Origin: Chrysomallon squamiferum
Lineage: Eukaryota; Animalia; Mollusca
Length of the DNA: 64,000 bases
Reading direction: 5' to 3'
NCBI GenBank assembly: GCA_012295275.1
Contig: CM022676.1
Coordinates: forward strand, 4,402,001-4,466,000
In this document: one piece after another, positions 1-64,000 of the stretch
Numbering within the stretch: the first letter of the stretch is position 1
How the letters are laid out: every line of letters begins with the position of its first letter
Notes under the pieces: model-generated
What the model was told of the DNA's origin: nothing
The model's database searches: none
The model's input: only the letters and a program-made list of their open reading frames with translations
Translations under genes and position numbers: made by a program

Positions 1-266
1 TAATGTACGTATGTCTGTGTGTACCGATGTACGTATTAATTAATATATAATTGTAAGGATGGGTCATTTGTCATTTAAAACAATTTTAACGTAAAATAAC
101 TATTTACTTAAGCTGTATATGAAATATAAATGGAATTAGTATTTAGAATGTTTCTATTTTAAGGCTTACTCATTAAATCGGAAATCCAAAAATTCCGAAA
201 ATTCCGAAACATTTCGTATAAGGTATTGTCACCTTATATATATACTATTAATCATCGGAAAAGAAA

Positions 267-320
<54 letters not shown>

Positions 321-408
321 GTTTCTTTTTTCGTGAAAGTGTCTGAATAAATGTATGATTAACAAACAATACTCGTTTCCTTCTTTATCATTTATTAATA
401 GCACTTAC

Positions 409-513
409 CATCAGGTATTAAGACGTCATATGCGAACTCATATCCTCTTTCTCCCAGAGAAGAATATGAATTCTCTGAATCTTGAAGTTCTGTTGCTGGT
501 GCAGTCTGATTAT
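409..513 (-). CDS. Copy A ITAM exon 2, DNQTAPATELQDSENSYSSLGERGYEFAYDVLIPD
   Basis: 105 nt, phase 1-1, tttcag|...|gtaagt; YSSL-x8-YDVL. Confidence 0.83.
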
Positions 514-819
514 CTGAAACATGGAATTAAATTATGTTTTGCTTTATTTGAAAATTGTGATGTGCGGAGAAAACAATAATCATCCTAATTTGTGTATATA
601 TATATATAAATACACAAATACATAGATACATACATATACATCGATCTAAGAGTGTGTCTGTGTATTATATTTTACAGCTATTTCAAAATCATTTATGAAG
701 TGTCTCTCTTCAAATCTAGAAAAATGTTAACATTTTATAGAAAGATATTTCTAGACAAAGATATTCCTAAATCTATATAAAACTATTTCGTTCATATTTA
801 GAATCTAGCTTTTCTCAAA

Positions 820-897
<78 letters not shown>

Positions 898-1126
898 ATA
901 TATATATATATATTTATATATATGTATGTATATATATATATATACGTATGTATATGTATGTATGTATGTATGTATGTATATGAATGTATGTGTGTGTATA
1001 TATATATATGTATGTATGTAATATATGTTTATGGGGATTTCTTTTCGCGAAATTGTCTGAATAAGCGTATAGTTAAAAACTATACTCGTTTTCTTCTTTA
1101 GCATTTATTAATATCAGTTCACTTAC

Positions 1127-1212
1127 CACCAGGCAATAAGATGTCATACGAGACGTCATTTTCTCTTTCCTCTAGAGAAGAATATGAATTCTCCGTATTC
1201 TGATGCACATTG
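1127..1212 (-). CDS. Copy A ITAM exon 1, NVHQNTENSYSSLEERENDVSYDILLPG
   Basis: 86 nt, cag|...|gtaagt; YSSL-x8-YDIL. Confidence 0.8.
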
Positions 1213-1478
1213 CTGATTGTGAAATTGCAAACGTAAATAAAATATACTACATATGCATTGATGCAATAATCCGAGAATCAGCGAAAGAATGCAAACACGT
1301 ACATACATACATACACACATGCACACATACATACACACATACATAGATATATACACACATATATATATACACACAAAATACATAGAGATATACATAAGCA
1401 CATTTAGACAGATGCACATAAGCACATGAATTATATTTTACGGAAAGAAAAATAGTAAAAAAGTATAAATTAATTTAC

Positions 1479-1509
1479 CTTTGTTGGTTCCAATTTGGAT
1501 TGTTTTCTT
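1479..1509 (-). CDS. Copy A 31-nt cytoplasmic microexon
   Basis: cag|31 nt|gtaaat. Length and splice sites are conserved in four copies, and it converts phase 1 to the phase 2 needed by the next exon. Confidence 0.7.
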
Positions 1510-1511
1510 CT

Positions 1512-1560
<49 letters not shown>

Positions 1561-2122
1561 TAACAATAACAACAATGATAATAATAACAACCTTTTCATC
1601 ATCATGAGTATAGTAGTGTAGTAATAGTTTTAGTTTTAGTAGGATGAAGTAGTAGTGGTAGTAGTAGTCAACCTAATACTAGTTATTTCTTACGTGCTTA
1701 AATCGTCATGAAACATTTTCAGCGTGATGCCTGTTAAATTTATCATTAAATGTTCTTGTTCTTAGACATCATTTTTTATCTCAGCCATCAGGTGGCTGAA
1801 ATACACAGGTGGTTTCAAAAACAGGTTTGATTACTCTGTGTAAGGTAATTGTGTAATGTAATCTTGATTTATCTCCCCTTTACTCTATGGGTAAGTGTAA
1901 TTAAAATACATAATAAAATAAATGAAAGAACAAGGAAAAAAATAAATATTCAAAGAACAAACAAACATTAGTATGAATATATGAATAAATGAACGAACGA
2001 TCAAGTGGATGAATGAATAAATAAATAAAGAATAGAAAAAAAAAAATTCAATTAAAAAGAAAGAAAGAAAGGAAGAAAGAAGGAAGGAAGCAAACAGAAC
2101 AAACAAACAAACAAACAAATAC

Positions 2123-2239
2123 TTCTTTTGTTTCGGACGTAGAGAACAACGACAGTGACAATGATAACAGACAGAACAAGGAAAATTCCAAAAACGCTGC
2201 CAAATTCTTTTCCAAACTGACCGTTGTCTTCTACAGGGC
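2123..2239 (-). CDS. Copy A transmembrane exon CPVEDNGQFGKEFGSVFGIFLVLSVIIVTVVVLYVRNKR
   Basis: 117 nt, phase 1-1. About 22 hydrophobic residues followed by basic RNKR; same length in B, D' and E. Confidence 0.87.
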
Positions 2240-2476
2240 CTGAAAATTCATTATTGAAAATAAAAACGTGAGATTAAGTTAATATATACTACTCAAAATA
2301 AGTTAAGGGTCATAGACGTTTGTGCAAATAAAGATAAGCTAATATGCTGAAATTCTCACGACTAATGACAAGTTATTTATTTGATGTTTCAAAACCAAGA
2401 AACAAAAAATAAAAACACCTTTGCTTGGAAACTAGTTTACTACCCAGATGGAGAAAGACATGCATCTCCAGAAATG

Positions 2477-3000
2477 GTAACTGGTGTAGCCCACATTAGC
2501 ACTCACACATTCTCGGCAACGTTGGCACACGCTATTAACCAGGTGCTGGAACTAAAACTGAGGAATCATTTGTCATTCTGCAATAATTGCTGAGCCAGAT
2601 GCTGGAAGTTGACGGCATGGACATGTTGTGATCGACATAGTCCATCCGACCTAACAAGGCAAGAGCTGAACGTTTTCCTGCTGTAGGAAATTGGTCACTA
2701 CCCTGGCACGATGGAATCGTGGGTTGTCGTCATGGAACCAAGCTCCATTAATGATCTACAGAAGGGTTTTGTGATTCATGGGTGCGTCTACTCACACCAT
2801 TCCACTTTCTCTTCGAAATGGTAGATGATGAACAACGTTAACATCAGCAAATCTTATTCGTTGACGAAGGTAAACACGAGCGCGCCCATCACTCAGCTAG
2901 AGAAGTCCTGTGATTCATCTGTGATATCCTGCACTGGATATGACGTCTGCGCCGGTGAAGGCGAGCGAATCTGTTAAGTCTGACTGTATGTTTTTGCTTC
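2477..3000 (-). mobile_element. Degenerate Tc1/mariner-like transposase fragment in the Ig5-TM intron of copy A
   Basis: GC-richer island absent from the same intron of D' and E. Minus-strand peptides TDES, FHDDNPRFHRARVVTNFLQQENVQLLP and RCRECVSANVGYTSY resemble Tc1 DDE-domain motifs. Boundaries approximate. Confidence 0.7.
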
Positions 3001-3734
3001 AATTCCATGAAACGGAAATCTGAGTTAATTTTTAAAAATACTAAATATAAGGGCAATGATTGCATGTCCCTTATGTCTATAGTCCTGATGACGACACAAA
3101 GGTTGTTATTCTAACACTATCTGCCGCCTCAAAAAAAAAAGAAAAAAAAGATACTTCCAAAAATAATTTTAAGAATGCTTTCGACCTTAACTTCTTTTGA
3201 GTTGTTTATTAATTATACTTCTTCAGTAGATTAATAATTTGTATTTGCTATTATTAATATGTCTTCAGAGAGTAGGTTATTATTTATTTGCTATAGTTAA
3301 GTTATCTTTAGTTAAAACGGTAGCTTTTATTACTATCAGTTATGTCTTCTGTAACAAACATGAACATATGCATACTACATAACACATACTACATAAGCAC
3401 ACACACACATACGCACGTAAATACACACAGATGGACACATATATACATAATATATACATACATATATAAAAACACACTTACATAGATATATATTTATACA
3501 TATTCATACTTGCATGCATGCATATAGTTTACATTGCACATATCTATCTATTTCTCTATCTATATCTATCTATCTGTCTATCTATCTATATATATATATG
3601 TGTGTGTGTGTGTCAGTTTACCTATGTATATGTAGGTGTGTATTTATCTTTCTACATATATATGTAAATGTAGGTGTATATTTATGTGTCTACATATAAA
3701 TGTATATACACTTACATATACATAAGTATACTCG

Positions 3735-3765
<31 letters not shown>

Positions 3766-3831
3766 ACCTATACACGTACATTTATACATACACACATACC
3801 ACCGCACAAATTAAGAATCAAGATAACGTAC

Positions 3832-4110
3832 ATAGATGAAACGATTCCAAAGATTTTCTGACTGCTGTTTTCACTTTGTTTTCGGCCTCACAATAAAATC
3901 CTTCCCAATCTGAACAGGATGTCACTATCCAACTGTACTCCAATGTTGTAGCGTTCTGAACTTGGTGCAGCAGTTGTCTCCCTTTCAGTATTTTAATGGC
4001 GGACTTCGGTTTACTGGCAACGTTACATATAAACGTTGCATTTACTTTATTCTCCCTTGCATTGTTAGTCAAATGTTCAATGATCACTTTCGTCATAATG
4101 GACGGTTGGT
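3832..4110 (-). CDS. Copy A Ig5 exon (membrane-proximal Ig)
   Basis: 279 nt, cag|...|gtacgt; ATFICNVASKP..DWEGFYCEAEN. Confidence 0.85.
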
Positions 4111-4161
4111 CTGCAGTAAAAAAAAGTAGACTTTAATATTTCTCTACCATTTATTATCAAA

Positions 4162-4282
<121 letters not shown>

Positions 4283-4403
4283 GTCTGTCTCCCTCTCTCT
4301 CTCCCCCTCCCTCCCTCTGAATTTCTCTGTGAATAGTTTTTATAAAACTATTTTATGATTTGTATTAAAAATTCATCTAAAAATAAAATGAATTAAAACT
4401 CAC

Positions 4404-4664
4404 ACGCAACGTTAATAACAGCTTTTGTATGTGATGTTTGGTTCGTATCCGGATTAGAAGCAGTGCATGTGTAGACGCCATCTTGAAATCTCGTGATATT
4501 AGTCAGTGCCAGTAGTCCGTTGTTACTGACAATCTGAGTGGTCAGTTGCCATCTGTAAAGGCATTTGGTGGTGCAATCGGCGTTGCATAACAATGTGACG
4601 TCACTTCCTTCCTCTACAGTGATGTCAGATGAAGAATTGACTCGAAGTGAGCTGCCGGGATAGT
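4404..4664 (-). CDS. Copy A Ig4 exon (C2-like)
   Basis: 261 nt, cag|...|gtgagt; EGSDVTLLC..YRW..LALTNI..QDGVYTCTASN. Confidence 0.88.
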
Positions 4665-4888
4665 CTGTGAAGAAATAATAATAATAAATTAATTAATTAA
4701 TTGATTAATAATATTAATAATATTAATAATTAATCAATAAATAAATATATCAATCATAATTGTTTGTTTCTATTATGATCAACATGATCTTCATGATAAT
4801 AATAATCATCAACTTCATCGTCATCATAATCATCATTATTATTGTTATACCTGCTGATACTGTTGTTGTTGTTGTTGTTGTTATTGTT

Positions 4889-4933
<45 letters not shown>

Positions 4934-4964
4934 GTTATTATAAATTAAATTGAAATTATAATAC

Positions 4965-5276
4965 CTCTAACTTTCAACACAATTGTGTTACTCGAATATT
5001 GATGATCGATATTTTCACATCGCCAAATATTTCCTTCTTGATTTCTGTTGACAGATGTTATAGTAACTAGAAACTTGTTACGTAAACGTTTGAAAGTGTA
5101 ATTTCCACTAATACGTGACAAAACATTACAGTGTCCGGGACGAAAACTATACTGGTCATAGATGACGTCATTCTCAAACCACCTGACGTGATGTGAAGTT
5201 TGGAAAATCTGACATGTCAACGTAAATGAAAAACCGCTGACAGCGTAAGGGGCAGATCCTCGAAGATTCGGACGTC
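4965..5276 (-). CDS. Copy A Ig3 exon (V-like)
   Basis: 312 nt, cag|...|gtatta; FTLTC..WFEN..VTITSV..EGNIWRC..VLKVR. Confidence 0.88.
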
Positions 5277-5543
5277 CTGAAAGTAAACTGTAAACATTAA
5301 ACACGCCCTGGCACGCCCGGACACGCCCACACCCTGAGACACACAGAGAGAGACACACCCTCAGATAAATACATAGATAAAGCAATCTATAGCCTAACAA
5401 ATTGAATCTAATTTTATCTGGATATTCTTAAATAAACTTTTATATCTGGGTCTCTGATATTATAAATATACACGTCTAACAAATATTGACTTGTTTGTTT
5501 ATTTTATCATTTGTATTTTTACTATAATTAGTTTCTTACTTAC

Positions 5544-5808
5544 GATGAACAGTCAAATGAAGTGTTTTCATTAGCAGTTTGTTTCGAATCTGGATTTTCA
5601 GCCACGCACACATAGAGACCTGATTGTGATATATGAACATTAACCAATGACAGAATGTTTGTTTTACTTATAGGACGTCATTTGCGACCTTCCATTGATA
5701 ATTACAAGTGATGAAACAAGTCGCCGAACACAGACACTGTGACGTCACTTCCTTCCACAGCAGTCATAACAGAAGAAGTATTCAGTTTGAGTGATGTTCC
5801 AGGACCAT
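5544..5808 (-). pseudogene. Copy A Ig2 exon (C2-like), frameshifted as assembled
   Basis: 265 nt versus 261 in paralogs, from +1, +2 and +1 insertions. Stop after DLFHHL; splice sites intact. Could be sequencing error. Confidence 0.75.
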
Positions 5809-6146
5809 CTGTAAACAGCAAAAACTTTATCAACATCAGCATCATCATTATCGGCAGCTTCATCATCATTTTCTTCCTATTTTTGTTTAATCTTTCTGAC
5901 AGTAGACATTGTGGGTTGCTCGTATTGTTAGTTATGGATGTTGTCATCGAAGTGATGGTGATACCGTAGTGCTTCAGTTGTTGCTGATGATATTACAATT
6001 AGTACTAATGTCACTACTATTTATTTATTTTGTTATTTATTTATTTATTTATCTTTATTTTGCTAATATTTTCGCTGATTTATTTAGTTTATTGTTTTGT
6101 CATCATTAACAGTACATATTTCGATAATAATGAAACTGAATTTTAC

Positions 6147-6458
6147 CTCTCACTTCCAGTTTTATTTCATTGCTGCCTGGTTTAAAATCACCACATCTCC
6201 ACACTGTTCCATGTTGACTGAGTTTCACTGATTTTATTGTCAGAGTGTTAATACCATTTGAACAGTTAAAAGTGTATTCTTCTGGATGTTCATTATGAAA
6301 ATGACACTGACCGTGTCCATCTCGATCACTCATCCTGTATATTGTGTTATTCTCAAACCAACTTTTTACAAAAAAATGAAAATCACTCTGGCAGGTAAAA
6401 GTGAAAGGTGATCCACAAATTGCATATCTGTTTGATGTTGTTAAATTGTAATACAGAC
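6147..6458 (-). CDS. Copy A Ig1 exon (V-like domain)
   Basis: 312 nt, open, tag|...|gtaaaa; FTFTC..W..LTIKSV..HGTVWRC..IKLEVR Ig pattern. Confidence 0.88.
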
Positions 6459-7236
6459 CTAAAATTTAAAATAATAAAAACAAAAATCCAAATAAAATTA
6501 AATACATTATTTATAATTACATTCTTGTTATGTTTTTGTGTTATTTTCATTAATTTATTTAATTACTATTAATTTATACTTTATTTTCATTAATTTATTT
6601 ATTTATTATTTATTTATAGTTTATTCCATAATTATGTTACATTACGTTACGTTACTTTACACTTTGTTATGAACCGTCATGTTGTTATGTTATGTTATGT
6701 TGTCCCATGTTTTAATACAGATATGTTTGAAAAATTCAAATCACACAATTACGAATATATTTTTTACATTAGTCAACGAAACATAACTTCGACTCAATTT
6801 AGATTTCACAGTTTGTAAATTAATTGAACGCAGATACAGAAAAATGGTTCCCTTTCAAAACACAGAGATACAGCCTATAATGTAGCCACGCCATTTCATA
6901 GACAAAACTCTTTATTGGGTCATTTATCCTGTACACCCCTGACTGCTTTAATGGTATGCTCCAGTCTGTTCATTCAAGCAACAACGAGAGCCTATTTCCT
7001 ATCTGGCAAATGCAATTAATAAATCTACAAATAAATGTATAAATAAATATAATTTTATATAATTTTGTATTGAGTTCTGTATTTAGTTGTACCAGACTAT
7101 TCCATAATTTATTACATGTATTATTCAAGGTAAACGGCGGGTAATTAGTAAATGCACTCAACCGTGTCTTCTGTTGTTTATGCTAGACTATTCTATATGA
7201 GAAGCCTGTCATTTGGGACGAATATAAAATACATAC

Positions 7237-7294
7237 CTTGTACGTAAATTACAGATCCCAGCAACACGAACACACAGAATAACTTACAACTCAT
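7237..7294 (-). CDS. Copy A exon 1, signal peptide MSCKLFCVFVLLGSVIYVQ(G)
   Basis: ATG, hydrophobic 19 codons plus 1 nt, donor CAAG|GTATGT; phase 1 matches the next exon. Confidence 0.85.
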
Positions 7295-7438
7295 TTCCAG
7301 TGTTTTAGTTTTAACTGCCGTTAATAAAAATATTGTTACTTTCTTTTCTTGACTTCTTTTTAGATTTTACTGCTGCTAATGTAAAACCAGTTTTCGACGC
7401 CTTCTTCTTGTACTTTATTCTGGTAACTTATGACGTTT

Positions 7439-7482
7439 ACTTCCTGTGTCAAACATAACGTGACCAAAAGTCTCATTGGCTC
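7439..7482 (-). promoter_or_regulatory. Putative proximal promoter of copy A: CCAAT box plus ETS-type CAGGAAGT
   Basis: AGCCAATGAG and ACAGGAAGT lie about 150-190 bp upstream of the leader ATG and recur before other leaders (about 36093-36134, 47281-47322, 52930-52973). Confidence 0.45.
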
Positions 7483-8195
7483 TGCATATTTATTAATAAA
7501 CTAAATCCACTCGATTGAATCAGAAAAAATACCTAATGCAGCCTTAAATATAACATACAGAGTTGTATTTTGAATAGTTAATTCTTCTTCGTAGGTTATT
7601 TCTTCTTCTTCTTCTTCGTTTTCTTTTTATTTTCTTTAATTTTTTTTGTATTTATTTATACTTTTGGTTAATTTATTTTATTTATTTATTTTTTTTGTAT
7701 TTATCTACGTTTATAAGTATGTTGAAGGTATTTTACCTTACAGGTGTATGTATTTCGGTATTTGCATTTATACATATATGTAAATATACATGTAGTTAAG
7801 TACGTATATTTATATGTATATATCTCTATATGTATATATGTATGAATGTGTGTATATGTGTGTGTTTACATATATATATATGTGTGTGTGTGCGTGTATG
7901 TCTGTGTTTACATATATATACATATATACACAAACATACTTGCACACACACATATATGTAATGTTAAAATATATATATATATATAGATATATATAGCATG
8001 TACATATGTTGTATATCATATTTATGAGCGTAGGCAGGTAGGTGGTATATGTGCATGTTCGGGTATCAGTGTATGCTTGTATAGCTGTATACATACATAC
8101 CTATATATATGTGTGTGTGTGTGTGTGTATGTGTGTGTGTAAGTAAGTGTGCGTGTGCATTTTTAGTAATTAGAAATCTTTGCTGCATAGATAAA

Positions 8196-8232
8196 GGGCG
8201 GCCATTTTGAATTGTGGCGTAACCTAGGCAAC
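8196..8232. promoter_or_regulatory. Recurrent upstream element with YY1-like GGCCATTTT and RFX X-box-like GTAACCTAGGCAAC
   Basis: GC-rich block about 0.9 kb upstream of leaders. Copies near 14445, 23140, 26100, 35370, 39470, 42680, 44735, 45430, 48015, 49380 and 52260. Confidence 0.4.
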
Positions 8233-8723
8233 ATGGATGTTTGCCAAGTTTTGTTTCTTACTTTATGACAAGACTTGGTCACTCTTATTTTGGTATGTTG
8301 TAACTCTACCACTCTTTTCAAAACCAGCCATGGATGGAAAAAGTCGAACAAAAGATTTAACGCAAAACACATGATACTCTTTCTGTCAAGTCATTGAGTA
8401 ACATACTCTTTCTATTGTGTTCGGTTTATACTCCAATATGTGTGTATGTGTGTGTGTGTGTGTATGTGTGTGTGGTATGTGTGTAGGTGTGTGTGCGTTA
8501 TTACTGTTGTTGTTTTGTTATTATTATTATGGTTGCTTTGTTACATATTTTTATATTGTATTACATTATGTTACACGTCGTTACGTTACGTTGTGTAGTG
8601 TACTGTCATGTTATTCTATATTATGTTCGTATGAATGTATGTGTGTGTGTGTATATACATATATGTATATATGTATGTATATATCTCAATATGTATATAT
8701 CTATGTATGTGGGTATATGTTTG

Positions 8724-8771
<48 letters not shown>

Positions 8772-9393
8772 CATATATACATAACTCACAAACACAGACA
8801 CACGCACACACACACACACATAAATAGAGTGTAGAGTTACAACATCCCAAAATAAAACTGACCAAGTCATGTGATGACGCATATATATCTATCTATATAT
8901 ATATATTTAAACATTCGTCAGTTTTATTTTGGTATATGAAATGTTTAAATATATGTATATATATATATATACGTCATGACATCACGTGGTCAGTTTTATT
9001 GTGGTATGTTGTGACTGTACCACTCTGTTTAAAACCAGTCATGCATGGAAAAAGACGAACAAAAGATTTAACGCAAAACACATGATACTCTTTCTGTCAA
9101 GTCATTGAGTAGCATACTCTTTCTATTGTGTTCGGTTTATACTGGAATATGTTTGTGTGTGTGTGTGTGTGTCTGTATGTTATTACTGTTGTTGTTTTGT
9201 TATTACTATTATGCTTGCTTTATTAAATATTTGTATACTATATTACATTATGTTACATTGCGTTAGGTTAGGCTGTATAGTGTACTGTCATACTCTGATA
9301 TATTATGTACGTATGAATATGTGTGCGTGTGTGTGTGTATATATATATCTGTTTCTGTGTATGTATACTATACCTATGTATGTGTATACGTTT

Positions 9394-9444
<51 letters not shown>

Positions 9445-10848
9445 GTTTAGTAGTTAAGTGACTCTCCTTTATTATGTCCCTTTTCTGTTTTCCTGTTCTA
9501 ACTGCTTGTTAACAATACGTTTAACCCATGTTCTGTCATTTCGTTAGACATACGTTGTTACATATGTAATTATATATTCAGAGACAGTGATTGGGTAGAC
9601 AGATGGATGGATGTGTGGATACAATGAAGTAAAGAGAGAAAGAACGATCAGACAGAGTAACAGGTAAATAGAGAATAACAGAAAAGAAAAGAGAGGTGTG
9701 CAAAATCAGAATTGTTTAAATACAAAAATCGATGGAGAAAGCTTGTTATAAACAAAGACACACAAACAGACGAACACATTTGAAAAACAAAGACAAACAT
9801 TACTTTACCTATTGTGTACGAAGGGAAAGAATAAAATATAGCAGAGAACTGGAAAATGTATTTATTATGTCAACGAAAAGATCTTTGTAGTCACGAACAC
9901 AGAAAGAATCCTGCTGCTATGATAAAGATAGATAATATAATGAGCAGAAAAAATAGTACACACTTGTTTACTATTTACATCACTGCCTTTCATTACATCC
10001 TGTTTCCTATTTCCCATTCTAACTGCTTGATCACAGTTCCTTTAACCCATTTTCTCTCATTTCGGTCTTTTATTACATAACAAACAATTCCCAATAAAAT
10101 CTAACAGTACAGAGAAAGACACTTAACACGAAACATGCACACACAGAAACATTGTTTAAAAAAACAAAAGCATTTTAGATCCAATAAAATCCGTTTATTT
10201 CAATATAAAATAAAAAAATAAAAATAAAAAAGTCGATTCGTACTCCCGAACCCTCATCAAACTTTTGGAAAATTATTATGTAGCATTATGCTTCACTCAA
10301 TGTAAATAGAGAATAAAAAATATGAAAAACTCACAAGTATCACCAAAAAAGAGAATAGCATGGTTAATTATAGTTTACGAAGCCCTGGAAAGGAAACTCT
10401 TGTTAGTACAAAAAAAAAAAAAAAAGATTTAAATATAGTTTTATTCTGCCATTGTCAGGCAGGAATTTCGTTTCTCATGTTACTGTTGTACAAGAAAATA
10501 GAGACTTTCACGACGTCAAGGATCTTACATCTCAATTTTACGTCATAAATCTCCCGAAGTTTACACTTAGTTAGAGTCACATCTCAGACAATGGTAATGA
10601 ATGATTAAAAATTCGCGATTAGCAACTCATTAAAATATTTATAACTTTTCTCACAATTAGCTATTTACACAGTTCAAATGTGGTGTCACTGTAGAAACTG
10701 AAGTCCTTGTATAATAATAAATAAAAACATTAACTAATTAATATTCTGTACGTTTTCATGAATCAGTTTTAAGAAGTGTATGATCAACAAATAGAACTTG
10801 CTTTCTTCTTTATCATTCATGAACAGCAGTTTCGTTTATTTTCAAACT

Positions 10849-13413
10849 TTAACACATCTCTGTCTAGTGTTGTACAGACGGTGGCGCAGTCTGATTATCT
10901 GAAACATGGAATGAAATTTTCGTTTCTATAAAACTTGTGAGATGTGGAGAAAACAATAATCGTGCTAACGTGTGAGTATGTACACATATATATATAAACA
11001 CAGTTTCAACATAAAATAACTATTTAGGTAAGCTGTATATGAAAGATAAATGGAATTAATCTTTACAATGTTTCTATTTTAACGCTACCTCATCAAATAG
11101 ATAATAAAACAATTCCGAAAATTCCGAAACATTTCCGATAAGTGATTCAGCTTAGGTATGTACGATTAATCACCGGAAAAGAAATATCTATCTATCCATC
11201 TGTCTATCTATCTATCTTGTTTCTGTTTTCGTGGAAGTGTCTGAATAAGCGTATGGTTAACAAACAATACTGGTTTTCTTCTTTATTATTAATTAATATC
11301 AGTTCTCTTACCATCAGGTATTAAAACGTCATATGTGAACTCATATCGTCTTTCCTCTACAGAAAAATATGAATTCTCTGTATCTTGATGTTCTGCTGCT
11401 GCTGCAGTCTGATTACCTGAAACATGTTTTGTTATATTTAAAAATTGTGATGTGCGAAGAAAACAATAATCGTGCTAATGTGTGTCTGTGTATATTATAT
11501 TAGAAAATAAACTAAAAAGAATCAATTAAGAAGAAAGAAAGAAAGAAAGAAGGAAGGAAGGAAAGAAGGATACAAACAAACAAATATATAAACAAATCAA
11601 TAAATACTTCTTTTGCATCGGAAGTAGAGGAAAACGATGATGACTATGATAACAGACAGAACGAAAAAAGTTCCAAAACCGCTGCCAAATCCTTTTCCAA
11701 ACTGACCGTTGTCTTCAACAGGACCTGAAAATTCAGTAAAGAAAATAAAAACGTGAGATTACGTTATTATATGCTACTCAAAATAAGTTAAGGGTCAAAA
11801 ATGTTTGTCAAAAAAAGAAAAGAAAGATATTTCCAAAAATAATTAACATTTTAATATTTCTCTATCATTTCTGATGCATGCATCCATATCTCTCTCTCTG
11901 TCTCTCTGAATCTCTCTGAATAGTTTTTTTATAACTACTTATGATCTGTATTCAAAATTAAATTCAAAATAAAATAAAGTAAAACAAACGTAAAAAAAAC
12001 CGCGAATGATCCTTGGGGTATACGTCGAAGTTAAACTGAAGATGAGTTACGTACGTGACACGTATCGTACATCCTGTACGTGATCTAATACGTTGACGGG
12101 GTCCGTCTATACTAAGCTGTTCTACAGACTTGATATTCGCACGTAAACATTTATAATTGATTGTCTGATATTTGAAGCATACACCTCTAACAAATACTAA
12201 GTAATTTGTGAATTTTATCATTTTTATTTTTACGATAATTAGATTGTTAGTTAAGAATGTTGTCGTCGAAGTGATAAATACTAAGTTATTTGTTTACTTT
12301 ATCATTTTTATTTTCAATAAAATTAGATTCTTACTTCCACAGCAGTCACTTCCTTCAACAGCAGTCACAACAGATGAAGTATTCAGCTTGAGTGATGTTC
12401 CAGGACAACCTGAAAAAAGCACATTATCAACATGATCATCATTATCGGCAGCATCATCATCATTGTCTTCATAGATTTGTTTATTCTTTCTGACAGTAGA
12501 AATTGTGGGTTGCTCATATTGTTAGTTATGGATGTTGTCGTCGAAGTGATGGTGATAGTGCACTGTTTCAGTTATTGCTGATGATATTATAATTATTACT
12601 AATGTCACTACTATTTATTTATTTTGTTATTTATTTATTTATTTATATTTATTTTGCTAATATGTTTCCTGATTTATTTAGTTCATTGTTTTATCATGAT
12701 TAATAATTCGTAGGATGATGATAATGAAACTGAATTTTACCTCTCACTTCCAGTTTTATTTCATTGCTGCCTGGTTTAAAATCACCACATCTCCACACTG
12801 TTCCATGTTGACTGAGTTTCACTGATTTTATTGTCAGAGCGTTAATACCATCTGAACAGTTAAAAGTGTATTCTTCTGGATGTTCATTATGAAAATGACA
12901 CTGACCGTGTCCATCTACATTACTCATCCTGTATATTGTGTTATTCTCAAACTAGCTTATTACAAAAAAATGAAAATCTCTCTGGCAGGTAAAAGTAAAA
13001 GGTGACCCAAAATTGCATATGTGTTTGATGTTGTTAAATTGTAATAGAGACCTAAAATTTAAAATAATAAAAAAAAGAATTCAAATAAAATTAAATTCAT
13101 TTTTTATAATTACATTCTTGTTACGTATTTGTGTTATTTTTATTAATTTATTTATTTATTATTTATTTATACTTTATTCCATAAGTATGTTACATTACGT
13201 TACGTTACTTTACACTCTGTTATTATATCATGTTGTTATGTTATTGTCGCGTGTTTTAATACAGATATGTTTCAAAAATGCAAATGACACAATTACGCAT
13301 ATATTGTTAAAATTATTCAAGGAAACATAACTTCGACGCAATATAAAGTACATACCTTGTACGTAAATTACACATCCCAGCAACACGAACACACAGAATA
13401 ACTTACAACCCAT
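10849..13413 (-). pseudogene. Gene copy B: compact degenerate paralog
   Basis: Leader 13356-13413 intact. Ig1 12741-13051 is 311 nt (1-nt deletion, W codon changed to TAG). Ig2 is an internally deleted stub at about 12335-12409, and Ig3 and Ig5 are missing. TM 11608-11724, ITAM-like exon 11312-11416 (YFSV-x8-YDVL), terminal exon about 10849-10898. Confidence 0.82.
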
Positions 13414-13539
13414 TTCCAGTGTTTTAGTTTTAACTGCCGTTAATAAAAATATAGTTACTGTCTTTTCTTGACTGCTTTCTCGAATTTACTGCTGTTAATG
13501 TAAAAGCAGTTTTCGACGCCTTCTTGTTGTACTTTATTC

Positions 13540-13797
13540 TGGTAACGTATCAAGTTTCCTTCCTGCTTCATACACAATATGAACACAAGAGTCATTGGCT
13601 CTGCATATTTATTAATAAATTTATCCTGGTAACATATTAGATTTACATCCTGCTTCATATACAATATGAACACTAGTCTCATTGGCTCTGCATATTTATT
13701 AATAAACTTTATTCTGGTAACATAGCAGATTTACATCCTGCTTCATACACAATATGAACACTAGTCTCATTGGCTCTGCATATTTATTAATAAACAA
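13540..13797. repeat. About 90-bp unit repeated three times, triplicating the CCAAT-containing promoter segment of copy B
   Basis: tcctgcttcatacacaatatgaacac..gtctcattggctctgcatatttattaataaa occurs three times. Confidence 0.8.
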
Positions 13798-14684
13798 AAT
13801 CCACTCGATTGAATCAGAAAAATACATAATGTAATCTGTGATATAATATATAGCGTTTTATTTTGAATAGTTAATTCTGCTTAGAGTGTTATTTCTTCTT
13901 CTTCGTTTTCTTTTTATGATATTTTATTTTTTATTTTTATTTTATATTTTTTATTTTTTTTTATAATTATTATTTTTTTTTACTGATGTCTGAGTGTATT
14001 TATGTACCTTTATAAGTATGTGTGAAGATATTTTACCATACAGGTGTCTGTATTTCCATATTTGCATTTATACACATATATATAGACATGTAGTTAAGTA
14101 CATATGTATGTATGTATATATCTGTACATGTATATATGTATGTGTGTATATGTGCGTATTTCCATACAAACATTCATACATAAAAATATATATACATATA
14201 TACATATATAAACAAACATACACGCGCACAGATACACACACACACACATATATATATATGATGTTTAAATATAAAAAAAATATAGATATATATACGTATA
14301 TATGTAAATATATATACATGTAGGTAGCTCGTATATGTTCGGGTGTCAGTGTGTTCTTTTATATGTGTGTGTGTCTGTGTGAATGTACTTAAGTGTCCCT
14401 GTGCATTTTTAATCAATAGAAATCTTTGCTGCATTGAAAAAGGGCGGCCATTTTGAATTATCGCGTGACCTAGACAACATGGATGTTTGCCAAGTTTTCT
14501 GTCTTACGTCATGACATGACTTGGTCAGGTTTACTCTGGTATGTTGTAACTCTACCACTCTGTTTAAAACCAGTCATGCATGGAAAAAGACGAACAAAAA
14601 TTAAACCCAAAACACATGATATTCTTTATTTTGTCACGCCATAGTGTAGCACACTCTTTCTATTGTGTTCGGTTTATACTGGAA

Positions 14685-14715
<31 letters not shown>

Positions 14716-16225
14716 GTGTGTCTTTTATCATTGGTGTTATTTTGTTATTATTATTATGCTTGCTTTATTACATATTTTAATATTGTATTACATTATGTTA
14801 CATTGCGTTACGTTAATATCTGTAGTGTACTGTCATATTATGATATATATGTACGTATATATGTAGACAGATGGATGGATGTGTGGATACAGTGAAGTAA
14901 GGAAAGAAAGAACAATCAGACAGAGTAACAGATAAATAGAGAATAACAGAAAAGAAAAGAGAGGTGTGTAAAATCAGAATGGTTCAAGTACAAAAATCGA
15001 TGGAGAAAGCTTGTAATAAACAAATACACACAAACAGACGAACACATTTGAAAGACAAAGAGAAACATTACTTTCTTATTGTGTACGAAGGGAAAGAATA
15101 AAATATAGCAGAGAATTGGAAAAATATATTTATTATGTCAATGAAAAAAATCTTTGTAATCACGAACACAGAAAGAAACCTGCTATATGAAGAAGAAACA
15201 TGACGTAATGAGCAGAGAAATAGTACACACTAGTTTAGTTCTTACATCAGTCCCCTTCATTATGTCCCTTGTCCTGTTTCCCGTTCTAAATGCTTGCTCA
15301 CAGTTCCTTTAACCCATTTTCTATCATTTCGGTCTTTGTTACATAAGCAACAATTCACAATAAAATCGAACAGTGCAGAGAAAGACATTTAATAGGAAAC
15401 ATGCACACACAGAAACATTGTTTAAAAAAAATTAATAATAAATAAATCCTGTAAATAAAAAAAACCCTGTAAATATAGATTTATTCTGGCATTGTCAGCC
15501 AGGAATTTCATTTGTCATGTTACTTTTATAAAAGAAAATAAAGACTTTCATGACATCAAGGATCTTTCGTCTGAGGAAATATAAAAAATGAAAAGATGAA
15601 ACATGTGCGAAAGAGACCAATGTTGCTGAGATTGATCAAATGTTTCTTTTAATTAATGTATGCGTGGGTAAATAGTTTAATTTTAAGTCAGAAATCTCCC
15701 GAAGTTTTCACATAGTTAGAGTCACATCTCAGACAATGGTAATGAATGATTAAAAATTCGCGATTAGCAACTCATTAAAATATTTGTAACTTTTCTCACA
15801 GGTAGCTATTTACACAGTCCAAATGTGGTGTCACTGTAGAAACTGAAGTCTTTGTATTTTAACAAAAAAAAAATGTTTTAACAAATTAATATTCTGAAGG
15901 TTTTCATCAAACAGTTTTAAGAAGTGTATGATTAACAAATAGAACTTGTTTTCTTCTTTAACATTCACGAACAACAGTTTCCTTTATTTTCAAACTTTAA
16001 TATATAATTGTAAGGATGGATCCTTTGTCATTTAAAACAATTTTAACATCAAATAACTATTTAGTTAAGCTGTGTATGAAATATAAATGGAATTCGTATT
16101 TTGAATGTTTCTATTTTAAGCCTTACTCATCAAATCGAAAATCCAAACATTCAGAAAATTCAGAAACACTTCCTATAAGGCATTCTGCTTATATATATGT
16201 ACGATTCATCACCGGAGAAGAAATA

Positions 16226-16357
<132 letters not shown>

Positions 16358-16445
16358 GTTTCTTTTTTCGTGGAAGTGTCTGAATAAACGTATTATTTCC
16401 AAACAATACTCGTTTTCTTCTTTATCACTTATTAATATCACTTAC

Positions 16446-17178
16446 CATCAGGTATTAAGACGAGATATGCGAACTCATATCCTCTTTCTCCCAGAGAAGA
16501 ATATGAATTATCTGTATCTTGATGTTCTGCTGCTGCTGCAGTCTGATTATCTGAAACATGGAATTAAATTATGTTTTGTTTTATTTAAAAATTGTGATGT
16601 GCGGAGAAAACAATAATCATCCTAATTTGTGTATATATATATATAAATACACAAACACATAGATACATACATATACATCAATCTAAGAGTGTGTCTGTTT
16701 ATTATATTTTACAGCTATTTCAAAATCAGTTACGAAGTGTCTCTCCTCAAAATCTAAAACAATTTTAACATTTCATACAAATCTAGAAAACAATAATCGT
16801 CCTAACGTGTGTGTGTGTGTGAGTGTGTGTGTAAATATAAATACAGAAACACATAGATACATACATACATACACACATAGAGTGTGCATGTGTTTTTGGG
16901 TCTAAGAGTGTGCATGTGTTTTTGTAAATTATATTTTACAGCTATTTCAGAATCATTTACAAAGTGTCTCTCTTCAAAATCTAGAACAATTTTAACATTT
17001 CATACAAAGACACTTCTAGACAAAGATATTTATAAATCTATATAAAACTATTTCGTTCATATTTAGAATCTAGTTTTTCTCAAAATCTATCTATCTATCT
17101 ATATCTATATATATATATATACATATGTATATGTATGTATGTATGTATTTATGTAAATGAATGTATTATGTATATATA

Positions 17179-17213
<35 letters not shown>

Positions 17214-17711
17214 TTATGGGGATTTCTTTTCATGAAATTGTTTGAATAAGCGTATGGTTAACAAGCTATACCCGTTTTCTTCTTTAGCATTTATTAATAT
17301 CAGTTCACTTACCACCAGGCAATAAGACGTCATATGGGACGTCATTCCCTCTTTCCTCTAGAGAAGAATGAGAATTCTCTGTATTTTGATGCACATTGCT
17401 GATTCTGAAATTGCAAACGTAAATAAAATATATTACTTATGCATTGATGCAATAATCCGAGAATCAGCAAAAGAATGCAAACACATACATACATACATAC
17501 ACACATACATACACATATACATACATACATATATACATAGATATATACACACACATATATATATATATATACACACAAAATACATAGAGATATACATAAG
17601 CACATTTAGACAGATGCACATAAGCACATGGATTATAGTTTACAGAAAGAAGAATAGTAAAAAAGTATAAATTAATTTACCTTTGTTGGTTCCAAGTAGA
17701 GTTCTTTTCTG
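16446..17711 (-). pseudogene. Copy C cytoplasmic exons: microexon 17681-17711, exon 17313-17404 (HSSL-x8-YDVL), ITAM exon 16446-16550 (YSSL-x8-YLVL)
   Basis: Splice sites and lengths (31, 92, 105 nt) are intact, but out of frame after the fusion exon. Confidence 0.72.
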
Positions 17712-17713
17712 CT

Positions 17714-17782
<69 letters not shown>

Positions 17783-18406
17783 GAAACAGCAATAAAAATA
17801 ATAACAACAACAACAATGATAATAATAATAACCTTATCATCATCATGAGCATAGTAGTGTAGTAATAGTTTGAGTAGGATGAAGTAGTAGTAGTAGTAGT
17901 CACACTGATACTAGCTATTCCTATGTGTACAGTATACTTGTGTGGTTAAATCACTCTACTTGAATACTGACATAGTCATGAAACATTTTCAGCATTATGC
18001 CTGTCTAAAATTAAATTTATCATTAAATGTTCTTGTTCTTAGACATCATTTTTTACCTCAGCCATGTCATTATCAGGTGGCTGAAATACAGGTGGTCACA
18101 AAAACAGGTTTAATTACTCTGTGTAAGGTAATTGTGTAATGTAATCTTGATTTATCTCCCCTTTACTCTATGGGTAAGTGTAATTAAAATAGATAATAAA
18201 ATAAATAAACGAACATAGAAAAAAATAAAGATACAAAGAACAAACAAACATTAGTATGAAGCTATGAATAAATGAACGAACGATCAAGTGGATGAATTAA
18301 TAAATAAATAAAGAATAGAAAATAAAATAAAAATAATCAATTAAAACGAAAGAAAGGAAGAAAGAAAGGAAGAAGGAAAGAAGAAAACAAACAAATAAAT
18401 AAATAC

Positions 18407-18714
18407 TTCCTTTGTTTCGGACGTAGAGAACAACGACAATGAAACGATTCCAAAGATTTTTCTCACTGCTGTTTTCACTTTGTTTTCGGCCTCACAATAA
18501 AATACTTCCCAGTCTGAACAAGATGTCACTATCCAACTGTACTCCAATGTTGTAGCGTTCTGAACTTGATGCAGCAGTTGTCTCCCTTTCAATAATTTAA
18601 TGGCGGACTTCGGATTACTGGCAACGTTACATATAAACGTTGCATTTACTTTATTCTCCCTTGCATGGTTAGTCAAATGTTCAATGATCACTTTCGCTTT
18701 AATGGACGGTTGGT
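18407..18714 (-). CDS. Copy C Ig5/TM-remnant fusion exon
   Basis: Ig5 sequence runs directly into the last ~35 nt of the TM exon and uses its donor; 308 nt. Confidence 0.75.
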
Positions 18715-18763
18715 CTGGAGGAAAAAAGTAGACTTTAATATTTCTCTACCATTTATTATCAAA

Positions 18764-18848
<85 letters not shown>

Positions 18849-18917
18849 AGTTTTTCTATAACTATTTTATGATTTGTATTCAAAACTAAACTCAAAATAA
18901 AATGAATTAAAACTCAC

Positions 18918-19178
18918 ATTTAACGTGAATAATAGTTTTGTTATGTGATGTTTGGTTCGTATCCGGATTAGAAGCAATGCATGTGTAGACGCCATCTTGA
19001 AATCTCGTGATATTAGTCAGTGCCAGTAATTCGTTGTTACTGACAATCCGATTGGTCATTTCCCATCTGTAAACGCATTTGATAAAACAATCGGCTTTGC
19101 ATGATAATGTGACGTCACTTCCTTCCTCTACAGTGATGTCAGATGAAGAATTGACTCGAACTGAACTACCGGGACCGT
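18918..19178 (-). CDS. Copy C Ig4 exon (C2-like)
   Basis: 261 nt, tag|ACGGTCCC...|gtgagt; not in the ORF track. Confidence 0.85.
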
Positions 19179-19464
19179 CTATGAAAAAAATAATAATAAT
19201 AAATAAATTAATTAATTAATTAATTAATTAATTAATTAATAATAATAATATTAATAATTAATAAATAAATAAATCAATCGTAGATGTTTGTTTCTATTAT
19301 TATCAACATGATACTTATTATAATAATAATCATCAACATCATAGACATCTTCATCATCATTATTATTGTTATACCTGCTGATACTGTTGTTATTGGTGTT
19401 GCTGTTCTTGTTGTTGTTGTTGTTGTTGTTATTATTATTATCAATTAAATTTATATTATAATAC

Positions 19465-19776
19465 CTCTAACTTTCAACACAATTGTGTTACTCGAATATC
19501 GATGATCGATATTTCTACATCGACAAATATTTCCTTCTTGATTTCTGTTGACAGATGTTATAGTAACTAGAAACTTGTTACGGAAACATTTTGAAGTGTA
19601 ATTTCCACTAAAACGTGGGATAGCAACACAGTGTCCGTCACCAAAACTTAACACGTCATAGGTGACGTCATTCTCAAACCACATGACGTTACGTGTCCTT
19701 TGGAAAATCTGACATGTCAACGTAAATGAAAGACCGCTGACAGCGTAAGGGGCAGATCCCCGAAGATTCGGCGGTC
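19465..19776 (-). CDS. Copy C Ig3 exon (V-like)
   Basis: 312 nt, open, canonical splice sites. Confidence 0.87.
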
Positions 19777-20033
19777 CTGAAAGTAATCTGTAAACACTGA
19801 ACACACCCGGGCACGCCCACACCCTGAGACACACAGAGAGAGACACACACTCAGATAAATACATAGATAAAGCAATCTATACCGTAACAAAGTGAGTCTG
19901 ATCTTATCTGGATATTCTTAAATAAACGTTTATATCTGGGTCTCTGATATTATAAATATACACGTCTAACAAATATTGACTTGTTTGTTTATTTTATCAT
20001 TTGTATTTTTACTATAATTAGTTTCTTACTTAC

Positions 20034-20294
20034 GAGGTACAGTCAAATGAAGTGTTTTATTGGCAGTTTGTTTCGTATCTGGATTTTCAGTCACGCACAC
20101 ATAGAGACCTGATTGTGATATGTGAACATTAGCCAATGAGAGAATGCTTGTTTTACTTATGACGTCATCTGCGAGCTTCCATTGATAATTACACGTGATG
20201 AAACACGTCGCCGAACAAGACACTGTGACGTGAGTTCCTTCCACAGCAGTCACAACAGACGAAGTATTCAGCTTGAGTGATGTTCCAGGACCAT
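20034..20294 (-). CDS. Copy C Ig2 exon (C2-like)
   Basis: 261 nt, open; DGPGTSLKL..CSATCFITCNYQW..QSGLYVC. Confidence 0.88.
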
Positions 20295-20619
20295 CTGTAA
20301 AAAGCAAAAACATTATCAACATCAGCATCATCATTATCGGCAGCTTCATCATCATTATCTTCATATTTTTGTTTTATTCTTACTGGTGGTAGAAATTGTA
20401 GGTTACTCGTATTGTTAGTTATGGATGTTGTCGTGGAAGTGATGGTGATGATGTAGTGTTTGAATTGTTGCTGTTGGTATCATAATTATTACTGATGTCA
20501 CAACTATTTATTTATTTATATTTATTTATTTTCCTAATATTTTTGCTGATATATTTAGTTTATTGTTTTGCCATTATTAACAGTACATATTTCTTAGGAT
20601 GATAATAATAAATAAAACT

Positions 20620-20905
20620 GATTTTACCTCTCACTTCCAGTTTAATTTCATTGTTTTTTCTAACATCTAATAGATACAGTAATAATATTAATAATAAATA
20701 ATTTAATTTTACCTCTCATTTCCAGGTTTATTTCATTTTTTTTTATCATCTAATAGGTACAGTAAAAATATTAATAATAAATAAGTTAATTTTACCTCTC
20801 ACTTCCAGTTTTATTTCATTGCTTTTTTTAACATATAATAGGTACACTAATAACATTAATAATAAATAAGTTAATTTTACCTCTCACTTCCAGTTTTATT
20901 TCATT
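20620..20905 (-). repeat. About 85-bp tandem repeat of the Ig1 exon end plus donor (3 extra units)
   Basis: Repeated ttttacctctcacttccagttttatttcatt. Confidence 0.8.
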
Positions 20906-21195
20906 GCTGTGTGGAAAAATAACACCACATCTCCACACTGTTCCATGTTGACTGAGGTTCACTGATTTTATTGTGAGAGTGTTTAGTTCATCTGAACAGT
21001 TAAAACTGTATTCTTTTGGATGTTCACTAAGAAAATAACACTGACCGTATCTTCTTTCTTCAAGAATCAATATCGTGTATTGTATGTTATTCTCAGACCA
21101 GATAATTACAAGAGCAGGATGTCCTCGACAGGTAAAAGTAAAAGGTGATCCAACAATTGCATATTTCTCTGATGTTGTTAAACTCCAATACTGAC
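20881..21195 (-). CDS. Copy C Ig1 exon (V-like)
   Basis: 315 nt, open; GQYWSLTTSEKYAIVGSPFTFTCRGHPALVIIW...WRCGVIFPHSNEIKLEVR. Confidence 0.88.
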
Positions 21196-21576
21196 CTTCA
21201 AATTAAAATAATAAAAAAAAAATCTAATAATATAAAATACATATTTTATAATTACATTCTTGTTAAGTTTTGTGTTGTTTTTATTTATTTATTTATTTAT
21301 TTATTTATATCTTATTATTAGTAGTAGTACTAGTAGTAGTATTATACTTTACATTTAATTACTTTATGTTACATTAATACGATAAGCCATGTTATGGACT
21401 CTCATATCCTACTGTTATCTTATGTTATGTTATGTTATTGTCTCATGTTTTAATACAGATATGTTTCAAAAATTCAAATCACACAACTGTGATACCGACC
21501 TTCAATTTAAAATTATAATTAAAAAAATCTAATAATATTAAATACATATTTTATAATTATATTGTTGTTAAGTTTT

Positions 21577-21644
<68 letters not shown>

Positions 21645-22266
21645 CTTTACGTTTTATTACTTTATCTTACATTAATACGATACGCCATGTTATGGACTCT
21701 CATATCCTAATGTTATGTTATCTTATGTTATGTTATGTTATTGTCTCATGCTTTAATACAGATATGTTTCAAAAATTCAAATCACACAATTACGCATATA
21801 TATTTTACATTAGTCAACGAAACATAACTTCGACTGAGTATAGATTTCACAGTAAGTAAATGAAATGAACTCAGGTACAGATAAATGGTTCCCTCTCAAA
21901 AGACAGACAGATAGTCTATGGTGCAGATGCAGACAAAACTTTTATTGGGTCATGTATCATGTACACCCCTGACTGCTTTAATGGTATGCTCCAGTCTGTT
22001 CATATAAGCAATTACGAGAGCCTAATTATTATGTAGTAAATTTAATTAATATATCTATAAATAAATCTATAAATAAATCTAATTTTATATAATTTTGTTC
22101 TGTATTCTGTATTTAGTTGTATCAGACTATTCCACAATTTATTACATGTATTATAGAAGATAAACGGCAGGTGATAAGTAAATGAGCTCAACCGTGTCTT
22201 CTGTTGTTTATGCTAGACTATACTTTATTGGACGTCTGTCTTTTAGGAGGAATATAAAATACATAC

Positions 22267-22324
22267 CTTGTACGTAAATTACACATCCCAGTAACACGAA
22301 CACACAGAATATCTTACAACTCAT
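22267..22324 (-). CDS. Copy C signal-peptide exon MSCKIFCVFVLLGCVIYVQ(G)
   Basis: 58 nt, ATG to CAAG|GTATGT. Confidence 0.85.
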
Positions 22325-22971
22325 TTCCAGTGTTTTAGTTTTAACTGCCGTTAATAAAAATATAGTTAATTTCTTTTCTTGACTGCTTTCTCGATTTTAC
22401 TGCTGTTAATGTAAAAGCAGTTTTCGACGCCTTCTTCTTGTACTTTATTCTGGTAACTTATGAAGTTTTATTTCCTGTTTCATACACAATATGAACACTA
22501 GTCTCATTGGTTCTGCTTATTTATTAATAAACTAAATTCACTCGACTGAATCAGAAAAATACAAAATGCAACCTGAGATATAACATACAGAGTTGTATTT
22601 TGAAAAGTTAATTCTGCTTAGAATGTTTTTTCTTCTTCTTCGTTTTCTTTTGATTTGATTTGATTTGATTTGATTTTATTATTAGGTGGGTTTTTTTTTC
22701 GGTTTTTTTCTTGATGTCCGATTGTATTTATGTTCGTTTATAGATATGTGTGAAGGTATTTTATCTTATGTTTATACAGATATATATATATATATATAGA
22801 CATGTAGTTAAATATATATTTATGTATGTATATATCTGTATATGTATATATGTATCTATGTGTGTATATGTGTGTGTTTACATACATATAAACATATATA
22901 AACAAACCTACAGGCACACAGACCCATATATGTATAAAATGTTTAAATATATATTTAGAGAGATATATATA

Positions 22972-23011
<40 letters not shown>

Positions 23012-23724
23012 ATATGTGTATGTGTGTGTTTGTGTGTTTTCGGATATCAGTTTATGCTTGTATATGTGTGTGTGCGTGTGTGTGTCAGTAAGTGTGCGTC
23101 TGCATTTTTAATAATTAGAAATCTTTGCTGCAGAATTGTGGCGTAATCTAGGCAACATCGATGTTTGTCAAGTTTTGTGTCTTACGTTGTGACATGACTT
23201 GGTCAGTTTTACTCTGGTATGTTGTAACTCTACCACTCTGTTCAAAACCAGTCATGGATGGAAAAAGACGAACAAAAAATGTAACCCAAAACACCTAATA
23301 CTCTTTCTGTCAAGTCATTGAGTAGCATACTCTCTCTATTGTGTTCGGTTTATACTGGAATATGTGTTTGTGTGAGTGTGTGTGTGTGTGTGAGTGTGTG
23401 TGTGTGTGTGTGTGTGTCTGTGTGTTATTATTGTTGTTGTTTTGTTATTATTATTATGCTTACTTTATTACATATTTTTATATTGTATTACATTATGTTA
23501 CATTGCGTTACGTTATTCTGTGTAATGTACTGTCATATTACGATACATTATGTTATCCTATCTTATGTTATGTTATGGTTTCATATTTTGATAAATATAT
23601 TTCAAGACTTCATGTTGCACAGTTATTACCATTAGTCATCCACAAATGACGTCGACTCCACATTTGGTAAATGAAACGAGACTAACTCAGATAGAGATAA
23701 ATAATTTGAATATAAAATACATAC

Positions 23725-23773
23725 CTTGTACGTACAATACACACCCCAGTAACACGAATAACTTACAACTCAT
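23725..23773 (-). other. Extra leader exon, short type MSCKLFVLLGCVLYVQ(G)
   Basis: 49 nt, ATG and GT donor intact, phase 1, no Ig exon of its own. Confidence 0.7.
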
Positions 23774-24114
23774 TTCCAGTATTTTAGTTTTCACTGTCGT
23801 TAATGAAAATAGATACTGTCTTAGCTATGTTTTTCTCTTTTAAATTCTTCCTTGTTTTCTTTCCTGTTGATGAATCACCACGTTTACTTTCTGTTTCGTA
23901 AGTAAAACACCCTTTATATTCTTTGTAAAATAGACAGTAATAGACTGTAATCTGTAATAGACTGGATTCAATCGACTGACTTCTGCAGTCTACGAAAAGA
24001 CAGTCTACACGAAACTGATTATACTTTGAGATTTTATATTATTATTATTTAACGTTAGTGGTATTAGCATACATTTATGTAATAATGCTATGAATTATTG
24101 ACAATGTTTTAGTT

Positions 24115-24413
24115 CAGGAATGGGCAAGCTTTTTTCAAGAAGCTGGCCACATGAGACAAGGCTCATCCTCAGTTGGGCTGCTGTTACTAATTTAGGCGAT
24201 TTTGTGTTTTTACGTAGAGTTAATTTTAAGAAATTTTTCATTTTCATTTACTTCACGAACTGTTATAATAATATAAAAAAGTGACACGTGTTTTAGTATA
24301 TTAGTAGATGACAAAATAGACACATGTTATGAAATTTGAACTTACGTTATTTTCCTTGTGAAATTAGGCGGGCCACTCAGAAAGCGGCGCGGGCCGCAGT
24401 TTGCCTACAACTG
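24115..24413. mobile_element. hAT-like non-autonomous element (MITE)
   Basis: Imperfect TIRs CAGGAATGGGCAAGCT / AGTTTGCCTACAACTG, GGGCCGC subterminal motifs, and similar 8-bp flanks ttttagtt / gtttagac. Confidence 0.65.
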
Positions 24414-25454
24414 GTTTAGACGAATTCGTACGCATGAGTGCACATACTGGCGTATATGTTTATGAAAAGTAGGAAGATATGGTTTATTTTGTTTTTATTT
24501 TTTTATTATTATTTTTTTTTTTTATTTTTTTAATTTTTTTTTCTTTTTTTTTTTTTTTTTTTTTTTTATTTTTTTATTAAAACACGCGCAATAACGCCTA
24601 CATTTGTTTGTTCAGATAAAATAACTGATTATACCACCACCCTCTGTAAACATCACTGCATCCGTTTCTCACACGAGATTTGCAGGTGTAATTCATGACG
24701 ATATGAAACAGAACCAGATGAAAGATTACTTACACCGATAAATCTGTTTGATAAACCATAGTAAATGCATTCGTCACATAACAAACTGAAAAAGCGTAGA
24801 ATATGTCGTGTATTCTTCACTCTTAAAGGAGAAGTTAAAAATGTTTGTTTATGAAAAGAAAATCTAAAGAAATATGTTGCGTAAACTCAGAATATTTTGT
24901 TTCTCGATAACATGTGAACCTTACCTGGGCCTCTTTCAAACTTAATATCTGAAGTCGATATTTTCAAAAGGTTTTTTTTTTTTTTTTTTTTCTTTTTCAT
25001 ACAAATGATCCTGATGGGCAGACAACTGAAAACAATTTTAGATTATAATAAATACTGATGTGCTTAACTCAAATATGTGGAGAAGCGAACATACAAAATA
25101 TAAATAAAACAATATTAAAAGTAATAGATTTTGTTCTCAGGAAAACGATTCGAATAATCTTAATAAGAAAACAATTAATAATTTGTTTTCTCTTTTTCTT
25201 TTCTTTCTTTATTTCTTTATTATTATTTTTATTACTACTACTACTATTCTTCTTATTATTATTATTATTATTTTGTTCTCCTGATTATCTCTATATTGCG
25301 TGTATGCGTCTTTAAATGAATTAAAAAATAAATAAAAATAGATAAAACCGTTAAAGTACTGGGAGCACAAATCAAATGGTTAGACTGGGAATTAGCTGAA
25401 AGAGATTAGCAACGGAGAGATAATAATAAAAAAAATAACAATAACAATAACAAC

Positions 25455-25493
<39 letters not shown>

Positions 25494-25904
25494 GAAGAAG
25501 AAGAAGAGAAAGAACATGTTGGATGTACTAAAATGTTTCTTTCTTTCTTCTTTTCTTTTTACAGAATCACTGTAAACAGTCGAATACACAACAAACAATA
25601 CACTGACAAATTACGTCATCTCCGATCATGCGTAAAACCTTCTTTTTCCACTATGTCGACCGTCTTGAAATATTAACCAGCAAACAATAATTTCCACCTT
25701 CAAAAGTTGAATGCATTTTAATCTATGCCGTTCAGCTAATTGATATATATAACAATTTATAACAAATCCGATAAATAGGTTATATCTACAAGTCACTATT
25801 TTTTTTTATGTTTTTATTATTGATATCCGAGTGTATTTTACCTTACAGGTGTATGTATTTCCATATTTGCATTTATACAGATATATATATAGACATGTAG
25901 TTAA

Positions 25905-25976
<72 letters not shown>

Positions 25977-26337
25977 AAACAAACATACACGCACACACAC
26001 ACACATATATACGCATATATATATAAATATAGCGTGCGTGTAAGTAAGTGTGCGTGTGCATTTTTAATAATTACAAATCTTTACTGCAGAGATAAAGGAC
26101 GGCCATTTTGAATTGTCGCGTGACCTAGACAACATGGATGTTTGCCAAGGTTTGTTTCTTACGTTATGACAAGACTTGGTCAGTTTTATTCTGGTATGTT
26201 GTGACTCTACCACTCTGTTTAAAACCAGCCATGGATGGAAAAAGTCGAAAAAAAATTAATCCAAAATACCTAATACTCTTTATTTTGTCACGCCATAGTG
26301 TAGCATACTCTTTCTATTGTGTTCGGTTTATACTGAA

Positions 26338-26407
<70 letters not shown>

Positions 26408-26714
26408 CTGTGTGTTATTACTGTTGTTGTTTTGTTATTATTATTATGCTTACTTTATTACATATTTTTATATTGTATTACATTATGTTACATTGCGTTA
26501 CGTTATTCTGTGTAATGTACTGTCATATTACGATACATTATGTTATCCTAACTTATGTTATGTTATGGTTTCATATTTTGATAAATATATTTCAAGACTT
26601 CATGTTGCACAGTTATTACCATTAGTCATCCACAAATGACGTCGACTCCACATTTGGTAAATGAAACGAGACTAACTCAGATAGAGATAAATAATTTGAA
26701 TATAAAATACATAC

Positions 26715-26763
26715 CTTGTACGTACAATACACACCCCAGTAACACGAATAACTTACAACTCAT
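26715..26763 (-). other. Extra leader exon, short type (duplicate of 23725-23773)
   Basis: Same 49-nt sequence and donor. Confidence 0.7.
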
Positions 26764-27105
26764 TTCCAGTATTTTAGTTTTCACTGTCGTTAATGAAAAT
26801 ATATACTGTCTTAGCTATGTTTTTCTCTTTTAAATTCTTCCTTGTTTTCTTTCCTGTTGATGCGTCAACACGTTTGCTTTCGGTTTCGTAAGTAAAACAC
26901 ACTTTATATTCTTCGTAAAATAGACTGTACTAGACTGTAATCTGTAATAGACTGGATTCAATCGACTGACTTCTGCACTCTACGAAAAGACAGTCTACAC
27001 GAAACTGATTATACTTTGAGATTTTTATATTATTATTATTTAACGTTAGTGGTATTAGCATACATTTATGTAATAATGCTATGAATTACTGACAATGTTT
27101 TAGTT

Positions 27106-27403
27106 CAGGAATGGGCAAGCTTTTTTCAAGAAGCGGGCCACATGATACAAGGCTCATCCTCAGTTGCGCCGCAGTTACTAATTTAGGCGATATTGTGTTT
27201 TTACGTAGAGTTAATTTAAGAAATTTTTCATTTTCATTTACTTCAGGAACTGTTATAATAATATAAAAAAGTGACACGTGCTTTAGTATATTAGTAGATT
27301 GCAAAATAGACTCATTTTATAAAATTTGAACTCAGGTTATTTTCCTTGTGAAATTAGACGGGCCACTCAGAAAGCCACGCAGGCCGCAGTTTTTTTATGA
27401 CTA
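27106..27403. mobile_element. Second copy of the hAT-like MITE, carried by segmental duplication
   Basis: Closely matches 24115-24413, including flanks. Confidence 0.6.
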
Positions 27404-27645
27404 GTTTAGACGAATTCGTACGAACGAGTGCGTATATTGGCGTGTATGTTTATGATACAAGGAAAAGTAGGAAGATATGGTTTATTTTGTGTTATGTTGT
27501 GACTCTACACTTTATTTAAAGCCAGCCATGGATGAACGAAAACGCACAAAACATATAACCTAAAACACAAATACTCTTTCTGTCAAGTTATTCAGTAGCA
27601 TACTATTTCTATTGTGTTCGGTTCATACTGGAATTATGTCTATCT

Positions 27646-27692
<47 letters not shown>

Positions 27693-27914
27693 TGTGTGTG
27701 TGTGTTTGAGTGTGTGTGAGTGTGTTTTATTGTTGTTGTTTTGTTATTATTATTATCCTTGCTTCCTTACATATTTTAATATTGTATTACATTATGTTAC
27801 TTTGCGTTGTTACGTTGTGTAGTGAACTGTTATGTTATGATATATTATGTTATCCTGTGTTATCTTATGTTATGTTATTGTTGGATCGATTATTGGTGGA
27901 TGTAAAACATGTAA

Positions 27915-27972
27915 CTTGTAAGCACAGTTAACATCCCAGTAACATGAACACGCAGAATAACGTACAACTCAT
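27915..27972 (-). pseudogene. Degenerate leader exon
   Basis: MSCTLFCVFMLLGC followed by TAA; donor decayed. Confidence 0.6.
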
Positions 27973-28250
27973 TTCCAGTATTTTAGTTTTCACTGTTGTT
28001 AATAAACAAAATATATATATAGTTTTAAAATTTTAGTACCCTTTCTTTACTACTTTCTTGTCTTCACTGCTATTAATGAAAAAAAATATATATATGCATT
28101 TTTTTGTTCTTCTTTGAAAGATTTACTGTCACTACCTGCTTGTATGAACACCCATACAATTGTTATTCATTGAAGTATCACGATGAAAAAGCAGTGCATT
28201 TCTAGTCTGTCCGACTGGTAGGCCCAGTGACGACATTTTTTAACACCCAC

Positions 28251-28303
<53 letters not shown>

Positions 28304-28773
28304 TAAACACACAGACAGATATACAGATTACAAGCTGAACAAAGCGCCAAAGAACGCCTAGTTCTGTTTGTACATATACAATAACCAAACTAGCAACACC
28401 CCCCTATTATGATCACTGGATCCGTCTCTCGGACGACTTTGTCAAGTGTATTTCAACACGATCTGAAAGCAGCTGCATAAGAAAGACTATTTACACCGAT
28501 AACACTTTTTCTCTTACGATCGCATTCGCACCCGTGACATAACAAAGTGAAAGAGTGTAGAAACTGTCGCGTATTCTTCTGTGTGTATTAGATTTTTTTT
28601 TATTGATTTATTTGGTTTTATTTATTATTTATTGATTTTATTTTTTATTTTTTAATGAAAAGAAGCTTTGAATGAAATATGCAGAGTTAACTTCTTGTGA
28701 CTTGTCAGTTATTTTATGTCAGGTGTGATCCTGGTTGCTTTTCAAGTGTTTGTGTATAGGGGGAGAAAGATAA

Positions 28774-28873
<100 letters not shown>

Positions 28874-30541
28874 TGTTAATGTACATGTCTATACATGCTT
28901 ATGTTATTGCGTTTTTGTCTGTACGTACGTTCGTATGTATGTACATCTGTATGTGTGTGTACATTTATATGTATATACTAATTTTGTTAAGCATATGTAT
29001 GTATGTATGTATGTATGTATCAGTGTATAGATGTATGGACAATGTATCTGTGTATGTATACGTATGTATATACACGTATACATACATTTAGCAGTTATGT
29101 AACTTCCCTTTGTTATGTCCCTTGTCTATTTCCTGTTCTAACTGTTTGCTCACAAATTCCTTTAACCTATTTTCTATCATTTCAATCATTGTTACACAAG
29201 CAACAATAAACAATCGTTGTTTTTTGTTTCTTTTAATGGTTCCTCTTCCTGATATACTTTTAAGTCTGGATAACATGTAAAATCAACTATTTACATCTGC
29301 TAGTACAGTTCTAGAAGTTTGAAAAGAGGGTAATGGAAAGAAAAAAACAATTAAACTCTTCAGGACAACAGAGATAAGTTTCCTAATTTATTGAAAGGCA
29401 ATTTTAGTAATACATCTGTGTTCAGAGATGTTAAAGTGATTACATCAGTTAATTTGTAGTTTTCTCTACCCCAATTCTTCAGTTCCTTTTCTTTGTTATA
29501 AATGAACTGTGCAAAAAATACTGAAGACGTACAACAGTAATTCTACATCACAATGTCAGCCACAAGTCGATTCATTAGAACAGAGAAACACACGTTTGAA
29601 GGGTGCAAGTGAAAATATTGTATGTGGATTTTATTATTATTTATTTATTTATATATTTTTCTGGTCAACAATGTAGCTATGCAGTATATCATTATATCAT
29701 CCATTTTTGAAGATTATGAATTATTTTTTATTTTATATTTTTTTTGATACCGCTGTTTACAGAGTATCAACAAATGGAATTCCACGGGTTGAACAGTTCT
29801 TCACGTGAATCCCATGTGTTCGTCCGTTATAAATACTACCCAAGCCGTTAATATGAAAAACCAGTTCGTATGCACTCCTCAAACTTTTACAGAATCATCA
29901 CAAAATCATCATACAGAATTAAACCCCACTCAATGCAGATTGAGTGTAAAAAGATGAAGAACTCAAAAGTATCACCAAAAATGATACGGGTTACCAGACA
30001 CTAAAGCAGGTACTCTTGTTAGTAAATAAAACTGTAAATATAGTTTTATTGTCATTGTCAGCCAGAAATTTCATTTCTCATGTCACCGATACACAGGAAG
30101 AAAAAAAAAAATAATAATAAAAATAAAAATGCGAATTTGAACGAAGTTTCGTTTCTTGGATATCATCGCGGGAAGACATTACTGAGATTGATAAAACTAT
30201 TTTCTTTTTTTAATTTATGTTTTTATGTGTATCTACTTAATACTTAATTTTAACTGATAAATATCAAGAGATATTAACATAGTTACATTCACAATTCACG
30301 CAATGTTAGTGAATGGTAGAAATTCGCGATTGGCAACTCCTCATTAAAATGTTCATAACTTTTCTCACAGGTAGTTCTTTACACAGTTCAAATCTGGCGT
30401 CACTGTTGAAACTGAAGTCTCCCTATTTAAATAAAAATATTTAACAAATTAATATTCCCCAAGTTTTCGTGAAAGTGCCTTAAAAAGTGAATGATTGACA
30501 AACAGAACTTGTTTCCTTGTTTATCATTCATGAACAGGATC

Positions 30542-30654
30542 TCATTTGTTCTCAAATTTGATGACGTCATATGGGACGTCATTTCGTCTTTCCTCTAGAG
30601 AAGAATATGGATTCCCTGTGTCTTGATGCTCTGCTGCTGTTGCAGTCTGATTAT
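30542..30654 (-). CDS. Terminal ITAM exon DNQTATAAEHQDTGNPYSSLEERRNDVPYDVIKFENK*
   Basis: tttcag acceptor, YSSL-x8-YDVI, TGA stop. Confidence 0.72.
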
Positions 30655-31540
30655 CTGAAACATGAATTAAATTATCTTTTGACTTACATAATCATTGATA
30701 GCGCGTTCATGTATTTATTGAGTGTATTAATATACATGTAAGAATCTTTGTATGTAGCTACGTACACATACATATCTGAGTGTATGCATATATGTATCTA
30801 CGTGGGTGTTTGTGTGTCTCTATCTACGTGAGTATATATGTATGTGTGTGTAAGTAGGTATGTGTGTGTATGTATGTATGTATGTGTATATGTCAACTTA
30901 CCAGAAACCTGACTAACGTTGTAGTACACAGGCTGATTTCAGCTGATTCTGAAATTTCAAAAGTAAATAAAATATATTACATATACATTGAAGTAATAAT
31001 CTGAAAAGAAACAAAGAAATGCAAACACACGTACATGTACACATACCATACAATCATACATATGTGTGTGTATATATATATAGATAGATAGATAGATAGA
31101 TAGATATTACATACATATATCCATATTACGTACTTACATACATTACATCTTTACGAATGTACATACATACATATATATTAGATATATATATACATACAAA
31201 CATATACACATACAAACATACATAGATACATAAATATATACAGATCCAAACATACATAGATATATACGCAGATACATAGTGACAGACAGACAGACGCACA
31301 TACGTACATATATACATGCTTACATACATTCATCCATATATAAATGAATATAGACATGCCTATGTACGTATTTAAACACATGAATATATTTTAGAGACAG
31401 AAAGAAAATAGTACAAATATATAAATTAAAATACCTTTCTGGATTAGAAGCTGCCTTCTTCTTTCCTATAATATTAATAATAATATACTAATAATAATAA
31501 TAATAATAATAAGAAGAAGAAGAAGAAGAAGAAGAATAGC

Positions 31541-31574
<34 letters not shown>

Positions 31575-31601
31575 TCATCATCACTATCATAAACATAGTT
31601 A

Positions 31602-31640
<39 letters not shown>

Positions 31641-33118
31641 CAGTAGTAGTAATCCTAATAGTTGTGGTGGTGTTGATGGTGGTGGCACTGAAACTAGTAC
31701 TAGCTATTGTTATGTATACAATATACCTCTCTCTTCAAATTACGCTATTTAATTGCAGAGCCCTTTATTGGGAATAGTACCTATCGTGAAATATTTTTTG
31801 TATTATGTCTGTCTGAAATAAATCCATGATTAAACCTTGTTCTGCTTGCAAATCATTTTTCTTTATCAGGTGTCTGAAATGCCCAGTTAGTCGCGAACAC
31901 AGGTTTGGTTACTCTGTTCAGGGTAATTGGCTGCATTAGACTAGATTTATCTCCCTTGTACTTATAGGTAAAACTAAATAAAATTCATAATAAAATAAAC
32001 AAACGAACAAAGAAACAAATAAAGATACAAACAATAAACAAGCAATAGCATGATTCAATTAATAAATGAATGAATGGATAAAAGGAGCAACAAACAAATG
32101 CACGAATGAATGAATAAATAATACAAAGTAAAATAAAAAGAAATATACAAATAAGTAAACAAAGAAGTAAAAAAGAAAGAAAGAAACTAGCAGACAAACA
32201 AACAAATAAATAAGTAAATAAGAAACAAACAAACCCAACAAAAATAAATAAATAAATCAGTAAATAAATAAACAAATAAAGAAATACTTCTTTTGTTTCG
32301 AACGTAGAGAACAACGACAATGACAATTATAACAGACAGAACAAGCAAAGTTCCAAAACCGCTGCCAAATCCTTTTCCATACTGACCGTTGTCTTCTACA
32401 GAACCTAAAAATTCATTAACACAAATAAAAATTTGAAACTGAGTTAATATATTGTTTATATTCCTTCAATAATTAGTTAATTTTTTATATTTGATATTAT
32501 CAAAACATCTTCACAGACTAGGTAATTATTTATTTGATGTTGCTAAATTATCTTCAGTTAAAACGTAACTTTCATTCGTATTAATTGAATTTTCTTTAAC
32601 AAACATGCATATACTCATACTACATAAACACAAACTGCAAAAGCTCAGAAATAGAGACGCACACAGACACACACGTATGTACATACAGACAAATATACAT
32701 ACATAGATACATACATATATTTTTTCATAAACATACACACATATGGACACACGTATGAAGAATCAAGATAACGTACATAGAAGAAACGATTCCAAAGATT
32801 TTCTGACTTCTGTTTTCACTTTGTTTTCACTTTGTTTTCGGCCTCATAATAAAATCCTTCCCAGTCTGAACAAGATGTCACTATCCAACTGTATTCCAAT
32901 GTCGTGGCGTTCTGAACTTCGTGCAGCAGCTGTCTCCCTTTCAGTATTTTAATGGCAGACTTCGGATTACTATCAACGTTACATACAAACGTAGCATTTA
33001 GTTTATTCTCCCTTGCCTTGTTAGTTAAATGTTCAATGATCACTTTCGTCATAATGGACGGTTGGTATGGAGTCAAAAAAAGTACACTTTAATATTTCTC
33101 TATCATTTATTATCCATC

Positions 33119-33328
<210 letters not shown>

Positions 33329-33727
33329 CTCTCTGAGTAGTTTTTCTATAACTATTTTATGATCTGTATTCAAAACTAAACTCAAAATAAAATGAATTAA
33401 AACTCACACGTAACGTTAATAATAATTTTGCTATGCGATGTTTGGTTCGTATCCGGATTAGAAGCAATGCATGTGTAGACGCCATCTTGAAATCTCGTGA
33501 TATTAGTCAGTGCCAGTAGTCCGTTGTTACTGACAATCTGATTGGTCAGTTCCCATCTGTAAAGGCATTTGATAAAACAATCGGCTTTGCATGATATTGT
33601 GACGTCACTTCCTTCCTGTACTGTGATGTCAGATGAAGAATTGACTCGAAGTGAACTACCGGGACCGTCTGTGAATTTACTTTTTTTAAATTATAATAAT
33701 AATAGTAACAATAATAACAACAATAAC

Positions 33728-33789
<62 letters not shown>

Positions 33790-33874
33790 TAATAACAATA
33801 ATAATAAAAATAATGATAATAATAACATTTAATAAATAAATACATCAATGGTATTTGTTTGTTTCTATTTTATC

Positions 33875-34819
33875 ATCGATTTTTGTATTTCAACCATTCT
33901 GATTTTACACACCTCTCTTTTCTTTTCTGTTATTCTCTATTTATCTGTTACTCTGTCTGATTGTTCTTTCTTTCTTTACTTCCCTGTATCCACACATCCA
34001 TCCATCTGTCTACCCAATCACTGTCTCTGAATATATAATTACACATGTAACAACGTATGTCTAACGAAATGACACAACATGGGTTTAACGAATTGTGGGC
34101 AAGCAGTTAGAGCAAGGAAACAGACAAGGGACATAATAAAGGAGAGTCACTTAACTACTAAACGTATGTGTGTGTGTGTGTGTGTGTGTGTGCATATATA
34201 TATAAACGTATACACATACATAGGTATAGTATACATACACAGAAACAGATATATATATACACACACACTCACACACATATTCATACGTACATAATATATC
34301 AGAGTATGACAGTACACTATACAGCCTAACCTAACGCAATGTAACATAATGTAATATAGTATAAAAATATTTAATAAAGCAAGCATAATAGTAATAACAA
34401 AACAACAACAGTAATAACATACAGACACACACACACACACACACACATATTCCAGTATAAACCGAACACAATAGAGAGAGTATGCTACTCAATGACTTGA
34501 CAGAAAGAATATCATGTGTTTTGTAGTATATCTTTTGTTCGTCTTTTTCCATGCATGACTGGTTTTAAACAGAGTGGTACAGTCACAACATACCACAATA
34601 AAACTGACCACGTGATGTCATGATGTATATATATATATATACATATATTTAAACATTTCATATACCAAAATAAAACTGACGAATGTTTAAATATATATAT
34701 ATAGATAGATATATATGCGTCATCACATGACTTGGTCAGTTTTATTTTGGGATGTTGTAACTCTACACTCTATTTATGTGTGTGTGTGTGTGCGTGTGTG
34801 TGTGTTTGTGAGTTATGTA

Positions 34820-34905
<86 letters not shown>

Positions 34906-35461
34906 CAAACATATACCCACATACATAGATATATACATATTGAGATATATACATACATATATACATATATGTATATACACACACACACATACATTCATAC
35001 GTACATAATATACAATAACATGACAGTACACTACACAACGTAACGTAACGACGTCTAACATAATGTAATACAATATAAAAATATGTAACAAAGCAAGCAT
35101 AATAATAATAACAAAACAACAACAGTAATAACACACACACACCTACACACATACCACACACATATTCCAGTATAAACCGAACACAATAGAAAGAATATGC
35201 TACTCAATGACTTGACAGAAAGAGTATCATGTGTTTTGCGTTAAATCTTTTGTTCGACTTTTTCCATCCATGACTGGTTTTAAACAGAGTGGTAGAGTTA
35301 CAACATACAACAATAAAACTGACCAAGTCTTGTCATAAAGTAAGAAACAAAACTTGGCAAACATCCATGTTGCCTAGGTTACGCCACAATTCAAAATGGC
35401 CGCCCTTTATCTATGCAGCAAAGATTTCTAATTACTAAAAATGCACACGCACACTTACTTA

Positions 35462-35506
<45 letters not shown>

Positions 35507-36486
35507 GTATGTATGTATACACATATACAAGCATACACTGATACCCGAACATGCACATATACCACCTACCTGCCTACGCTCATAAATATGATATACATAC
35601 AACATATGTACATGCTATATATATCTATATATATATATATTTTAACATTACATATATGTGTGTGTGCAAATATGTTTGTGTATATATATATATATATATA
35701 TGTAAACACACACATATACATACATTCATACATATATACATATAGAGATATATACATATAAATATACGTACTTAACTACATGTATATTTACATATATGTA
35801 GAAATGCAAATACCGAAATACATACACCTGTAAGGTAAAATACCTTCAACATACTTATAAACGTAGATAAATACAAAAAAATAAATAAATAAAATAAATT
35901 AACCAAAAGTATAAATAAATACAAAAAAAAAAATAAAATAAAATAAAAAGAAAACGAAGAAGAAGAAGAAGAAATAACCTACTAAGAAGAATTAACTATT
36001 CAAAATACAACTCTGTATGTTATATCTCAGGCTGTATTAGGTATTTTTTCTGATTCAATCGAGTGGATTTAGTTTATTAATAAATATGCAGAGCCAATGA
36101 GACTTTTGGTCACGTTCTGTTTGACACAGGAAGTAAACGTCATAAGTTACCAGAATAAAGTACAAGAAGAAGGCGTCGAAAACTGGTTTTACATTAGCAG
36201 CAGTAAAATCTAAAAAGAAGTCAAGAAAAGAAACTAACTATATTTTTATTAACGGCAGTTAAAACTAAAACACTGGAAATGAGTTGTAAGTTATTCTGTG
36301 TGTTCGTTTTACTGGGATGTGTAATTTACGTACAAGGTATGTATTTTATATTCCTCTCAAATGACAGACGTCTCATAAAGAATAGTCTAGCATAAACAAC
36401 AGAAGACACGGTTGTGTGCATTTACTAATGACCTGCCGTTTACCTTGAATAATACATGTAATAAATTATAGACTGGTCCGATAGAA
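33875..36486 (+). repeat. Inverted copy of the upstream/promoter region of copy A (about 7100-9730)
   Basis: Reverse-complement match that includes the leader exon; begins inside the Ig3-Ig4 intron of D'. Confidence 0.8.
36279..36336 (+). CDS. Plus-strand leader exon MSCKLFCVFVLLGCVIYVQ(G), pointing into the gap
   Basis: 58 nt, ATG to CAAG|GTATGT. Confidence 0.72.
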
Positions 36487-36686
36487 NNNNNNNNNNNNNN
36501 NNNNNNNNNNNNNNNNNNNNNNNNNNNNNNNNNNNNNNNNNNNNNNNNNNNNNNNNNNNNNNNNNNNNNNNNNNNNNNNNNNNNNNNNNNNNNNNNNNNN
36601 NNNNNNNNNNNNNNNNNNNNNNNNNNNNNNNNNNNNNNNNNNNNNNNNNNNNNNNNNNNNNNNNNNNNNNNNNNNNNNNNNNNNNN
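36487..36686. other. Assembly gap (200 N)
   Basis: Run of n. Confidence 0.99.
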
Positions 36687-36868
36687 CGCGTAATTTCCAT
36701 TAACAGTGACAAAACATTACAGTGTCCGGGCCCAAAAACTATACACGTCATAGATGACGTCATTCTCAAACCACCTGACGCGATGTGAAGTTTGGAAAAT
36801 CTGACATGTCAACGTAAATGAAAGACCGCTGACAACGTAAGGGGCAGATCCCTGAAGATTCGGGCGTC
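36687..36868 (-). CDS. Copy D Ig3 exon, truncated by the gap
   Basis: cag|GRPNLQGSAPYVVSGLSFTLTCQIFQTSHRVRWFEN; indels near the gap edge are probably low-quality sequence. Confidence 0.75.
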
Positions 36869-37122
36869 CTGAAAGTAAACTGTAAACATTAAACACACCC
36901 TGGCACGCCCACACCCTGAGACACAGAGAGAGAAACACACTCAGATAAATACATAGATAAAACAATCTATAGCCTAACAAAGTGAGTCTAATTTTATCTG
37001 GATATTCTTAAATAAACGTTTATATCTAACAAATATTATTATAAATATACACGTCTAACAAATATTGACTTGTTTGTTTATTTTATCATTTGTATTTTTA
37101 CTCTAATTAGTTTATTACTTAC

Positions 37123-37383
37123 TATGAACAGTCAAATGAAGTGTTTTATTAGCAGTTTGTTTCGTATCTGGATTTTCAGCCGTACACACATAGAGACGTG
37201 ATTGTGATATATGAACATTAGCCAATGACAGAATATTTGTGTTACTTATGACGTCATCTGCGACCTTCCATTGATAATTACACGTGATGAAACACGTCGC
37301 CGAACACAACAGTGTGACGTCACTTCCTTCCACAACAGTCACAACAGATGAAGTATTCAGTTTGAGTGATGTTCCAGGACCAT
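37123..37383 (-). CDS. Copy D Ig2 exon (C2-like)
   Basis: 261 nt, open, tag|...|gtaagt. Confidence 0.87.
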
Positions 37384-37678
37384 CTATAAAAAGCAAAAAC
37401 ATTATCAACATCAGCATCATCATTATCGGCATCATCATTGACTTCATACATTTGTTTTATCTTTCACAGAGTAGAAACTGTGGGTTGCTCGTATTGTTAG
37501 TTGTGAATGTTGTCGTCGTAGTGATGGTGATATCGTAGTGTTTCAGTTGTTGCTGTTATTATTATAACTATTTATTTATTCTGTTATTATTTTTGATGAT
37601 TTATTAATTTTATTGTTTTTTCGTCATTAACAGTACTTATTTCGTAGGATGATAATAATAAACAAAACTGATTTTTAC

Positions 37679-37981
37679 CTCTCACTTCCAGTTTTATTTC
37701 ATTGCTGCGCTCAAAAAGATCACCACATCTCCACACTGTTCCATGTTGACTGAGTTTCACTGATTTTATTGTCAGAGTGTTAATACCATTTGAACAGTTA
37801 AAAGTGTATTCTTCTGGATGTTTACTATAAAAATGACACTGTCCAAGTTCATGCATTATGTGTTCTGTGTTATTCTCAAACCAAATTATTACATCAGAAT
37901 GGAAAGCTGTCTTGCAGGTAAAAGTAAAAGGTGATCCAACAATTGCATATCTGTTTGATGTTGTTAAATTGTAATACAGAC
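37679..37981 (-). CDS. Copy D Ig1 exon (V-like)
   Basis: 303 nt, open; GLYYNLTTSNRYAIVGSPFTFTCKTAFHSDVIIW...WRCGDLFERSNEIKLEVR. Confidence 0.88.
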
Positions 37982-38724
37982 CTAAAATTTTAAATAATAA
38001 AAAAAAAATATATAAAATTAAATTCATTTTTCATAATTACATTCTTGTTAATTTTTTGTGTTGTTTTCATTAATTTATTTATTTATTATTTATTTATACT
38101 TCATTCCATAATTATGTTACATTACGTTACGTTCCTTTACGCTCTGTTATGGACCGTCATCTTGTTATGATTTTTTATGTTATGTTATTGTCTCATGTTT
38201 TAATACGGATATGTTTCAAAAATTCAAATCACACAATTACGCAGATATTTTTTACATTAGTCAACGAAACATAACTTCGACTCAATTTAGATTTCTCAGT
38301 TTGTAAATTAAATTAACTCAGGTACAGATAAATAGTTGCGTCTCAAAAGACAGACTGACAGCCCATAATAGAGACACGCCATTTCACAGACAAAACTCTT
38401 TATTAGGTCATGTATCCTGTACACCCCTGACTGCATTAATGGTATGCTCCAGTCTGTTCATACAAGCAACAGCGAGAGCCTAATTATAATCTGGTAAATG
38501 TAATCAATAAATCTACAAAGAAATCTATGAATAAATATAATTTTATATAATTTTGTTCTCTGTTCTGTATTTAGTTTTATCGGACCAGTCTATAATTTAT
38601 TACAGGTATTATTCAAGGTAAACGGCAGGTAATTAGTAAATGCACTCAACCGTGTCTTGTGTTGTTCATGCTGTACTATACTTTATGAGACGTCTGTCTT
38701 TTAGGAGGAATATAAAAAACATAC

Positions 38725-38781
38725 TTGTTCGTAAATTACAGATCCCAGTAACACGAACACACAGAATAACTTATAACTCAT
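38725..38781 (-). other. Copy D proximal leader exon, 1 nt short (57 nt, phase 0)
   Basis: MSYKLFCVFVLLGSVIYEQ ends CAA|GTATGT, lacking the terminal G, so it is out of phase with Ig1. Confidence 0.68.
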
Positions 38782-39119
38782 TTCAAGTATTTTACTTTTT
38801 ACTGCTGTTAATATAAAAGCAGTTTTCGACGCCTTCAACGTATGAGGTTTACTTCCTGCTTCATACACAATATGAACACAAGTGTCACTGGCTCTGCATA
38901 TTTATGTTTCCCAAGGTTTGTTTCTTACCTTATGACATGACTTGGTCAGTTTTATTTTGGTATGTTGTGACTCTACCACTCTGTTCAAAACCAGTCATGG
39001 ATGGAAAAAGTCGAACAAAAGATTTAACGCAAAACACCTAATACTCTTTCCTGTTTCGATATTTGCATTTATACATATATGTAAATATACATGTTGTTAA
39101 GTACGTATATATGTATGTA

Positions 39120-39189
<70 letters not shown>

Positions 39190-40130
39190 TGAATGTGTGT
39201 ACATGTGTGTGTTTACATATATATATATATATATGTGTCTGTGTGTGTTGTATGTATATAATATTTATGAGCGTAGGCAGGTAGGTGGTATATGTGCATG
39301 TTCGGGTATCTGTGTATGCTTGTATATGTGTATACATACATACCTATATATATATATATGTGTATGTGTGTGTGTGTGTGTGTGTTTTTATGTGTGTGTG
39401 TGTGTAAGTAAGTAAGTGTGCGTGTGCATTTCTGGTAATTAGAAATCTTTGCTGCATAGATAAAGGGCGGCCATTTTGAATTGTGGCGTAACCTAGGCAA
39501 CATGAATGTTTCCCAAGGTTTTTTTCTTACGTTATGACAAGACTTGGTCAGTTTTATTTTGGTATGTTGTGACTCTACCACTCTGTTTAAAACCAGCCAT
39601 GGATGGAAAAAGTCGAACAAAAGATTTAACGCAAAACACATGATACTCTTTCTGTCAAGTCATTGAGTATCATACTCTTTCTATTGTGTTCGGTTTATAC
39701 TGGAGTATGTCTGTGTGTGTGTGTGTATGTGTAGGTGTGTGTAGGTGTGTGTGTGTTGGTGAATGTTTGTAGCTCTATGTAGGTGTGTGTGTATGTGTGT
39801 AGGTGTGTGTGTGTAGGTGTATGTGTGTGTTATTATTGTTGTGGTTTTATTATTATTATTATGCTTGCTTTGTTACATATTTTTATATTGTATTACATTA
39901 TGTTACACGTCGTTACGTTACGTTGTGTAGTGTACTGTCATATTATTATATATTATGTACGTAACAATGTATGTGTGTGTGTCTTTGTATATATATATAT
40001 ATATATATATACACGTATCTATCTATCTACCTATATATAATTATGTCCCTTGACTGTTTTTCTGTTCTAACTCCTTACCCAAAATTCGGTTAACCGATGT
40101 TCTGTCATTTCGTTAGACATACGTTCTTTT

Positions 40131-40162
<32 letters not shown>

Positions 40163-40287
40163 ATTCATGTGAGTATCTGTGAAGATATTTTACTATACAG
40201 GGGTATGTATTTCCATATTTCCATTTATAGATATATGTATGTATATATCTCAATATGAATATATGTATGTATGTGGGTATATGTTTG

Positions 40288-40329
<42 letters not shown>

Positions 40330-40737
40330 TACATAACTCACAAACACACACACACATAAATAGAGTGTAGAGTTACAACATCCCAAAATAAAACTGACCA
40401 AGTCATGTCATGACGCATATATATCTATCTATCTATCTATCTATCTATATATATATATTTATACATTACATATAATGACATGACCTCGTCAGTTTTATTT
40501 TGGTATATGTAATGTTTGAATATATATATATATATATATATATGTTTTGTGTGTGTGTGTGTGTCTGTATGTTATTATTGTTGTTGTTTTGTTATTATTA
40601 TTATGCTTGCTTTATTATATATTTTTATACTATATTACATTATGTTACATTGCGTTACGTTAGGCTGTATAGTGTACTGTCATCTTCTGATATATTATGT
40701 ACGTATCAATATGTGTGCGTGTGTGTGTGTGTATATA

Positions 40738-40793
<56 letters not shown>

Positions 40794-41882
40794 TAGATAG
40801 ATAGATATATCTGTTTCTGTGTATGTATACTATACCTATGTATGTGTATACGTTTATATATATATATATATATAAAAACACACACATATGTTTAGTAGTT
40901 AAGTAACTTCCCTTTATTATGTCTCTTTTCTGTTTTCCTGTTCTAACTCCTTGCCCACAATACGTTTAACCCATGTTCTGTCATTTCGTTAGACGTACGT
41001 TCTTATATGCGTAATTATATATTCAGAGACAGTGATTGGGTAGACAGATGGATGGATGTGTGGATACAGTGAAGTAAAGAAAGAAAGAACAATCAGACAG
41101 AGTAACAGGTAAATAGAGAATAACAGAAAAGAAAAGAGAGGTGTCTAAAACCAGAATCGTGGAAATACAAAAATCGACGGAGAAAGCTTGTTATAAACAA
41201 AGACACACAAACAGACTAACACATTTGAAAGACAAAGAGAAACATTACTTTCTTATTGTGTACGACGGGAAAGAATAAAATACAGCAGAGAAAGGGAAAA
41301 TGTATTTATTATGTCAACGAAAAATATCTTTGTAATCTCGAACACACAAAGAAACCTGCTATATGAAAAAGAAACATCACATAGTCACCAGAGAAATAGT
41401 ACACACGGGTTTAGTAGTTATATCAGTTCCCTTCAATACGACCCTAGTCCGGTTTCCCGTTATAACACCTTGTTCACAATTCCGTTTACCCATTTTCTCT
41501 CATTTCGGTCTTTGTTACATAAGCAACAATTCCCAATAAAATGTAACAGTACAGAGAAAGACACTTAACAGGAAACATGCACATACAGAAACATTGTTCA
41601 AAAAAACAAAAGCATTTTAAATCCAATCTATGTCGTTTATTTCAATATAAAAAAAAAATAAAAATAAAAGATTCGAACGCCCGAACCCTCGTCTAACTTT
41701 TACAAAATCATCACATAGAATTTACTTTACACTCTGTTATTATGTCGTGTTGTTATGTTATGTTATGTTATTGTCACGTGTTTTAATACAGGTATGTTTC
41801 GTAAATGCAAATCACACAATTACGCATATATTTTTAACATTAGTCAAGGAAACATAACTTCGACGCAATATGAAATACATAC

Positions 41883-41940
41883 CTTGTATGTAAATTACAG
41901 ATCCCAGTAACACGAACACAGAGAATATCTTACAACTCAT
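41883..41940 (-). other. Extra intact leader exon MSCKIFSVFVLLGSVIYIQ(G)
   Basis: 58 nt, GT donor, own promoter block, no adjacent Ig exon. Confidence 0.72.
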
Positions 41941-42911
41941 TTCCAGTGTTTTAGTTTTAACTGCCGTTAATAAAAATATAGTTACTTTCTTTTCTTCACT
42001 GCTTTCTCGATTTTACTGCTCTTAATGTAAAATCAGTTTTCGACGCCTTCTTGTTGTACTTTATTCTGGTAACTTATGAGGTTTTATTCCCTGTTTCATA
42101 CAGAATATGCACAAAAGTCTCATTGGCTCTGCATATCTATTAATAAACTAAATCCACTCGATTGAATCAGAAAAAATGCACAGTGCAATATGTCACACAG
42201 CGTTGAATTTTGAATAGTTAATTCAGCTTAGAATGTTTTTTCTTCTTCTTCGTTTTGTTTTTATTTTATTTTCTTTTAATTTTCTTTTATTAATTTTTTA
42301 TGTTTTTATTATTATTTTTTTATTTTATTATTGATGTGCACGTGTATTTATGTACGTTTATAGGTATATTTGAAGGTATTTTACCTTACAGGTGTAAGCA
42401 TTTCCATATTTGCATATGTGTCTATATATGTGTCTTTACATATATATGGATACATACACAAATATATACATATACACACACACATATATATATGTATGTA
42501 TGTATATTCATATATGCATGTATATAATATTTATGAGCGTAGGCAGATAGGTGATATATGTGTGTATGTCAATATTCGGGTATCAACGTGTGATTGTATA
42601 TGTGTCTGTGTGGGTGCGTGTAAGTAAGTGTGCGTGTGCATTTCTGATAATTAGAAATCTTTGCTGTAGAGATAAAGGGCGGCCATTGTCGCGTGACATA
42701 TACAACATGGATGTTTGCCAAGTTTTGTTTCTTACGTCATGACGTGACTTGGTCTGTTTTACTCTGGTATGTTGTAACTCTACCACTCTGTTCAAAACCA
42801 GCCATGGATGGAAAAAGACGACCACAAATTAATCTCAAAACAGATGATATTCTTTATTTTGTCACGCCATAGTGTAACATACTCTTTCTATTGTGTTCGG
42901 TTTATACTGAA

Positions 42912-42969
<58 letters not shown>

Positions 42970-44618
42970 TTCTGTATGTTAATATTGTTGTTGTTTTTGC
43001 TATTATTATTATGCTTGCTTTATTGGATATTTCTGTAACGTGTTACATTATGTTACATTGCGTTACGTTACGCTGAGTAGTGCACTGTCATATTGTGATA
43101 TATTATGTACGTATGTATGTATCTCTGTGTGTGTGTGTATATACATATGTATGTATACTATACCTATGTATGTGTCTACGTATATCTATATATACATACA
43201 CTCACACACACAAATACGTTTAGTTGTTACATAACTTCCCTTTATTATGTCCCTTGTCTGTTTTCCTGTTCTAACTCCTTGCTCACAATACGTTTAACCC
43301 ATGTTGTGTCATTTCGTTAGATGTATATTCTTACACATGTAATTATATATTCAGAAACAGTGCTTGGGTAGACAGATGGATGGATTTGTGGATACAGTGA
43401 AGTAAAGAAAGAAAGAACAATCAGACAGAGTAACAGATAAATAGAGAATAACAGAAACGAAAAGAGAGGTGTGCCTAAATCAGAATGGCTGAAATACAAA
43501 AATCGATGGAGAAAGCTTGTTATAAACAAAGACACGCAAACAGACGAACACATTTGAAAGACAAAGAGAAACATTAGTTTACTTATTGTGTACGAAGAGA
43601 AAGAATAAAATATAGCAGAGAACTGGAAAATGTATTTATTATGTCAACGAAAAAGCTATTTGTGATCACGAACACCGATAAAGACCTGATCATATATTAT
43701 TAAGAATGATAAGATAATGAGCAGAGGAATAGTACACACTGGTTTAGTTCTTACATCAGTTCCCTTCATTACGTCCCTTGTCCTATTCCCCATTCTAACT
43801 GCTTGATCACAATTCCTTTAACCCAGTTTCTCTCATTTCGGTCTTTGTTACATAAGCAACAATTCCCAATAAAATCTAACAGTACAGAGAAAGACATTTA
43901 ACAGGAAACATGCAGACGCAGAAACAAGGTTTAAAAACAAAAAAAAATAAAAAAATCTAGTCCAAGCCGTTTGTTACAATATATATAAAAAAAAAAAAAA
44001 AAAATCGATTTGTACGCCCGAACCCTCGTCTAACTTTCACAAAATCATCACATAGAATTATCCTTTACTCAATGTAAATAGAGAATAAACATATGAATAA
44101 CTCACAAGTATCACAAAAAAAGGTAACAGCTTGAATAGACATGGTTTTACTACGTATATATAACTAAATCCACTCGACTGAATCAGAAAAATACATAATG
44201 CATTCTGAGATATAACATATAGCGTTGTATTTTGAATAGTTAATTCTGCTTCGAGTGTTATTTCTTCTTCTTCGATTTCTTTTTATTTTAAAATATTTTG
44301 TTTATATATTTATTATTATTATTTGATTACTTATTTTCTACTCTTGTCCGAGTGGATTTATATACCTTTATAAGTATGTGTGAAGATATTTTACCATAAA
44401 GTAGTATGTATTTCCATATTTGCATTTATACACATATATATATAGACATGTAGTTAAGTATATATGTATGTATATATCTCTCTATATATATATATGTATG
44501 TATGTATGAAGACACATATACATATACATATATATATATATATAATGTTTAAATATATATCTATATATATACACACATGTAGGTAGGTGGTATATGTTCG
44601 GATAACAAAGTTTCCTTT

Positions 44619-44670
<52 letters not shown>

Positions 44671-45676
44671 TCCAAGTAAGTAAGTGTGCATGTGCATTTT
44701 TAATCAACAGAAATCTTTGCTGCATAGAAAAAGGGCGGTCATTTTGAATTGTTGCGTGACCTACGCAACATCTTTGCCAAGTTTTGTTTCTTACGTCATG
44801 ACCTCACGTGGTCAGTGTTATTGTTGTATGTTCTGACCCTATCACTCTGTTTGAAACCAGTGATGCATGAAAAAATACGAACTAACGATATAACCTAAAG
44901 CACATGATACTCTTTCTGTCAAGTCATTGAGTAGCATATTCTTTCTATTGTGTGTGTTTCTCTGTGTGTGTGTGTGTAGGTGTGTGTGTGTGTATATACA
45001 TATATCTGTTTGTGGGTAGGTATACTATACCTATGTATGTGCATGTTTGGGTATCAGTGTATGCTATATATATATATACATGTGTGTGTATGTGTGTGTT
45101 TACGTATATATATATGTGTGTGTCTGTGTATATCTCTGTGTTTACATATATATACATATATACACAGACATACTTGGACACACACATATATTTAATGTTA
45201 AAATATATATATATATATATATAGATATATATATATATAGCATGTACATATGTTGTATGTAATATTTATGAGCGTAGGCAGGTAGGTGGTATATGTGCAT
45301 GTTCGGGTATCAGTGTATGCTTGTATATGTGTATACATACATACCTATATATATGTGTGTGTCTGTGTGTAAGTAAGTGTGCGTGTGCGTTTTTTGTAAT
45401 TAGAAATCGTTGCTGGATAAATAAAGGGCGGCCATTTTGAATTGTGGCGTAACCTAGGCAACATGGATGTTTGCCAAGGTTTGTTTCTTACTTTATGAGA
45501 AGACTTCGTCAGTTTTATTTTGGTATGTTGGGACTCTACCACTCTGTTTAAAACCAGCCATGGGTGCAAAAAGTCGAACAAAAGATTTAATGCAAAACAC
45601 ATGATAGTCTTTCTGTCAAGTCATTGAGTAGCATACTCTTTCATTTGTGTGTGTGTTTCTCTCTGTGTGTGTGTAT

Positions 45677-45726
<50 letters not shown>

Positions 45727-47078
45727 CTGTTTTTGGGTAGGTATACTATACCTACGTATGTGCATACCTAGATATATACGTTCTTATATACGGAATTATA
45801 TACTCAGAGACAATGATTGGGTAGAAAGATGGATGGATGTGTGCATACAGTGAAGTAAAGAAAGAAAGAACAATCAGACAGAGTAACAGATAAATAGAGA
45901 ATAACAGAAAAGAAAAGAGAGGTGTGTACAATCAGAATGGTGGAAATACAAAAATCGATGGAGAAACCTTTTTATAAACAAAGACACACAAAGAGAAAAA
46001 CACATTTGAAAGACAAAGAGAAACAATACTTTGTTATTGTGTACGAAGGGAAAGAGTAAAATATAGCAGAGAACTGGAAAATGTATTTATTATGACAACG
46101 AAAAATATCTTTGTGATCACGAACACAGAAACAAACCAGCTATATGATAAAGAAAGACAGCATAATGAGCAGAAAAATAGTAAACACTAGTTTAGTAGTT
46201 ACATCAGTTCCCTTCATTACGTCCCTTGTCCTGTTTCCCGTTCTAAATGCTTGCTCACAGTTCCTTTAGCCCATTTTCTCTCATTTCGGTCTTTGTTACA
46301 TAACAAACAATTCCTAATAAAATCTAACAGTACAGAGAAAGACATTTAACAGGAAACATGCAGACGCAGAAACATAGTTCAAAATAGAAAAAAAATAAAT
46401 CTAGTCCAAGCCGATTATTACAATATCAAAAAAAAAGAAAAGAAAACAAAAGATTCGTACTCCCGAAACCTCGACAAACTTTTACAAAATCACCACATAG
46501 AATTTTACTTCACTCAATGTAAATAGACAATAAAAATATGAATAGCTCACAAGTATCACAAAAAAAGAGAACAGCTTGGATAGATATGGTTTACCAAGCC
46601 GTGGAAAGAAAACTTGTTAGTATAAAGAAAATCTGACATTGTCAGCCAGGAATTTCATTTCTCATGTTACTGTTATACAAGAAAATAAAGACTTTCATGA
46701 CGTCAAGGATCTTACATCTGAGGAAATATAAAAAATTAATAGATGAAACATGCGAATGATACCAGTGTTACTGAGACCCATCCAATGTTTCTTTTCGTTT
46801 ATGTATACGTGTGTAAATATTTTAGTTTTACGTCATAAATCTCCCGAAGTTTTCTCATAGTTAGAGTCACAATTCACAAAATGGTAATGAATGGTAATAT
46901 ATAATTCTGTTCTGTGTTCTGCATTTAATTCTATCAGACTATTCCATAATTTATTACATGTATTATTCAAGGTAAACGGCAGGTAATTAGTAAACGCGCT
47001 CAACCGTGTCTTCTGTTGTTTATGCTAGACTATTCTATAAGAGAAGCCTGTCTTTTGGGACGAATATGAAATACATAC

Positions 47079-47136
47079 CTTGTACGTAAATTACACATCC
47101 CAGCAACACGAACACACAGAATATCTTACAACTCAT
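47079..47136 (-). other. Extra intact leader exon MSCKIFCVFVLLGCVIYVQ(G)
   Basis: 58 nt, GT donor, own promoter block, no adjacent Ig exon. Confidence 0.72.
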
Positions 47137-48405
47137 TTCCAGTGTTTTAGTTTTAACTGCCGTTAATAAAAATATAGTTTCTTTCTTTTCTTGACTGCTT
47201 TCTCGATTTTACTGCTCTCAAGGTAAAAGCTGTTTTCGACGCCTTCTTGTTGTAATTTATTCTGGTAACTTATGACGTTTACTTCCTGTGTCAGACAAAA
47301 CGTGACCAAAAGTCTCATTGGCTGTGCATATTTATTAATAAACTAAATCCACTCGATTGAATCAGAAAAAATACCTAATGCAGCCTGAGATATAACATAC
47401 AGAGTTGTATTTTGAATAGTTAATTCTTCTTAGTAGGTTATTTCTTCTTCTTCGTTTTCTTTTTATTTTCATTTATTTTTTGTATTTATTTATATTTTGG
47501 TTTTAGTTTATTTTACTTTCTTTTTGTATTTAAGTACATTTATAAGTATGTGTGAAGGTATTTCATCCTAAAAGGTGTATGTATTTCGATATTTGCATTT
47601 ATACCTATATGTAAATACAGATGTAGTTAAGTACGTATATATGTATGTATATATCTCTCTCTATATATGTATGAATGGGTGTATATGTGTGTGTGTGTAT
47701 GTCTGTGTTTACATATATATACATATATACACAAACATACTTGCACACACACATATATTTAATGTTAAAATATATATATATATATATATATAGATATATA
47801 TAGCATGTAGATATGTTGTATGTATCTAATATTTATGAGCGTTGGCAGGTAGGTGTTATATGTGCATGTTCGGGTATCAGTGTATGCTTGTATATGTGCA
47901 TACATACATACCTGTATATATATATGTGTGTGTGTGTGTATGTGTGTGTGTGTGTAAGTAAGTGTGCGTGTGCATTTTTTGTAATCAGAAATCTTTGCTG
48001 CATAGATAAAAGGCGGCCACTTTGAATTGTGGCGTAACCTAGGCAACATGGATGTTTGCCAAGGTCTGTTTCTTACTTTATGACAAGACTTCGTCAGTTT
48101 TATTGTTGTATGTTGTGACTCTACCACTCTGTTTAAAACCAGCCAAAAGATTTAACAAAACAGATGATACTCTTTCTATTGTGTTCGGTTCATACTTAAA
48201 TATGTGTGTGTGTGTGTGTGTGCGTGTGTGTGTGTGTCTGCTGTATGTTATTATTGTTGTTGTTTTGTTATTATTATTGTTGTTTTGTTATTATTATTAT
48301 GCTTGCTTTATTATATATTTTTATACTATATTACGTTATGTTACATTGCGTAACGTTAGGCTGTATAGTGTACTGTCATATTCTGATATATTATACGTAT
48401 GAATA

Positions 48406-48441
<36 letters not shown>

Positions 48442-49556
48442 CATAGATATACCTGTTTCTGTGTATGTATACTATACCTATGTATGTGTATACGTTTATA
48501 TATATATATATATAAACACACACCGACACACACACACACACACACATACGTTTAGTAGTTAAGTAACTTCCCTTTATTATGTCCCTTGTCTCCTTTCCTG
48601 TTCTAACTGCTTGCCCACAATTTGTTTAACCCATGTTGTGTCATTTCGTTAGACATACGTTGTTACATATGTAATTATATATTCAGAGACAGTGATTGGG
48701 TAGAAAGATGGATCGATGTATTGATACAGGGAAGTAAAGAAAGAAAGAACAATCAGACAAAGTAACAGATAAATTGAGAATAAGAGAAACGAAAAGAGAG
48801 GTGTATAAAATCAGAATTTTCAAGTACAAAAATCGATGGAGAAAGCTTTTTATAAACAAAGACACACAAACAGACTAACACATTTGAAAGACAAAGAGAA
48901 AGATTACTTTCTTATTGTGTACAAAGGGAAAGAATAAAATACAGCAACGAACTGGAAAATGAATTTATTATGTCAACGAAAAAAATCTTTCTGATCACGA
49001 ACACGGAAAGAAACCTGCTAATATGACAAAGAAACATGACATAAGGAGCAGAGAAATAGCACACACTGGTTTAGTTCTTACATCAGTTCCCTTCATTATG
49101 TCCCTTGTCCTGTTTCCTGTTCTAAATGATTGTTCATAGTTCCTTTAACCCATTTTCTATCATTTCGGTCTTTTTTTACATAAGCAACAATTCCCCAAAA
49201 ATATAACAGTACAGAGAAAGACATTTAACAGGAAACATGCACATACAGAAACATTGTTTAAAAAAACAAAAGCATTTTAAATCCCATCCAAGCCGTTTAT
49301 TTCAATATCAAAAAATAAATAAAACTGATCAAGTCATGTCATGACGTAAGAAACAAAACTTGGCAAACATCCATGTTGGGTAGGTCACGCGACAATTCAA
49401 AATGGCCGCCCTTTTTCAATGCAGCAAAGATTTTTATTCATTAAAAATGCACACGCACACTTAGTTACATTCACGCACACACACATACACACACTCAGAT
49501 ATATATATATGTAAACACACACATTCACACACATGCATACATATATACTTAACTAC

Positions 49557-49588
<32 letters not shown>

Positions 49589-50051
49589 CTGTATAAATGG
49601 AAATATTGAAATACATACACCTGTAAGGTAAATTACCTTCACGCACACCTATAAACGTACATATGTAAACTCGGACATTAATAAAAATAAAAATAAAAAT
49701 AAAAAAAATTCGTGACTTATAGATGTAATGTATTTAGCGGATTTCTTATAAATTGTTATATATATCAATTAGCTGAACGGCATAGATTAAAATGCATTCA
49801 ACTTTTGAAGGTGGAAATTATTGTTTGCTGGTTAATATTTCAAGACGGTCGACATAGTAGGAAAAGACAAAATTTTCGAAGGTTTTACGCATGATCGGAT
49901 ATGACGTAATTTGTCAGTGTATTGTTTGTTGTGTATTCGACTGTTTACAGTTATTCTGTAAAAAAAAAAGAAGAAAGAAAGAAACATTTTAGTACATCCA
50001 ACGTGTTCTTCTTCTTCTTCTTCTTCTTTATTATTCTTCTTATTATTATTA

Positions 50052-50123
<72 letters not shown>

Positions 50124-50124
50124 G

Positions 50125-50159
<35 letters not shown>

Positions 50160-50357
50160 GTTATTGTTATTGTTATTTTTTTTTTATTATTATATCTCCG
50201 TTGCTAATCTCTTTCAGCTAATTCCCAATCTAACCATTTGATTTGTGCTCCCACTACTTTAACGGTTTTATCTATTTTTATTTATTTTTTAATTCATTTA
50301 AAGACGCATACACGCAATATAGAGATAATCAGGAGAACAAAATAATAATAATAATAA

Positions 50358-50388
<31 letters not shown>

Positions 50389-50908
50389 AATAAAAATAAT
50401 AAGAAAAGAAATAAAAAAAGAAAAAAAAAATAAAAAGAAAACAAATTAAATTGTTTCCTTAAAGAAAATCGTTTTCCTGAGAATAAAAACAAATTAATAT
50501 TGTTTTATTTAATTTGTATGTTCGTTTCTCCACATATTTCAAGATTATTTATTATAATCAAAATTGTTTTCCTGAGAAAAAAAAAAAAAAAAACTTTCAA
50601 AATTTGACTAGATATTCCGTTTGAAAGAGGCCCAGTTAAATTTGTTATCGATTTTGAGTTTACACATATTTCTTCAGATTTTCCATAAAAACATTTTTAA
50701 CTTTCCTTTAACACTGAAGAATACACACAGATTCTATTTTTTCATTTGTTATAATCAAAAATGGTTTGACAAACAACTTGTCTGCAATCTTTCATATGCT
50801 CAGGATTATCTGAATTACACCTGAAAAAAAACGGATAAATAAAAAATTTTATCTGAACAAAATGTCGACTGCAGATAATAAAAGAAAAAACGAAGAACAA
50901 AAATAAAA

Positions 50909-50944
<36 letters not shown>

Positions 50945-51029
50945 ATATAAAAACGAACAAAATAAATCATATCTTTCTACTTTTCAAAAACATATATGCC
51001 AGTATGTGCACGTACGAATATGTCTAAAA

Positions 51030-51273
51030 TAGTCATAAAAAAAGTTCACAGGGAAAATAAGATAAGTTCAAATTTTATAACATGAGTCTATTTTGTCATC
51101 TACTAATATACTAAAACACGTGTCACTTTTTTATATTATTATAACAGTTCCTGAAGTAAATGAAAATGAAAATTTTTTAAAAATAAAATCGCCTGAATTA
51201 GTACCTGCGGCCCAACTGAGGATGAGTCTTGTCTCATGTGGCCAGCTTGTTGAAAAAAGCTTGCCCATTCCTG
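51030..51273. mobile_element. Third, inverted and partly deleted copy of the hAT-like MITE
   Basis: Reverse complement of the 24115 element, with the same flank. Confidence 0.55.
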
Positions 51274-51613
51274 AACTAAAACATTGTCAATAATTCATAG
51301 CATTATTACATAAATGTATGCTAATACCACTAACGTTAAATAATAATAATAAAAATCTCAAAGTATAATCAGTTTCGTGTAGACTGTCTTTTCGTAGACT
51401 GCAGAAGTCAGTCGATTGAACCCAGTCTATTACAGATTACAGTCTATTACAGTCTATTTTACAAAGAATATAAAGGGTGTTTTACTTACGAAACAGAAAA
51501 TAAACGTGGTGACGCATCAACAGGAAAGAAAACAAGGAAGAATTTAAAACAGAAAAACGTAGCTAAGACAGTATATATTTTCATTAACGACAGTGAAAAC
51601 TAAAATACTGGAA

Positions 51614-51662
51614 ATGAGTTGTAAGTTATTCGTGTTACTGGGGTGTGTATTGTACGTACAAG
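51614..51662 (+). other. Short-type leader exon upstream of copy E with a GC donor
   Basis: MSCKLFVLLGCVLYVQ(G)|GCATGT; paralogs have GTATGT. Confidence 0.62.
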
Positions 51663-51973
51663 GCATGTATTTTATATTCAAATTATTTATCTCTATCTGA
51701 GTTAGTCTCGTTTCATTTACCAAATGTGGAGTCGACGTCATTTGTGGATGACTAATGGTAATAACTGTGCAACATGAAGTCTTGAAATATATTTATCAAA
51801 ATATGAAACCATAACATAAAATAACATAACACAGGATAACATAATGTATCGTAATATGACAGTACATTACACAGAATAACGTAACGCAATGTAACATAAT
51901 GTAATACAATATAAAAATATGTAATAAAGTAAGCATAATAATAATAACAAAACAACAACAATAATAACACACA

Positions 51974-52064
<91 letters not shown>

Positions 52065-52446
52065 ATAAACTGAACACAATAGAAAGAGTATGCTACTCAA
52101 TGACTTGACAGAAAGAGTATTAGGTGTTTTGGGTTACATTTTTTGTTCGTCTTTTTCCATGCATGGCTGGTTTTAAACTGAGTGGTAGAGTTACAACATA
52201 CAACAACAAAACTAACCAAGTCATGTCATGACGTAAGAAACAAAACTTGGCAAAAATCCCTGTTCCCTAGGTTACGCCACAATTCTGCAGCAAAGATTTC
52301 TAATTATTAAAATATGCAGACGCACACTTACTTACACACACACGCGCACACACACATATGTATATGTATGTATATATGTATGTATACACACACAAGCATA
52401 GATTGATACCCGAACATACATACATACACATATACAACCTACCTGC

Positions 52447-52490
<44 letters not shown>

Positions 52491-53116
52491 AACATTACAT
52501 ATATGTGTGTGTCTGTCTGCGTGTATGTTTGTTTATATATGTTTATATGTATGTAAACACACACGTATACACACTTACATACATATATACATATACAGAA
52601 ATATACATACGTACATATATACTTAACTACATGTCTATGTATATATCTGTATAAATGCAAATATGGAAATACATACACCTGTAAGATAGAACACCTTCAC
52701 ACACACTTATAAACGTACATAAATACACTCGGACATCAATAATAATAATTAAAAAACTAGTAATAAAAGAAAAGAAAAGAAAATAAAAGAAAAAGAAAAC
52801 GAAGAAGAAGAAAACACATTCTAAGCAGAATTAACTATTCAAAATACAACGCTGTATGTTATATCTCAGGTTGCATTATGTATTTTTCTGATTCAGTCGA
52901 GTGGATTTAGTTTATTAATAAATATGCAGAGCCAATGAGACTTTTGGTCACGTTTTGTTTCACACAGGAAGTAAACCTCATAAGTTACCAGAATAAAGTA
53001 CAACAAGAAGACGTCGAAAACTGCTTTTACATTAACAGCAGTAAAATCGAGAAAGCAGTGAAGAAAAGACAGTAACTATATTTTTATAAATGGCAGTTAA
53101 AACTAAAACACTGGAA

Positions 53117-53158
53117 ATGAGTTGTAAGTTATTCTGTGTGTTCGTGTCTGCACTATAG
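53117..53158 (+). pseudogene. Copy E proximal leader, truncated by a deletion
   Basis: MSCKLFCVFV joins directly to intron sequence and reaches TAG; donor lost. Confidence 0.72.
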
Positions 53159-53580
53159 GCTATCTGTCTGTCTTTTGAGAGGGAACCATTTATCTGTACC
53201 TGAGTTCATTTCATTTACTTACTGTGAAATCTATACTCAGTCGAAGTTATGTTTCATTGACTAATGTAAAATGTATATGCGTAATTGTGTGATTTGAATT
53301 TTTGAAACATATCTGTATTAAAACATGAGACAATAATATAACATAACATAACATAACATTAGGATATGAGAGTCCATAACATGGCGTATCGTATTAATGT
53401 AACATAATGTAATAAAACGTAAAGTATAATAATAATACTAATACTACTAATACTACTACTAATAATATATAAATAAATAAATTAAAAATTAAAAATAACA
53501 CAAAACTTAACAAGAATGTATTTATAAAATATGTATTTTATATTATTATATTTTATTTGTTTTATTATTTTAAATTGAAG

Positions 53581-53892
53581 GTCAGTATCACAGTTTAACA
53601 ACATCAGAGAAATATGCAATTGTTGGATCACCTTTTACTTTTACCTGTCGAGGAGTTCCTGCTCCTCTGATTATCTGGTTTGAGAATAACACAGAATACA
53701 TGTTGGCTGTTGTAGTAGGAAGATACGGTCTGTGTTATTTTTGGGATGAACATCCAGAAGAATACACTTTTAAGTGTTCAAATGGTATTAACACTCTGAC
53801 AATAAAATCTGTGAAACTCAGTCAACATGGAACAGTGTGGAGATGTGGTGATTTTAAACCAGGCAGCAATGAAATAAAACTGGAAGTGAGAG
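53581..53892 (+). CDS. Copy E Ig1 exon (V-like)
   Basis: 312 nt, open; GQYHSLTTSEKYAIVGSPFTFTCRGVPAPLIIWFEN...WRCGDFKPGSNEIKLEVR. Confidence 0.88.
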
Positions 53893-54432
53893 GTAAAAAA
53901 CAGTTTTATTATTAATATTATTACTGTACCTATTATATGTTAAAAAAGAAAAAAACAACAACAATGAAATAAAACTGGAAGTGAGAGTTAAAGTTAACTT
54001 ATTTATTATTAAAATTATTACTGTACCTATAACATGATAAAAAAAAGCAATGAAATAAAACTGGAAGTGAAAGGTAAAATTAACTTATTTATTATTAATA
54101 TTATTACTGTACCTATTACATGATAAAAAAAAGCAATGAAATAAAACTGGAAGTGAGAGGTAAAATTAACTTATTTATTATTAATATTATTACTGTACCT
54201 ATTACATGATAAAAAAAAGCAATGAAATAAAACCGGAAGTGAAAGGTAACATTAACTTATTTATTATTAATATTATTACTGTACCTATTACATGATAAAA
54301 AAAAGCAATGAAATAAAACTGGAAGTGAGAGGTAAAATTAACTTATTTATTATTAATATTATTACTGTACCTTCTATATGTTAAAAAAAACAAAAGCAAT
54401 GAAATAAAACTGGAAGTGAAAGGTAAAATCAG
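53866..54432 (+). repeat. About 86-bp minisatellite built from the Ig1 exon end plus splice donor (6 extra units)
   Basis: aatgaaataaaactggaagtgagaggtaaaattaacttatttattattaatattattactgtacc repeated. Confidence 0.88.
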
Positions 54433-54765
54433 TTTTATTTATTATTATCATCCTACAAAATATGTACTGTTAATGATGACAAAACAATGAACTAAATATA
54501 TCAGCAAAAAATGTTAGGAAAATAACTAACTAACTGACAAACAAACTAAATAAATAAATAAATAATATTTGTAGTCATTATAATATCAACAGCAACAACT
54601 CAAACATGACATCATCACCATCACTTCCAGGACAACTTCGATAACTAACAATACGAGCAACACACAATTTCTACTGTCAGAATGAATAAAGCAAAAACAT
54701 GAAGAAAATGACGACGAAGCTGCCGATAATGATGTTGCTGATGTTGATGTTTTTGCTTTTTTCAG

Positions 54766-55026
54766 CTGGTCCTGGAACATCACTCAAATTCAATACTTCG
54801 TCTGTTGTGACTGCTGTGGAAGGAAGTGACGTCACAGTGTCTTGTTCGGCGACCTGTTTCATCACGTGTAACTATGAATGGAAGCTCGCAGATGACGTCA
54901 TAAGTAACACAAGCATTCTCTCATTGGCTAATGTTCACATAACACAATCACGTGTCTATGTGTGCGTGGCTGAAAATCCAGATACGAAACAAACTGGCAA
55001 TAAAACACTTCATTTGACTGTTCATC
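54766..55026 (+). CDS. Copy E Ig2 exon (C2-like)
   Basis: 261 nt, cag|...|gtaagt, open. Confidence 0.88.
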
Positions 55027-55293
55027 GTAAGTAATAAACTAATCATAGTAAAAATACAAATGATAAAATAAACAAACAAGTCAATATTTGTTAGACGTGT
55101 AAATTTATAATATCAGAGACCCAGATATAAACGTTTATTTAAGAAAATCCAGATAAAATTAGACTCACTTTGTTAGGCTATAGATTGCTTTATCTATGCA
55201 TTTATCTGAGTGTGTGTCTCTCTCTGTGTGTCTCAGGGTGTGGGCGTACCCGGGCGTGCCCGGGCATGTTTAATGTTTACAGTTTACTTTCAG

Positions 55294-55605
55294 GACCGCC
55301 GAATCTTCAGGGATCTGCCCCTTACGCTGTCAGCGGTCTTTCATTTACGTTGACATGTCAGACTTTCCAAACTTCACATCGCGTCAGGTGGTTTGAGAAT
55401 GACGTCAGCTATGACGTGTTAAGTTTTGGTGACGGACACTGTATTGCTATGCCACATTTTAGTGGAAATTACAGTTTCGAATGTTTCATTAACAAGTTTC
55501 TAGTTACTATAACATCTGTCAACAGAAATCAAGAAGGAAATATTTGGCGATGTAAAAATATCGATCATCAATATTCGAGTAACACAATTGTGTTGAAAGT
55601 TAGAG
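55294..55605 (+). CDS. Copy E Ig3 exon (V-like)
   Basis: 312 nt, cag|...|gtatta, open. Confidence 0.88.
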
Positions 55606-55878
55606 GTATTATAATATAAATTTAATTGATAATAATAATAACAACAACAACAACAACAACAACAACAGCAACACCAATAACAACAGTATCAGCAGGTTTA
55701 ACAATAATAATGATGATGAAGATGTCTATGATGTTGATGATTATTATTATAATGAGTATCATGTTGATAATAATAGAAACAAACAAATATCTATGATGCA
55801 TTTATTTATTTATTAATTATTAATATTATTATTATTATTTATTAATTAATTTTTTTTTTTTTTTTTTTTTTTTCATAG

Positions 55879-56139
55879 ACGGTCCCGGTAGTTCAGTTCG
55901 AGTCAATTCTTCATCTGACATCACTGTAGACGAAGCAAGTGACGTCACAATATCATGCAAAGCCGATTGTTTTATCAAATGCCTTTACAGATGGGAACTG
56001 ACCAATCAGATTGTCAGTAACAACGAATTACTGGCACTGACTAATATCACGAGATTTCAAGATGGCGTCTACACATGCATTGCTTCTAATCCGGATACGA
56101 ACCAAACATCGCATAGCAAAATTATTATTAACGTTACGT
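55879..56139 (+). CDS. Copy E Ig4 exon (C2-like)
   Basis: 261 nt; DGPGSSVRVNSS..CKADCFIKCLYRW..QDGVYTCIASNP. Confidence 0.87.
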
Positions 56140-56218
56140 GTGAGTTTTAATTCACTTTATTTTTTATTTACTTTAGAATACAAATCATAAAATAGTTATA
56201 CAAAATATGTTCAGATAG

Positions 56219-56374
<156 letters not shown>

Positions 56375-56424
56375 TGGATAATAAATGATAGCGAAATATT
56401 AAAGTCTACTTTTTTTTACTCCAG

Positions 56425-56701
56425 ACAAACCGTCCATTAAGACAAAGGTGGTCACTGAACATTTGAGTAACAATGCAAGGGAGAATAAACTAAATGCAAC
56501 GTTTATATGTAACGTTGACAGTAATCCGAAGTCCGCCATTAAAATACTGAAAGGGAGACAACTGCTGCACCAAGTTCAGAACGCCACGACATTGGAGTAC
56601 AGTTGGATAGTGACATCTTGTTCAGACTGGGAAGGATTTTATTGTGAGGCCGAAAACTGTGAAAACAGCAGTGAGAAAATCTTTGGAATCGTTTATTCTT
56701 T
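56425..56701 (+). CDS. Copy E Ig5 exon with a net 2-nt deletion near its 3' end
   Basis: 277 nt versus 279 in A; GAAAAC-T-GTG versus GAAAAC-AAA-GTG. Confidence 0.78.
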
Positions 56702-57064
56702 GTACGTTATCTTGATTCTTCATACGTGTGTCCATGTGTGTGTATGTTTATGAAAATATATATATATATATATATGTATGGATATTTGTCTGTATGTACA
56801 TACGTATATGTGTGTGTGCATCTCTATTTCTGTGCTTATGCAGCATGTATTTATGTAGTATCCATATATGCATGTTTGTTACAGAAAATACAATTAATAC
56901 CAATGGAAGTTTCGTTTTAACTGAAGATAATTTAGCAACAGCAAATAAATAATTACCTAGTCTGTGAAGATAATTTGATAATATCAAATATACAAATTCA
57001 CTAATTATTGAAGCTATATAAATAATTCAATCACACATTTTTATTTTCATTAATGAATTTTCAG

Positions 57065-57181
57065 GCCCTGCAGAAGACAGCAGTCAGTTTGGAAAAGAAT
57101 TTGGCAGCGGTTTTGGAACATTCCTTGTTCTGTCTGTTATCATTGTCATTGTGGTTGTTCTCTACGTCCGAAACAAACGAA
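57065..57181 (+). CDS. Copy E transmembrane exon
   Basis: 117 nt; PAEDSSQFGKEFGSGFGTFLVLSVIIVIVVVLYVRNKR in the paralogous frame. Confidence 0.83.
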
Positions 57182-57814
57182 GTAGTTATTTATTTGTTTG
57201 TTTTCTTCTTTCCTTCTTCCTTTCTTTCCTCCTTTCTTTCGTTTTAATTGATTATTTTTATTTTATTTTCTATTCTTTATTTATTTATTAATTCATCCAC
57301 TTGATCGTTCGTTCATTTATTCATAGCTTCATACTAGTGTTTGTTTGTTCTTTGTATCTTTTTTTTTTCTATGTTCGTTTATTTATTTTCTTATGTATTT
57401 TAATTACACTTACCCATAGAGTAAAGGGGAGATAAATCAAGATTACATTACACAGTTACCTTACACAGAGTAATCAAACCTGTTTTTGTGACCACCTGTG
57501 TATTTCAACCACCTGGTAATCACATGGCTGAGGTAAAAAATGACGTATAAGAACAAGAACATTTAATGATAAATTTAATTTTAGAAAGGCATAATGCTGA
57601 AAATGTTTCATGACTATGTCAGTATTCAGGTAGAGTGATTTAAGCACATAAGTATACTGTAGACATAGAAATAGCTAGTATCAGTGTGACTGCTACTACT
57701 ACTACTTCATCCTACTAAAACTATTACTACACTACTATGCTCATGATGATGATAAGGTTATTATTATTATCATTGTTGTTGTTGTTGTTTTATTATTATT
57801 TTTATTGCTGTTTC

Positions 57815-57859
<45 letters not shown>

Positions 57860-57861
57860 AG

Positions 57862-57892
57862 CAGTAAAGAACTCAACTTGGATCCAACAAAG
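57862..57892 (+). CDS. Copy E 31-nt microexon
   Basis: tacag|...|gtaaat, phase 1 to 2. Confidence 0.68.
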
Positions 57893-58166
57893 GTAAATCA
57901 ATTTATACTTTTTTACTATTTTTCTTTCCGTAAACTATAATTCATGTGCTTATGTGCATCTGTCTAAATGTGCTTATGTATATCTCTATGTATTTTGTGT
58001 GTATATATATATATGTGTATATATCTATGTATATATGTATGTATGTATGTGTGTATGTATGTGTGTATGTATGTATGTATGTGTTTACATTCTTTTGCTG
58101 ATTCTCGGATTATTTCTTCAATGTATATGTAGTATACTTTATTTACGTTTGCAATTTCACAATCAG

Positions 58167-58252
58167 CAATGTGCATCAAAATACAGAGAATTCACATTCT
58201 TCTCTAGAGGAAAGAGGAAATGACGTCCCATATGACGTCTTATTGCCTGGTG
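58167..58252 (+). CDS. Copy E cytoplasmic exon NVHQNTENSHSSLEERGNDVPYDVLLPG
   Basis: 86 nt; first Tyr replaced by His, and the remaining VPYDVL fits the ITIM consensus. Confidence 0.77.
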
Positions 58253-58393
58253 GTAAGTGAACTGATATTAATAAATGCTAAAGAAGAAAACGAGTATAGT
58301 TTGTTAACTATACGCTTATTCAGACAATTTCACGAACATAAATCCCCATAAACATATATACATACATGCATAATACATACATACATACATACA

Positions 58394-58429
<36 letters not shown>

Positions 58430-58808
58430 TATATACATACATTCATATACATACATACATACATACATACATGCATATATAGATAGATAGATAGGTAGAT
58501 AGATTTTGAGAAAAACTAGATTCTAAATATGAAGGAAATAGTTTTATATAGATTTATAAATATCTTGGTCTAGAAGTGTCTTTATATGAAATGTTAAACA
58601 TTTTCTAGATTTGAAGAGAGACATTTCGTAAATGATTTTGAAATAGCTGTAAAATATAATACACAGACACACTCTTAGATCGATGTATATGAATGTATCT
58701 ATCTATTTGTGTATTTATATATATATACACAAATTAGGACGATTATTCTTTTCTCCGCACATCACAATTTTTAAATAAAACAAAACATAATTTAATTCCA
58801 TGTTTCAG

Positions 58809-58913
58809 ATAATCAGACTGCAGCAGCAACAGAACTTCAAGGTACAGAGAATTCATATTCTTCTCTAGAGGAAAGAGGATATGAGTTCGCATATAACGTC
58901 TTAATACCTGATG
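58809..58913 (+). CDS. Copy E ITAM exon (ENSYSSLEERGYEFAYNVL)
   Basis: 105 nt, phase 1-1, tttcag|...|gtaaca. Confidence 0.8.
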
Positions 58914-59739
58914 GTAACAGAACTGATATTAATAAATGATAAAGAAGAAAACGAGTATTGTTTGTTAATCATACGTTTATTCAGACACTTTCACGAAAAA
59001 AGAAAGAAGATAGATAGATAGATAGATGGATGGATAGATAGATATTTCTTTTCCGGTGATTACTAGTATATATATAAAGTGAAAATTCCTTATACGAAAT
59101 GTTTCGGAATTTCCAGAATTTTTGGATTTTTGGATTTTCGATTTGATGAGATAACCTTAAAATAGAAACATTTTAAATATTAATTCGATTTATATTTCAT
59201 ATGTAGCTTAAGTAGATAGTTATTTTATGTTAAAATTGTTTTAAATGAGAAATGACCCATCCTTACAATTACATATTAATTAATAGGTAGATCGGTACAC
59301 ACACACTTACGTACGTTACAGATTTAGATGCACACACAGACATAGCATACATGAAAACAACGATATTTTAGTTTGATTAATATAGGTGTAAAAACTTGCG
59401 TTTCCGAATTAATTCACTAGAAGGTACAGAAATATTATATATTTATGTTGCAAAGAATGTATTTTCTTTTCCTTTTGTTGTTCCGAAGTATTAGATGTTT
59501 TACAGATTTTGAGAAAGAATAGATTCTAAATATGTTCGAAATAGTTTTAAGTAGATTGATAAATGTGTTTGTGTAGAATTGTCTTTGTTTGAAATGTTAA
59601 AATTGTTCTAGATTTTGAAGAGAGACACTTTGTAAATGATTTTGAAACAGCTATAAAATATAGTATACACAGCCACATCCACTTTCTTACATCGATGTAT
59701 ATTTATGTATCTATATCTGTATGTATGTATCTATGTGTC

Positions 59740-59777
<38 letters not shown>

Positions 59778-59860
59778 CACGCACGTTAGCACGATTATTG
59801 TTTTCTCCGCACATCACAATTTTTAAATAAAACAAAACATAATTTCATTCCACGTTTCAG

Positions 59861-59965
59861 AAAATCAGACTGCACCAGCAACAGAACTTCAAGAATCATG
59901 GAATTCATATTCTTCTCTGGGAGAAAGAGGATATGAGTTCGCATATGACGTCTTAATACCTGGTG
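59861..59965 (+). CDS. Copy E ITAM exon (WNSYSSLGERGYEFAYDVL)
   Basis: 105 nt, phase 1-1, tttcag|...|gtaagt. Confidence 0.8.
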
Positions 59966-60425
59966 GTAAGTGAACTGATATTAATAAATGATAAAGAAGA
60001 AAACGAGTATTGTTTGCTAATCATACACTTATTCAGACACTTTCACCAAAGAAAACAACAAGGTTGTCTTACTGTTGTGATGTACAAAGAATGGGAACAT
60101 GTCATACATATATAGATAGAGAGGTAGATAGATAGATATGGTTGTTTCTTTTCTGGTTATAAATCGTATATATATATTATATAAGTTGACAAACCCTTAT
60201 CCGAAATGTTTCGATTTTCGATTTGATGAGATAGCCTTAAAATAGAAACATTCTAAATACTAATTTCATTTATGTTTCATATACACCTTAACTAAATAGT
60301 TATTTTATGTTAAAATTGTGTTTGTGTGTTTATATATGTCTACAGACACACACGATAGCACGATTATTGTTTTCTCCACACCTCACAAGTCTTTATAGAA
60401 ACGAAAATTTCATTGCATGTTTCAG

Positions 60426-60475
60426 ATAATCAGACTGCGCCAGCGGCTGTACAACAAGATACAGAGATGTGTTAA
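60426..60475 (+). CDS. Copy E terminal exon DNQTAPAAVQQDTEMC*
   Basis: Same acceptor and start as the ITAM exons; relative to the D' terminal exon the ITAM core is deleted. Confidence 0.68.
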
Positions 60476-63400
60476 AGTTTGAAAATAAACGAAACTGCTG
60501 TTCATGAATGACAAAGAAGGAAACAAGTTCTCTTTGTTAATAATTCACTTCTTAAATCTGTTTCATGAAAACCTACAGAATATTAATTTATTACAACTTT
60601 TTTTTATTAAAATACAAAGACTTCAGTTTGTACAATGACACCACATTTGAACTGCGTAAATAGCTACCTGTGGGAAATGTTATAAATATTTTAATGAGTT
60701 GCTAATCGCGAATTTTTAATCATTCATTACCATTGTCTGAGATGTGACTCTAACTATATGAAAACTTCGGGAGATTTCTGACTTAAAATTAAACTATTTA
60801 CCCACGTATACCTTAACTAAAAGAAACATTTGATCAATCTCAGTAACACTGATCTCATTCGGAAATGTTTCATCTTTTAATCTTTTATATTTCCTCAGAT
60901 GTAAGATCCTTGACGTCATGAAAGTCTTTATTTTGTTGTATAACAGTAACATGAGAAATGAAATTCCTGGCTGACAATGTCAGAATAAATCTATATTTAC
61001 AGCTGGGTTTTTTTTATATACTAATAAGAGTGTTCTTTCCACGGTTTCGTAAACTTTATCTGTCAAAGCTGTTCTCTTTTTTGGTGATACTTGTGAGTTT
61101 TTCATATTTTTATAAGCATAATTCTACATGATGATTTTGTAAAATTTGGACGAGGGTTCGAGCGTACCAATCGATTTTGTTTGATTTTTGTTGTTTGTTT
61201 GTTTTTTATATTGAAATATACGGCTTAGATTGGATTTAAAAGTCTTTTGTTTTTTCAAACAATGTTTCAGTATGTGCATGTTTCCTGTTAAATGTCTTTC
61301 TCTATACTGTTAGATTTTATTTGGAATTGTTGCTTATGTAACACAGACCGAAATGTCAGAAAATGGGTTAAAGGAATTGTGAGCAAGCAGTTAGAATTGG
61401 AAATAGGACAAGGGACATAATGAAGGGAACTGATTTAACTACTAAACTAGTGTGTAGTATTTCTCTGTCACTATGTCATGTTTCTTTATCATATAGCAGG
61501 TTTGTTTATGTGTTCGCGATAACTAAAACTGTTTGATGAAAACCTTCAGAATATTAATTTCTTAAAAAATTGTTTTAATTAAAATACAAAGACTTCAGTT
61601 GCTACAGTGACACCAGATTTGAACTGTGTAAAGAGCTACCTGTGAGAAATGTTATAAACATTTTAAAGAGTTGCTAATCGCGAATTTCTACCATTCATTA
61701 ACATTGTGTGAATTGTGAATGTAACTATATTAAAATCTCCTGTTATTTATCATGTAAAATTAACGTATTAAATAGATACACATAAACAAAAAAAAAAAGT
61801 TTTATCAATCTCAGTAATGGCTTCCCGCGATGATACCCAAGAAATGGAACTTCGTTCATATTCGCAAATTTTCTATTTTTATTTTATTTAATTTTTAAAT
61901 AAACATTTCTTTTATAATGGTGACATGAGAAATGAAATTATTGGCTGACAATGAGAGAATAAAACTATATTTACAGTTTTCTTTACTAACAAGAGTACCC
62001 GCTCTAGTGTCTGGTAACCTGTATCATTTTTGGTATACTTTTGAGTTCTTCATCTTTTTACACTCAATCTGCATTGAGTGGGGTTTAATTCTGTATGATG
62101 ATTTTATGACGATTTCTGTAAAAGTTTGAGGAGTGCGTACGAACTGATTTTTCATATTAACTGCTTGTGTAGTATTTAAAACGTACGAATACATGGGATT
62201 AACGTGAAGAACTGTTCAACCCGTGGAATTCCATTGTTGATACTTCGTTTCCAGGACAACGGATGACACGGCAAAGCAATATAGCCAGATGACGAGAGGA
62301 ATATTGCCAGGAAGGTTCTGACGTCATGACATTTCTATTATTTCTCAGTAACCACCGCTTTGAAACACAATGGCTTTTGCTAACAAAAAAATCTCTCGAT
62401 GATTTAAATAACAAAATTTCAGCTACAGTGTACTGTAAGCAGCGGTATCAAAAAAATAAAAAATAAAAAATAAATCATAATCTGCAGAAATGGATCATAT
62501 ATGATATACTGCATAGCTACTTGTTGACCAGAAAAATAAATAAATAAATAAAAATAATAAAATCCACATACAATATTTTCACTGTTCATGTGTTTCTCTG
62601 TTGTAATGAATCGACTTGTGACTGACATTCTGATGTAGAATTACTGTTGTACGCCTTCAGTATTTTTTGCAAACTTCATTTATAACAAAGAAAAGGAACT
62701 GAAGAACTGGGTTAGAGAGAAATTCAAATTAACTGGTGTAATCACTAATATCCGTACACTTTTACATCTCTGAATACAGATGTATTACTAAAATATTGCT
62801 TTGAATTAATTAGGAAACTTATCTCTGTTGTCCTGTTTAATTTGTTTTTTTTCTTTCTTTTACCCTCTTTTCAAACTTCTAGAACTGTACTAGCAGATGT
62901 AAATAGTTGATTTTACTTGTTATCCAGACTTAAAAGGAACTCGGGAAGAAGAATCATTATAGAAAAAAGAAGGAAAAATGAAGATTGCATATTGCTGCTT
63001 GTGTAACAATGACTGAAATGATAGAAAATTTGTTAAAGAATTTGTGAGCAAGCAGTTGGAACGGGAAATATGATAAGGGAAGTAATGGAGGGAACTAGTG
63101 TGTACTATTTTTCTGTTCATTATATTATCTTTTTTTATATTAGCAGGTTTCTTTCTGTGTTCGTGATCACAACGATTTTTTCGTTGACATAATAAATACA
63201 TTTTCCAGTTCTCTGCTATATTTTATTCTTTCCCTTCGTACACAATAAGTAAACTAATGTTTCTCTTTGTTTTTCAAATGTGTTCATCTCTTTGTGTGTC
63301 TTTGTTTATAACAAGCTTTCTCCATCGATTTTTTATTTCAACTGTTCTGATTATACACACCTCTCTTTTCTTTTCTATTATTCTCAATTTATCTGTTTAT

Positions 63401-64000
63401 CTGTCTGATTGTTCTTTCTTTCTTTACTCACACACAATAGAAAGAGTATGCTACTCAATGACTTGACAGAAAGAGTGTCATGTGCTTTAGGTTATATCGT
63501 TAGTTCGTCTTTTTTTCATGCGTCACTGGTTTTAAACAGAGTGGTAGGCTCAGAACATACAACAATAACACTGACCACGTGATGTCATGACGTATATATA
63601 TATACATATATTTAAATATTACATATACCAAAATAAAACTGACGAATGTTTAAATATATATATATAGATAGATATATATGCGTCATAACGTGACTTGGTC
63701 AGTTTTATTTTGGGATGTTGTAACTCTACACTCTATTTATGTGTGTGTGAGTGTGTGTGTTTGTGAGTTATGTATATATGTATATATATATGTATATGTA
63801 AACACAAACATATACCCACATACATACATATATACATATAGAGATATATACATACATCTAGACATACTGTATATACATATATGTATAAATGCAAATATGG
63901 AAATACATACACCTGTATGGTAAAATATCTTCACACATACTTATAAACGTACATAAATACACTCGGACATGAATAAAAATAAAAGCAATAAAAAAAAGAA

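Follow-up and report, generated by a model that had tools for sequence, protein, structure and literature searches.

Results

A tandem cluster of immunoglobulin-type receptor genes

The window analysed here is a stretch of 64,000 nucleotides from contig CM022676.1 of Chrysomallon squamiferum (positions 4,402,001 to 4,466,000 of the forward strand). Its GC content of 25-35% throughout is that of AT-rich animal DNA. It contains a tandem cluster of five genes coding for receptors of the immunoglobulin (Ig) superfamily, with genes A to D on the minus strand and gene E on the plus strand, as well as a gap of 200 N.

Gene E begins with a signal-peptide exon (51614-51662), whose splice donor is GC where two 98.8%-identical copies have GT. 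Two V-like domains, Ig1 (53581-53892) and Ig3 (55294-55605), alternate with two C2/I-like domains, Ig2 (54766-55026) and Ig4 (55879-56139), all four on exons of phase 1-1. They are followed by the 277-nt Ig5 exon (56425-56701), which is 2 nt short of the 279-nt copy in gene A and whose inclusion shifts the frame ahead of the 117-nt transmembrane exon (57065-57181, phase 1-1). The transmembrane helix is devoid of charged residues. With its signal peptide, Ig domains and single transmembrane segment, the gene model is that of a type I receptor of the Ig superfamily.

Pfam recognises Ig domains on all five Ig exons of E, two of them above the curated cut-offs. The V-like profile weakly matches the V domains of T-cell receptors and antibodies, a structural model of Ig1 (pLDDT 84) leads to V-set folds, and the cysteines C22 and C88 are invariant across the V-like exons (7/7). 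A profile search among 1.84 billion proteins returned 107 hits, of which the top three belong to the vent gastropod Gigantopelta aegis; "CEACAM-like" proteins of this species are the closest named relatives. Three more distant hits of the same search, P0025, P0042 and P0065, also have a transmembrane segment and an ITAM-like tail. Queried with Ig3, the ESM Atlas gave unnamed clusters, mostly from molluscs. Neither the motif exon nor Ig3 retrieved anything in word-index searches of proteins. For the motif exon the ESM Atlas yielded no usable hit; the three motif exons scanned with Pfam had no match, and Rfam found none (0).

Several other features of the locus deserve mention. The window holds 12 copies of the signal-peptide exon; seven such exons come with their upstream flank and without an Ig exon of their own (at 23785, 26775, 27984, 36267 on the plus strand, 41952, 47148 and 53105). 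Gene D is split between Ig3 and Ig4 by an inverted block. An 85-86-nt tandem repeat, in which the final 30 nt of the Ig1 exon are copied along with the donor that follows them, occurs six times in E (53959-54428, plus strand) and three times in C (20603-20908, minus strand); it forms a row of spare donors, the use of which would add stop codons. Upstream of the signal exon of B, an 88-nt unit is repeated three times (13531-13795), each time with a CCAAT box. Behind gene E, the region 60721-63428 consists of non-coding blocks that recur 5-7 times in the window at 78-88% identity, with no Rfam match. In the Ig3 exons (55294-55605, 4965-5276 and 19465-19776), pN exceeds pS in all three pairs (p 0.06-0.09), a weak hint of diversifying selection on which we make no claim; for Ig1, none of the six pairs reached significance.

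One ITAM per exon in the predicted cytoplasmic tail

Behind the transmembrane exon of E lies a cytoplasmic exon of 31 nt (57862-57892, phase 1 to 2). Three homologous motif exons follow, named m1 (58167-58252), m2 (58809-58913) and m3 (59861-59965), and then a terminal exon that runs to the stop codon (60426-60475). Exons m2 (ENSYSSL-EERGYEFA-YNVL) and m3 (WNSYSSL-GERGYEFA-YDVL) each measure 105 nt, are bounded by AG and GT, pass from phase 1 to phase 1 and encode a full ITAM pattern of the form YxxL-x8-YxxL. The donor of m2 is GTAACA, compared with GTAAGT in most copies. Exon m1 has 86 nt, passes from phase 2 to phase 1, and is symmetric only jointly with the 31-nt exon; His replaces its first Tyr, and the remaining VPYDVL fits the ITIM consensus. 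The intron upstream of m1 resembles the one that precedes an exon with a YxN motif in gene D. Judged from this sequence, m1 is likely a deletion chimera that joins the acceptor of a YxN exon to the 3′ part of a motif exon.

The segments 58501-59242 and 59504-60322 are 75% identical over 846 alignment columns, and the 80-nt flanks of m2 and m3 are 91% (upstream) and 94% (downstream) identical: m2 and m3 were duplicated together with about 800 nt of flanking DNA. In the terminal exons of both E and B we counted by hand a common deletion of 46 nt relative to the intact terminal exon of D, taken in this comparison as 30545-30654; in E it removes both tyrosines and shifts the frame.

The other four genes, all on the minus strand, carry homologous exons in different numbers. 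Gene A has at least two, since it extends past the window edge: an m1-type exon with an intact ITAM pattern (1127-1212) and a 105-nt ITAM exon (409-513). Gene C has two, an m1-type exon with His for the first Tyr (17313-17398) and a 105-nt ITAM exon (16446-16550), while most of its transmembrane and terminal exons are missing. The pseudogene B retains a degenerate 105-nt motif exon with YFSV (11312-11416) and a terminal exon with the deletion of E and an earlier stop (10849-10898). Gene D has a single, terminal motif exon with one intact ITAM pattern (30542-30654), which ends on F-E-N-K-stop and has the layout found in G. aegis. It is preceded by the YxN (YYNV) exon (30902-30948), in which D has an in-frame stop; in RNA, the homolog of this exon is found joined to a motif exon by splicing.

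These results bear on a first-pass annotation of the same DNA, which had described a symmetric 105-nt phase-1 exon encoding exactly one motif and duplicated in tandem with its flanking intron. The description is accurate for m2 and m3, including the duplicated flank, and does not apply to m1 (86 nt, phase 2 to 1, His for Tyr). The three motif exons ascribed to E are indeed three homologous exons, although only two bear full ITAMs; we arrived at the same ITAM-deleted terminal exon in E, and at the same numbers for A (at least two), C (two), B (one) and D (one, terminal).

The full pattern YxxL/I-x6-8-YxxL/I occurs in six of the nine motif exons of the window (two in E, two in A, one in C, one in D and none in B). 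It is broken in m1 of E and of C, where the first Tyr is His, and in B, which has YxxV. An acidic residue three positions before the first Tyr is flagged in four of the nine copies (E m2, A m2, C m2 and A m1); it was counted in only three of the six full motifs, and is absent from E m3 and the terminal exon of D. The second Tyr lies in an ITIM consensus, (I/L/V/S)xYxx(I/L/V), in four of nine copies (m1 of E, C and A, and the terminal exon of D) and not in m2 or m3. By chance, an open ITAM pattern arises in frame in 23 (m2) and 22 (m3) of 100,000 base shuffles, or about 0.02%, and in 0.35-0.38% of residue shuffles of the two exons. A tree of the nine exons resolves the m1 clade alone, with support for one of six inner branches.

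In the gene model as in the G. aegis proteins, the motif exons sit behind the transmembrane exon, an arrangement that in E requires the skipping of Ig5. Ahead of the ITAM exons, D and the two spliced RNAs described below carry the YxN motif (YYNV), a predicted Grb2-type site, whose counterpart in G. aegis is YSN/FYN; A, C and E would have lost the YxN exon in the fusion that produced m1.

Motif exons are spliced in register

Sequences from four runs, all of them contigs, were aligned to positions 58785-58960 only. Seven RNA contigs aligned, two of which are informative. The contig X3 record 12 (500 nt, depth 3.4) begins with the end of a YxN exon and continues with four pieces that match m2, without introns. 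The implied exon starts, at 55, 142, 247 and 352, give periods of 87, 105 and 105 nt, all multiples of three, compared with a spacing of 640-1050 nt between the motif exons of E in the genome. The first joint is covered by 31 letters, 8 nt of exon end and 23 nt of exon start, and falls at the predicted boundary; two of the three motif-to-motif joints are positioned by length alone, and the letters displayed for the second exon do not extend over its second Tyr. One exon is shortened by a deletion of 18 nt, which keeps the frame. Against m2, the third piece has 1 difference in 64 letters and the first has 17 in 103; the differences in the first piece, together with the YxN exon before it, assign the transcript to a paralog and not to E. 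It is a single contig from a single run, whose 5′ part is missing and which does not reach the transmembrane exon.

The contig X2 record 9 (381 nt, depth 8.5) joins the end of a YxN exon to one motif exon and then continues into the 3′ flank. Other contigs, among them X3 records 10, 11 and 13, retain the intron, and are thus either unspliced or DNA. Among the RNA contigs on 58785-58960, none links a transmembrane exon to a motif exon, and we saw neither two forms of one gene nor skipping of a motif exon within a gene. In run X1, which looks like DNA, 172 contigs fall on the m2 exon, 13 of them at ≥99% identity, which suggests many copies without giving a copy number.

Paralogs of E thus transcribe, and splice in frame, tails of one motif exon as well as tails of four. 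The symmetric phase-1 module is seen in m2 and m3 (105 nt, phase 1 to 1) and in the periods of the paralog RNA, and not in m1. That motif exons are spliced in the proposed frame, an assumption on which the first-pass annotation depended, is borne out for the family by X3 record 12; its proposal that copy number differs between paralogs by exon duplication agrees with the DNA as well as with the RNA tails of one and four exons.

A one-ITAM outgroup and the origin of the module

The RefSeq relatives from G. aegis, annotated "CEACAM1/5-like", are XP_041379697.1-700.1, XP_041372832.1, XP_041346676.1 and XP_041373955.1. Their best matches are 45-59% identical over the Ig1 and C-type exons, and XP_041379697.1 (isoform X1) has the same V-C-V-C-Ig-transmembrane order as the genes described here. 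The G. aegis tail presents a YxN motif, then YSSL-x8/9-YxxL, and has the 31-nt exon as well: isoforms X1 and X2 differ by exactly 31 nt after the transmembrane segment, and 58 of 58 tail residues are compatible with such an exon, its borders being deduced from the protein isoforms and not from DNA. Exactly one ITAM pattern with an upstream YxN is found in the in-frame tail of each of the four transmembrane-bearing G. aegis loci retrieved (4/4), whereas the motif is stacked here. The two species thus have both ectodomain homology and tail layout in common. BLASTP of m2 against one G. aegis protein was not significant, and the homology of the tails is drawn from position, exon size and motifs. 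Among the predicted isoforms XP_041379697-700 (P0125, P0127-P0129), some skip the first V domain, the transmembrane exon or the 31-nt exon; skipping of the latter shifts the frame with loss of the ITAM, a possible off-switch.

Since G. aegis has one ITAM, stacking is the derived state. After the motif, the G. aegis proteins continue with T-F-D-N and D with K-F-E-N-K-stop, a likeness that points to the single terminal exon of D as the older state. In alignment, the internal exons have their donors where this terminal exon has its last codons and stop, and over the 80 nt that follow, identity to the 3′ flank of D is 65-74%. Read through its donor, m3 continues with G-K-stop, as do five of the eight internal exons in all; the remainder meet a stop within nine codons. 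Terminal, intermediate and internal exon ends are all preserved: an intermediate end, M-F-N followed by AGTAAGT, was found among the X1 contigs as a loose end. We also considered the AATAAA present 13-25 nt behind seven of the eight internal donors as a poly(A) site and rejected it, as the hexamer occurs at 3.4 per kb and strand and the copies are related.

On this comparison, the older layout, as in G. aegis and copy D, would have comprised the transmembrane exon, the 31-nt exon, the YxN exon and, entered in phase 1, a single terminal ITAM exon. After a duplication of this exon in the present lineage, one copy likely acquired a splice donor across its final two codons and the stop. Asn-Lys-stop at the end of the terminal type corresponds to GT AAG TGA in the internal type, so that two A>G changes, from AAT AAA TGA to AGT AAG TGA, would suffice. 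Such a donor would turn the exon into a symmetric phase-1 module and its old 3′ UTR into an intron, after which unequal crossover likely stacked and deleted modules.

Conservation of the motif and damage to the gene copies

Among the nine motif exons of the window, pN/pS amounts to 0.94 when all motif codons are taken and to 0.43 for the four key codons, and 9 of 30 non-key codons are also invariant; from these sequences, selection is not detectable among the window copies. The variants listed for m2 in the reads include an amino-acid change in 20 of 30 non-key codons and a motif-breaking change in none of the four key codons (one has L>I). In this hand tally among listed variants, avoidance of the key codons has a p of 0.02, rising to 0.14 when L>I is included; the tally may be too favourable, as the listing leaves out 10 variant rows and the known Tyr>His is absent among the variants listed. 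Seven rows chosen for having a full motif, four from window exons and three from G. aegis tails, were compared: all seven (7/7) keep YSSL, the second Tyr and the L/I after it, and no spacer position is invariant. The expectation that Tyr and Leu positions would be better kept than their neighbours is thus upheld across these selected rows, but not by the window pN/pS of 0.94.

As assembled, all five copies in the window carry lesions, which the first-pass annotation does not mention. Gene A has a frameshift in Ig2 and B several lesions; C has lost most of its transmembrane and terminal exons, and one of its lesions is a homopolymer +1; D has lost its signal-exon donor and Ig5 acceptor and has the stop inside the YxN exon. 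In E we find the GC donor of the signal exon, the frameshift in Ig5 and the weak donor of m2. If Ig5 is included, the frame shifts before the transmembrane exon and the motifs are never read; if it is left out, 562 codons are open through the transmembrane exon, m1, m2, m3 and the terminal exon. In-frame cryptic donors exist inside the Ig5 of E, and we found support for none of them. Four copies have an Ig5 exon, and in three of them it is broken, each time by a different lesion (56425-56701, 32777-33066 and 18407-18714); one G. aegis model (P0124) is without an Ig5-type domain, so that a form lacking Ig5 is not foreign to the family. Taken as sequence, this exon may often be skipped or dispensable. 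Gene E is probably compromised as a receptor gene, and we lean towards its being in decay unless Ig5 is skipped.

Discussion

We regard as probable that these genes form a multi-copy family of Ig receptors whose tails are built from repeated one-ITAM exons spliced in frame, and in which the number of motifs is predicted to scale the recruitment of a Syk/Shark-type kinase. Exon anatomy, flank homology, the in-register RNA tails of paralogs with one and four exons and the one-ITAM outgroup are the observations from which this reading starts. Clustering by ligand would lead to tyrosine phosphorylation and to docking of Syk or Shark on each module, and of Grb2 on YxN; more modules would give a stronger response or a lower threshold, in an immune or phagocytic role. 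The expectation of Syk signalling draws on known ITAM biology and on the oyster receptor CgIgR, which recruits CgSyk and promotes phagocytosis according to the accessible text of PMC6994640.

If instead only a one-ITAM ancestor works, the stacked exons could be duplications tolerated in decaying copies, their number being functionless. Lesions in 5/5 window copies, the pN/pS of 0.94, a four-exon RNA without its 5′ part, and the heavy local duplication attested by orphan signal exons, deletions and the 86-nt exon-end repeat all agree with such neutral debris. It is nevertheless unlikely, as the tail with four exons is found in RNA, spliced in frame, and even its exon with 18 nt less preserves the frame, as the listed variants spare the key codons, and as E and B retain internal motif exons though their terminal ITAM is lost. 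The differences between paralogs could also be errors of assembly, created by collapsed or expanded repeats and false frameshifts. The 200-N gap and the homopolymer +1 in C speak for this, and read alignment covered 58785-58960 only, so that the Ig5 frameshift, GC donor and splice junctions of E rest on the assembly; still, the copies are 5-25% divergent, each with indels of its own, independent RNA contigs carry the one- and four-exon tails, and the 172 X1 contigs, 13 of them at ≥99%, fall on the exon, which makes an artefact very improbable.

The tyrosines could also act otherwise than as Syk-activating ITAMs, serving as docking or endocytosis sites, either YxxL/V for AP-2 or ITIM-type for SHP phosphatases, in which case extra exons would mean extra internalisation or inhibition. 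Four of nine copies fit the ITIM consensus at the second Tyr, which is the only one of the pair retained in m1 of E and C, and an equal ambiguity is discussed for Hydractinia Alr tails in the accessible part of 10.1101/2022.03.25.485889. Against this stand the Tyr pair with a spacer of 8-9 residues, kept out to G. aegis, the position of m2 and m3 outside the ITIM consensus, and a transmembrane helix without charged residue, which leaves the tail as the sole evident signal; we hold this alternative to be quite improbable and prefer the activating, one-ITAM-per-exon reading.

A more far-reaching version of this preferred reading is doubtful in our eyes. One donor gain would have created a plug-in module, of which paralogs would have zero to four or more. 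As reading through an internal donor leads to G-K-stop, each such donor would double as a latent stop, and the number of ITAMs could be adjusted within one gene, by skipping or by read-through. Ectodomains would then be wired to different activation thresholds, for instance for symbionts and for pathogens.

TCR zeta, an adaptor with a fixed set of three ITAMs, each split by an intron, arose by internal duplication and is the model for ITAM number setting signal strength. It resembles the present family in having several ITAMs per tail, and is not a ligand-binding receptor of variable count. The N-terminal V domain of vertebrate CEACAMs lacks the canonical disulfide, whereas C22 and C88 are present here in 7/7 V-like exons. 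Vertebrate CEACAMs also have YxxL motifs characteristically split by phase-0 introns in a four-exon tail, as the accessible text of PMC2832619 describes, whereas here a whole ITAM lies in one repeated phase-1 exon. As these two defining features were examined and are lacking, we do not file the family as CEACAM. According to the same partial source, CEACAM3-type receptors of mammals and marsupials do combine V and C2 Ig domains, birth-and-death clusters and an ITAM in their own tail, and the marsupial ITAM-bearing CEACAMs have a Grb2-type YxN too (PMC2832619); the likeness is likely convergent.

Closer to molluscs, oyster CgIgR has five Ig domains, a transmembrane segment and a cytoplasmic ITAM like the present family, but a single ITAM; the word "exon" has 0 hits in the accessible text of PMC6994640, and the likeness noted here is one of architecture. 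Clusters of ITAM-bearing Ig receptors are reported, in the portions available of these sources, from Hydractinia (10.1101/2022.03.04.482883, 10.1101/2022.03.25.485889), Botryllus (PMC11507803) and vertebrates (PMC2832619, PMC2413239, 10.1101/2023.02.21.529360). Hydractinia Alr and Botryllus FcoR are likewise tandem families of invertebrates, rich in pseudogenes, with ITAM/ITIM tails that exist in alternative forms; contrary to the genes described here, they have several motifs per exon or swap whole tails, and tandem one-ITAM exons are not described in these portions. Our literature search, whose coverage excludes most subscription journals, found neither tandem one-ITAM exons nor ITAMs reported for the present gastropod family.

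The immune families that the G. aegis genome paper (PMC7895826) names as expanded include "CEACAM5"; orthogroup OG0000013 of its supplement, a putative match to the present family, counts 130 G. aegis genes, against 101 for Chrysomallon squamiferum, 59 for Lottia and 0 for Octopus and Euprymna. "ITAM" occurs 0 times in the main text and 10 supplements of that paper. The spliced one-ITAM-per-exon module of variable copy number and traceable origin is real, and belongs to a little-described family of gastropod receptors; that motif number tunes signal strength is our hypothesis.

The locus likely preserves the steps that lead from a terminal exon to a symmetric, duplicable module. A signalling reading is thereby offered for a family whose only annotation so far has been "CEACAM-like" and whose expansion was noted in a vent snail with symbionts. 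To our knowledge, work on how ITAM number relates to signal strength has relied mostly on the fixed TCR/CD3 set and on engineered receptors. The present family, a natural one, changes its ITAM count by whole exons and has a one-ITAM outgroup, so that the relation could be tested with natural tails and selection analysis.
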